From contig JBHGNT010000014.1 of NCBI GenBank assembly GCA_043228905.1, forward strand, positions 62,001 to 126,000: DNA of 64,000 bases, in the 5' to 3' direction. Position 1 is the first letter of the stretch. The number at the start of each line of letters is the position of its first letter. The notes under the pieces are model-generated. The model was not told the DNA's origin and ran no database searches. It saw only the letters and a program-made list of their open reading frames with translations. The DNA comes from Azolla caroliniana. Taxonomy: Eukaryota; Plantae; Polypodiophyta. A program made the translations under genes and the position numbers. Shown one piece after another: positions 1-64,000 of this stretch.

Positions 1-513
1 TAATTTCAATTAGGATGTCTTCATTTAATTCTATATCATCTTGTAGATCGCTAGATTCCTCATCTTCATTGTCTTCGCTCTCTGCGCTTTCCTGACTATC
101 TGAACCTCTTAGAGACTCTATAGTTTCAACACATGGTTCATTTAATGACTCATCATCTATAGTGATGGAGGGTGGGATAGGTGTGCTTGTGTCAAATATC
201 CTTCTCCCACGCAGGTTTACATGAACTATTATCCACCATGTTGTATTCAGATTTTTTAAGAAGGCTTGTTGGCAATGTGTTGGCCAAAATATAAGGGTCC
301 TTAGTTGCTCTCAACATCTTAGATGAATCTACTAACCAAAACCCTAATGGTCCACATCGCATAGATGCACGTGGACCTTTATATTTTGCCCTAAAATAAT
401 TCACTTTAAATAATGACCTGTATTTTTTTTTCCAAATAAAAACTCCTTCCATTAGTTATAAACATAATGACATGTATTATTTTAATCAATTAGTTTAGAA
501 ATAAGATAAATAT

Positions 514-991
514 TGTCAAGGATAGTGTATAAATAGAACAAGGGATAAATAGAAAATAGAAAATAATAGAAATGTATATATATTAATCGTCGAAGATACA
601 ATGGTAACTGCAGATACTAAAACTGCAGAGGCATAAAAGGCAAAAAGGATGTGTTGAACCAGAATGGTTCTACAATGAGCCTAAGATGTCCTTATATACT
701 GCACGCGATCCTCGATGCTATGCCACGTGTCATACATGCATGGCCACACTGCATGCATGTGGATTGCATGCAAGATCCTCATGCATACAATGCATGCCAT
801 GACCATGATGACCATCATCCCATGCCCATCATCCTCATTCCCATCATCCACATGACCATCATACATCCATGCATAATGTCATCTTCATGTGCATCGATCT
901 CAACAAAATGACATGGTCCATTGCTTAAGACCTCGCCACGTGTATTTGACGGTCAATGGTTCGAGTCAAGATCATGGCACTGATCATGACA
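514..991 (-). repeat. 3' LTR of the chromovirus
   Basis: TGTCA...TGACA inverted termini; on the minus strand it directly follows the PPT AAGAGGGGGATAG. Confidence 0.7.
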
Positions 992-1089
992 CTATCCCCC
1001 TCTTAGAACGACGAGTCGTACGAGTCGACATGGAGACATGAGGATCGGGCTTCTGAGGATAGCAGGGATGAAACTCCTAGATAAGATCA

Positions 1090-1230
1090 TGAGCATTCAC
1101 CAAATTCTCAGAAGGTTCCCAGATGTGATCTTGTGGGCCATTGCCTTCCCAATCAACTAAATAATATAGATGACCATATCGGATCTTGGAATTGAGAATG
1201 GTTGCAACCTCATATTCAGTTCCACCAACA
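1090..1230 (-). pseudogene. Chromodomain at the integrase C-terminus
   Basis: Minus-strand translation EYEVATILNSKIRYGHLYYLVDWEGNGPQDHIWEPSENL matches the chromodomain pattern YEV..I...Y.V.W.G......WEP..NL. Confidence 0.85.
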
Positions 1231-1874
1231 AGCTCTACTGTAGGCGATGAAACACAGGATGAAGTTGCATGTGAGAAGGTAAATCAAGATGGAATGTCAC
1301 CTCATTAATCTAAATGGAGTGACCTTTGTTGAGGAGTGTACTGAAATGTAGAATATCCACCCAATTATCTTGTTGATACCTAATAAAACATCGGAGATAT
1401 TGCTCCAAAGTTTGATTAGTACGCTCTGCTTGACCATCAGTTTGAGGATGATAGCTAGAAGATAGACTGCAAGAAATGTGTAATAATGACAACAAGTGTC
1501 GCCGGAATTTAGACACAAACTGTGGACCTTGATCGCTAATGATGGTGTATGGTAGGCCATGATGTTGGAATACTTCTCGCATAACAAGATCTAATATTCC
1601 TTCACTAGTAATACTCTTTGTACACACCAAGAAATGTGACATCTTTTTAAATCTATCAACCATTGTTAAAATAGCATCAAAACCTTTAGAACATGGCAAA
1701 TCTGTGATAAAATCTAAGCAAATAGATTGCCATGGTCGTTCTGGAATCGGTAGGGGTTGTAAGAAACCATAGGGTCTATGTCATGGAATCTTGGTACGAC
1801 AACAAGTGTCGCATGTGCGAACATAATCTTGTGTTGGGATTACGGTCCCTCCGGATGGGATGGTCAGATGTCCG

Positions 1875-2000
1875 GGAACCGGATGATGAAGACCCGGTAT
1901 CGGAACCGGATGATGAAGACCTGGTTACGGAACCGGATGATGAAGACCCGGTTTCGGATCCGGATGATGAAGACCCCGGCTACGGAGCCGGATGACGAAT
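1875..2000 (+). repeat. 27-bp tandem repeat in copia-1 LTR U3 (4 units plus a partial here; 5 plus a partial at about 6625-6777)
   Basis: Unit GGAACCGGATGATGAAGACCCGGTTWC seen directly in both LTRs. Confidence 0.9.
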
Positions 2001-2497
2001 GTACCCGGAGAGAGATCCGGATGCGGGGACATATTTGTGAATATGTTTGCCAAGGGCCCTCGAGGCTATATTTGTAAATAGCCCGAAAGTCATATGTGTA
2101 TAAATATGACTTAGGGCAAACAATTTTGAGTTGTTACTTATTTTTCTGTTTTCCACTGTGAGCAGCCGAGAGAGAGAGAGAGTGAGAGAGAGAGAAAGGA
2201 AGAGGTCGACGCCTCTGTGTAATACCGCCGCCTGTGGCGAGGACAGCGAGCTCAAGGTCGTCGCCTTGCAGCTCGCCATTGTACATTCCCTGCATATAGT
2301 GATAGTTGGAGTCTTGCACTCCCGTGGTTTTTCCCGTCTAGGGTTTTCCACGCTAAACCCTGTGCATTCGAGTCTCTCTCTGTGTTTTCGATTTACTACT
2401 GCATTGATCCGTGTTTCCTCGGTTGTGGCCGAGAGGAGAAGGTTTGGAAAGCGTCATTTCCTAACAATCTGGTATCAGAGCGACTGCAGTGCAGAAA

Positions 2498-5400
2498 ATG
2501 GAAGGCGGCAGCAGCGGACAACCGGGGATGATGGTGCTGAATGCGCAGAACTACGCCGACTGGAAAATAAAGATGGAGGATCTGCTCATTGTTCGAGACC
2601 TGTATGAACCGATCGACAGGTCGGAAATACCCAAGGGGGTACTTGAGACGGAATGGAGGCTTCTGAACCGGAAAGCCGTTGCAACCATTCGGCAATACGT
2701 CGACGTGAGCGTTCTACAACATGTGGCGAACGACACCAACGCATATGAGATGTGGCAGAAGCTGTCGGGCCTCTACGAGAGGAAGAATGCGTTGAACCGG
2801 ACCTCCCTGATGAGGAAGATAGTGAACCTCAAGTACCGGGACGGCGAGAGTATGGTGGAACACGTAAGCACGTTCATGGGATTCGTGAACCAGCTTGCGG
2901 CGATCAAGTTCCCGTTGGAGGATGCAATGCAAGCCATCATGCTGATGTGTACATTGCCGGAAAGCTGGGAGAACTTGGTGGTGACTCTCAGCACCTCCTG
3001 CACCGAAGATAACTTGTCCCTACAAACGGTAAAGACAAGCATTTTGAACGAAGAAGCGCGTCGGAGAGATAAAGAATCGGCCTCCGATCCGAAGATGCTG
3101 CTTACCGAATCGGATCGGGGAAGACAACGGAACCGGAGTCCGCAAAGACGGGAGAAGTCGGGGACCCGGTCGCAGTCAAGAGGAAGGCCCACATGCTTCC
3201 ACTGTGGGAAGCCGGGGCACTTCCGAAAGAATTGTCGGCATTACCGAAAAGACAACGGAGCCGACGACACCGATTCGAAGAAGTTTTCGGAACGGAACGG
3301 TGCTTACCGGGGAGCCACGGACCAGAATGGTTCGGATCGGCGAGGGCAGGACCGGAAAGGAACGACGGCACTCGCGGCAAGTGAAGAGGAGATCATGCTC
3401 ATCACCGAAGAAGGTGAACTAAACATTGCCGGCGATGAGACTACCTGGGTGGTCGATTCCGGAGCGTCGTTCCACCTGACCCCGGAAAGAAGATACTTCT
3501 CATCCTACACAGCCGGTGAGCATGGCTGTGTTCGGATGGGAAATGAAGGTACGTGCCGGATTGCCGGCATAGGAGACGTGTGGTTGACAACCTCGACCGG
3601 ATGCAAAATGTTGCTGAAGGATGTCCGACACGTTCCGAAGGTTCGATTGAACCTGATTTCGGCCGGGAGGCTAGACGATGAAGGCTACACAGGTAGCATC
3701 CGGAACTACGTAATGAAGTTCAGCAAGGGGAGCCTGATAGTGGCTCGGGCCCGGAAAGTCAACACACTGTACCTTATGAATGCCTGGTTGTGTCCGGAGG
3801 AGTTGAACGTGGCAGCCGACACTGCCGGTGAGCTGTGGCACAAGAGACTGTGCCACATGAGTGAGAAGGGGATGAAGAGGCTTGCAGAAGACAACCTTAT
3901 TCCAGTGAAGCATGTGCACCTGGAGAAGTGCACCGATTGCCTAGCCGGTAAGCAGAACCGAACCTCCTTCCACTCAAGGCCACCGATGAGACGTAGCGCA
4001 CCATTGGAGTTGGTGCACACTGACGTGTGTCAAGTAGAAACGAAGTCACATGGCGGAGCCCAGTACTTCGTGACATTCATTGATGACCACAGCCGGAAGC
4101 TGTGGACGGCACCGTTGAAGACAAAGGACCAAGTGTTGTGTGTCTTCAAAGAACTCCACGCGAGAGTGGAAAGGGAATCCGGCAAGAAGCTGAAAGCGAT
4201 ACGAGCGGATAACGGAGGGGAATACCGGGGGCAGTTCAAGGAGTACTGTCGCTCGAAGGGAATCCGGCTCGAGTTTACTGTGCCGAAGACGCCGGAACTG
4301 AACGGGCTGGCCGAGAGGATGAACCGGACCATAATGGAGAGGGTCCGGAGTATGTTGGCGCATGCGAAATTACCCAAGGGGTTTTGGGCTGAGGCAATGT
4401 CGACGGCGACATACGTGATAAACAGATCACCCTCAGTACCTTTGGACGGAGACACGCCGCAGAGAGTGTGGACCGGTAGGGAAGTATCCTATCGGCATCT
4501 GAAGGTGTTCGGGTGTCTCGCATATGTGCATGTGGCAAAGGACCGGAGAGGAAAGCTAGATCCAAAGACCCGGCCATGCATATTCCTCGGTTACGACGAT
4601 GACGAGTTCGGCTACCGAGTATGGGACCCGGTCGACAAGAAGATATTCCGGAGTCGTGATATCATCTTCATGGAGGACAAGACACTTGCCGACTGGGAGT
4701 CGGAGAAGAAGATGAAGAGCTCCAAGTCGACCGGTGAGGATCAACTCTACGAGGAGCAGTCCCGACCGGCAAGGGACCGGTTAGCACTCGAGGATCCGGC
4801 CGAAGACGGTGAAGAAACAGAACCGGCCGAGGAAGATGAAACTGATACCGGAACCGGCCCCGATCCCGAAATGGATTCGGATGAAGAGGAAACGGAGGAG
4901 CCGGTTACCGAAGCTCCGAAACGGAGATATCCTCTAAGAGAGAGAAGGGCCCCCCGGAGATTTCCGGAACCAGAGCACGTGCTGCTAACCGACGAGGGGG
5001 AGCCGGAGAGTTTTGAAGAAGCAAAGCTTGACACCCATAGCCGCAGGTGGTTAAGTGTCATGCAGGAGGAGATGGATTCCCTGCATGAGAACCACACATA
5101 TGAACTTGTGGAGTTGCCGAAAGGAAAGCGGGCACTTCGAAACAAGTGGGTGTTCAAGCTGAAACCGGGAGATGCCGGAAACCCCCCGAGATACAAAGCC
5201 AGGATCGTGGTGAAGGGGTTCCAGCAGAAGAAGGGCGTCGACTTCGACGAGATATTTGCCCCGGTAGTGAAGATGACCTCCATCCGGACGGTGCTGAGCA
5301 TAGCGGCAAGCATGGACCTCGAGGTAGAACAGATGGACGTGAAGACGACATTCCTTCACGGTGACCTCGAAGAAGAGATCTACATGCAGCAACCGGAAGG

Positions 5401-6571
5401 ATTCGAGAAGAAAGGGAAGGAGCACCTGGTATGCCGGTTGAAGAAGAGCCTTTACGGACTGAAGCAGGCTCCCCGGCAATGGTACCGGAAGTTCGACTCT
5501 TTCATGACCGACGAAGGGTACCACAAAACGCAGTCCGATCACTGCGTGTTTGTGAAGAAGTTCGAAGGAGGAGACTTTCTAATACTCCTCCTGTACGTGG
5601 ACGACATGTTGATCGTCGGACGGGACCAGGTCAAGATACGGATGCTGAAGAAAGCGCTTCACCGAACCTTCTCAATGAAGGACCTGGGTCCGGCGAGGCA
5701 AATACTAGGGATGCACATCATCTGGGACCGGAAGAAGAAGCAGTTGTGGCTGTCACAGGAGAAGTACGTGACAAAGGTGCTTCACCGGTTCAACATGTCG
5801 GAAGCAAGACCGGTCGGGTCAACCCTCCCGGCAAACTGCAAGTTGTCCAGCAAGCAAAGCCCCAAGACAAAGGCTGAGAAGGAGGACATGATGAAAGTAC
5901 CATATGCCTCTGCCGTCGGAAGCTTGATGTACGCAATGGTGTGTACAAGACCGGACATAGGATATGCAGTCGGAGTGGTGTGCCGGTACATGAGCAATCC
6001 CGGCAAAGAGCACTGGAACGCGGCCAAGTGGATACTCCGATACCTGAAGGGCACGGCAAACGTGTGCCTCCGATTCGGCTCCGGTAAGCCCGAACTCGAC
6101 GGCTTTACCGATTTGGATATGTCGGTTGATGCAGATACCAGCCGGTCCACATCAGGGTATGTGATGACGTATGCAGGGGGAGCTGTTTCGTGGCAGTCGA
6201 GGCTGCAGAAGACGGTTGCGTTGTCAACCACGGAGGCGGAGTACATGGCGGCTGTTGAAGCCGGCAAGGAAATAATATGGATGAAGGACTTCATTAGAGA
6301 GCTCGGTATCCGGCAGGAGGAGTACCTACTCTACTGCGACAGTCAGAGTGCCATCCACCTTGCGAAGAACGCGGCCTATCACTCCCGGACGAAGCACATC
6401 CAGCGAAGATATCACTGGATCCGGGAAAGGATAGAAGACCAGGAGTTCGTGCTGACGAAGATCCACACGGACGAGAACGGGTCAGATATGCTGACCAAAG
6501 TGCTCACACCCGACAAGCTGGAAGCGTGCCGGAAGAGGGTCGGACTGGAAAGACATCCCATGCCGAAGTGA
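2498..6571 (+). CDS. Copia gag-pol polyprotein (gag, CCHC knuckle, protease, integrase, RT, RNase H)
   Basis: Uninterrupted ORF with CFHCGKPGHFRKNC, VVDSGAS, WHKRLCH..CTDC, RADNGGE, YVDD and TKHI; integrase precedes RT (copia order). Confidence 0.95.
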   Translation: MEGGSSGQPGMMVLNAQNYADWKIKMEDLLIVRDLYEPIDRSEIPKGVLETEWRLLNRKAVATIRQYVDVSVLQHVANDTNAYEMWQKLSGLYERKNALNRTSLMRKIVNLKYRDGESMVEHVSTFMGFVNQLAAIKFPLEDAMQAIMLMCTLPESWENLVVTLSTSCTEDNLSLQTVKTSILNEEARRRDKESASDPKMLLTESDRGRQRNRSPQRREKSGTRSQSRGRPTCFHCGKPGHFRKNCRHYRKDNGADDTDSKKFSERNGAYRGATDQNGSDRRGQDRKGTTALAASEEEIMLITEEGELNIAGDETTWVVDSGASFHLTPERRYFSSYTAGEHGCVRMGNEGTCRIAGIGDVWLTTSTGCKMLLKDVRHVPKVRLNLISAGRLDDEGYTGSIRNYVMKFSKGSLIVARARKVNTLYLMNAWLCPEELNVAADTAGELWHKRLCHMSEKGMKRLAEDNLIPVKHVHLEKCTDCLAGKQNRTSFHSRPPMRRSAPLELVHTDVCQVETKSHGGAQYFVTFIDDHSRKLWTAPLKTKDQVLCVFKELHARVERESGKKLKAIRADNGGEYRGQFKEYCRSKGIRLEFTVPKTPELNGLAERMNRTIMERVRSMLAHAKLPKGFWAEAMSTATYVINRSPSVPLDGDTPQRVWTGREVSYRHLKVFGCLAYVHVAKDRRGKLDPKTRPCIFLGYDDDEFGYRVWDPVDKKIFRSRDIIFMEDKTLADWESEKKMKSSKSTGEDQLYEEQSRPARDRLALEDPAEDGEETEPAEEDETDTGTGPDPEMDSDEEETEEPVTEAPKRRYPLRERRAPRRFPEPEHVLLTDEGEPESFEEAKLDTHSRRWLSVMQEEMDSLHENHTYELVELPKGKRALRNKWVFKLKPGDAGNPPRYKARIVVKGFQQKKGVDFDEIFAPVVKMTSIRTVLSIAASMDLEVEQMDVKTTFLHGDLEEEIYMQQPEGFEKKGKEHLVCRLKKSLYGLKQAPRQWYRKFDSFMTDEGYHKTQSDHCVFVKKFEGGDFLILLLYVDDMLIVGRDQVKIRMLKKALHRTFSMKDLGPARQILGMHIIWDRKKKQLWLSQEKYVTKVLHRFNMSEARPVGSTLPANCKLSSKQSPKTKAEKEDMMKVPYASAVGSLMYAMVCTRPDIGYAVGVVCRYMSNPGKEHWNAAKWILRYLKGTANVCLRFGSGKPELDGFTDLDMSVDADTSRSTSGYVMTYAGGAVSWQSRLQKTVALSTTEAEYMAAVEAGKEIIWMKDFIRELGIRQEEYLLYCDSQSAIHLAKNAAYHSRTKHIQRRYHWIRERIEDQEFVLTKIHTDENGSDMLTKVLTPDKLEACRKRVGLERHPMPK

Positions 6572-6957
6572 AGGGGGAGTTTGTTGGGATTACGGTCCCT
6601 CCGGATGGGATGGTCAGATGTCCGGGAACCGGATGATGAAGACCCGGTATCGGAACCGGATGATGAAGACCCGGTTACGGAACCGGATGATGAAGACCCG
6701 GTTACGGAACCGGATGATGAAGACCCTGTTTCGGATCCGGATGATGAAGACCCCGGCTACGGAGCTGGATGACGAATGTACCCGGAGAGAGATCCGGATG
6801 CGGGGACATATTTGTGAATATGTTTGCCAAGGGCCCTCGAGGCTATATTTGTAAATAGCCCGAAAGTCATATGTGTATAAATATGACTTAGGGCAAACAG
6901 TTTTGAGTTGTTGCTTATTTTTCTGTTTTCCACTGTGAGCAGCCGAGAGAGAAAGGT

Positions 6958-9585
6958 GTATTAACGTCTTCTAAGGCCAAATTTGGCCCATGAGACAATT
7001 GGTTTACAACAATAGAGTATTTATCCAGTCATCATAACTAAAAATAAAATTAAGTAAAAAAAAATAGAACTTAAACTAAAAGAGTTCTAGTAGTGTACAA
7101 TATGTAGTATACTCGAAAGTGACTATACACTAAGCCTAATTTTATTTCCACCCAAGCCTCTCGAAAAGAAGTGGGGGGTCAAAGGGTCTTGATGTGGGTT
7201 CCAATGTAGAGAGTGCCCTAGCCATGGCTTCTAGGTGGTGTAGCTCACGTTCCCTTATTTTCAATATTGCGTCCACATCACGTTGAGTTGTTTTGAAACC
7301 CGGCACCCAAGGACGTCTGGTTCTTCTCTGGTTTTCTGCCTCATCAATGGAAAGGCCGAGTGGTGCAAGTGTGTCGGCATTCGTTGTCTCCTCAGGTTCC
7401 TGAAAAACTGCATTTGTTACATGTTCGTGATCATTAGCAGCATTATTGTCAACATTTTGTAATTTATTCTCTCTGTGTTGTTTTAGCTCTAGAATGTATT
7501 TGCCTAATTTCTTTATATCTAGAGTATCTAATAGTTTGGGGAGGGTGGGAGACGGACCAAGTATGTCTTGGTATTTTGCCCTTATCTCGGCATAGGTTGG
7601 ACACTTGCAAGTAAAGTGGTACTCATCCTCTATCTCTATGTGACATAACCTACATATCCTTTCCTCCCTAGGGACTCCACTAGTACGGCCATTTTCAATC
7701 TCAAGTTGGTGAGATGATATTCTAAGTTGTCCAATGGCAACCCTTAGTGCATGTGGTAAGAATACATCTAGATATTTTGGCCGTGTGATAAAACCTAACT
7801 CAGAGAAGTGCATGAAGTGTTTCTTATAGTACGACATTTTAGATGGGAGTGGCTCTGGTGGGGTGATCCATTTACACCGAGTGTAAATTTGCCATATTTC
7901 TTGGCGTATTACTTTATTGCGGTTCTCATGAGAGATTAAGATGTTATCACTCGTGTGGTTGTACCTAAGGGGAGGTAGGTTATTAATGTCTAGACCATTC
8001 GCAAGAAGCCAAGTCACCATCATGCCATACCATGAGCTAGTATAGCCGGACTCATACAATGATCGAGAGGCCTTAAAGGCTTGATGAGATATTCTATCAT
8101 GTGGTTGGCTATGTATCCTATCAATAAAGACTACAAGTTGAAAAAGTGCCTCTACTAGCATTGGGGGTAACGTGAACTCGGCCCTAATAATGTCATGTGG
8201 TACAGTCGATTTGCTTCGGAGTTGGCGTGATAGCATCATCACCAATGGTCTCTCTAATTGCGTCCACATGAAGGATGGTAAACCTGGAGCCCAAACCGCA
8301 GATGCATACATGAGGGAGGGGGTCACTAATGAGTCAAAGAGCCACCCTTTAGTCCGTGGCTCTTGAAAGTGTGCTTGGTGGCATTGTCTCTCTAGGATTG
8401 AGAGGGATGCATGTCCTCTCATGAGTCTATCCTTCGCTGCCTGTGTCATCGAAAATTTACCTGAGCGGGCACTAAAAGTGACTCCGAGATATACGTACGA
8501 TCCAACCACCTCGACTGGGCTATGGGAGATAGTTAGGTGACACTTAGCTCTAACTTGGGCCGATGTGTGGAAGATAAGGACTTTCGTTTTCCCTAGATTC
8601 ACTACCAATCCTCGTTGTACACAAAAGTCATCTAAGGCATTGAGGTGCCTCTGTAGGTCGTGTTCGGATTCAGAGAGCAAAACTATGTCATCCGCATAGA
8701 GCAAGATACGAACTTGCGTATCCCCAAGGACCACTCCGGTGCCTCCCTCACGAGCAATAAAATCTGTGATCTCATCAATGTAAATCCCAAAAAGCGTCGG
8801 TGATAGGGGGCAACCTTGTTTTACACCAATAGTGCTAGTGAAACGATTGGATAGGCCACCTGGGCATCGGACACACCCGGACACTTGTTCATATAGTGCG
8901 TAGATGGCCCATACCATATCATCTGGTATCCTCAAGCTTTTAAGTCTATCAGACAACCGATCTCTAGGGACTGTGTCAAAGGCTTTGCGGAAGTCCACAA
9001 AACAACAATATAATCTCTTCTTGCGAGCCCTAGTTTGGTCAATTAGGCATCTAAGTGTGAAGATGTGATCAATAGTGGAGAAGGCTCGTCTAAAGCCAGC
9101 TTGTTCAGGTGCACGAAGGTTTAGGGTCTCCATGTAGTCGCTAAGCTCTGCTTCCATTACTGCACCATATAACTTAGCAAGGGTATGGCCTATCATAATG
9201 GTCCTATATGTATTTGGGTCCATGGGGTCCCCCCCTTTATGTATGGGGGTCACTGTATTCATAGTCCACTGTGGTGGAAAACCCTCCGCAAGGGCACGAT
9301 TGAAGATTAGAGTTAGCAAGGGAGCTAGGCACTCTCTCGCATATATAATGTGTTCTGCTCGCAATCCTGTGTGGTCCATGGATTTCCTATGTTGTAATTT
9401 CTTTATGACCTTCATGACCCTAGAGGTCGTGAAAAGTGTCCCCGTGGTAGGCCGGGGTGTGGAAGGCATTGGAAAAGGTGGTTGGTTTGGGATTTGGTAA
9501 AGTCTCTCTGTATATGTGTGCCAAGTTTCGGGATCTTCGATGGGTGTTTGTGGTCTTGGCTCCCGTAGTCTCTTCCATGCCGTGG
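6958..9585 (-). mobile_element. 5'-truncated non-LTR retrotransposon (RTE-like LINE)
   Basis: Stop-free RT (QAGFR, FVDFRKAFD, GVKQGCPLSP, YADD, YLGV) with a C-terminal CxxC..ExHF..C motif; the APE domain is lost by truncation. Copia LTR sequence stops at 6957 and resumes at 9586. Confidence 0.92.
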
Positions 9586-9730
9586 CGACGCCTCTGTGTA
9601 ATACCGCCGCCTGTGGCGAGGACAGCGAGCTCAAGGTCGTCGCCTTGCAGCTCGCCATTGTACATTCCCTGCGTATAGTGATAGTTGGAGTCTTGCACTC
9701 CCGTGGTTTTTCCCGTCTAGGGTTTTCCAC
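7142..9730 (-). CDS. Chimeric ORF: 48 aa from antisense copia LTR fused in frame to LINE RT
   Basis: The N-terminal MENPRREKPRECK...LHRGV matches (one substitution) the antisense ORF 1980..2351 in the 5' LTR; the remainder is LINE RT. Confidence 0.6.
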   Translation of the reverse strand: MENPRREKPRECKTPTITIRRECTMASCKATTLSSLSSPQAAVLHRGVATAWKRLREPRPQTPIEDPETWHTYTERLYQIPNQPPFPMPSTPRPTTGTLFTTSRVMKVIKKLQHRKSMDHTGLRAEHIIYARECLAPLLTLIFNRALAEGFPPQWTMNTVTPIHKGGDPMDPNTYRTIMIGHTLAKLYGAVMEAELSDYMETLNLRAPEQAGFRRAFSTIDHIFTLRCLIDQTRARKKRLYCCFVDFRKAFDTVPRDRLSDRLKSLRIPDDMVWAIYALYEQVSGCVRCPGGLSNRFTSTIGVKQGCPLSPTLFGIYIDEITDFIAREGGTGVVLGDTQVRILLYADDIVLLSESEHDLQRHLNALDDFCVQRGLVVNLGKTKVLIFHTSAQVRAKCHLTISHSPVEVVGSYVYLGVTFSARSGKFSMTQAAKDRLMRGHASLSILERQCHQAHFQEPRTKGWLFDSLVTPSLMYASAVWAPGLPSFMWTQLERPLVMMLSRQLRSKSTVPHDIIRAEFTLPPMLVEALFQLVVFIDRIHSQPHDRISHQAFKASRSLYESGYTSSWYGMMVTWLLANGLDINNLPPLRYNHTSDNILISHENRNKVIRQEIWQIYTRCKWITPPEPLPSKMSYYKKHFMHFSELGFITRPKYLDVFLPHALRVAIGQLRISSHQLEIENGRTSGVPREERICRLCHIEIEDEYHFTCKCPTYAEIRAKYQDILGPSPTLPKLLDTLDIKKLGKYILELKQHRENKLQNVDNNAANDHEHVTNAVFQEPEETTNADTLAPLGLSIDEAENQRRTRRPWVPGFKTTQRDVDAILKIRERELHHLEAMARALSTLEPTSRPFDPPLLFERLGWK

Positions 9731-12009
9731 GCTAAACCCTGTGCATTCGAGTCTCTCTCTGTGTTTTCGATTTACTGCTGCATTGATCCGTGTTTCCTCG
9801 GTTGTGGCCGAGAGGAGAAGGTTTGGAAAGCGTCATTTCCTCACATCTTGCACAAAAGCACGAAGTTGTGGCCACCAAAAGGAACGAGATACTAGCTCCA
9901 ATGTTTTTTGAATTCCAAAATGGCCAGCCATGTAGCCATCATGTCATTGCTCCAATACCCTAAGACGACCAGGTCCGTCTGTAACATATAAAAGCCCTTT
10001 GTAGGAGTAAGGTAGGAGCGTCATGACAATGCATCTGCCTTTCCTTGCAATACTTCTCGCTAATATGTAATCTTAAAATCAAACCGAGTAAGAAATTGTG
10101 CCCATCGAATTTGTCGTCTATTAAGCACTCGACCAGACTGGAAATACGTGAGGTTCTTATGATCATTATATACAATGATCTGATGAGGAGACCCTTCCAA
10201 AAAAATTCGCCATTGCTCAAAAGAATCAACAATAGCTAATAACTCTTTATCATGGATCTCATAATTAATCTCAGTTGCATTGAATTTACGTGAATGAAAA
10301 GCTATCAAATACAATTTCCCATCATGTCCTGATTGTGATAGAATACTTCCAAGTGCAAAATTTGATGCATCAGCTTCAATACCAAAAGGCTTACCAATAT
10401 CAACATGTGCTAGAATGGGTGTTGAGGTAAAGGCGAGCTTGAGTTCCATGAATGCCTTTTCTGCATCCTTTGTCCACACGAATGAATGATTTTTCTTTGT
10501 AAGTTGAATGAGGGGAAGAATGATCTTTGAGTAGTCCCTGATGAATTTACAATAAAAATTAGCAAAACCTAAAAAACATTGTACATCATGTATAGAGCTC
10601 AATGATTTCCAATCAAGGATTGTTTGGGCTTTAGCAGGATCCATAATAACACCATGTTCTAAAACTATGCAGCCTAGGAATTCCACTTGCTTGCAATCAA
10701 AATCACATTTTTCCATTTTCGCATACAAACCATATTCCCGTAATCTTTGTAGCACTTTCTTAACATGAATATCATGTTCCTCCTATGTTTTCGAATATAT
10801 CAAGATGTCATCGAGATAAATAATAACAAAGATATCCAAGAAATCTCGAAATATATCATTTGCCATATGTTGAAACACTGCAGGAGCATTGGTAAGGCCA
10901 AAAGGCATGATTGTATACTCAAAACGTCCATAGCGAGTACAGAAAGTTGTCTTCCAATCGTCCCCAGGCCGAGTTCGAACTAGATTGTATGCACCTCGTA
11001 AATCAATCTTCGTAAAAAACTTTGCTCCACTAAGCCGCTCTGAGAGACTTGATATCAAGGGTAAAGCATATCTATTACGAATTGTGACTTTGTTCAGGCC
11101 TCGATTGTCTACCACTAAACGAAGGGATCCCTATTTTTTCCTCACAAAGAAAATAGGGGCCCGAACTGGTGATCTCGAATGTCTGATGAAGCCTCATGAC
11201 AATATGATAGAATACCACCACCGCCCGGAGGCAAACACGGCCCGAAGGCGCCACATAATTGGCCCGAAAGCCTAGAACTGGTACTGGTAGTGAGTCCATA
11301 TTCGCTTGATGAATGTACATTTCCGTCAGCGGATTCGTTACCCATTCCATTAAATCCAGGTAGATTTATATTGTCTATCCATCTATTGGGATGGGTAGAC
11401 ACCAACAACTTCGGAGTCTAGCTAGCTCAACGATATGGGCAACCTCAAAACAAAAAAATACAATAAGTTTTTTTGCAGTAATGAATGTTAGAAAAATGCA
11501 ATTTTGTACCTACCCTCCTCAAATTAGTGTATTGGTTTATGCATATGATTCTAGAAGATGCACATCTAAGTAAGTAGGCACCATACCGATGAAATCAAAA
11601 GATATCTTCTCTATGTCAAAGGTTTTTCATATAGTTGCTCATTACACTCTTGATATTGGGTAGTATATCCATGCATTTGAAAATTTCAAAGGCTTTGCTA
11701 TGACTTCATAATTTGGTGAAGTTGGTTTCACCATCCTATGATTTCGTTATTCATTTATCTAAAACATGAATGTGGAAGTCAAACTATTTACTTTTTGTGT
11801 TAGTGACTCTTCTATTGTATGGTTGCTCATGATTCTACAACCAGATGTGACATGGTACTAACCATTCATGATTCTTTTTTTTGCATCATGTCCATTTGCT
11901 TAAAACAATCATGATTCATGCACATATCTACAAAATGCTAGAGGAGGAAAATTTTTCTTTTTGATGTTATGATCTATTACGGATAATCATCTTCAACCAG
12001 TTTATCAAA

Positions 12010-13100
12010 TGCCTTTGGATAGGAACTCAAGATAGCCTATTACACTATCTTAAAGGCTATGCACCTGGGCTACAACATCACATCAGGATAACTACATGCA
12101 TCTCCACCACTGGAGTGGATTTCTTAGATATCCGCCTTTTCAAAGGAGAAGATTTTCTTCGCACGAACAAGCTTTCTACTAGTTGTTATCAGAAGGAGCT
12201 CAACAGGTATCAATACCTTCCACACTCCTCCTGGCATCCTCAACATCAAAAGAAAGTGTTTATTATCGGTGAGCTGCGAAGATACGTCCTACGAGAAAGC
12301 ACCACAGAGGGCTATAAAAGAATAAGACGTCTATTATTCGAACAACTTCGCGCTAGAGGCTACCCCGATAAGTTCCTTAGATCATGTTTTAATCAGATCA
12401 CATACTCGATGAGGATATCACTGCTTCACGCACCCTCCAAGAGAAACACAATGGATAAGGGTAATCCTTTAGTTTTAAAACTGTATTTTTCTAAATACAC
12501 GAAAGCCTTAAAACTCGGTAAAACCCTTATTCGTACTATCCATGAGCTACTCAAAGATGATCCTGAGTTGTGCCATCTTCTGAAACCAATGATCTGCTGG
12601 AGAAACCCTAGGAACCTCCGTTCTTACCTAGTAAGGACAAGGTTTCCTCCAAGGGTTTAAAATACCCCGTGGATTTTCCATTTTTTAGATTTTCTCTAAA
12701 TTTTACCTTTATTGTAAAGGATACTTTAAGAGGCATCACATAAGACCCTCGAAAAGTATACCTTAAACAAGGTAAAATAACGCGTAGAAGTCTAAAAGTC
12801 ATGGAAGTCCAAGGGTTATAGCCAACAGTCAAAATTACCGTTGCCTTTTTTATTTCTCCCGCATTTTTTATTTTCTCCCGCCTATTTTCGAGACTAAAAT
12901 TTTCCCTCCACTCGCTCCTATAAAAAGGAGAGTGCGAGGGCTAATTTCTTGTATCCACAGTCTAGTGTTCCACTGAAGAGCTCACGATTAGCTGAGCAAA
13001 ACATGTATGGAGATACACTAATCCTTTGGTAATACAAGTTTTTTTTTAAATTTTATGTCTCGTTTCTTCTTAATATTGTAATTAAGTTTTATGTAATCTT
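12010..13100 (+). mobile_element. 5'-truncated Penelope-like element (PLE): RT C-terminus and thumb, 3' UTR, hammerhead-bearing pseudo-LTR
   Basis: Frame reads CLWIGT..L......IRIT...S...VDFLDI...YQKELNRYQYLPHSSWHP......GELRRY.....L.ARGYP....KPMICWRNPRNLRSYLVR, typical of PLE RT. Stop at 12660, TATA at 12919, hammerhead at 12963-13020. Confidence 0.85.
12963..13020 (+). ncRNA. Type I minimal hammerhead ribozyme (core GAAA changed to AAAA, probably inactive)
   Basis: Stem I TAGTGT-TCCA/TGGA-GAT-ACACTA, CTGAAGA 12973-12979, stem II GCTCA/TGAGC, AAAAC, palindromic stem III ACATGT, GTA cleavage triplet 13005-13007. Confidence 0.85.
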
Positions 13101-13399
13101 AATTAAGCCACACTATATCTCTCTCAATCCCTTTCTTCTCCGCTCCCGCATGCCTAATGGTGTCATCGACTTGTCTCTCATATCCTCTCACATAACAAGC
13201 TCTCAACACTCTACCTTACTTTTCGCACATCATTATGTTGCACACCATTCATTATGTTGTAAGCATGGGACTACATTCGGTAGCCATGCATTTTCCCATT
13301 TCTTATCCCTCTTTCATTGTATATGTTCGGGACTACATTTGGTAGCCGACATTATTTTGATTTTGTATCTCAAACCCTAAACTATATCACCAATCACAA

Positions 13400-13814
13400 T
13401 GCTTGTCACCCACATCCCTACATATGCACTCTCTCCTTGTTAGATTTTTCATATTTTTAACCCTACCCCTACCATTTCCCTACTTTCTTCTATTTTTAAC
13501 CCTACCCCTCCCCTACTTTCTCCTATTTTCGGCCCTACCCCTAATACTTTCTCCTAATCTCAGTCTTACCCCTTCCCCTACTTTTTCATATTTTTACTTA
13601 TACCTCTCTCCTACACTTTTATTAAAAACATAATCTTTAGATTATATTTACCCACTACCCCCGTCATCAATTTCCATATATTTTTCTTGGTTGCTCCATA
13701 TGTTTTTCTTTTCTCTCTCTCTCTCTCTCTCTCTTTCTTACTTTCATATCCTCTTTTGTCACTCTTCGTCTCTCTCTCTCTCTCTCTTCCTCTATATTTC
13801 TTACTTTTATATCC

Positions 13815-13853
<39 letters not shown>

Positions 13854-14596
13854 CTCTACCCCTCCCTTTACTTTTTATTACCACCCTACCCCTAACCTTA
13901 ACCCTCTCTAGCTCACACCAAGTGTATCAAACGGTTTGGGTGCGCTCAAATTGTTCTTGGTGAACTTTTCACTTCATCCCCACTTTGTCAATTTACCCCC
14001 TTACCCCTCCCTTACCTTCCAAAATTACCCTCCTACCCTTCCCCCTCAGTTTTTCAAATTTACCCCCTTTCCCTTCCCCCTTAGTTTTTCAAAATTACCT
14101 TTCTACCCCTCCTCCCACTTTTTCTTATTGCCACCCTACCCCTCCCCTAAACCCCCCCCTCATTTCTTAAAAACTAAACACCCTACCCCCACCCCGCCTC
14201 TCTCTAAATATTTTCCTCTCTTTTTTTCCTCTCTCACACTTAAGCTATCACTTCTCCCTCTCTTGGTTTTTCCTTTCCTATCTCAAAATCTTTTCCTATC
14301 CTATTTTATCCACCTTTCGATTTTTATTTTTCTACCCTCACCCATGTTTTACTTTTTCTTACCCTACCCCTCCCCATCCTCTTCCTAAATCTATAGCCTT
14401 CCCCCTTTTTCTTTTCCTCTTTCCCCACACTTGTCCCTCTCCCTTACCTCTCTCCTATTTCCTCTCTCTCTCTTACTTTGTTTAGTTTACACATGCATCT
14501 CTCTCCTCTCTCTACCCTCTTTCTCTCTCTTACTTTTTCTCTCGTTTTCCCACCCTTGATCCTCGTAGATCTACTCACTCCCCTTATGTCTACTCA

Positions 14597-14651
<55 letters not shown>

Positions 14652-14765
14652 CCTTTTTCCTTCCTTTCTCATCATCTCACATATTTTCCTTATTTCCCCC
14701 TCAATCTTAACTCCCCTTTGAATATTTCCCCTCATTTTACATTTCATATCCTAACTCTCTCTTTT
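13400..14765. repeat. Low-complexity pyrimidine-rich tract (CCCTACC-like motifs and (CT)n)
   Basis: G is nearly absent from the + strand; recurring CCCTACCC and TTACCCC motifs and several (CT)n runs. Confidence 0.85.
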
Positions 14766-14968
14766 CTCCTTATCTCTCGTTAACATTATAACCTCTTTTC
14801 CCTTGTACCAAAACCCCCCCTTGTCACATTAAAGCTCATAGTATCCTTTTCCTTCTTCTCCAAATCTTCCCCTTTTCAAATCATATCCATAAGCACACAC
14901 CCCCACTCCCTATTGTCATTTCTCTAAACCCTCTCCTAAAACTCCTTATATAAACCTATCCACCCCTA

Positions 14969-15027
14969 ATGGTCATTTTAGCACTGATGAGCACCGTGGT
15001 GGCCGAAACTAGTTTGCTCATGACCAT
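14969..15027 (+). ncRNA. Type I minimal hammerhead ribozyme (weakened stem II)
   Basis: Stem I ATGGTCAT-TTT-AGCA/TGCT-C-ATGACCAT, CTGATGA 14984-14990, GCACCGTGGTGGCC, GAAAC 15005-15009, palindrome ACTAGT, GTT site 15012-15014. Confidence 0.85.
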
Positions 15028-15085
15028 ATCCCCATGTAATTTCTTTTTCAATCTTAATGATAATTAGTAATAGCTTTGCTCTTAA

Positions 15086-15130
<45 letters not shown>

Positions 15131-15445
15131 ATGTTAGTAACATTTGTTTTAGTCCATTTAATTAATACTTAATGGCTAGCCCTCTCTCCCTTTCTCATTA
15201 TATTTAAGTTTTAATCCCTATAATAATTTAAGTTATCAAGGTTTAATCTCTCTCTCTCTCTCTCTCTCTCTTTTGCTCTTAATCACTCTCACTCTCTCTC
15301 TCTCTCTCTCTCTCTCTCAACATGTTAGTAACATTTGTTTTAGTCCATTTAATTAATACTTAATGGCTAGCCCTCTCTCCCTTTCTCATTATATTTAAGT
15401 TTTAATCCCTATAATAATTTAAGTTATCAAGGTTTAATCTCTCTC

Positions 15446-15494
<49 letters not shown>

Positions 15495-15576
15495 TTAATA
15501 CTTAATGGCTAGCCCTCTCTCCCTTTCTCATTATATTTAAGTTTTAATCCCTATAATAATTTAAGTTATCAAGGTT

Positions 15577-15623
<47 letters not shown>

Positions 15624-15820
15624 ATCTCTCGTTAACATTATAACCTCTTTTCCCTTGTACCAAAACCCCCCCTTGTCACATTAAAGCTCATAGTATCCTT
15701 TTCCTTCTTCTCCAAATCTTCCCCTTTTCAAATCATATCCATAAGCACACACCCCCACTCCCTATTGTCATTTCTCTAAACCCTCTCCTAAAACTCCTTA
15801 TATAAACCTATCCACCCCTA

Positions 15821-15879
15821 ATGGTCATTTTAGCACTGATGAGCCCCGTGGTGGGCGAAACTAGTTTGCTCATGACCAT
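15821..15879 (+). ncRNA. Type I minimal hammerhead ribozyme, intact core
   Basis: Same stem I as the 14969 copy, CTGATGA 15836-15842, perfect stem II GCCC/GGGC with a 6-nt loop, GAAAC 15857-15861, palindromic stem III ACTAGT, GTT site 15864-15866. Confidence 0.92.
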
Positions 15880-15943
15880 ATCCCCATGTAATTTCTTTTT
15901 CAATCTTAATGATAATTAGTAATAGCTTTGCTCTTAATCACTC

Positions 15944-15982
<39 letters not shown>

Positions 15983-16095
15983 ATGTTAGTAACATTTGTT
16001 TTAGTCCATTTAATTAATACTTAATGGCTAGCCCTCTCTCCCTTTCTCATTATATTTAAGTTTTAATCCCTATAATAATTTAAGTTATCAAGGTT

Positions 16096-16124
<29 letters not shown>

Positions 16125-16126
<2 letters not shown>

Positions 16127-17433
16127 CAAGCCGTGCACCGATGATACACCATTCGCACTCCTTGTCGACGATCGTATGATCAACAAAACCCTAAACCCTA
16201 AACCCTACCGCGTTCGTATAATAGTCCCTTGTCCTTAGTGCCGCTAACATAGCGGAGTATCCGGTGTGTGCACTAAACGTGATCTATGGTTGGCTTCTAC
16301 ATAAACTAACTTATCACACCGACCGGATAACTGATGTCGGGTTGGGTGACTGTTGAGTAGATTAGGCTTCCAACAAGCTGTCGGAATCATTTCTCATTGC
16401 AGGTCAATCTGAAGTTTGGATGTAGCTTCTTGCGGGGGGGTTGCTTGCTTCAGGTCGTAAAGCGACTTCTTGAGTCGGCACACTGTTGACTTGTTCATCT
16501 CCTACTGAAATTTGCGGGGTTGGATCATATAGACCTATTCTTCAAGGTCACCTTGAAGAAACACATTCTTCACATCCATCTGATGAAGATTTCACCCCCT
16601 TGCCACAACAACTACCAGCACCACACGAATCGTTGACTACCGGAACAAAGGTCTCGTCAAAATCGATTCTGTGTGTCTACGCATATCCTTTGGTCACTAA
16701 CCAGGCCTTATACCTTTGACCAAACTGTCGGAGTTGTACTTCACCTTATATACCCATTTGCAGCCGATCAGTTCACATTGTTGGGGAGGGTCAACTAGGT
16801 CCCATGTGTCGTTGGCATTGAGTGCCTGCATTTCTTCCTCCATAGTAGCAGGCCAATTTGTGTCTTTCGCTACTTCTTCGTAGCTCTCTAGCTCACACAC
16901 TTCCGCCACTTTTGTCATGTACACATAATGTTGCGCCATGTACTCTTTATACTCATGCCATTTTCAGGGTTCTTCTAGTGGGTAGATCGGCGAAGCTGTT
17001 GGTTCACCGATTTTTGGGCCTTCTTGGGCGACTCGAACTTCATTTCTCACAAGGCATTTTTTTGAACCGGGCCTTATACCTTTGACCAAACTGTCGGAGT
17101 TGTACTTCACCTTATATACCCATTTGCAGCCGATCAGTTCACATTGTTGGGGAGGGTCAACTAGGTCCCATGTGTCGTTGGCATTGAGTGCCTGCATTTC
17201 TTCCTCCATAGTAGCAGGCCAATTTGTGTCTTTCGCTACTTCTTCGTAGCTCTCTAGCTCACACACTTCCGCCACTTTTGTCATGTACACATAATGTTGC
17301 GCTATGTACTCTTTATACTCATGCCATTTTCAGGGTTCTTCTAGTGGGTAGATCGGCGAAGCTGTTGGTTCACCGATTTTTGGGCCTTCTTGGGCGACTC
17401 GAACTTCATTTCTCATAAGGCATTTTTTTGAAC
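16125..17433 (-). pseudogene. Copia RT relics including a 366-bp tandem duplication (16704-17433)
   Basis: 16210-16440 resembles copia-6 RT at about 59760-59950; the duplicated unit encodes [26 protein letters not shown]. Confidence 0.8.
16186..16206 (+). repeat. Interstitial plant telomeric repeat (AAACCCT)3
   Basis: Three perfect units, reverse complement of TTTAGGG. Confidence 0.85.
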
Positions 17434-17540
17434 TAAATCAGTTCGAAGTCAGTCTTAAGCCTCCTAGCTATATTTGTATATTCTTTCCACATAATATATC
17501 TTTTGTCATTATCATTCTCTCTCTCTCTCTCTCTCTCTCT

Positions 17541-20190
17541 TGGGGAATGGACACCGGAATCCGATCATAGGACTTTATGTATTGATGTCAAATGTATGCA
17601 TAGGTTTGATGGCCAAAATGTCATTGAAGATAGTAAACAAACGCACTTGAGCATGAATCTTAAGCGAGCGCCCATGTATTCCAAGATGGTTGAGGATATG
17701 TTACAAATGACAAAGACACAACATGGTGCCATGCTAGAATGCAAATGGGAAGCTTTTAAGAATGTCATTCTCTCTTGTACAAACAAATGTTTTTGGATCA
17801 ACCACACATCATGGAAATGCGCCAAGAAATGTAAGAAAAAATGGTTTGATAAAGAATGTCATGAAGCTCGAAAGTGTCTTATGGTTTTGGATGTAGTTAA
17901 GGATAAAGAAAATTACCAAAAGGATTTGTATGACTATAAAAGGCTTATTCAAAGAAAGAGACAAATATGGGAAGTTACTCAACAACTTCTCCAAACGCAA
18001 GAGAAAGCACATGCATGTGCTAAATTTTGGGGAAATATAAAGGGGAAACATGTTGAGAGTTATGGTGACTTAACTCTTCATGATTTGTCTATGCATTGTA
18101 AGAATTTATATGAGTTATCTCTTGTCGGAAAGATGATGTGTTATGGTTCTCTTTCACATATGTCTCCCTTCTTTACAATTGAAGATATATGCATAGGACT
18201 TAAGAAATTGGCCTCTCAAAAGGCAAGCGATCTTCAATGTATAAAAGCTTAAATGCTCAAATGGACGGGAAAGGAAGCACATATATGGATATGCGATATG
18301 TTTAATGATGCATTGCAACATGGTATGCCATATGATTGGACTACAAATTGGATCAAACCTTTGCATAAAGGCGGAGATGTAAATAATGTAAACGACTATC
18401 GAACCATCATGGTTGGCTCATTAATGGCAAAACTATTTGGATGTATAATGGAATCAAAGATAAGTGTATGGGCAGAAAAAAATGGTAAGAGAGCTTATGG
18501 ACAAGCTGGCTTTCGAAAACACCATAGCACAGTTGATCATCTTGTCACTCTTCGAGTATTAATGGAGGAAAGTCACCTTAAAGGTAAAGGTTTATATTGT
18601 TGCTTTGTAGACTTCAAGAAAGCTTTTGATATGGTACCTCGTGAGCATTTATGGAGGCGAATGGAAGAACTTGAGGTGCCAAGTGAATATATGCTTGCAA
18701 TTTCCCGAATATATGAGAAGGTTATATGTTGTGTGCGTATGAGAGATAGACTTTCAGATTTTCTCAATAGCACTTTTGGTGTTAAGCAAGGATGCCCACT
18801 CTCACCAACATTATTTGGTTTATGCATTGATGAATTAGAAGAAATGGTTACCAAGTTTTTAAAGGAAGAATGTGTTAAAGAAGTTGCCATTGGGAATGTT
18901 GTGATTATGCTTTTGTTATATGTGAATGATGTAGTGCTTTTTGCAAATACTTTAGGAGATGCACAAAAGCTTATGAAGGCATTGGAAAAATTTTGCATGC
19001 ATACTAAATTAAGTGTCAATAGCTCTAAAACAAAGATTATGCTTGTGAAGAGTAAAAAAAGAGATAAACCTTGCATTATGTACAACAATGAGCCACTTGA
19101 ATGTGTGGAAAGCTTCAAGTATCTTGGCCTTGAAGTTCCTTCAAATCATAGATGGAATGAATGTGCTACACACCGCTTAGAGGCGGGTAAGTGAGCATAT
19201 TATGCATTTGAGAACACATGCAATCTTGGAGATATTAAGTGTTGGGTCCTAAAGAAATATCTTTTCGACACTTTGGTGACCCTGGTTCTTCTCTATGGGG
19301 TAGAAGTATGGGGTAGTAGCATCCCTAAATCTATGCGGAAAGAGTTTGAAAATGTACAAAAACATTTTCTTACAAAATTTCTACAAGTTAAGAAACAAAC
19401 GCCCTACACCCTCCTCCTCCTTGAGACGGGATCGCTTCCCATTGAGATCATGGCCATGGAAAGGGTTGTTGAATACATGCTTAAGGTTCAAAAAAGCCCC
19501 TCACAACGACTTCCTAGAATTGCATGGGAAGCAAGCAAAAAGATCCAAAAGATGCATTAAAGCAAAATTTTGTGTTCCAATTGGATGCAAGATTTAGAAA
19601 AATGGCTTGGTAGATGGGATGCAAGACACTTGCTTCATGATGTGTCACTAGATTCCTCTGTAAATGAGGCCTTTTTGCAACTCCAATGTATCATGAAATG
19701 GGACAAATGTGGTGGCTCACGCTTCACACATTATACTACAAATGTTGCACCTAACTACAAAACCATATTCTTCGCAGAACGGGGAGCCCATTCTGATATC
19801 TGCCATTCGAACCATTGCTTCCATGCGACTTAGCTCGCATGCATTGAGATGTGAGACGGGGCGTTGGGGCACAAGTGATGAGAGTGACCGACTATGCACA
19901 CTTTGCCCTAACCAAGTTCGAGAGTTTGAGTATCACACTTTGATACAATGCTCTACCTTTGATCATATTTGAGCATGCTTTCCACATCTCTTCGACCAAG
20001 CCCAATCCTTGCACGAATTTCTCTCACAACCACGATGTGCACTCTCGATTGCAACATTCATTGGTAAAGTTCTTGAACATCGAGAGTCGCTACTCACCTT
20101 CACACGTATGACGTGAAATGTAATATTTTTGGTCTCATAGGTCATATTTGACCTCCGAAGACGATAATATAATCTATCTATCTATCTATC
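17541..20190 (+). mobile_element. Degenerate RTE-like LINE, 5'-truncated, with (ATCT)n tail
   Basis: RT motifs QAGFR, FVDFKKAFD, GVKQGCPLSP, YVND (mutated YADD) and KYLG; C-terminal CETGRW..RLCTLC..EYH; in-frame stops at 18252, 19194 and 19560; 3' stem-loop at 20132-20162 followed by ATCT repeats. Confidence 0.92.
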
Positions 20191-20362
20191 TTCTTCCTTC
20201 TCTTGAGTGTTTTACAACCTCTTTCCTCTTAGTACTAATTTCCTCTCTGTGTCAATACTATTCTTGACAGTTACGAGTTGGATCAAAGACGAATGGGGCC
20301 GGACAAGAAAACATCTATAACATAATTAATGGAAGTAGTAGTGGTTCATGTCCAGACGTAAC

Positions 20363-20920
20363 TGTTAGGATCATAACTGGCCACAACCGATTTTGTGTGT
20401 AGTTATTTGGGCGCAAAGAACGAGTGAAATGATGAACAGACAAACCGAAAAAAAAATAGAGACAGAGAACACAAGATTCTAACGTGGAAAACCCGAATCG
20501 GGAAAAACCACATGGAATCCACAAACTCCAAAACTCATCACTATGGGGAGAGGAGTACAACAAGAGGATTCAAGGCAACAACCTTGAGTTCTTCCTTGTC
20601 AAGTGACGGCTAATGGAGTTACACTCTTTCACTCTCACCAGTTATAGAGGCCACTACCACTCTAACTATCTTACAACAATAATGATTCGCTCTATCTTCA
20701 TCATACCATAATGATTGCCCTAAGTGTATTTATATTCATACAACTTTTTGGCTATTTACACACATAGCCCACAAGGGGCACATTTAGACTATTTACAAAT
20801 ACAATCTCCTGAATTAGCTATAAAATCGATTTCGGTTTCAACCTCAACCGAGTTTCCCACTTACTCCACCTGATTCAGTTCGAACTCTTCTGCTCATCCA
20901 GAGGGACATGTTATCTAACA
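20363..20920 (-). repeat. Solo LTR (copia-type)
   Basis: TGTTAG...CTAACA termini and 5-bp TSD GTAAC on both sides (20358-20362, 20921-20925). On the minus strand it carries the GTGGTTTTTCCCG..GGGTTTTCCACG motif also present in the copia-1 LTR. Confidence 0.9.
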
Positions 20921-22904
20921 GTAACCGCACAGGCTCCCTATAAAAAGGGACATGGAAAGAAGTAAAAACTAATCAGTTGTATCAGTGTATGAAGTCTACG
21001 TCATGTAATAGAATATCTATTTTTTTATACTCTATCCATGTGTTGAGAGTTTTAATCCATGTTGAGCATTTGTAGTATGTTACCATGCATTGTATATCAC
21101 CAGTCGGCAATCCGTTGTACTCAGCTTGGTTTCAAGTCTCCACAATCTCTACAACTTGATTCGTTAGCTATGTAGGTTTTTGCACCTCAATGTATTATCA
21201 GTGTTTGCTTGGATAGAGAACTTGTACACGTTTTTGTCTCCCTACCACAAGACCCCGACCCGAGTCCATATCTGACATTGTGTTGCCCTAAGCGCAGAAC
21301 GAAACTAATGCAAAAGACAAAGGAACAGAACAACAAACACACTCCACAAAGCATAGAGCAAATAGAGATAATTGATACCTCAAAAGAAGCTAAGTAGATA
21401 AGACATGAGTAGGAGTAAGCTGAGCAAGAACCAGACCAAAAGAATACGAAGGAAATGCGAGCGCTAGACGAGAAACACAATATGCCTAGGACAGAGCAAG
21501 GTGTACAGCCGAAAGATCTATAGACAAAAATGTGTAGATAACGACAATGGTTTAGAGTCAACCTTGCAAGCCAAACAATTACAACGCAAGGAAAGTCATC
21601 AAGCCCTTGATGACGCTGACCAGAATGAAGATCAGAATGAAGAGGAGCCAAATATGTTGGACATTTTGATTTTGGATGAAGAGGAGGATGAGAATGAAGA
21701 TGAGGATGAGAATGAGGATGACGACTACTAGACACTAGTTTTTGTGGGTTTGACTGTGCAAGACACTGTCCCATGAGCGTGCCATGTATTAGCCGATCGG
21801 ATTGACCAAGCTAGTCAAAGTATATAGGTCAACAAACTAATATAATGAAAGTAAAAAATAGTTGTAGTAGTAGTAGTAGTCGTAGTCGTAGTCGTAACTG
21901 ACAACTGGGAAAGAAGATAATAAAAAATTATTAACGCCAAGAAGAAAAAATAGAACAATTAGTTGTAAGTGTAGATTCTTGCCAAATGGCAATTGTAAAA
22001 TCTTGGTAAAGCTTCTCAGACCACCTATAAACATGGGCTGAGAGCATTTTAACAACATTGATTATATTGTTATAAGTTCTTAACATAACTTTTGTTAGTT
22101 AGAGTATATCTTGTGCTTTAAACTACTATTTCGTGTCTTCAATTCCTCTTACTCAGAATACGCATAGCTAACAGTCGATCATACTTAGTATTTTTTATAA
22201 CAAGAGTGGTTAAGTAAGTAATTTGAATCTGTGTTATATGGTATTTAAGTAATCACTTAGCAGAGTTGACCGACTCCAATGACAATCTCCAACCACATCC
22301 CATTGACAAAACGACTCTATAAGTAAGTCATTCGACCCTTTCTGTTGGTCGATCAATGCAACAATCATAGACTGGTCAAAGATAAGAGCTTATGTAGCGA
22401 AGAAGGTATTGGATACATGGCACATTACCTGATTTGTAAAGTGTCAATGTCGAGATTTAGATGGGGGAGGGCATGCATTCATCATCTTCCATGCAAAAGG
22501 TATTTAGTTGGTGTGTGGTCGGTGGGCTGGTTGCCTTGGGCAATCTTGGGTTTCAAAACAAGGAAGAGCAGTTGTTTGGGGACGTTGCCCCAAGAAGAGA
22601 GAGGTTAGGTTTTGATGTCTATGTGGTATGGAATGGTATGTATGTGTTTCCGGGGGGGGGGGTTAGTTTAATATGCCCATGCTATGCCATATGTACATAT
22701 ATGTATGTAGATGGAGGGCTACTAATGAGGTAAAAGTGGATACATACAAACATATACATAGTTGAGTTGTGATATACCTAGAGGAAGGTCATCTTGGACC
22801 TTGGTTCAGTTCAATACAAACAAACATAAGAGCCGCCTCCGCCTGTTGTTGTTGTTGAGGAAGGATGGAAGGAAGAAAGAAGCATATCTATCTATCTATC
22901 TATC

Positions 22905-22937
<33 letters not shown>

Positions 22938-23076
22938 TAATGTATGTATGTACGTACGTACGTATGTACATATAAGAAGAGAAATGTTTTCGGTGGGAAG
23001 AAGATCTTTCTTCTTCTCCTCCTCCGTTTGTTATTTCCGACGACTTTTCCTTTTCTGAGAGGCAGCCGCAGCCGCC

Positions 23077-23112
23077 TTTCTTCTTCTTCTTCTTCTTCTT
23101 CTTCTTCTTCTT
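23077..23112. repeat. (CTT)n microsatellite in the RabE 5' leader region
   Basis: About 12 perfect CTT units upstream of the ATG. Confidence 0.9.
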
Positions 23113-23232
23113 CCTGAAAGCTCCAATGGCGGAGGGATCTCCATAGCTAAGCATCAATCAGACCAGATCCATTTTACTTCTCCCATTTCCACCACCATCC
23201 AAAGCAAGCAACCAAGCTTTGACGAACAGAAA

Positions 23233-25293
<2,061 letters not shown>

Positions 25294-28039
25294 GTGTTTA
25301 TGCTGATTCTCTCTCTATATATAATTCTGGCAGATTTTGATGTGTGAAAAGTGTATACCAAGGTTTCAAGTATTTGGATTGGGGTATGCCGGCAGATTTG
25401 GTGTGGGGCCTTAAGATAGAACTCTGAATGCATCTCTCTATCTGCTCTGGTGGCAAAGGTCATGCTCTTACTATTGTTATTATTTATAGCCAGTTCATCA
25501 TTTTTACATGGGAGTGGGGCTGTTTGCTTCAAATGCAAGACCGATGTTTCTATTTTTTGTTTCCTGCCTTTGTTGAGAGCATCCGAGTGCTCCTTTTTTG
25601 TGACTTACACTATAACGCCAAGTTATGATTATGCTTCAGGAGTGGCTATCCTTGAGCTTCTCAGATGTGAGAGATCATGGGTTTGGTTTCATGTCTGAAT
25701 TAGAATTCTTTATATGCCGTATTTCATATATTTATATATATACATACATATTTATGTGAACATCCAATAATGTGGGAGAGCCAATGGAGCCTTTGCATAA
25801 TATTCATGTATATGCCCATTGGTTACGTCAATAATGCCTGGGCTTGATTTCTCTTTGATTGAATGGTAAATCATGCTGGCATATGTTTTTGTGCCAAAAT
25901 GTTTGAACAATGAGTGTACCACCGGCATGATTATTATGCCTTTGATGTTTCATTGCACAAAAAATGCTGCTGGTAACAGGAGGCAAAGAAACCCAGAGCT
26001 TTTTTATTAGTTTAGAGAAAATGAAAGTGCTGTAATAATGATTCTGATTCTTAATTATGAGTTTTTTGCTTTCCTTTATGATACAGGAGGCCATATGTAT
26101 CATATTATATGCTAATTTTGCTGAAGCTGTCAAGCTTCTTGAAAAAGGAGATTTGTCTTGATTTCGTTTCTAGAGAAAATTTGGGATTATTAGGGAACTT
26201 ACATATGAAGATGAGAATGAAGCACTAGGTAGAATTCTGAAATTAGAAATTTGTGTGAGCACTGAATTCCTCCCCTGCTTCAAATCGGTCTTAAAGCCTA
26301 TAAGCGTTATGCTATTTCTGCCTGATTCAGTATCTGTTGAGAAGTCTGATATGCTGTACATGCGAGTCTATGCGGCTGTGAATATTCAAAGATTACACAG
26401 CAATGGCTGGAAAGAGCACAAACAAGTTGAGAAAAAGTGATGAATGGACTCAAATTGAGCTGTTTTTTGTGTGCTAATGCTACATTATTGGTATAATTAG
26501 TTGATTAGTTAGCGACATAATACTTAATGGAGTCATCAATAACATGTTATTTCATTGCACATTATTTAGCTACCCTACACAGCTTGGATAATCATTAGCA
26601 CATATGTAATCTTGCCATAATCTAGTTTGAGATACATAGCACACCCCTTGTAAAAAATGGCTTTACTTTGTCAAGATTGCAATATTTTATCCAACTTCCC
26701 CTCCCCCCTCTCCTTCCTCGTAATGCTATATGTGGTTAGCAGTGATTCCAAAAGCGTATAGCCATAAAAGAGTTCTAAGAATTGAACTCCAAACAAATTT
26801 TGAAGTATAATGGCTCCTCAAGCCCACAATCAACACATTGGGCATACCATGTAACTAACAAACATTGGAAGGGGGTTAGTGACCAGAATCTAAGCATATG
26901 CAAGCTTTGATGCATTATGAGTAAGACCTTTAAAGACATGACATTATGCCTTTCCATTCATCAATGTATAGATAGATGGAAGCAAGCAACCATAAGGAGG
27001 CCAAAAACTTGACCCATGATGCCAAATCAACATCTCATCTTGTATGTGATGCCATTGCAAGAAGGGGGGAGGGGGCTTATTACTTTGTAGTAAAATGTCT
27101 CAAATGTGAAAATGATGCCCTTCTTGGTGAATGTTTGAGATCATATTTCTCGTGAATTACCTTAAACATTGAGCATGTTATAAGTAAGTGATATTCATCC
27201 TCCACTAAGGTTTCATTGCATACCTCATGTATCTTCATATTTGGGTGATGATGTTGTGATGCTACCTCAACATCTAGCTTGTGTGGGCGAGTTCAAAGAA
27301 ATGTTAAGGGTCTCCAAGAGCAAAGGCTCATGGGGGAAGTGAGATGCAATTGGATACATTTTGACATTTCTCCTTATATTGGAGGTAACTATTAGCAAAA
27401 AGTAATTGTCCAATTTTGACATTTTAGCATCTTGCCACTTCATCCCTAGTGCATCTAGGGAATCCATCCTCAAAGATGACATACTTCATAGCATGATGTG
27501 AATTGTCAATGTAAGAACATTTGTTTGGTTTGGTTTTTCTCTATTCATGCACAAAGTGAGGTAATGCCACCCCACACTTCCACTCAATAAAGAAGCACTT
27601 GGACCACCATGGGATAGAAAACCTAAAGGCATGAATCTCACTTCCCATCCTCGAATATCACTTTGGTTGAATCGATTCTTGTATACGTAATATGTAACCA
27701 TAGTCTACATCCAACCTGGTCAAGTCTAGACTCATAGCATAATACATTACCACCCATTTTTCCATGTATTGCCATCATTTAAAGTTTTATCCACGTTAAT
27801 GGGAGAGTTAGTTAGCCCACTGATTTGAAGCAAAATACACATCACATCATGTTGCATGATCTTCCATTCCATTACATATGTATGTATCATTGTATGTATC
27901 ATTGTATGTATGTATGTGTGTGTATGTATTACATAGTATGTATGTATGTATGTATGTATCATGTATGTATGTACATTGTACATATGTATGTTCTCAGGTG
28001 TAACCCAGCAGAAAGAAAGGAGAAGGCAGGAAGGAGGAG

Positions 28040-31000
28040 ATGAAGATCCGTCCTGTGCCCTGCTTGCAAGACAATTACGCCTACCTGTATGTATTCTCTC
28101 TCTCTCTCTCTCTCTCCCTAGGTAGGTAGGGTTTTCTGGTTTCTGTTCCTTCCTTTTTTTTGTCATTCACGCATGCGCAGGAAAGAAGAGAATACAAATT
28201 CTATGACCTGAAGAAATGGTAGGTATTGTTTGTTTGGTTGGGCATAAGAACGCCTCTTTTTACATACATACATGCATATTGTTATTGTATGTAATATATG
28301 TATGTATAGCCTGGTGGATGATTCATCAAAGGATGCAGCAGTGGTGAAATGGTAGGTATTGTTTGTTTGTTTGGGCATAAGAACGCCTCTTTTACATACA
28401 TACATGCATATTGTTGTTGTATGTAATATATGTATGTATAGCCTGGTGGATGATTCATCAAAGGATGCAGCAGTGGTGAAATGGTAGGTATTGTTTGTTT
28501 GGTTGGGCATAAGAACGCCTCTTTTTACATACATACATACATGCATATTGTTGTTGTATGTATGCATGTAATGCATGTGATGTATGTATGTATGTATAGC
28601 CTGGTGGATGATTCATCAAAAGATGCAGCAGTGGTGAAATGGTAGGTATTGTTTGTGTGTTTGAGCATAAGAACGCCTCTTTTTACATACATACATGCAT
28701 ATTGTTGTTGTATGTATGCATGTAATATATGTAATGTATGTATGTATGTATGTATAGCCTAGTGGATGATTCATCAAAGGATGCAGCAGTGGTGGACCCT
28801 GTGGAACCTGAGCGCCTTCTCCAGGAGGCTCAAGCACACGGAGCATCTATCAAGTTTGTTCTCACCACGCATCGCCATTGGTACGCATCTCTATAAAGTT
28901 TGTTCTGGATGAATGAATTGACTGACTGAATGAATGCAAGAAGATATGAGATAGATAATGCCCAGATTTCTTTATTATCCCCCTCCAGGTTCCCATGGAA
29001 CCAAAATGAATCTTCATTTTCCACTGACAGAAAGAAAGATGCATATATTATGTATAGACTTGATCTATGGGACAAATCTGACATATCCACCACATTTGCA
29101 TTATCTCCTCTGGTCACAGAATATGCAGCTCAGGTGGATATTATGACCCTCTGAAACTAATAGGTAAGCCCAGCCCCCATGGCCCTTCCCATATTCTCTA
29201 ACGCTCCATGATATATGAAAGGGTAGGATCTCTCAACAATAGACCCTGGTATCTGCATCTACCAGCAAAATACTCCTTATCCGTCACCTCCAAGGTGCTT
29301 ATATGATAGATCCCCTCCACTCTTTTGATGCCTCTAACTCGACCCATCTCAATCTCTAGCTGTTGTAGTATACTCTTTGGTGACCTAGCTCTATTCGTGA
29401 GCTTTGGTGTATGTATATGTGTCCATGTATCAAAATCACTGAATGATAGATACCATTGTGCTAGGATTGCCATGAACTGGTTTTGAAACTACATCTTGAG
29501 AGGAAAGGGTTTTCTAATTGTGCTGCAGGTCTCTCTTATGTAAATCTGGCATATATAATATCTGAGCGCTGTATTTCTCCCCCTGCTTGAAATCAGTCTT
29601 CAGCTCGTGAATGGTGAGTGACATGCCTTACTCCTGCCTGACTCAGATCTGTTGGAATGCCTAATATATTGTACACACGAGTCTATCTGGTGTGGATATC
29701 CAAAGATTACAGCAAGGGCTGAAAAGAGCACAAATAAAGTCAAGAAAGAAGCAAAGTTTTGTTTTTGCTTATTGGCAAAAGGATGCAAGAGAAATAATTG
29801 CGCCAATATTAGACATGCCTAAATAAATACAAAAGGAAAGAAGCAAAAGGTGGTGTAGCAAACTCTGCTTTGATAATGCCTCACGGTGCCGATGCCTTTC
29901 TATGTATGAGGCCTGATATTCTACATATCTATGGTCTTTGTCTGTGTATTAGGTGTGAGATTCTAAATGTCTATGGTCTCAAGAGATGTACTTGAACCAA
30001 CTACATCATGTGATTCGTTTCACATCCAGTTTCATCCAGTTGGCACTTGTTTGTACCAACCCCATCAAGCACTGCTCTTGTACCAACTGCTGCATCTGGT
30101 TCATTTCAGGTTTTGGGTTTCATATTTTACATGGCATCATCCGTTGTTAAACTACTGCATCATCCGATTAGCCTTTTCTCCACTTGCCTGTATTCTCTTA
30201 CTTGAATGATCTGTAGTAACTTCTTAATCTGCTCAGATCCTAAGACCTTCATGAAGTGATCCACACAATTTGCCTCTGAAGGACATTACTCCACCCTCCT
30301 GTCAATTTCTTTACAAACATGTGATTTCAGTTGGTCAGTTATTTCTAGTTCATGGGTTAAATGGAATGATAATGCATAGGGGTGATGTTTATGACGAGAG
30401 AGAGCAAGAGAGAGCAAGAAGGAAAGAAAGTTGGGACATTTAACAGGGATCACGCAGGAGGGAATGAGAAGATAAAGAAGCTGATACCTGGCATAAAAGT
30501 CTATGGAAGCTTAGAAGACAATGTTGAAGGTCAGACAGATGTGTTAGGAGATGGAGATGAAGTATCTTTGGGAGACTCGATAACAATCAAGGCTATCCAC
30601 ACACCCTGGTTTGCCTACTTTACTGTTGCAGTCTCTTGAAATTCTATGTGATAATGTTTTTTGTTGTCAGTCTATGTGAACTTAATCCAAGGACTCATAT
30701 CAAGCAGACACTCATAGTTGGTCAACTGCATAAAGTTTCTCATATTCAAGACACATAACAGTAAGATGGCCTTTTTGCATTTGTGGAGTATAAGTCAATC
30801 TTCTTGGATATATGGCTCATGAAATTTGTCAATGGACATCATGGAGGATAATGAATCTAGAGTTTCATCAACAATATGTGGAAATATAATATCAATTTGT
30901 GTAAGCTTGTTGTCACTGGGAACACCAATTTGAGTATTGTCCAACGATAGAAACATGTGCAGAAGTCTCTTGTTGTAGCAATTAAAAATATTCCCAAAGA

Positions 31001-34000
31001 AGCTTTTTATCCCCTCCAAAGTCTTGGTGTATTATTCACTAATCCAAATACAAAGTCCTAAGGGATGTTCAGCCCTCCGTCTTCTGGTGTATTCCTCGTT
31101 GATCCCTAGCCGTGAATGGGGTCGTGTCCATCCCAAAGTTGCATTTCTATTTTTGGAATTGCCTTAATTCTTTGATGGCTTCCAATCACGCAAAGCTGCC
31201 ATCAAGACTGTTAGATATAATCAATGATCAGCCCCAAGTTGTAAATCTATCCCCATATGTGCTCTTAGAGTGCACATTTTGTGATAGCGCCCCAAATGAG
31301 GAGCGGCTAGTGTGCAACTCGACCATATGGGTCGATAAGGTGTTAATCTAGGAAACCGTAGATGCGTAGGACACAATATATTTAGGAAAGAGAGAAATAG
31401 ATAAAAGGATTGGCTAATCAAGTCAGCTAGAATATTTTGTGGGCAAGTTACGATGTACTTAGTCTTGAAGTATGCGTCATTGACTTCAAGATAAGTATTA
31501 TCTAGCACTAGCCTGTACCTAGGGAGTTGGGTCATATTAAATGACAAGTCAGTTGACAGAAAAGGAATATCTCCACTACTGTCAACTGACTTGCACATTT
31601 ATACTAAGACCAAACATAGATTATAAGTCACTTTTCTCACACAGTGGTCAGATTGATCATCAGTCCCCACTAATTTTGTAGTGAGCCGGTCCATATCCTA
31701 TCTAAGCTCTAAGGTGTGAGCGCATGGGAAAACTACCATTTTGAACTACTCTCATATGTAATAGAAATTCTGTTTTCATATATCCATCTCTGCAGTTGTA
31801 ACTCTATATACCTATCTACTCGATTCTCAATATTTCTAATTTGGTATCAGAGCGAAGAGGTTGATCTAGATTAGGTATATACGGGTAGTTGCTGTCTAGC
31901 AACAGAGAGAAATAGAGAGAGAGAGAGAGAGACAGAGTATCAATGGCCTTGTCCACGAATGTTGCAGCTGCTCCATTGCGCATTCGCCCACCTCCATTGT
32001 CTGATGGAAAGCTAGATGGAACCAACTACACTCTATGGAAGTTCAAAATGTCTGCCATTTTGGATTCCTACGAGTTGTTGGAAACAATCATGGGACCCAC
32101 AGGGGGAGACCCTGAGCCCATGGCAACCTTTGACCCTGCACACCCTACCACATCAATTCCTCCAAATGCTGATCTACTTCGAGCCTGGAAGAGAAGGAAT
32201 GCTGATGCGCTATGTACCATAGTCACTGGTGTATGTGACTCTGTACTAACACTAGTGCAACATACAACTAGGGCACATGAAGCTTGGAGCATATTGGCCA
32301 GCCAGTATGAGACCAGAAACTATACAAGGATACAAAACCTCGAAAATCAGCTTGCTGCAGAGAAGCTCGCTGATGGAGAGAAAGTAGAATCCTTTGTAAA
32401 AAGGATTAAGGATCTTCAAGATCAGCTGACGGCTGTTGGAGTAGTCGTCTCTCAAGAGGATATGGCTCGTCGGTGCATTCGAGTACTTCCTTTCAAGTAT
32501 GATGGCATTGTGACAGCATTGAACACTCAGGTTCGACCCACTCCTTTAAAATTTGATGAACTAAGTGCAATGCTGCTTGAAGAGGAGCTTCGGCTGAAGA
32601 CAAGAGAAGAAAGGGAAGATTCAGCATTTGTCTCTAGGACTAAGGGTGAAGGGGCATCCAATTCAAACAATGCGAATAGGATACCGAAGAAGAAGAAGTT
32701 CAATGGATTGTGTTTCTATTGTGACAAGAAGGGTCACACAATCAAGGATTGTCGAAAGAAGATGGCGGATGAGAAGAATGGTTCTAATAAGACTTCTTGG
32801 AGAGAGCCCGAGTCCGCTAACAATGTCGTAGATGAACTAGAGTTATGGGTCGCAACTGAAGAAGTGTGTTCTTCAGTTGACACTCAAGTTGTTGATGAGT
32901 CTTGGATTCTCGATAGTGGAGCATCCCGACATATGACCAGTAATCGTGACTGGTACAGTTCTTGGACACCTCTACAAGAGCCCATCAATGTTGTGGTCGG
33001 AAACAATGCTCGATGTCCGGCCAAAGGAACCGGAACCGTCTCCCTCAAAGCAACGACCGGTGGGACAAAGCATCTCTCTCAAGTGTTGTACGTGCCAGAT
33101 CTGAAGAAGAATCTACTGTCCATTTCTGCACTGACTGACAAGGGTCTTGATGTTCGATTCAAGAAGTCGGGTGCAGAAATAACAGATTCTGCTGGCAAGG
33201 TTGTAGGAATAGGGGTGAGGCGCAACAATCTCTATGAGCTGAGCGCGTTTACCATTTCTACTGACCACAGCACAAGTACCAACACAAAGCAATGGCATGA
33301 GAGATTTGGGCATCTCAACGTTGCTGTGTTGAAGGAGATGAAGAAGTCGAATATGGTAGTTGGGTTGCCAACCCTATCTGACTTAAGTCATGTTTGTGAT
33401 GCTTGTATGATGGGCAAGCATCAAAGATCAGCCATTCCAAAAGAGAGTCAAAATCGGGCAAAGACTCCTCTACAGCTAATACACATTGACCTCTCTGGAA
33501 AAATGGTGACTCCTGCAATGGGTGGATCTCTCTACTATATGCTAATAGTCGACGACTTCAGCAGAAAGATGTGGGTTTACTTCCTTCGGGAGAAGGCTGA
33601 AGCTTTTAAAATCTTCAAAAGATGGCATAAGTTTGTCGAGCGAGAGTCTGGAAAGTTAGTGAAGGAGCTACGCTCTGATCGAGGTGGAGAATTCTTATCA
33701 ATAGAATTCTGTGAGTATTGCAAAGAGCATGGAATTAAGCGCCAACTTACAACTGCCTACACCCCACAACAAAATGGCGTTGTCGAACGTCGAAATCGAA
33801 CAGTTGTCGAGATGGCTAGGTGTATGTTGAAGGCACAAGCGCTGCCCGACCCATTCTGGGCTGAAGCAGTGAACACAGCAGTTTACATCCTCAATCGGAG
33901 CTACACGAAGGCACTTCAAGGGAAAACACCCCAAGAAGCTTATTCAGGCAAGAAACCTTCAGTGCTGCACTTCAGAACCTTTGGGTGTATGTGCTACGCA

Positions 34001-37000
34001 CATATTCCAGATGTGAGCAGAAAGAAGTTGGATGCTAAAAGCAAAAAGTGTATCTTTCTCGGATATAGTGAAGAGTCAAAGGCCTATCGACTCTACGATC
34101 CAGAGGCAAGAAAGATATTGACAAGCCGCGATGTGGTGTTCGATGAGGAACAACCACAGCTAGCTGAGAACAACGATTCTCAAGTTATCTCATCAACTGA
34201 AGAAGTATTTTACCCAATCCCGACCCATTATCCAAAAAAGGAAGCTGAACCATCTGATGGTAATGGTTCACTAGTTCAGCCTATGCCAGTCCCACATGTA
34301 AAGAAAATACCTAAGTGGGCTCAGCAACTCTTCAATGATCATACTCCTAAAGTTGAGTTTCCTGAAACTTCAACTGATGGATTACGAAGATCAAGAAGAA
34401 TACAGGAGCAAGGAAGAACCTCTGACCACATTGTCAACATGGCTCTGATGGTGGACATCATAGGCTCAGTGAGTGAGCCGACCTCGGTGGAGGAAGCTAT
34501 GGCCGACCCGAAGTGGAAAGAGGCGATGATATCAGAATATGATAGCATCATGAAAAATGACACATGGGAGTTGGTAGAGAGGCCAACAAAGAAGAAGGTG
34601 ATAGGCACGAAGTGGGTATGGAAAGTAAAGTATAAAGCTGATGGCTCTTTGGAGAAATTCAAGGCCAGGCTAGTAGCGCAAGGATACTCCCAAATTGAAG
34701 GGTTCGATGTACAAGAAACATTTGCCCCGACAGCTTGCATGACAACAATTCGAATGGTCATAGCGTTGGCTGCTTCAAGAGGATGGCCGATTTATCAAAT
34801 GGATGTCAAATCAGCATTTCTGAATGGGCATCTCAAGGAGGAGGTATATGTGACACAACCACCGGGGTTTGAGATACCGAATTCAGAAAACAAAGTTTGC
34901 AAGCTGAAGAAGGCACTATATGGTCTAAAGCAAGCACCAAGAGCTTGGAACAAGAGGATAGACAGCTTCTTACGATCAATCGACTTTAAGCAATGTGCTT
35001 CGGATGCAAGTATGTATGTCAAAATGAAGGACGGGAAACAAGTCATCATTATCATTTACGTGGATGATCTAGTACTTATTGGTGACCATGAAGAGTGCAT
35101 TGGCCAAACACAAGAGTGTTTGAAAACTGAGTTTGAAATGACAGACTTGGGGATTCTACACTACTTCCTTGGAATTGAGGTTTGGCAAACCTCGGTCGGC
35201 ATCTTCATGTCACAAAGAAAGTATGCAACAGAGATCTTGAAGACCTTCGGGATGATGGACAGCAAGTCGAAGTCGACTCCAATGGAGTCAAACTGCAAGC
35301 TATCCCAAGAAGACTCATCACCAATGGTTGACATAAGGAAGTATAGACAACTAGTAGGAAGTCTAATTTTCCTATGCAACACTAGGCCGGATATTTGTTT
35401 TGCAGTCAATGTGGTGAGTCGATTCAGCAACAAGCCGAAGGAGACTCATTGGAAAGCTGCTCTACGTGTATTAAAGTACATTGTGGGTACTTTAAATTAT
35501 GGAATCTTCTACAAGCCAACAATTGACCAACTTAGTGGATATTGCGACTCCGATTGGGCTGGAGATAGTGATTCCAGAAAATCAGTTTCTGGATATTGTT
35601 TTTCAATAGGATCTGGAGCTGTTTCATGGAGTAGTAAAAAACAACCAACAGTGGCACTATCTTCAACGGAGGCAGAATACAAAGCAGCATGCATAGCGGC
35701 ATGCGAGGTAGTTTGGCTAAGAAGAATCCTTATGGATGTGGCAGTCCCAATAAGGACGGCAACGGTATTGAGGTGTGACAATCAGAGTTGCATGGCCATT
35801 GCCAAGAACCCCGTATTTCATGCACGTACTAAACACATAGAGATTCAGTATCACTATGTGCGGGAGCTAATAAATGATGAGATTGTGGAGCTTGAGTACT
35901 GTCCAACATCAGAAAATGCTGCAGATATCTTCACAAAGGCGCTTGGAGTAGAACAGTTGCAACAACACCTTCGACGACTAGGTGTTGGCCCAATTCCAAG
36001 TGAACTCAATGGGTTGATCATTGAGGGGGCGTGTTAGATATAATCAATGATCAGCCCCAAGTTGTAAATCTATCCCCATATGTGCTCTTAGAGTGCACAT
36101 TTTGTGATAGCGCCCCAAATGAGGAGCGGCTAGTGTGCAACTCGACCATATGGGTCGATAAGGTGTTAATCTAGGAAACCGTAGATGCGTAGGACACAAT
36201 ATATTTAGGAAAGAGAGAAATAGATAAAAGGATTGGCTAATCAAGTCAGCTAGAATATTTTGTGGGCAAGTTACGATGTACTTAGTCTTGAAGTATGCGT
36301 CATTGACTTCAAGATAAGTATTATCTAGCACTAGCCTGTACCTAGGGAGTTGGGTCATATTAAATGACAAGTCAGTTGACAGAAAAGGAATATCTCCACT
36401 ACTGTCAACTGACTTGCACATTTATACTAAGACCAAACATAGATTATAAGTCACTTTTCTCACACAGTGGTCAGATTGATCATCAGTCCCCACTAATTTT
36501 GTAGTGAGCCGGTCCATATCCTATCTAAGCTCTAAGGTGTGAGCGCATGGGAAAACTACCATTTTGAACTACTCTCATATGTAATAGAAATTCTGTTTTC
36601 ATATATCCATCTCTGCAGTTGTAACTCTATATACCTATCTACTCGATTCTCAATATTTCTAATTAGACTGCATCCTGACATTCTATGTCTTCATTTTGTA
36701 GTGAGCTGTCTGCAGCTATTCTCCCAATGTTTCGAATTCCCTGTTTGAATCCGTAAATTCTTCTTCCTGGTGTATTGTTTGGCGATCCATCAGGTCCTAA
36801 ATGAGGTTCGGCCATGGCTTCTTGATGTCTGCTGATCCCTAGCTTTGAATCGAGTCTTATCCATCCCAAAGTTCCATTGCTACTTTTGGAATTGCCTTAA
36901 TTGTTTGATTGCTTCTCATCATAGGGAGCTGCCTCCAATTCTGTATCGTGACTTGCAACATCTTCATTTTGTAGTGAGCTGTCTGCAGCTATCCGACAGA

Positions 37001-40000
37001 TAATTTCAAATTCCCATTTGAATCCAAGGAGCTGGTTGGCCTTTATCCATTTGCTTACACAAAACATGTATATTCAAATTTCCAAAAATGCGGCTGAAAT
37101 TTTAGCTCCAAATATGCTGAAACTGAAACATCCGTTGATTTTACGACGTCTGTACTATTAGATTCTTGAGTTTAATGTGGGTATGAGTAGGAAGCACTCG
37201 TTTTGAGGGGAAGTACCTCCCTGATTTCTGCAAAGCATGTCCATTGTCTGGCAATATTTCCTCTTTACCATCTTAGGCATGATCTAATTTGCTAGTTCCA
37301 CCATTTGCTCCATCACTTATTTTTTAAAGGTAAAGAGGGATGTTTGACGGATCAGCTATTGAGAGATGACATTCAGCAAACAGGACTGTAGTAGAGATGA
37401 GAGTAGAGACACACAGATCTTTGGTGTACCCAACTGCCTTGATTGGTACACAAGAAAAAAAAAGGTTATTATATTAGTTAACCTTACAAAGAAAGTGGTG
37501 TGTTCACATTACAAAAGGAGGTGTCCTGTCCAGGTGAACAATGTGTTCACATATACGAATAATTACCTAATTTGTGAACTACGGGCCTTTACACCTAACA
37601 ACCTCCCACTTAAAGGTCCGATGTGAACATTCAAGTAACTCCCACTAACTGTATGCAATACTCATGTCGAGCTTTGCCAAGACTTTTAGTGAGAATATCT
37701 GCAGGATTATCCTGTGTTTTGATCTTAGTCAATGTGACTAGACCATCCTCCAAAACTTGTCTAATAAAGTGATGTCGCACATCAATGTGTTTGGTGCGCG
37801 AATGAAACATGGCATTCTTAGCCAGATACACAGCACTTTGGCTATCACATCCTAACACAGGAGTACTAACAGACATGCCAAGATCTTCACCAAGCCTGCT
37901 GAGCCATATAGCTTCCTTTGAAGCTTCTGTAGCTGAAATATCTTCAGCTTCAGTAGTATTCAGTGCTACGATCTTTTGCAATTTGGAGCACCAAGACACT
38001 GCTCCACCAGCAACTGTAAATATATGCCCGCTAGTAGACTTACGTGTATCCAAGTCACCTGCCATGTCTGCATCACAATATCCCTGCAAATTTAATGCAC
38101 CCTTCCCATAGCATAAACATTTTCGCTGTGTACCTTTAAGATACCTGAAAACACACTTGGCAGCCTCCCAATGTGCTTTCCTGGGATTAGACATATAACG
38201 ACCAACAACTCCCAGTGCATAAGCAAAATCTGGACGAGTAGCTACCATAGCATACATTAGAGAACCACATGCTGATGCATAAGGAATTCCCTTCATAACA
38301 TTGATTTCCATCTCATCCTTTGGACAATCAGCCTTGCTGAGTTTAAGATATGATGGCAAAGGAACTCCAAGGGACTTTGCTTCTGCCATATTAAATCTGT
38401 TAAGCACTTTTCTTGTGACAAAAACAACAATTTGTCTTTTCTGTTTCTACTGATTCTCATGCCCAAAATATGCTCTGCATTTCCCAAATCTTTCATAGAG
38501 AAGACCAATTTCAGTTGATCTTTTAGAGCATCAAGACTAGTCTTTCTTTTCCCAGCTAGCAACATATCATCCACATATAGAACAAGTATGATAGGACTGT
38601 CATCGATATCCTTTTTCGTGTATAAATAATGATCTGCATAGCTACGATCAAAGCCTTGAGAAAGCATAAAAGTATCAAACTTCTTATACCACTGTCGTGG
38701 TGCTTGTTTTAGGCCATACAAGCTACGTTTTAGTTTGCATACCAAATGGTCCTTGTTAGAGACTACAAAACCCTCAGGTTGTTTCATGTAGATCTCTTCA
38801 TCAATATCACCATGCAAAAAAGCTGTCTTTACATCCATTTGGTACAACTCCAAATTAAGCATTGCAGTGAGAGCAAATAGCACACGAAGTGTGGTCATCT
38901 TCACAACAGGAGAGAAGACCTCTTGGAAGTCAATACCTTCCTTTTGTGCATAACCGTTGGCAACTAATCTTGCCTTGTATTTTGGTTTCCCTTCAATTTC
39001 CTTTACCTTATAAATCCACTTATTTGGAAGAGCTTTCCTTCCTTGAGGTAAGGACACAAGATCCCATGTATCATTTGCATATAAAGATTTTATTTCTTCT
39101 TGCATTGCAAGCTCCCACTTACTACTAAGTTCACATGACATTGCCTCCTTATAAGTAAGAGGTTCACCCTCATCTGACAGCATGACATAATGCAAAGAGG
39201 GGTCATATCTATATACCTGCCTCCTTGAACGATTAGACCTACGTACCCAATGATCAGTATTTTCTGGGATTGGTTCTAAATCTGGAGGAAAATCATTTTC
39301 AGCACTTTCTGGCTGTTGCAAACCATGTCCAGCATGTTGTTCGACATCTATATTTTGTTCTTCAGTACCTTCATCTCGTTGACCAATACCTTCATGAGCA
39401 TCTCTTTGCTGTCCAACTTCTTCTGGCTCAAAGATAACTGGTTGATCATCATATTCAACCTTTGGTATAGCATCATGAGGTTTATTTTCAGATTTTGTGG
39501 ATGGCTGTAATTGCTGAAATGTAACGCTCTTAGAGTTCCCAACAGAGGAACAAGCATTTTTCAGCAATTTTTCTTCATTAAAAACAACATCCCGGCTGCG
39601 TACAATTTTTCTGGACTGAGGTAACCAAATCCTATAGCCCATTTCACCTTCATCACCATAGCCCATAAAAATGCCCATGGTGGACTTAGCATCGAGCTTA
39701 TTTCTCAGCTCACTTCTAATGTGTACAAATGCATCACAACCGAAAATTCGTAAATGGTCATATGAGGCTGGTTTGCCAGACCAAACCTCCTCAGGGATTC
39801 CATTTTTTAAGGACTTGTTAGGAGAACGATTACATATATGAACCGCGGTTTTTAATGCTTCTCCCCAAAATTCATGAGGGAGATTAGCTGTGGACAGCAT
39901 GCATCGTACTCGCTCACACAAGGTCCTATTATACCTTTCTGACACCCCATTTGACGAAGGGTTATATGGAGCTGTAAGCTCTCTTTTAATACCATGTAAG

Positions 40001-43000
40001 TCACAATAAGACTTAAATTCTGCAGATGTAAACTCACCCCCATTATCTGTTCTGAGACATTTCAGTTTTGTCCCTGTTTGAGTAGTCACAAATGCATGAA
40101 AAGATTTAAATGCATCAAATGCATCACCGTTTCTTTTCATCAAGTACACCCAAATCTTCCTAGAATAATCATCGATAAAGGAAATAAAATATGCAGCACC
40201 GCCCAAGGATTTTACAGGCATGCTACATACATCAGAATGCACCAAATCTAGCACATTTGGTTTACGAGAGATACCAGAATAATAAGAATTTCTCACTTGT
40301 TTGCCAAATAGACAATCATTACAAAAAACCAGCTTTGATCCTTTAACATCAAATCTTTTTAAAGCAGAAAGGACTTCAAGTCCTTTTTGGCTCATATGTC
40401 CTAATCTCTTATGCCAAAGCTCTAAATGAGAGTTGAATTCAGCAATAGCAAGAAACTTTCCAGGTAAAGCTTTACATTGCAAACAGTACAAAGTGCCCTT
40501 TTTGCAACCTTTCACAATAACCATAGATCCTTTCTTTAGTTTCCATAATCCACCACCGAATAATGTGGTGTAACCATGCAAATCCATCTGTCCTACAGAT
40601 AGCAAACTTTTCTTAATGCCAGGTACATACCTAACATCTTTGATCACAAGCTCTTGACCATTATCCAAAGACAAGTGTATGGTTCCAATACCATCAATAT
40701 TGTAAGCACTATTGTTACCAAGATAAACTTTTCCATAACTGCCTGCATCAAATGTGGTAAAGCACTCCAAACATGGAGTAACATGAAAAGAAGCCCCGGA
40801 GTCTACTATCCATGTCTGTGTCAATCCATCATCGATTGACAATAAAGCATCAATAACATCTTTTTTGGTGATTTGCATGTCTTGAACATGAGCTATAAAG
40901 GCATCACCTGTAATACAAAGTACATCACCATCTTCACCAGATAGGTCTTCAATGATAACATTTGAAGCCATATTAGCTTTCTCTGTTGTATTAAACTTAT
41001 CATCTTTGTTTTTCTTCTCTCCTACATTCTTCTTCCTTTCTAGTTCCATCTTCCAATATCTACAATCAGGTTTCTTATGACCTTTACGGCCACAATGATA
41101 GCATGTGATATCTTGTTGTTTTCCTTTCCCTCTACTCTTACTTCTATTTCTTTGTCCTACATTTGGGTTCCTCTTATCATATCTCCCCCTAATATTGTAT
41201 GTTGAACCACTACCTTCTCCGCTAGATTGTCTTCTAATCTCTTCACCGAGAATAGAGCCCCGCACACCATCGAAGGTCAAGGTGGGGCTATTAGATAGTG
41301 AAACAACTAATGTTTCCCACAAATCCGGTAAAGTCAAAAGTAGGAAGATAGCTTTGAGCTTGTCATCAAAAGCTGGTAATCCTGAATCTTGTAGTTGGGA
41401 GAGAGTACTTGTGAATAACGATAGATGCTCTGTTGCACCTTTCGACTCATCAAGCCTCATACTGACAAGTTTTCTCATCAAATGCACCTGATTCATAGGA
41501 GTAGTATTCTCGTAAGTTTTCTTAAGTTTCTCCCAAACTTGATGGCAGTAGTCAAGCCCTTTACATCTACAAGAATTTCATCAGAAACAGCCATTTTAAT
41601 ATATGTAATGGCTTTCTTATTTAGAGTGTTCCAAGCATCATTTTCCATGCTCTCTGGTTTCTTTTCTACGAGAGCATCTTCACAATCTCTTAGAAAGAGG
41701 ATGCCCAACATACGCTCTTTCCACAATTTGAAACCTTTTCCATCAAATCTCTTGATTTCAAAGAGGTTTTTCACTTCAGCTGAAGTGGAGGCCATTGCTC
41801 GCAAGATTTATGACAGATGCCTTCAGAAATTGAGCAGAATACCAATAGGAAAGGGTCTGACAGATTTTATTTTATTATTATTTTTATTTTTTAAATCTGT
41901 GTTTTCTGCTGATTCTGAATCTAAAGAAAAACAGCAAAGCAGAGGAAAGAGATTTGGGTCTGATACCAGTTAAAGGTAAAGAGGGATGTTTGACGGATCA
42001 GCTATTGAGAGATGACATTCAGCAAACAGGACTGTAGTAGAGATGAGAGTAGAGACACGCAGATCTTTGGTGTACCCAACTGCCTTGATTGGTACACAAG
42101 AAAAAAAAAAGGTTATTATATTAGTTAACCTTACAAAGAAAGTGGTGTGTTCACATTACAAAAGGAGGTGTCCTGTCCAGGTGAACAATGTGTTCACATA
42201 TACGAATAATTACCTAATTTGAGAACTACGGGCCTTTACACCTAACATTTTTAATGTGTGATATGAATGGTGGGCACTCTTTTGACAGGAACTCCCTTGA
42301 TTTGTGCAGAGCATATTTATTGTTTCTCAACTTTCCTAGACTACCATTCTTAGCCATCTATCATATGACTTGCTTGTTCCAGAGGATAGTTTCTACAAGT
42401 GTTATATTCATTTGCTTCATCTCTTGATTATAATCTGACATTCGAAATAACTTCCTGCTTGATTTGTGCAAACCATCTTCATTTTCTGGCTACTTTTCTT
42501 CTCCACCATACTTGGCCATTAGAATTTCTCTAAACTATTATTGTTACTTTATGCTTCACGAAACACCATGCTCCATATCATCTTTCTCTAGATATTGATA
42601 TAGAGTGGGATGCTCCTCCTAGAGTTTTTGTTTTGATCTAACTGCCATGCCGGCTGCAAGCTTCTGCATGTCATTCACTTGCATCTTCTTTAATATGGGA
42701 AACCCAGATAGCTGAACCATCCATGTTACACCATTGTATCTTTGATAAATCCATTGGGCACTGTAGATCACACATTCTGTCCCATTGCATAATGTACAGG
42801 TGAGCCCAAGTTTGTCAAATCATCTGCCAACACCTGGATTGGTTGTGCTGAGGAGATTTAGTTTTCCTTCTGGTGGTTTGTGAATTGTAAAGTTCAAGTT
42901 AAGTTTTTAGCAGGGTAAATTTACTTGAGCACTCTTGTTCACTCCTTGGCCGAGGCTTTTAAGCTCTGTTTTGGATCATAGAGGCTTCAGTGTAAAAGTT

Positions 43001-44546
43001 TAACTTGCAGGTACTAATTAAAAGTTAATATCATGTTCCATCACCATTGTCATATGTTAAGCCCAGTTTACCATGGAGTAATGGTTTACAATACAGGAGT
43101 CATCAGAGATTAGAGCCACTCATTTTCTAGCTGAGGCTTCTGAAAGCGGTGTAATTTTAGATCTTAATTGTCGATTGTACGTTCAGAGTTAAAATTATAA
43201 CGTTATGAGCAGTGGGTGCTAATTAAAGTTTAATATCATGTTCCACCACTGTTCTTGTTTGTTAAGCCTGGTTTCACATGGAGTCACAACTTACAGTACA
43301 GAGGTCTTCAGAGATCAGAGCCATCAGGCCAAGATGAGCTAGACACAGACTGCCTTGAACTTTCGTAGAAATAGATTCACACAAGGCACCTATTATGTTG
43401 ACTTAATTTAACCATGTTTATCGTCATCACACATGATACATGCGCCTCAACAACATTCATAAATCTAAAGTTAATCCTTGATATTTACAGTCACACAAGG
43501 GGTCACATATGCTACCATGTGACCGATATCAATGAAAATCATTCAGCTATCTTTACTGGAGACACTTTGGTGAGATGGACTCTATGTTCATGTTTTGTGT
43601 TTAACTAGTCAGTGCAAACATTAAAAAATTATCTGAATAAACAGTTTATTGGAGGCTGTGGAAGGTTCTTTGAAGGTACACCTGAACAAATGCACTACTC
43701 TCTTTGCCAGAAGCTAGCTGCATTGCCTCCGAGCACCCAAGTATTTTGTGGACATGAGGTAGATTTGTTAAACATAATCACACATTAAAGTTTACATTAT
43801 CTTCTTGGATGTCTCATTACCCATTATGTGCAAGCAACATGTAGGTCTGCACAAAGTGGAGTGCCATGTAGTGTAATTTAGTGAAAAATAGAGGATCTTT
43901 ATTCTCCATTTACGTTTTGTTGAATATCTACATAATGATACTAAACTGTAGATTTTTGTGACTTTTTTATTGTTTTTCCTAGTAAATATCTAGTTTTTGT
44001 GATTTTTTCAAAGCACCCATTCTCCTTGTAAAGTTGTTCTTGAAGATGCTTGGTCAAGCATTAAATGCTCCCTGAAAGTTGTTTTTTAACAAAAGAAGCA
44101 TATTTGTTGCTTCTCTCTTTTTTCCTCAATGATTTCTTATACATAAATGTCTCTCTTTCTTTCTCTTCTTGATGCTTTGCTTCACCTTGTCTGTATTTGG
44201 TTTGTTTCTGCAGTATACTGTAAAAAATTTGAGCTTTGCGTCAGTAGTTGAACCAGATAATGTTGCCCTTCAAAGAAAACTGGCTTGGTCGAAAGACCAG
44301 GAAGCAGTGAGTAAACCTACTGTACCATCGACTATTGGTGAAGAATTGGAGACAAATCCATTCATGCGTGTTAATGTGAAATCAATACAGGTATAATGAT
44401 CGAGTATTATGGAATTGTGTAGTGTATGGAATGGAATTAAAAATATAATACCATTAGCTTTTGTTGATTAGGATGCCACTGGGTTTAGGAATCCAACTGA
44501 GGTGATGGGGGCCTTGAGGCGCTGGAAAGATGGATGGAAGGGTTAA
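28040..44546 (+). CDS. GLX2-2: Cytosolic glyoxalase II (hydroxyacylglutathione hydrolase), 258 aa, 7 exons
   Basis: Exons 28040-28086, 28758-28880, 30447-30608, 43491-43569, 43645-43758, 44214-44390 and 44472-44546 (777 nt). Motifs [73 protein letters not shown] and LRRWKD. Confidence 0.95.
28213..28794 (+). repeat. Four tandem 132-158 bp units spanning the GLX2 intron-1 3' end and the first 37 nt of exon 2
   Basis: TATAG|CCT(G/A)GTGGATGATTCATCAAAGGATGCAGCAGTGGTG recurs at 28310, 28442, 28600 and 28758; unit lengths differ by (TATG)n slippage. Confidence 0.95.
29200..29480 (-). pseudogene. Ancient LINE 3' fragment in GLX2 intron 2
   Basis: [20 protein letters not shown]...EYF...CRY resembles HQLEIENGRTSGVPREERIC..EYHF..C..Y of the LINE at 6958-9585. 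Confidence 0.5.
31209..36664 (+). mobile_element. Young full-length copia element (copia-2) in GLX2 intron 3
   Basis: LTRs 31209-31841 and 36032-36664 (633 bp, no differences seen), PBS TGGTATCAGAGC at 31842, PPT GAGGGGGCG; flanked by AGAC on both sides. Confidence 0.97.
31943..36037 (+). CDS. Copia gag-pol polyprotein, intact, 1364 aa
   Basis: [47 protein letters not shown] and ADIFTK; the stop codon lies just inside the 3' LTR. Confidence 0.96.
37325..42247 (-). mobile_element. Copia element (copia-3) in GLX2 intron 3, antisense, frameshifted
   Basis: LTRs 41971-42247 and 37325-37600 (about 2 substitutions and 1 indel), PBS ending at 41968, PPT 37601-37610, TSD TTTTT. Gag-pol is split into ORFs 41493-41804, 38293-41496 and 37631-38407. 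Confidence 0.95.
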
Positions 44547-46099
44547 TGTGGAGAGTATGGTGGTTCTGCTATAGAGATTGTGTAATTAATGCTGTCTTAT
44601 TTGTATGCCTTGCATGAGGGTACTGTCCAAATTAACATAAACTACATGTACCTGCAGTAGTGAAAGTTTCTGGAATCAAATTCAGTTAAATACGTGAAAA
44701 ATGAAGTTCCAATGGAATTACTAGCATCATATATATTTGCAGGAGTTAAGTGTCCAAACTGCCATATAAAATTGTAATTACCATTTATTTCGTTTAGATT
44801 TCACAAGGTTCTTTACCCTATGGTCTATGGAAATAATTTCCAAACATATCAAAGGTTCTTTATACAAAGTGAAAATTTGAGCAGGTGGATGGAAGAGTAG
44901 TGATGATTCTATATACAAACACAACTTACTATATATAAGATGTCGACTGATGTTAATCAAGCCCATATGTACATGACTAATGGACTGTTTGAGTGGAAAC
45001 CTTATTAACAAATTTGGATAGAAAGGTAGTTGCCCAAAATTTTGCTCATTACTAACAATTTAAGGTGTTCGTAGAGCATTAACTTCGACACATGCTGAAA
45101 GGGTATGCTTCCAATGTTAAATCAAGGAGCCAAAAGCATTAGAAAGTCCAAGGGCATTATCAAATACATAACGAACAAATGGACTGTCCGAGGAGGTTGC
45201 CTGAGTTGTCACTTATTATTAACTATTCAAGGTGTCCGTAGGGCATTGAATTGGACACATGCTGAATGGAATTGTCTCATTATGAAGTCAATGAGCCAAA
45301 AACAATTCTCGAATTAGTGATCAGGGATTTGTAACAATAGGTAACAAGTGCCTTAAACAAGTGATGAAACAAATATTCTTGATTTGGGGAAATAATGACT
45401 TAGAGGAAATGGACAAATTTGTTTTCCACAGGAATGTCTACCACCCTCATGATGATTGCATTTGATCTTACATGTTAGTTTTCACTCTGATAGTCCATAG
45501 AGGCAAGCTGGGAGCAACAAATGTCCATTGATCTTCTAATCTTCTTCCAATAATGGAGGTGTAAAGGATATGGTTTGATGTAAGTCATTATATTTGTTAC
45601 ACAGGCCCCTATGGTGCACACCAAGGTTGTCTTTTTTCTTGAATTGTAAAAAGAAAGTGTTATTCAATTAGGAGTGACGTTATGGTATTGTCATACAAAT
45701 TGTGAGACAATTAAAAGTCCTATATTAGGGGCTTTGGTTCAGTTGGTTAGTAGTAAATAACATAGTGATATTTATTTGGCCTCTTAGAGCTACCATGTTT
45801 ACCCTCCTAAACCCACTATTGACTTCACACCACTTTTTGGAAATAGCTAATAAAGTTGGGCCAAAAAAACATCCCGAAAAAGACAAGTCTAGAGTTCACA
45901 AAATTTTATGCCTCAAGTTCATTGCATGAAGTATCTAAAAGCATTTGCATTCATGATTCTTTTTAATCGCAAAATTAACAAAGTGCATGCACTTTTCAAG
46001 CCATATGTGGATATGTATGTTCAACATAGATTTACTCTCATTATATATATACGTATATTCAACATGATCCTATTCTCATTATGCATGATATCACAAGGG

Positions 46100-48480
46100 T
46101 TTATGCTTGAATAAGTGTTCTAAAGGATTCCCCAAGAGGTCAATGATTTGTCAATTTCCTTCAACTCGAGCATTATACCTTACCTTTAGCAAGCATTGAA
46201 CGTGACTTTGTTGTTCCAATGCTTACCTTCGGCCATTTGAGCTACTCCCCAATTTTGTTTTAATGTTCTTCTTTTCGCCTTTCTCTCTTCCTTTGACCAA
46301 AATTCTGACTTGTAGTAAAGCATGACCTTTTGGTTCTTTTCTCCCTTTGCACACACCATATTGCAACAACGTACAAACTTCTTACGTTCTTTAGGTGAGC
46401 ATGTATCTTTAGTAAAATAGACATATTTTACTATAGCAAGGCTAAGTGATGTGTGTCTTGTTTGATCCAAGATGATTCTTGGTGTCCTTGATGCTATGAG
46501 GAGATCAACCATCAATCATGTTGTTCTAGTATAGCTACTTTATTCTCTAGTGTTTCCTCTCAATTATCCTTTGTGCCCTAGTTTGTGTTGTTTGGGTTAA
46601 CCTGAGCATTAGGCAATTGAGTGACCTCTTGTTGGTTGACAAACCTATTAATTATCTCTATTGACAATCTTACATTTCTAGTTCAACAATTAGGGAGGCA
46701 AAAGCTTTTGCATGGTGAGCTCTTTTGGCTGTTAAATCCTCTTGAAGTTGTCTCATTGTGTTTGTGTTAGATCCTGCCCCATGTTTCTATTTAACTACCT
46801 CTTCATTCATCCAACCTACAATAATTATCCTTTAAAATGATATCCTCGTCGATGAGTTAGTTCACTTTCTCTTGAGCTTCTCATGTCCTTCCTTCAATTG
46901 TTATAATTTGAGCCTTCATTAAGTCTACAATCACTTCATGCTTGGTGTCCAACTCGGGTACATTTAGCTCTCTCTATCTACATAGGTGGTCATTACTATT
47001 AGACTATGTTTTCATTTATGTAAAAGTCCCCACTGGCTATGAAGTATAACTTTATCAATGCAATGGAGATTTTCAACAAAGAAGAGTTCTTGTTCATTCT
47101 TTCTAAACTCAATTATCTATCAACTAAAGTCATGTCATTAGAGCAAGAAAACCGAAAACTTGTATGGGATTTTACAACTACCAAGTCTCTAGAAAGAAAA
47201 ACAACATGAAGAACAAGTAAAATGGGTTTTCTGGCTTAAAGTAACTATGCTACCTTTGCGTCAACAAGATTCAAGTTTCCAAAACCTCCACACGGAACCA
47301 AATGTCAGCCTACAAGGATATTCAGATAGTACCAATTATCTTGCATCTCAAATTTGAGGATTTCTAAGCCCAGTGCGTCTTCTCATTCAAATGCATGCTA
47401 ATAGATATCCTATAAATACAACTTAATTCCCTATAAATCCCAAGTGCATTAACTTCATGTCCAAGTAGAATAATCTTACTACGTACAATTTTGCACTTAT
47501 TAGGATTCAATTTCCCCCCATCTTCATCTCTCTTAGCAAATCTCTAATCAAGCTTTTCTACATGGCTCTTCCTATGACTGTATATTCCTATATCACCCAT
47601 TAACGATCTTGCAAATTTTCCAAAGGGGCTTAACAATCTATCCATACATCCTTGAAAGGTTGCATAAGCATTAACTAAACCAAAAGGCATCCTACGACAA
47701 CAAAAATTGTCAAGATGGTGTGATGAAGCTAGTTAACTTTGGATCCTCAAGGACAATTTCTATTTGAAAAGATCCACAAAGAACATCACATATTGAATAT
47801 TTTTCATATCCAACCACTTTGTCTAATATCTCATCTTGGATGGGGATTAGGTGATGATGTCATTTGGCTACTAGTAGGGGATAACATCACCATGAGGGAT
47901 AACATCCTCCTTAGGGACATTGGGTTGATTCTTGGTAGCTTCTAACCAAATACCACATATTTCAATCCTTGTGTGTAATATCATAGACCCCTCATCAATC
48001 TCTTGATCCTCCTCCCTTGAAGAAAAAGATTCCTCATCTGACAACTATTGGATGTCATCTTGTTGTTGTTCTTCTAAGCTATCCCCTAGAAGATAAAGTA
48101 ATTGTCATGTTTCCATATCACATTTCACTCTTTGACCATGAGGTCAATCAACGAGTAATTCTAATTCCTCATTATGCCAATCTTATCTTAGTCTCACACC
48201 CATTAACCATACTCTTCCAAGTATTAATGGATATGCCCTTGTCTTGTGGGCATGACGTGCTACTCCACCAAGACTTGTTGTCCTAATAGATACGATTCTA
48301 CTTGTCCTCCTACTCCCAAACATTGCACTATCACATTATTTGTTGTATTCATGGTATAAGTATGCTTTCTATTAATATTTATTTACAAATTTACAATCTT
48401 CTTGTTGTATCCTCTGTTATGACACATACTTGTGCACTACCGTCTACATACATCAGAATCACTATTTGCCCTTGACACCA
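46100..48480 (-). pseudogene. Heavily degraded Ty3/gypsy pol relic
   Basis: Minus strand at about 47560-47710 reads RMPFGLVNAYATFQGCMDR (gypsy RT); integrase C-terminus-like residues at 46186-46515; many stops. Confidence 0.55.
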
Positions 48481-48521
48481 AACCTCGAAGACTAGCAACA
48501 AATCTTTCTCATGATTATAAC

Positions 48522-51500
48522 TATGATAAACAAGAAATAGAAAGAGAGGGAGAAAGAGAGAGAGAGAAAGAGAAGAAATTTTTATTTAAATGACTGTGTT
48601 TGTCTCTCTCTCTCTACAACCAACCGACCAGAGAGAGAGAAAAGGTGGTGGTTATAGGTGCACCCTATTTTTGGGGTGCACCTTTTCATATCATTAGTTT
48701 TTTCGTTTTTATTATTTATTTTTATTCTAACCTAATTAGTTTATTACAACAACCCCCCATAAACTAATTAGTTGTGAATCGTTGTAATACTAAATTTTCA
48801 CAACAAGCTTCAAATTTGTTCGGAGGGAGAGCTTTTGTTAGAAAATCAGCCCACATATGTTTTGTTGATGCAAACTCTAAGGTAAGCTTGTTTTCTTCGG
48901 CCAACTCTCGTATAAAGTGATATTTTAAATCCACATGTTTTGTTTTCTCTGAGTGCTTTGGATTCTTCGTTAAGTAGATACATGATATATTGTCGTAGAA
49001 GATTTTCAATTGAAGTAGTTCACATAGTTGAAGTTCTTTTAACACTGTTTGCAACCATAATCCTTCTTTAGCAGCCAACGCCACTGCTACAAATTTGGCT
49101 TCAACAGATGAGAGTGTCACAGATTCTTGTTTTTTTTATTGCCATGTCACTGCTGCTCATGCCATTATAAAAGAAAAACACAACAGTAGATCTTCGAGAA
49201 TCAACGTCCCCCCCCAATCCGAATCAGACCATTGATGAATTAATTTTGATGAATTATCAAAGTGCCCATACTACGATTGTGTGTAACTTGCATGCCTAGG
49301 AAATAAGATAGGGGGCCTAGATCTATTATTAAAAATGCTTTGGAAAGCTCTAGCTTTGCTTGAATAATTTCAGATGGTGTTCCGACTATAGGAATGTCAT
49401 CAACATATAGTGGTACCATTAACAACCGATTAGATGTATGATTATGTCTAATGTATATATTTGGTTCTGATAACAATCTAGAATAGCCATGTGAGTGCAT
49501 AAAATTGTTAAATTTTTGAAACCATAACCTAAGAGATTGTTTGAGTCCATAAAGTGATCGATGTAACCGACACACATAGTTTGGTTGAGAGTGTGACTCA
49601 AACCTAGGAGGTTGTGACATGTAGATTTCTTCGGGTAAATCACCATGTAGAAATGCCGTTTGTACATCCAAATGATGTACCTCGAGATCAAGAATGGTGG
49701 CCAAAGCCATTAGGAGCCGAAAATATGCTATACGAAGAACGGGTGACAATGTCTTAGAATAGTCAAGTCCTTCAACTTGAGAAAAACCACGAGCTACAAG
49801 TCGAGCTTTGTAACATGTGACAGTACCATCAGGGTTTAGTTTTTTCTTCAACACCCATTTGCATGAAATAGGTGAGCGTCCCATTGGGAGTGGTACTAGA
49901 ATCCATTTTTTGTTGGCCTCAAGAGATTCAAGTTCTTTTGCCATGGCAGCTTGCCATTCGACACGATCAAGACTTTGCAATGCCTCATTGATAGTTAATG
50001 GATCATCGGGTTCAAATTGATGGTCCGCAACAAGGGCATCTATTTTTTTTGTGTGATCATAAAGATCTTGAACAGTACGAACTTTCTTTGGAGTGGATGT
50101 AGGGCTAAGTGAAGTAGGTGATTTTGCAATGTCAGAACTATTTTTATCTTCTACATGTTGATTATTAGTGGGATATGAAGTACTTCTACATCCTATTTTA
50201 ATTAATTTTGCATCATTGTGACCAATGGTTTTCCCTTTACCATTAAGGCGTGAGGATCGTCCTAGTGGGATAAGGAGATTTTTAATAGGATGGGAACCTG
50301 AATAATCAATGTGAGTTAATTGTGTTCCATCTAACAGTTTTTCCTTATAAGTGTTAAGGTGTTTATTAAGGCTCTTTTTAGTTTGGATAGAGTTAGTGTT
50401 TAAAATTGGAGTATGTACATCAGTTTGTTGTGATTGTTTGGTTATTAGAGGCAATAAGTTGGAGTCATTGGTTGAAACTGGGACTTGTGGGCGAACCTCT
50501 AGAGATGAGGGCATTAGTGGAGGAGGGTTAATTGACATAAGGTCAATTTTGACTTATTGAATTTCCGAGGACATTTGTGGAGCCCGCCAAGAATTAGTAG
50601 GTGATGATTTTACTTCTCTGTTAGATTCAATGTTAGACATGGTAGTACCGTCTTGTATCTTTTCATGGCCATGATGTGGGTGAGGATTAGATATCAGTTT
50701 ATCTTCATCAAATATCACTCGTCGACTAAATATGAATCTTTTGGATTTTGGGTCATATAATCGATAACCTTTATAGCCATGAGGTTCGCCATGCCTAACA
50801 AATATTGTGCGAACTGCGTGATTATCTAATTTTGATTGAGTTTCTAAGGGTACAAGTGCATATGATGGACATCCAAAGATTCTTAGATTTTCATAATTTG
50901 GATTTTTTCCAAACCACAAGGAAAATGGAGTTGTCCTAATTGATCGACTAATATGTTATTGAATACATAACAAGTGGTTGAAGCGGCCTCTTCCCAATAT
51001 GTTTGGGGAAGGTATGCAACGAGTGGCATCCATATACAACCGGTTTTGCCGTTCAGCCCTTGAATTGTGTTGGGGTGTATATGGGATGGTAAACCGTTGT
51101 TGAATCCCATGGTTTTGGCAATAAGTTTGGAAGTTTTGGGACTTGAATTCTCCACCATATCTAATTGGAGTACTTTAAGGGGTAAATCTTGTTGATTTGT
51201 TACAAGTTTGTGGTAGGCTTTAAATTTCTCAAGGACTTGATCCCTACATTTTGTCTTGAGAAACGTGACCATCGTGAAACGAGTAAAGTCATCGATAAAT
51301 GTTAGGAAATATACATTTCCATATAGGGATTATTAGGAAATGTTAGGAAATGTTAGGAAATAAATGTTAGGGACCACATATATCTGTATGTACTAGTTGG
51401 AGGGGTTTGGTGGTTGTTGTAGGATGGGATGGAAATGGCGAGTTAGAGAGTTTTCCAAATATACACCCTTCGCAAAGGGATAATTTCGATTTACTAGGAA

Positions 51501-53329
51501 AAGTAAAGCCAATTGCTATATGTTGTTGGTCCATGTGAACCATTGGTTGATGGTTTAAGTGACCTAATCGATAGTGCCATAGTAAGGTCACATAATTTGA
51601 TGTGTTTGAATCATCTATGTGGTGTGCTTCTTCAGCAGGTACCACAGAGCGGCCTAAAAGGTAAAGACATCCTTGTCTTGGACAATTAACGACATAGCCT
51701 CGTCCAGACGGTGTCTTATGACGAATGATACAATATTTGTGATAAAACTCAACGGATGTATTATCATTTGTGAGTTTATTGACAGATATCAAGTTTTTTG
51801 CTATGTTAGGTATATAATAAACTTCATTGATTTCAATGAAGTTCCCATTAGAAAGTTCAAGATGGGCAGTCCCATGTCCAAGGGCATATTCAACCCCATT
51901 GTTCCCAAATCTTATCGGGAAAGGATGTTCTTAAGGCCTTATAGTCTTTGAACCACTCAACTCTTGAGGTGAGGTGACATGTGGCACATGTATCAAGAAT
52001 CCACATTGAAGTGGGAGAATTGTTGAATGATGTGAGGACCATGAAGGCAATGAAAGAATCTTCATTATCCTCATCAAAATTTTGGTCATTATGACATATG
52101 TCATTATTTTGATCGTAGTCATCATGTGATACATTGTAAGGTTGGTCTTCTTTATATGTTCTTTTTCCGTTGTTAGAATTCCTATAACAATCTTTCGTTT
52201 CATGTCCACTCCTTTGACAATTTTTGCAAAAGGATCTAAGGAACCTAGATTTGTTATGATTCCTCGATACATTAAATTTAGAGGTCTGTGAATAAAATTT
52301 GGAGTTATTAGGTTGGTATGTTGATCTAGGTTTATTGTAAGGTTTTTTATTATAATTTGGATGTTTGATATAAAGTGCGGTGTGAGATGAGGAGGGTTGA
52401 TTTATTGCCCTACGAAGTATGTTTTCTTGTGAGATTGATGCCACTAATGTTGGCTGATGTGGACTTTGTGCTTATAAATGGCTGCCATGATGGGGGTAGG
52501 GCGGCTAATAAGAGGGCGGATTGAACAAAACTTGGCAAACTAAGTCCTAAAACGATCACATCATCAAGTCAAAGTCTCCAATTTTTAACAAAGTCTTCTA
52601 CATCATCATTTTCATTTATATTCATATTTATTAAGGTTTTTAAACTTGCAACTTGGGACATAACGTTCGTATGGAGGTAATCAACCTCTAATCTATCCCA
52701 TATTTGTTTGGAGGTAGTCAAGGTTCTCACACTTTGCTTAAGTGTGTCCTCCATATGAAGGAGAAGTTCTAAGCGAGCGTTTAAATCACGCCGCTTCCAT
52801 GTTTGCACGTCAAGTGCATTTGTGGGGACATTAATGTCGGGGCACACGTCGGTTCCATCGACGATATTTAACAAGTCATGTTGTTCTAATATAATTTCCA
52901 TGGTCATACGCCATGGTTGATAGTTTTTATCATTCAATTTTTCAATGTGGTAAGTGTGAGACGATACCTAGGCGGCATTTGCCGCCACATTCGCTATCAC
53001 TCCACCATTTGACATGGTCGAAAATCGTTTCTTTAATTCACACATTCATTATTAACACTACGACACAATTCTTGGTGGGGTTGGACTCCTTACCGCTCTG
53101 ATACCATATGGTAAACAAGAAATAGAAAGAGAGAGAGAAAAAGAAGAAACTTTTGGTTTAAATGACTGTGTTTGTCTCTCTCTCTCTACAACCAACCGAC
53201 GAGAGAGAGAGAGAGAGAGAAGGTGGCAGTTATTGGTGCACCCTATTTTTGGGGTGCACCTTTTCATATCATTAGTTTTTTCGCTTTTATTATTTATTTT
53301 TATTCTAAACTAATTAGTTTATTACAACA
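48522..53329 (-). mobile_element. Degenerate full-length copia element (copia-4)
   Basis: LTRs 53107-53329 and 48522-48751, PBS abutting at 53106, PPT 48752-48758, TSD ATAAC (48517-48521, 53330-53334). Fragmented gag, protease (WILDTCAT), integrase, RT (YVDD) and RNase H (ADFLTK). Confidence 0.93.
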
Positions 53330-53375
53330 ATAACATATTCGAGGGATCTCTTGAGCACATACTTTGCCTACAATA

Positions 53376-54432
53376 TAGTAGACATTGAGTTAAGTGCACA
53401 CTTTGACCGGAAGGGAAAGGTGCATACTTAACCGAGCTGTGCATTTAGGGCTTTTTTAGTAAAAAAAACCCAATTTTTTCTTTTATTTTCTAATTCTGAG
53501 AAAGGCCAACCCCAACAACCATCGTTGAGGCCCTCCTTGTTGTAATTGCTCCCACACTGCTACAATCCACGTCTCTCACCACGTTTCTTTTCTATGTCTA
53601 TTTTTTAGTCTCTATGGTATAAATGAATACAAGAGAAAGAAAAGACCGGGGGGGGGGGGGGGGGGTCTTGTGCATAATTTAGATGGCATGATTCTCTTCA
53701 TAGTTTAGATAGTAATTGTTTTGGAGATTGTGCGTGATGTTGTTAGTTTGATATATGACATGCGGTTTAGGAGAAATGATCCGCATACTTGGCTGAGATA
53801 GTGCAACAAAAATATCTAAAAGTAGGGATTTAAATCCAAATACTTGTGTTAATAGATCAATTGCTATTAATCAATTAATAGGTTTCCCTTCATGTGAGTC
53901 CACATAACGAGCTATTAATCGATTAATTGTTTTTCCTTTATGTGAGTTCACATAATGAGCTATCGGTTAATAACTTTCCCTTCATGTAAGTCCACATAAT
54001 AAGCTATTAATCGATTAATCTGTTAATAGTTTTTCCTTTATGTGAGTTTACATAATGAGCTATTAATCGATTAATAGCTTTCCTTTCATGTGAGTCCACA
54101 TAATGAGCTATTAATCGATTAATAGTTTTTCTTTATGTGAGTCCACATAATGCGTGATTATGTTATTAATCGATTATCCGATTAACCGATTAATCGCTTT
54201 CACTTCATAGACCCACACGCAACCTATGTAATCGTAGGAATGGAATATCTAAGTTTTATTGAATGTTGATCATATTTTTGTTGTTTTTTGAATGTCTGGA
54301 ACATAGTTTCAATTTGATTTTATGTAATTTCATCATAAGAAATTTTTATGATCTGGATTTCGACCTCTAGAAAAAGCACACTTAATATAGTAGTGCACTT
54401 AAGCGGACACACACTTAACCGAATGGTTACTG
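53376..54432. mobile_element. Non-autonomous Tc1/mariner (pogo-like) MITE
   Basis: Imperfect TIRs TAGTAGACATTGAGTTAAGTG / CACTTAACCGAATGGTTACTG (CAGTA-type end) flanked by TA on both sides; no ORF. Confidence 0.65.
53860..54200. repeat. Minisatellite of about 50-60 bp units with palindromic CTATTAATCGATTAATAG
   Basis: About six units of TGTGAGTCCACATAATGAGCTATTAATCGATTAATAGTTTTCCCTTYA. Confidence 0.9.
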
Positions 54433-54439
54433 TAGTCGT

Positions 54440-54800
54440 CGTCCTTCATTGAAACAGCTTTCCTGGCCTTCAGTCATGGCTCTAGAGTCACCACAAGCTT
54501 TCACGCAGCATACAAATGTAACAGCGTTAGGAGACACATCTGTCTCAAACACCCAAGGGCTTCTTTTGCTTGCATATGCTCAACATAACCTGCAATGAGT
54601 GATATCCATGCAACAACATTGGGAGCCCAAATCTTTGTAAACACTTCATGCGCCCTAGTAAGCAAGCCAGACTTGGCATACATATCAATCAAGGTGCTAC
54701 TAATGAAAAGGTTGGTTTCCAGAAGCCCAATTCGGGCAACCTCTTCATGTATTTCAACACCTCTTTTAGCATCCTTCAGAGCAGCGACGAGAGCATAGCC
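54440..54800 (-). pseudogene. PLS-class pentatricopeptide repeat gene fragment
   Basis: SSTLIDMYAKSGLLTRAHEVF..PNVVAWISLIAGYVEH..EAL, then a frameshift to SPNAVTFVCCVKACG; only 2-3 repeats remain. Confidence 0.85.
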
Positions 54801-55889
54801 ACGGCGAGACATATTGAGCTTGACATCAACGTTGTGGAAACATCATGTATGCATCCTAAATGGATGCCATGAGATATTCCTGCTTGGCAGTAATAGTGCA
54901 AAAAAAAACGGAAAAAAGTGTGCTTTTGTGTGGGAACAACTGATCCAATAGGATAACGAAGACTTTTTTTGTACAAAAAACATCAAATTAAAGTAAGAAA
55001 AGAAGAACGATCTTCTTGTAATATACATATCAGGTGTATAAAGTCCTCAAGCTAGATACAATGCATCACATAAATTCATTATCCATAGTACATTAAAGAA
55101 AATAGTGCCCTTACTGAGCACATATACAGAAAGGAACGCACCCACAAACTCCACTGGAAAGACATTGCATCTAGTAGCTATAGTAACATTGGGATCAGGA
55201 GCTGCTACAACAGCATTTGGAACGATGTGTTTGGTCTTATCAAACCACCACAGGCTAGTCCGATTCAAAACCTACAGAGAAAATTGATTTTTTACTATGA
55301 AAGAAATAAAAATTCCAATTGTACGAACAGAAGTTGGAATGTTTTTGAAACACGGAAATGGGGCCTCAATATAAGGAAATAAAGACCATAAAACTGGGGA
55401 CAAGGAAACACATAGCAACCTCCGAATCATTTGTCTATTAAAGTATTGTGCATTAAATACTTGCATACCTTCAATTATTAGCGCATTGAAGCATGTGTAT
55501 CGTGGAAATGACAACTCGACATGAGGACATATAGGTTATAAAACGGGGTACAAGAAAATAGATTGCAACCTCCATATCATTTGTACATTTCAGCATTGTG
55601 TATTTGACATTCACTCCAACGATTAGTGCATTGAAACATGTATATATTTTATTTATGCACGCATTCTTCCGTCCCCTCAAAATACATACCCAATTGGCAC
55701 ACACACAGACAATTTGATTTTGAGAAGCCAAATTCATTTTCTTACATCAATCAATGTTGCCCAGTTCTTGGCAATTGAACTTTTTAACGAGTCTAAAAAA
55801 ATGCATACTTGTCCTTTGAAAGGAACAGCTGCTAATACTCTATCAAATGCACTCAATCAGACTCAACTTAGGGGATAGACAAGCTGAGG

Positions 55890-58033
55890 AGACAAAGGTA
55901 CACCAAAACGGCTAAGGAGGCATGGGATACATTGATGAAGTTGAATGAATCAACCACGATGGCTAACGTCCTTCGACTCAAAAGAGAATTTTTAACAACG
56001 AAAATGAAGCCGGGTGATAAAGTTCGTGAACATGCTCAAAAACTTAGAAATATTGCATCTCAGCTTTAAGTGATTGGCCATACGCTTCCCAAAGATGAGG
56101 TAGCATACATTTTACTTAACAGTTTGCCTAGTTCATATGGGCATCTTGTGGTTTCAATGCATGATTCAGATGCAGTTCAAGACCTAGACAAACTAATGGC
56201 AATATTAGAACAAGAGGAGCAACGACAAAGTTTACAAAGGGAAGAGTCTTCTATTAATGAACATGCTCTCCTAACCCCTTCAGGTAAGAGACATGATTAT
56301 GTTAAGAATTGGCATGATAAATTTCAGAAAACTTCACAAAAGGGATGGGAAGGAAATGTTAGTGCTTTTCGACCAACGGATCCATCTCAAGTGGTATGTC
56401 ATTACTGCCAAGAAAAGGGACATATTGCACGTGGGTGTGCTAAGAAGGTAGCAAATAATTACAGAAGGAGGAGGGAAAACAAAGGCACGGAAGGTGTAGC
56501 GCTCACGGCATCACTACATGACATTGAAGATGATGAAGCAATCACAAATACAAATCTACTAACTTGGTGTGTAGATTCTGCTGCATCAGCTCATATGTGT
56601 AAAAACAAAGAATGTTTCACAAAATATCATGTTTTCAATAATCCACGCCCAATATTTTTGGGAAATGGTGCACACATAATGGCCATTACAATAGGAAATG
56701 TGAAGATTAGAGACGGAATCATTCATAATCTATTGCATGTTCCTCTCATAAAGAAGAATCTATTGTCTGTTCATGCACTAGATGTAGCTGGTATAAAGGT
56801 TGTTTTTTCAAAAGGATTGTGTGAATTATGGAGAGGAAACATGCTTCTTTTTGAAGCAAAAAAGAAGCATGGATTATATAGATTAGATGTAAACATTCAT
56901 CGTCATTCAGCAAATATTGCTGCTGAAGATTTTGGGAAGAAAGCCTTACAATGGCATAAAAGATTCGGGCATGTCAATTTTGACAAACTTAGGAAAGTAA
57001 GGGACATCAATATCTCAAACAAAGAAATTCTCCAAGTAAGTCAACAATACTTATGTGAGAGTTGTCAGCTAGGCAAGTTTACTCGACAACTATTTAATAC
57101 AAAAAGGGGAATTTTAGCTAGTAGGCCTCTTGAATTAGTCCATATGGATCTTTGTGGACCAATGCATGTGCCATCAATAGGAGGCGCAAGATACTTATAT
57201 GTTGTCACAGATGATTGTACACGAAAAACTTTTGCATATCCTCTTTCATGCAAAGATGACACTTTTGAGTATTTCCGAAAATTCAAGGCACTCACAGAAT
57301 CTGAACTTGGGCTCTCGATAATCAAAGTAAGATCAGACAGAGGTGGAGAGTTCAAGTCACATATTTTTGGCTCTTTTTGTTCTAATCATGGTATTACACA
57401 AGAATTTACCCCTAGCTACACTCCTCAATTGAATGGTGTGGCTGAAAGAAAAAATAGGACTATCATGGGTATGGTAAGATGTATGTTGATAGATAGCAAA
57501 TTATCATTAGAATTTTGGGGAGAAGCATCCAAATGTGCAACATATATACTAAATCGACTCCCAACAAAGCCTATACGTGGAGGATGCCCGGAGGAAATCT
57601 GGCAACAGAAAAGGGTTAGTATAACTCATCTTCGTCCTTTTGGTTGCAAGGCATACTTCCATGTACCTCGTCCACTTCGTCATAAGTTGGATCCAACTGC
57701 CAAGCAAGGAATTATGATCGGATACGAGGATCCAGGCTATGGGTATAGAGTTTGGAATGAAGAGCAAAAACGAGTGTTTGTCACTCGCAACGTGTTGTTC
57801 GATGAAGATCATTTCCCTTGCAAAATGCAAGAAGAAGATAAAGCAAAGTGGGAAGAGGCAATACATTTTGAGCTTGAAGCGCATCATCAAAAGAACGGTA
57901 CATGGGAACTTATGAAAGGAAGTGAAAGGCAACAAACCATAGGTTCCAAATGGGTGTTCAAAATCAAGAGAGGATCAAATGGGACTCCTATCAAATACAA
58001 GGCTAGATTAGTAGCTCAAGGCTTCAAACAAAT
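55890..58033 (+). mobile_element. Truncated copia gag-pol (copia-5), interrupted by copia-6
   Basis: CHYCQEKGHIARGC, CVDSAAS, WHKRFGH, RSDRGGE and early [14 protein letters not shown]; stop at 56069 in gag; no 5' LTR seen. Confidence 0.9.
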
Positions 58034-58166
58034 CGTTGGCATTGCCCTATCGTGGGCTAAACCCTTTTGTCGATGTAGCCTTTCCCAGTATACCCCTCTG
58101 TTGGTGTGATGTGTCTAATCATTAACTGTAAACGTAAGTGTTTGCGAAAGCGTAAAACAGAGAACA

Positions 58167-58210
<44 letters not shown>

Positions 58211-60588
58211 ACACAATTTCAAAATTATATAAAGACTCTGTATACACACTGTGCTAAGTAGCACTATTTATACAAGTCCTCTTGGGACTGACAGAAGTAC
58301 CATGTACTTCAATGCTCACACGAGCATCTGACACTTACTACGAGACTATAGCTACCTAGTAGTCTATCCTATACTAGGCTTCCGATTGGACTTCCGGTTA
58401 CGGATTGCACTCGACCTCCACTGCTTGCCGGTTCGATTGCTCACCGTCATACCGATCCGTCTCGCTTACCGGCTTCGGCTTATTCAGCCGATCCGGCTCC
58501 GGTTTGAGCTTGCCGCTCAACACTCCCCCTCAAGCTCAACCTGAGGTGGGGTCGTAGTGTCGACCTCTGTGGCAGTCGGTTCTTCCAACCGACTTCTCCT
58601 GGCGTCACTCCGCCTTGCTCGTGCTCCTCGTCCGGTTCGGTCCCGTTTGCCGCGACCCCTTTGGTTCTGCGCGCCTCGACCCTCTCGGTCGGCATGTCTG
58701 CTCAATAGGCCCATCTCAACACTCACGTTGTTGTGACTCCGGCGCTTGCCGATCCGTCGGTTCTCCCACGATGGCATCGACTTCCGCTGTGTCCGTGTCC
58801 CCTTGGCCTTCAGTCGATCCGACTCATCCGGATCCATCTGTTGATCCGAGTCAGCTGTCTCCGACTCGTTCCAGCTCTTGTCCGAATCGGTACACTCTAA
58901 TTCGACTTCCGGCTTCAGGCCTCTCACCACATCGGACCACTTCCGAGTCTTGGCCTTCTCCATGCTTCCCTCGGCTTCTTCAGCCGGTGAACCGAAATCC
59001 AATTCTTCATTCGACTCCGCATCATGGTTAGTACCGTCGTGATGACCTCCGCACAACATGCACTTCTCTTCCTGAGTGCACAACTCTTCTTCACAGCCGC
59101 TTGCTCCGACCTGTTCGGATGTGTCGACTTCCTTCGTCGACTCGGCTTCCTTCATCTTCTTGTCTCCTCTTCTTCCGGCTCTCCTCTTACCGACGGGTTC
59201 AACAGTTTTTTTGCCTTTGCCCGTTTCGGTAGAGACCTTGCCCTTGCCCTTGCTTCTCCCCCTCAAGTGCGGCACGTCGAGATGCTGAATACCAAGCATG
59301 TCGGTAAAGTGCTGCAACTTGTCCGATCCGAGCGGCTTGGTGAAGATGTCGGCAACTTGCCGATCCGTATGAGCATACCGTAGGTCAACTTCACCGCTCA
59401 GGACCCGCTCACGCACGAAGTGGTAGTGCACCTCGATGTGCTTTGTGCGAGCATGGAACACAGGGTTCCTGGCGAGCTGCAAGCTGCTCATGTTATCGCA
59501 GTAAATCGGGATCGGGGTCGATACCTCGATCCGCAAGTCTCGCAGCAGTCGCCGAAACCAGATGGCTTCACAAGTGGCAACGGTAGCGGCCCGGTACTCA
59601 ACCTCAGTGCTTGACAAAGCCACTGTGGGCTGCTTCTTGCTGCTCCACGCAACGGCCGCGCTACCTATGGAGAACATGTATCTGGAAGTTGAGCGGCGAT
59701 CAGACGCATCGCCGGCCCAGTCAGCATCTGTGTAACCGACAAGCTCTTCGGGTATCCCTCGCCGATATAGCAGTCCCCGGTCCTTAGTACCGCTGACATA
59801 CCGTAATATGTGTTGCGCGCACTGAAGGTGCTCCACGGTCGGCTTATGCATGAATTGACTTACCATGCCGACCGGATAGCTGATGTCGGGTCAGGTGATG
59901 GTTAAGTAGACCAGGCTTTCGACAACCTGTCATAACCGTTTCTCATTGCAGGTCGATCCGGAGTTGGGACGGAGCTTCTGGTTCCGGTCCAGGGGTGTGG
60001 AGACAGGTCGGCAATCCGTCATGCCGAACTTATACAGCATATTCAACACGTAATGTCGTTGTGAGAGCAATACGCCGTCGGGGGTCCGGATCACTTCGAT
60101 CCCAAGAAAATAATGAAGGTCCCCCAGGTCCTTCATTTCGAATGCGTCCGACAACTGGAACTTGACGCGGGTGATTTCGGGAAGACTCGGTCCGGTGATG
60201 ACTAAATCATCCACATACAAGAGTATACATACCAAACCGTCAGAGCCTTGCCGGATGAACAATGAAGAGTCCGACTTAGAGACAGCAAACCCCAGCTTAC
60301 GCAACCGGTGCGTGATCTTCGCGTTCCAAGCTCGGGGGGCTTGCTTCAAATCGTAAAGCGACTTCTTCAATCGGCATACCGCCGACTTGTTCATCTCCGA
60401 TTGAAATCCGGGGGGCTGAGTCATAAAGACTTCTTCTGCAAGCTCTCCTTGAAGGAAGGCGTTCTTCACATCCATCTGGTGAAGATGCCACCCCCTTTCC
60501 GCAGCAACCGCCAGTACCACACGAACCGTCGTCGTCTTCGCCACAGGAGCGAAGGTCTCGTCGTAGTCGATTCCGTGGGTCTGCGCGT
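58034..60588 (-). mobile_element. 3' half of a GC-rich copia element (copia-6), interrupted by a gypsy element
   Basis: 3' LTR 58034-58522, PPT 58523-58534, RT (QMDVKNAF, YVDD) 59930-60588, RNase H (TDADWAGD, ADIFTK) plus a long C-terminal extension 58517-59866. Confidence 0.92.
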
Positions 60589-63500
60589 TGTCGAGATATT
60601 ACGCAAGTGCGTGTGGAATAGAGGCGGGACCGCGGGGGTCTCGAACCAAAGAGCAAGCGAGGGAGGAGAAAGAGAGAGAACCGGCTACGCAGGACCGGGG
60701 ATACGCAGGGACACGGCCCTTCAGCACGGAGAACGCGAACAGACACCGACACAGACGGATGCGAATGACTAAATATGTGTATTAACAAAATGGCTAACAC
60801 GACTACAACCCCCGATGGGGCACAGGTTGGTTGCAACCGAACAGGCCGGCGAACAGATGCCGATGCCTGTTCGCTTCGACGCTCAAACGGGGAAATGGGG
60901 GGGGGTAGCAGGTCGGAGGTGCTGCCGGAAGCACTCGGGCGTTCCTCGAAACAGCGCGAGCCTCCCCGGAACCCTGCACAGAAAGCTTTGGAGCTCCAGA
61001 AGGAAGGAAACAGAGGGAGCGAAGCGTCCAGAAACGGTCCGACAGCACTTCGTCCTCTCCGCGCCAGATCCCTGCAACAGCTCTTTCCCGCTCCTTATAT
61101 AGGCCGACGAACAGGCCGTCGTGTCAGCTTTATTCCCTGTCCCTTTTGGACAGGGATCCGCTCCGTTTTTCACGGATCCGCGTAGTTACGCCGCCGACTC
61201 GTACAGTTCGCGCGCGCGACCGAAAAGACTGTTCGCGCGGTCTTTGTCTCCACTTGAGTTAGGGCCCGTTCCTGCCGATTATCCTCTCAATTCGTTTCTA
61301 TGTACAACTCGGAGCGTGCGCGCGTGAAGAACCGGTTCCCACGCCTTGGTGCGCCGATTCCGCCTATAGACGGTTTTCTTCACGACATCCGCCCCCACCT
61401 AACCGCGCATCCTCCGGTATGCGCCAAGAGAGTTGGGACGGAGAAAACCGGCCCGTCTTCATTCCTCGCCCGTCGGTTCTTCTTCATTTTCGGATCGTTC
61501 GTCATTGCCGACCAGGAGAGCCGGGTCTGGCTCGTCGTCGTGTCGCTTCTTGAACGCTTTGATCCGCTTCCCTGCAACCGGTATCGCCATTCTCGTGCCG
61601 TCAAGTTCTGCCAGGTGATATGTCCCGTTGTCATTGGCACTCCGTACCACGTAAGGCCCGAACCACCTTCGTGCGAACTTCCGTGTGGCTCGGTGCTGGT
61701 TGTCGAGGCTGCTGTCGTAGACGAGCACCCAGTCACCTTCTTCGATTTTCTTCGGTCGTAGCCGGTGCGTTCGGTCGAACCGGGCTTTGTTCTTTGTCCT
61801 CGCCACCCGGAGCTTCTCCGTAGCCAGTGCCACGTCCTCCGGCCTCCGCTCGAGCTGTCGTATACGTGCGACCAACAACTCCTCCCGGCTCATCTCGTCC
61901 CTCCAGTCGACCGTTGCCCACGAGGAGATCGTCCGTTCAATCGGCATGATCGGCTTCTGGCCGAACATGAGCTCCGTCGGCATGTACCCGGTTACCGAAC
62001 TGTGCGTGGTCCGGTCTGCCCACAAAGCATAAGGTAGCAGCCGCGGCCAGTTACCGACTTGACCTCCGCATGCCCGAATCAACGCCTTGACGATCGGTCC
62101 GTGTCCGCGCTCCACCTTTCCATTCGCCTCCGGATTGTACGCAGTGGTGAGCGAGAGCTTGACTCCAAGCCGGTCGAACAGCTCCGCGGCCTCTTCGGCG
62201 TCCAACTCCCCTCGGTCAGCCACGATCTTCCCGACGCACCCGTACCGGCATATCACGTCCTCGACTAGGAACCGACACACGGCCGCGGTCGTCTTGTTCT
62301 GAAGGGCTCGGCCTTCCACCTGGTTCGTCAGGTCTTCCCGCGCTAGGACCAGATACCGCATCTGTCCTACCCCCATCGGCATCGTCACCAGATCTACCAT
62401 CCATTTGAAGTGGATAGTCGGAGGGTACGTAGGGTGAAGCCCGTCCCGGTGTCGGACTATCGAGTGCATCTGACAACTCTCGCAAGTTGACACGAACCGA
62501 TGCACGTCCCGGTACAATCCCGGCCACCAGTACTTTCCCTTCAGCTTCTCAAACGTCGCCCACGTTCCACGGTGTCCAGCCCAAGGGCTGTCGTGGTAGG
62601 CCGCCAGTAGCTCCTCCTGTTCTTCCTTCATCGCCACCACTCGGAGCGGGACGCCGTCCCTCTTCTTCGGGTGCTTCCATAGATGCCCATCTCGGAGAAA
62701 GAATCGATATGCTTTCTTCCGGATCCGGTTGGCCTCGTCCTTCGTCCATGACGCATCGGGCGTCATCGTCTTCAAAAACCCGCCGATCTGCAGCCATTCC
62801 CCGTCGTACTTGCTCGCGTCGAACTCGTTAAGCGCCGGAGTGCTCATCCCGTCGGTCGTTATGTATGCCGCCTCGAAGAAATCCACGCCGACTTCTTCGT
62901 CTTCCGAAACCATGCCGCCCTCGTCGTCGAACCTCGCCCTCGAAAGCATGTCGGCCATGGCGTTGTCTTTCCCGGAAATGTGTCGTATTTCCGGGTCCAG
63001 GGACTTGATGTACGCTATCCACCTGAGCATCGCCAGGTCCGGAGTCGCGCATCCGGAAACCATACCGAGAATCGGCAGGCAATCCGTCTCGATGATCACT
63101 TCCGTCCCTATCAGGTAGTCTTTGTCGGCCTTAACCGCCGAAACAATACCCCAGAGTTCGCGTTTAACCTGGGCGTACCCTCGCTGCCGTTCACTGAGGA
63201 CTTTCGCGCCAAATCGGATCGGAAACCGATTGCCGTCCTCGTCTTCCTGGTTCACGACCCATCCGATCCCGGTCGGACTGGTATCCACCGTTATGAATAC
63301 CGGGGTACCCTTCCCGTAAACCGCCTTCCGGAGTGCCGGTGCCGCTGCAAGGGCCTCTTTCAGCTTCCGGACCGATTCCGCGTGCTTGTCTAGCCATTCG
63401 AACCTTCGCCCCTTTTTCAGCAACCCGTACAGTGGCTCCGCGACGTGTGCGTAATGCGGGATCCATATGTGGTAGAACGCGCATGCCCCCAGGAATCTCC

Positions 63501-64000
63501 GTACTTCCGTGACCGAGCTGCAGTCGGGCTTCATCGCGGAGATGGCTTCTACCTTCGCCGGAGACGGTTTCCGGCCATATGGTCCGCACAGGTGTCCGAC
63601 CACCATGATTTCTGACTGCCCGAAGGCCGACTTCTCCCCGGAGAAGGTGAGTCTCGCATCCTCTAGCCTTTGCAGCACCTTCTCGCAGTCGTCGACGTGC
63701 GTCGCCACGAATCGCCGGCATCCGTCCGGCCCGATCGTCTCGTCCTTTTCTTCCACCGGGCATCCCTTGATCGGGATGTCGTCCAGAAACGGCATGGTAA
63801 TGTCCGGGACACAGTCCCTCAGAACCTTGTTCATCGCATTCACCATGTGGGCCACCGAGTTGGTCCCTCCTTGCGGCAGTGTACACATCCGAACTAGGCC
63901 GAGGGGAGTTCGCATCGTCGTAAGGTCTCTGCTCTCCACGGCCAGCTGGAACTGGTCGTACCCTGAGTATAGATCCCCGACCGAGTAAATTGACCTTCCG
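60589..64000 (-). mobile_element. GC-rich Ty3/gypsy element without a chromodomain; 3' LTR 60589-61387; runs off the window
   Basis: LTR TGTCG...CGACA with PPT at 61388-61399; inserted into the copia-6 RT; gypsy domain order RT-RH-IN. Confidence 0.93.
61459..64000 (-). CDS. Gypsy pol (RT, RNase H, integrase), open to the window edge
   Basis: DLYSGYDQF, LPQGGTNS, FLDD, VDTS, ETDC, ADMLSR, H..GH..CESC, ADRGE, NGKVER and WFGPY; no stops. Confidence 0.93.
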   Translation of the reverse strand, partial: GRSIYSVGDLYSGYDQFQLAVESRDLTTMRTPLGLVRMCTLPQGGTNSVAHMVNAMNKVLRDCVPDITMPFLDDIPIKGCPVEEKDETIGPDGCRRFVATHVDDCEKVLQRLEDARLTFSGEKSAFGQSEIMVVGHLCGPYGRKPSPAKVEAISAMKPDCSSVTEVRRFLGACAFYHIWIPHYAHVAEPLYGLLKKGRRFEWLDKHAESVRKLKEALAAAPALRKAVYGKGTPVFITVDTSPTGIGWVVNQEDEDGNRFPIRFGAKVLSERQRGYAQVKRELWGIVSAVKADKDYLIGTEVIIETDCLPILGMVSGCATPDLAMLRWIAYIKSLDPEIRHISGKDNAMADMLSRARFDDEGGMVSEDEEVGVDFFEAAYITTDGMSTPALNEFDASKYDGEWLQIGGFLKTMTPDASWTKDEANRIRKKAYRFFLRDGHLWKHPKKRDGVPLRVVAMKEEQEELLAAYHDSPWAGHRGTWATFEKLKGKYWWPGLYRDVHRFVSTCESCQMHSIVRHRDGLHPTYPPTIHFKWMVDLVTMPMGVGQMRYLVLAREDLTNQVEGRALQNKTTAAVCRFLVEDVICRYGCVGKIVADRGELDAEEAAELFDRLGVKLSLTTAYNPEANGKVERGHGPIVKALIRACGGQVGNWPRLLPYALWADRTTHSSVTGYMPTELMFGQKPIMPIERTISSWATVDWRDEMSREELLVARIRQLERRPEDVALATEKLRVARTKNKARFDRTHRLRPKKIEEGDWVLVYDSSLDNQHRATRKFARRWFGPYVVRSANDNGTYHLAELDGTRMAIPVAGKRIKAFKKRHDDEPDPALLVGNDERSENEEEPTGEE

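What the first reader, a model, noticed from the sequence alone, without database searches (positions are those of the whole stretch)
14769..16126. Tandem non-coding repeat with two minimal hammerhead ribozymes 852 nt apart (retrozyme or PLE pseudo-LTR-like array)
Seen: each repeat copy has a type I hammerhead with CTGATGA and GAAAC cores, an extended stem I (ATGGTCAT..AGCA / TGCT..ATGACCAT) and a palindromic stem III ACTAGT. The 15821 copy has a perfect GCCC/GGGC stem II, and there is no ORF between the two. Known: minimal type I hammerheads with palindromic stem III are typical of Penelope-like elements and non-LTR retrozymes and can cleave as dimers in tandem copies. The plant retrozymes I know of are LTR-type with type III hammerheads. 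Inference: read-through transcription would release an 852-nt RNA (15015-15866) that could circularise and be mobilised by a PLE RT. This would be a non-LTR retrozyme-like family in a land plant.
Basis: partly seen in the sequence, partly recalled or inferred. Interest (0 to 1): 0.88.

Follow-up and report, generated by a model that had tools for sequence, protein, structure and literature searches.

The report
Twin ribozymes ending a Penelope retroelement
Two hammerhead ribozyme motifs, one of them damaged, sit in the locally duplicated end of a multi-copy plant repeat that carries the same end signals as telomerase-related, endonuclease-less Penelope retrotransposons, so they are likely the end repeats of such an element rather than an 852-base circular retrozyme.

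Summary
The two type I hammerheads are real (cores 14984, 15836), but they are canonical rather than minimal, and copy 1 has two broken stem II pairs. The 852-nt interval is a patchwork of one end repeat plus extra pieces that each restart in a (CT)n tract, and it folds poorly as a circle. The repeat is the 3' end of a multi-copy, ORF-less, 5'-truncated element Y (13156-16206), which runs on past the finding to a conserved CGCACTCCT motif and three reverse-complement telomere repeats. Related plant elements with intact RTs carry the same TATA-hammerhead-tail module (25 of 33 loci), one as a (CT)n-joined tandem, and their stem III palindrome covaries as a dimer requires. Best reading: end repeats of a Coprina-type Penelope-like element, a kind known from Selaginella. 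Open: whether Y is non-autonomous. No cleavage or RNA data. The scan noted a comparable tail hairpin in a mushroom element before.

The parts
11540..12010 (.). Left flank, single-locus DNA, not part of the elements
   Evidence: One contig per run, depth 60.7/23.1/8.75 in X1/X4/X5; 238 of 239 letters shared with L036
12011..13158 (+). Element X: 5'-truncated 3' end of an endonuclease-less Penelope-like element, cut just before its telomere-repeat tail
   Evidence: 88-90% DNA identity to L038, L042, L043, L048 over this span only; L042, L043, L048 continue into AAACCCT repeats
12013..12660 (+). C-terminal third of a PLE reverse transcriptase (palm end and thumb), ending in a stop with no GIY-YIG domain
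   Evidence: 53-56% to 560-621 aa RTs, 42% to Selaginella XP_024523476; tree clade 98/99
12960..13024 (+).
   Evidence: L036 and L048 keep G there, L038 and L043 share the A
13156..16206 (+). Element Y: multi-copy, ORF-less here, 5'-truncated; joined to X through a 3-nt overlap (AAT)
   Evidence: Depth step and a shared loose end before 13156 in 4 of 4 runs; no protein match
14947..14953 (+). TATA-like box 37 nt before the hammerhead core (second copy at 15799-15805)
   Evidence: TATA 30-60 nt upstream in 24 of 26 distinct pattern hits, mostly at 37-39
14969..15027 (+). Hammerhead copy 1; stem II broken at 14993 and 15003; predicted cut after 15014
   Evidence: over 95% of laid depth reads the pairing letters at both sites; L036 has them too
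15127..15246 (+). Segment B, copy 1 (120 nt between two (CT)n tracts)
15272..15437 (+). Partial copy: last 15 nt of segment A, (CT)n, segment B; starts right after a (CT)n tract
15488..15579 (+). Partial copy: last 92 nt of segment B; starts right after a (CT)n tract
15621..16125 (+). Second end-repeat copy (segment A, (CT)n, segment B, (CT)n); starts right after a (CT)n tract
   Evidence: 99.4% to 14769-15271; 318 of 320 in A, B identical
15821..15879 (+). Hammerhead copy 2, all stems intact; predicted cut after 15866
16154..16164 (+). Conserved tail motif CGCACTCCTTG, followed by a possible 4-bp hairpin
   Evidence: 1 match in the window, 0 in 100 shuffles; 28 hits in 50 loci; hairpin weak
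16186..16206 (+). Three reverse-complement plant telomere repeats (AAACCCT)3, the likely 3' end of Y; the only such array in the window
   Evidence: copia-like DNA resumes at 16217

Best explanation
The two hammerhead motifs are likely the end repeats (pseudo-LTRs) of a multi-copy, endonuclease-less (Coprina-type) Penelope-like element, here a 5'-truncated, ORF-less copy whose end has been partly duplicated at (CT)n tracts. Inferred working: the TATA box starts transcription at the ribozyme; two hammerheads pair through the ACUAGU palindrome and cut, defining the RNA unit; an RT from a related ORF1+RT family binds near the CGCACTCCT tail; the (CCCUAAA)3 stretch anneals to a G-rich overhang at a telomere or a healed break and primes cDNA, which truncates and jumps, here onto the RNA of element X. 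The extra pieces arose by serial restarts in (CT)n, either as RT jumps or later at the DNA level. The 852-nt stretch is a by-product and, with copy 1 broken, probably is not released. Shown: anatomy, boundaries, multi-copy state, covariation, shared module with RT-bearing relatives. Inferred: promoter use, cleavage, dimer, priming, RT source.
For: Same module after intact endonuclease-less RTs: hammerhead within 1 kb on the same strand in 25 of 33 loci with at least 500 nt of 3' flank, 38 plus-strand against 0 minus-strand hits in 248,576 bases (many loci are near-copies of a few families). Covariation in 22 chosen rows: 95% of cells paired, 33 double changes, 0 of 500 shuffles as high; the loop III dinucleotide is self-complementary in 22 of 22 (TA 13, AT 6, CG 3). 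L011 has two hammerheads 257 nt apart, joined in a (CT)n tract, after an intact RT. The tail motif marks 3' ends: 5 of 28 motif hits leave the family 29-45 nt later into unrelated DNA, 3 of 28 go into telomere repeats; Y does the latter. Y continues upstream of the duplicated piece and of 13156 in other copies. 63-86 contigs per DNA run lie on 431 nt of Y against one per run on the flank. No GIY-YIG in 50 loci or in 9 ORFs scanned. Canonical type I hammerheads in Selaginella EN-less PLE repeats: PMC4209133.
Against: No RT was found attached to Y: 0 matches from 114 locus ORFs or 163 proteins, and Y's upstream motif is in none of 74 loci; its 1.83 kb before the hammerhead exceeds the 188-823 nt seen in relatives. 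Y's assignment rests on shared end signals and about 70% identity over 160-186 nt that include (CT)n. The site is interstitial, whereas Coprina elements are described at telomeres. Both window copies share 3 substitutions and 1 indel absent from allele L036 yet differ by only 2, and 14805G is in none of three DNA runs, which argues that the tandem is younger than the insertion, against RT jumps at insertion. No cleavage or expression data.
Confidence: 0.8

Rival explanations
1. A true non-LTR retrozyme: read-through transcription releases the 852-nt RNA between the two hammerheads, which circularises and is copied by a PLE RT into new tandem arrays.
For: Type I hammerheads in tandem, 36% GC, no ORF; multi-copy family; vertebrate retrozyme units reach 972 bp and derive from PLE end repeats (10.64898/2026.07.22.740005).
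Against: Only one intact ribozyme; the interval holds three copies of segment B with junctions in (CT)n; depth shows no step at 14769 in X1 or X4 (a 3-fold rise in X5) and contigs span it; circle 31% paired, -66.7 kcal/mol, z -1.9 on 25 shuffles, against the highly self-paired circles described in PMC7229834.
Confidence: 0.06
2. The family and its hammerhead are real, but the tandem in this window is an assembly error around the (CT)n tracts.
For: Four B copies are letter-identical and the A copies 318 of 320; a 366-nt 99% tandem lies 500 nt away; no laid contig is listed across a tandem junction (one search covered 14655-15085 only).
Against: Junctions start at three different points and two carry extra T letters; (CT)n lengths differ between copies; L011 shows the same kind of tandem; copy 1 has two private changes.
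Confidence: 0.09
3. X and Y are one element: the hammerheads end a 3.5-kb 3' UTR of the RT fragment at 12013-12660.
For: Same strand; L036 is colinear from 11762 to 15052.
Against: L036 shares the unique flank, so it is the same locus, not a second insertion; X has its own hammerhead and its relatives end at 13158 in telomere repeats; summed depth is 1-5 times the flank on X but up to about 100-190 times on Y, and Y copies have other DNA before 13156 in 4 of 4 runs.
Confidence: 0.05

Closest known systems
Coprina-type endonuclease-deficient PLEs of Selaginella moellendorffii (Sm1/Sm2), with canonical type I hammerheads in their pLTRs (PMC4209133, results read)
   Same: RT clade shared with a Selaginella protein, no GIY-YIG, canonical type I hammerhead near the 3' end, reverse-complement telomere repeats, partial tandems
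   Different: Interstitial site among LTR-element debris; Y has no ORF over 3 kb; relatives have a separate ORF1; many relatives lack telomere repeats. I did not compare with the Sm1/Sm2 DNA itself.
Athena/Terminon 3' module: hammerhead plus reverse-complement telomere repeats (PMC6431247 passages; PMC8557442 introduction)
   Same: Hammerhead and short telomere stretch at the 3' end, head-to-tail chains of 5'-truncated copies
   Different: Telomere repeats lie about 320 nt downstream of the ribozyme here, not immediately adjacent, with (CT)n and a CGCACTCCT motif between
Metazoan non-LTR retrozymes (PMC7229834 passages; 10.64898/2026.07.22.740005 first part and passages)
   Same: Canonical type I hammerheads in a tandem, low GC, no ORF, kinship to PLE end repeats
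   Different: No regular monomer, one of two ribozymes broken, poorly structured interval, embedded in a longer element
Plant LTR retrozymes (PMC4918200 passages)
   Same: Two hammerheads 600-1000 nt apart in a plant, promoter-like signal in the repeat
   Different: Type I not type III, 36% GC not over 55%, no target-site duplication found

Membership tests
Type I hammerhead ribozyme | Conserved core CUGANGA/GAAA, NUH triplet, three helices | tested here: met
   Copy 2 meets all; copy 1 lacks 2 of 4 stem II pairs
Type I hammerhead ribozyme | Self-cleavage | not testable with these tools
   Needs in vitro transcription
Minimal hammerhead (min-HHR, PMC4209133) | No helix III or loop 3, long helix II | tested here: not met
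   4-bp helix II, 2-bp helix III with 2-nt palindromic loop
Endonuclease-deficient PLE (Coprina type): element X | PLE-clade RT | tested here: met
   Clade 98/99 with Selaginella, Cryptomeria and Ginkgo proteins, apart from four GIY-YIG-bearing RTs; no reference Coprina sequence was in the tree
Endonuclease-deficient PLE (Coprina type): element X and relatives | No GIY-YIG endonuclease at either end | tested here: met
   Stop at 12660; 0 motif hits in 50 loci; none in 9 ORF1/RT proteins or 10 homologues
Endonuclease-deficient PLE (Coprina type): element Y | Own RT ORF | tested here: inconclusive
   None in the 3 kb present; the copy is 5'-truncated and the missing part could not be read
Endonuclease-deficient PLE (Coprina type): element Y | 3' hammerhead-bearing repeat plus reverse-complement telomere repeats | tested here: met
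Endonuclease-deficient PLE (Coprina type) | Location at or near chromosome ends | tested here: not met
   Mid-window, with 12 kb and 48 kb of other DNA on the sides and no other telomere array in 64 kb; distance to a chromosome end beyond the window unknown, no genome held
Non-LTR retrozyme | Regular tandem monomers, each with a complete hammerhead | tested here: not met
   Patchwork interval, copy 1 broken
Non-LTR retrozyme | Low GC, no ORF | tested here: met
   308 of 852 G+C
Non-LTR retrozyme | Highly self-paired circular RNA | tested here: not met
   31% paired, z -1.9; prediction only
Non-LTR retrozyme | Abundant linear and circular RNA in tissue | not testable with these tools
   Only contigs were served; they cannot show RNA ends
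Plant LTR retrozyme | Type III hammerhead, 4-bp target-site duplication, high GC | tested here: not met
   Type I topology; best flank match 5 nt, not at the junctions; 36% GC

The most novel reading that the evidence does not exclude
Y is a non-autonomous, multi-kilobase RNA parasite of endonuclease-less Penelope elements in a land plant: it keeps only a promoter-ribozyme-tail module (TATA at -37, dimer-dependent hammerhead, CGCACTCCT signal, telomere stretch), outnumbers its RT donors, and, like a radiation of relatives that insert with no telomere repeats at all, has left the telomere niche by priming at internal breaks.
Probability: 0.3. Interest if true: 0.65.

Novelty: new member of a known kind. 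Interest (0 to 1): 0.38.

Why it matters
Hammerheads in plant PLE end repeats are known, so the finding as written is mostly explained. What it adds is a set of natural variants that makes two open questions testable: whether PLE hammerheads act as dimers (the 6-nt palindrome swaps among ACUAGU, ACAUGU and ACCGGU but stays self-complementary), and how elements without an endonuclease insert inside chromosomes (a conserved motif marks the 3' end with or without telomere repeats). If Y proves RT-less at full length it would be a plant counterpart of PLE-derived non-autonomous elements, so far characterised mainly in animals.

Tried and rejected
No genome is held for the window and none behind L036, so copies could not be counted or Y extended upstream. 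Rfam at gathering score: nothing. Pfam does not recognise the RT fragment. Sequencing runs: no RNA holder listed; run X15, a guessed RNA run, gave 4 diverged contigs over the hammerhead, which cannot show ends or level. My first reading, that the hammerheads end element X, was dropped. The idea that (CT)n is the element's 3' end was dropped when the tail motif and telomere repeats were found beyond it; one relative (L016) does end in (CT)n. RNAalifold predicts no consensus structure for the tail; a 4-bp hairpin chosen by eye is 71% paired with 4 double changes in 12 rows, too weak to claim. tblastx hits of Y to loci were low-complexity only. The bacterial promoter scan is irrelevant and found nothing. 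Two window copia ORFs were not in the protein collection, so the host is known only as a plant with TTTAGGG-type repeats. PMC1890498 is not held. Literature searches with no hit: Penelope + fern genome + microsatellite + retrotransposon; Penelope + Ceratopteris + transposable elements; other searches listed no paper on this family, judged from listings only. I did not search for the tail motif in print, and supplements (for example the element sequences of PMC8557442 and PMC4209133) were not read and may hold it. The sequence look-up of earlier findings gave one unrelated hit and the genome look-up none.

Full report
Observation. With the palindromic stem III included the pattern has 3 matches in the window and none in 100 shuffles: the two reported and a third at 12973. 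Copy 2 folds with all stems; copy 1 has two of four stem II pairs broken, and these two letters are the only differences in 320 nt between the copies. Rfam gives only a sub-threshold HH9 match. By the definitions in PMC4209133 (first two of four parts read) the motifs are canonical type I, the kind that paper reports in Selaginella PLE repeats.

The 852-nt interval is not a monomer. The duplicated piece is about 503 nt (14769-15271 against 15621-16123, 99.4%). Between the copies lie two more partial copies of the 120-nt segment B. Every extra piece starts directly after a (CT)n tract, at a different point, with little overlap and one or two extra T in two junctions. As a circle the interval is 31% paired, z -1.9 on 25 shuffles.

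Boundaries. Contigs of three DNA runs were laid on 14655-15085 and 11150-13460. The tool warns that summed depth is no copy number, so I use it only as a contrast. The flank 11540-12007 is covered by one contig per run (depth 60.7, 23.1, 8.75). 12011-13155 has 1-5 times that. From 13156 depth jumps, and on 14655-15085 it is 5 to about 190 times the flank, from 63-86 contigs per run with many variants. All 4 runs show other DNA before 13156. Depth does not step at 14769 in X1 or X4. So the hammerheads belong to a multi-copy element Y that is 5'-truncated at 13156. Among the 40 variant rows shown (16 not shown), none falls in the core or stem III, and over 95% of depth has the pairing letters at 14993 and 15003. 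No ORF or protein match lies in Y.

Element X. The ORF at 11965-12660 holds the C-terminal third of a PLE RT: 53-56% to full-length RTs of 560-621 aa, 42% to Selaginella XP_024523476. In a tree of 40 rows (28 of 74 loci offered, 6 dropped for lack of an intact C-terminus) it lies in a 98/99 clade with Selaginella, Cryptomeria and Ginkgo proteins, apart from GIY-YIG-bearing RTs. Its relatives L042, L043 and L048 match 12011-13158 at most and then run into telomere repeats. X is joined to Y through a 3-nt overlap. L036 is colinear over 11762-15052 but shares the unique flank (238 of 239), so it is an allele of this locus, broken at 15052 by other DNA.

Relatives. A scan with the RT alignment gave 74 loci (best 80 of 101 confirmed stretches kept). 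Of 49 plant-clade loci, 33 have at least 500 nt after the RT; 25 of these 33 carry a same-strand hammerhead 188-823 nt downstream, and two of the eight misses (L038, L043) have a mutated one. The loci are not independent: they are near-copies of roughly ten families. Complete units read hammerhead, tail motif, ORF1, RT, hammerhead, with a period of 4.4-4.7 kb and no GIY-YIG. A TATA-like box lies 30-60 nt before the core in 24 of 26 distinct hits, one of the two misses being a chance hit at window 63194. In 22 hand-picked rows stems I and II covary and loop III is always self-complementary; the shuffle control ignores kinship. L011 has two hammerheads 257 nt apart joined in (CT)n. Of 28 tail-motif hits, 5 leave the family 29-45 nt later into unrelated DNA without telomere repeats and 3 carry telomere repeats; these are short-read contigs and some joins may be chimeric.

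Mechanism. Shown: anatomy, boundaries, covariation, shared module. Inferred: transcription from the TATA box, dimer cleavage (6-bp palindrome duplex -4.8 kcal/mol), RT supplied by an ORF1+RT family, priming through the telomere stretch as described for Athena and Coprina (PMC8557442 introduction and passages; PMC6431247 passages; PMC13159263 passages), truncation and a jump onto X RNA. Since copies end beyond the ribozyme, the template must be uncut at its 3' ribozyme or circular, as PMC4209133 proposes. How the tandem formed is open. RT jumps fit the junctions and L011. But both copies share 3 substitutions and an indel that L036 lacks, and 14805G is in none of the three DNA runs, which favours a later DNA-level event; contigs drop rare variants and L036 may be mosaic in Y (4.9% mismatch mid-element against about 1% elsewhere). 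I put it at about 50% DNA-level, 40% RT jumps, 10% assembly error. Whether full-length Y has an RT is about even.

Comparison and verdict. X is filed as an endonuclease-deficient PLE; Y works like the 3' end of one, with membership unproven for lack of an RT; neither is telomeric within this window. It fails the retrozyme tests that could be run. Tandem hammerheads in Selaginella are already mentioned (PMC5680766 passages), and PLE origin of animal retrozymes is argued in 10.64898/2026.07.22.740005. The names Sm1/Sm2 come; reading GUU as a usable cleavage triplet is recalled knowledge. An earlier scan note on a mushroom element describes a hairpin beside the priming tail; my test of such a hairpin here was weak. 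New member of a known kind, interest 0.38.

Noticed in passing
window 12960-13024: Third hammerhead, of element X, with G12 changed to A; two relatives (L038, L043) share the change.
   Followed up: yes
L008:5003, L017:4662, L018:4827, L023:3815, L029:2353: Endonuclease-less PLE copies that end 29-45 nt after the CGCACTCCT motif in unrelated DNA with no telomere repeats, suggesting insertion away from telomeres.
   Followed up: partly
P0166, P0178, P0129: The same RT clade is present, unannotated, in Cryptomeria japonica (cluster of 9) and Ginkgo biloba, so endonuclease-less PLEs reach gymnosperms.
   Followed up: partly
window 14993 and 15003: The only two differences between the copies in 320 nt both break stem II of copy 1; unexplained (chance, selection against an internal cut, or consensus error).
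   Followed up: partly
window 11285-11488: A 200-nt piece with very high laid depth in all four runs, part of a 4-kb contig in X15; possibly organellar DNA or another repeat.
   Followed up: no
window 16699-17433: Near-perfect 366-nt tandem duplication inside a copia-like fragment; further tandems at 28213-28794 and 53863-54152.
   Followed up: no
window 31209-36664: Copia-like element with a 1373-aa open frame and two identical 633-nt LTRs, so very recent.
   Followed up: no
L036:3450 onward: The allele of this locus is interrupted 25 nt after the hammerhead by LTR-like DNA starting with TG.
   Followed up: no
run X15, loose end before 15004: A diverged subfamily hammerhead with CCGATGA in place of CTGATGA.
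   Followed up: no
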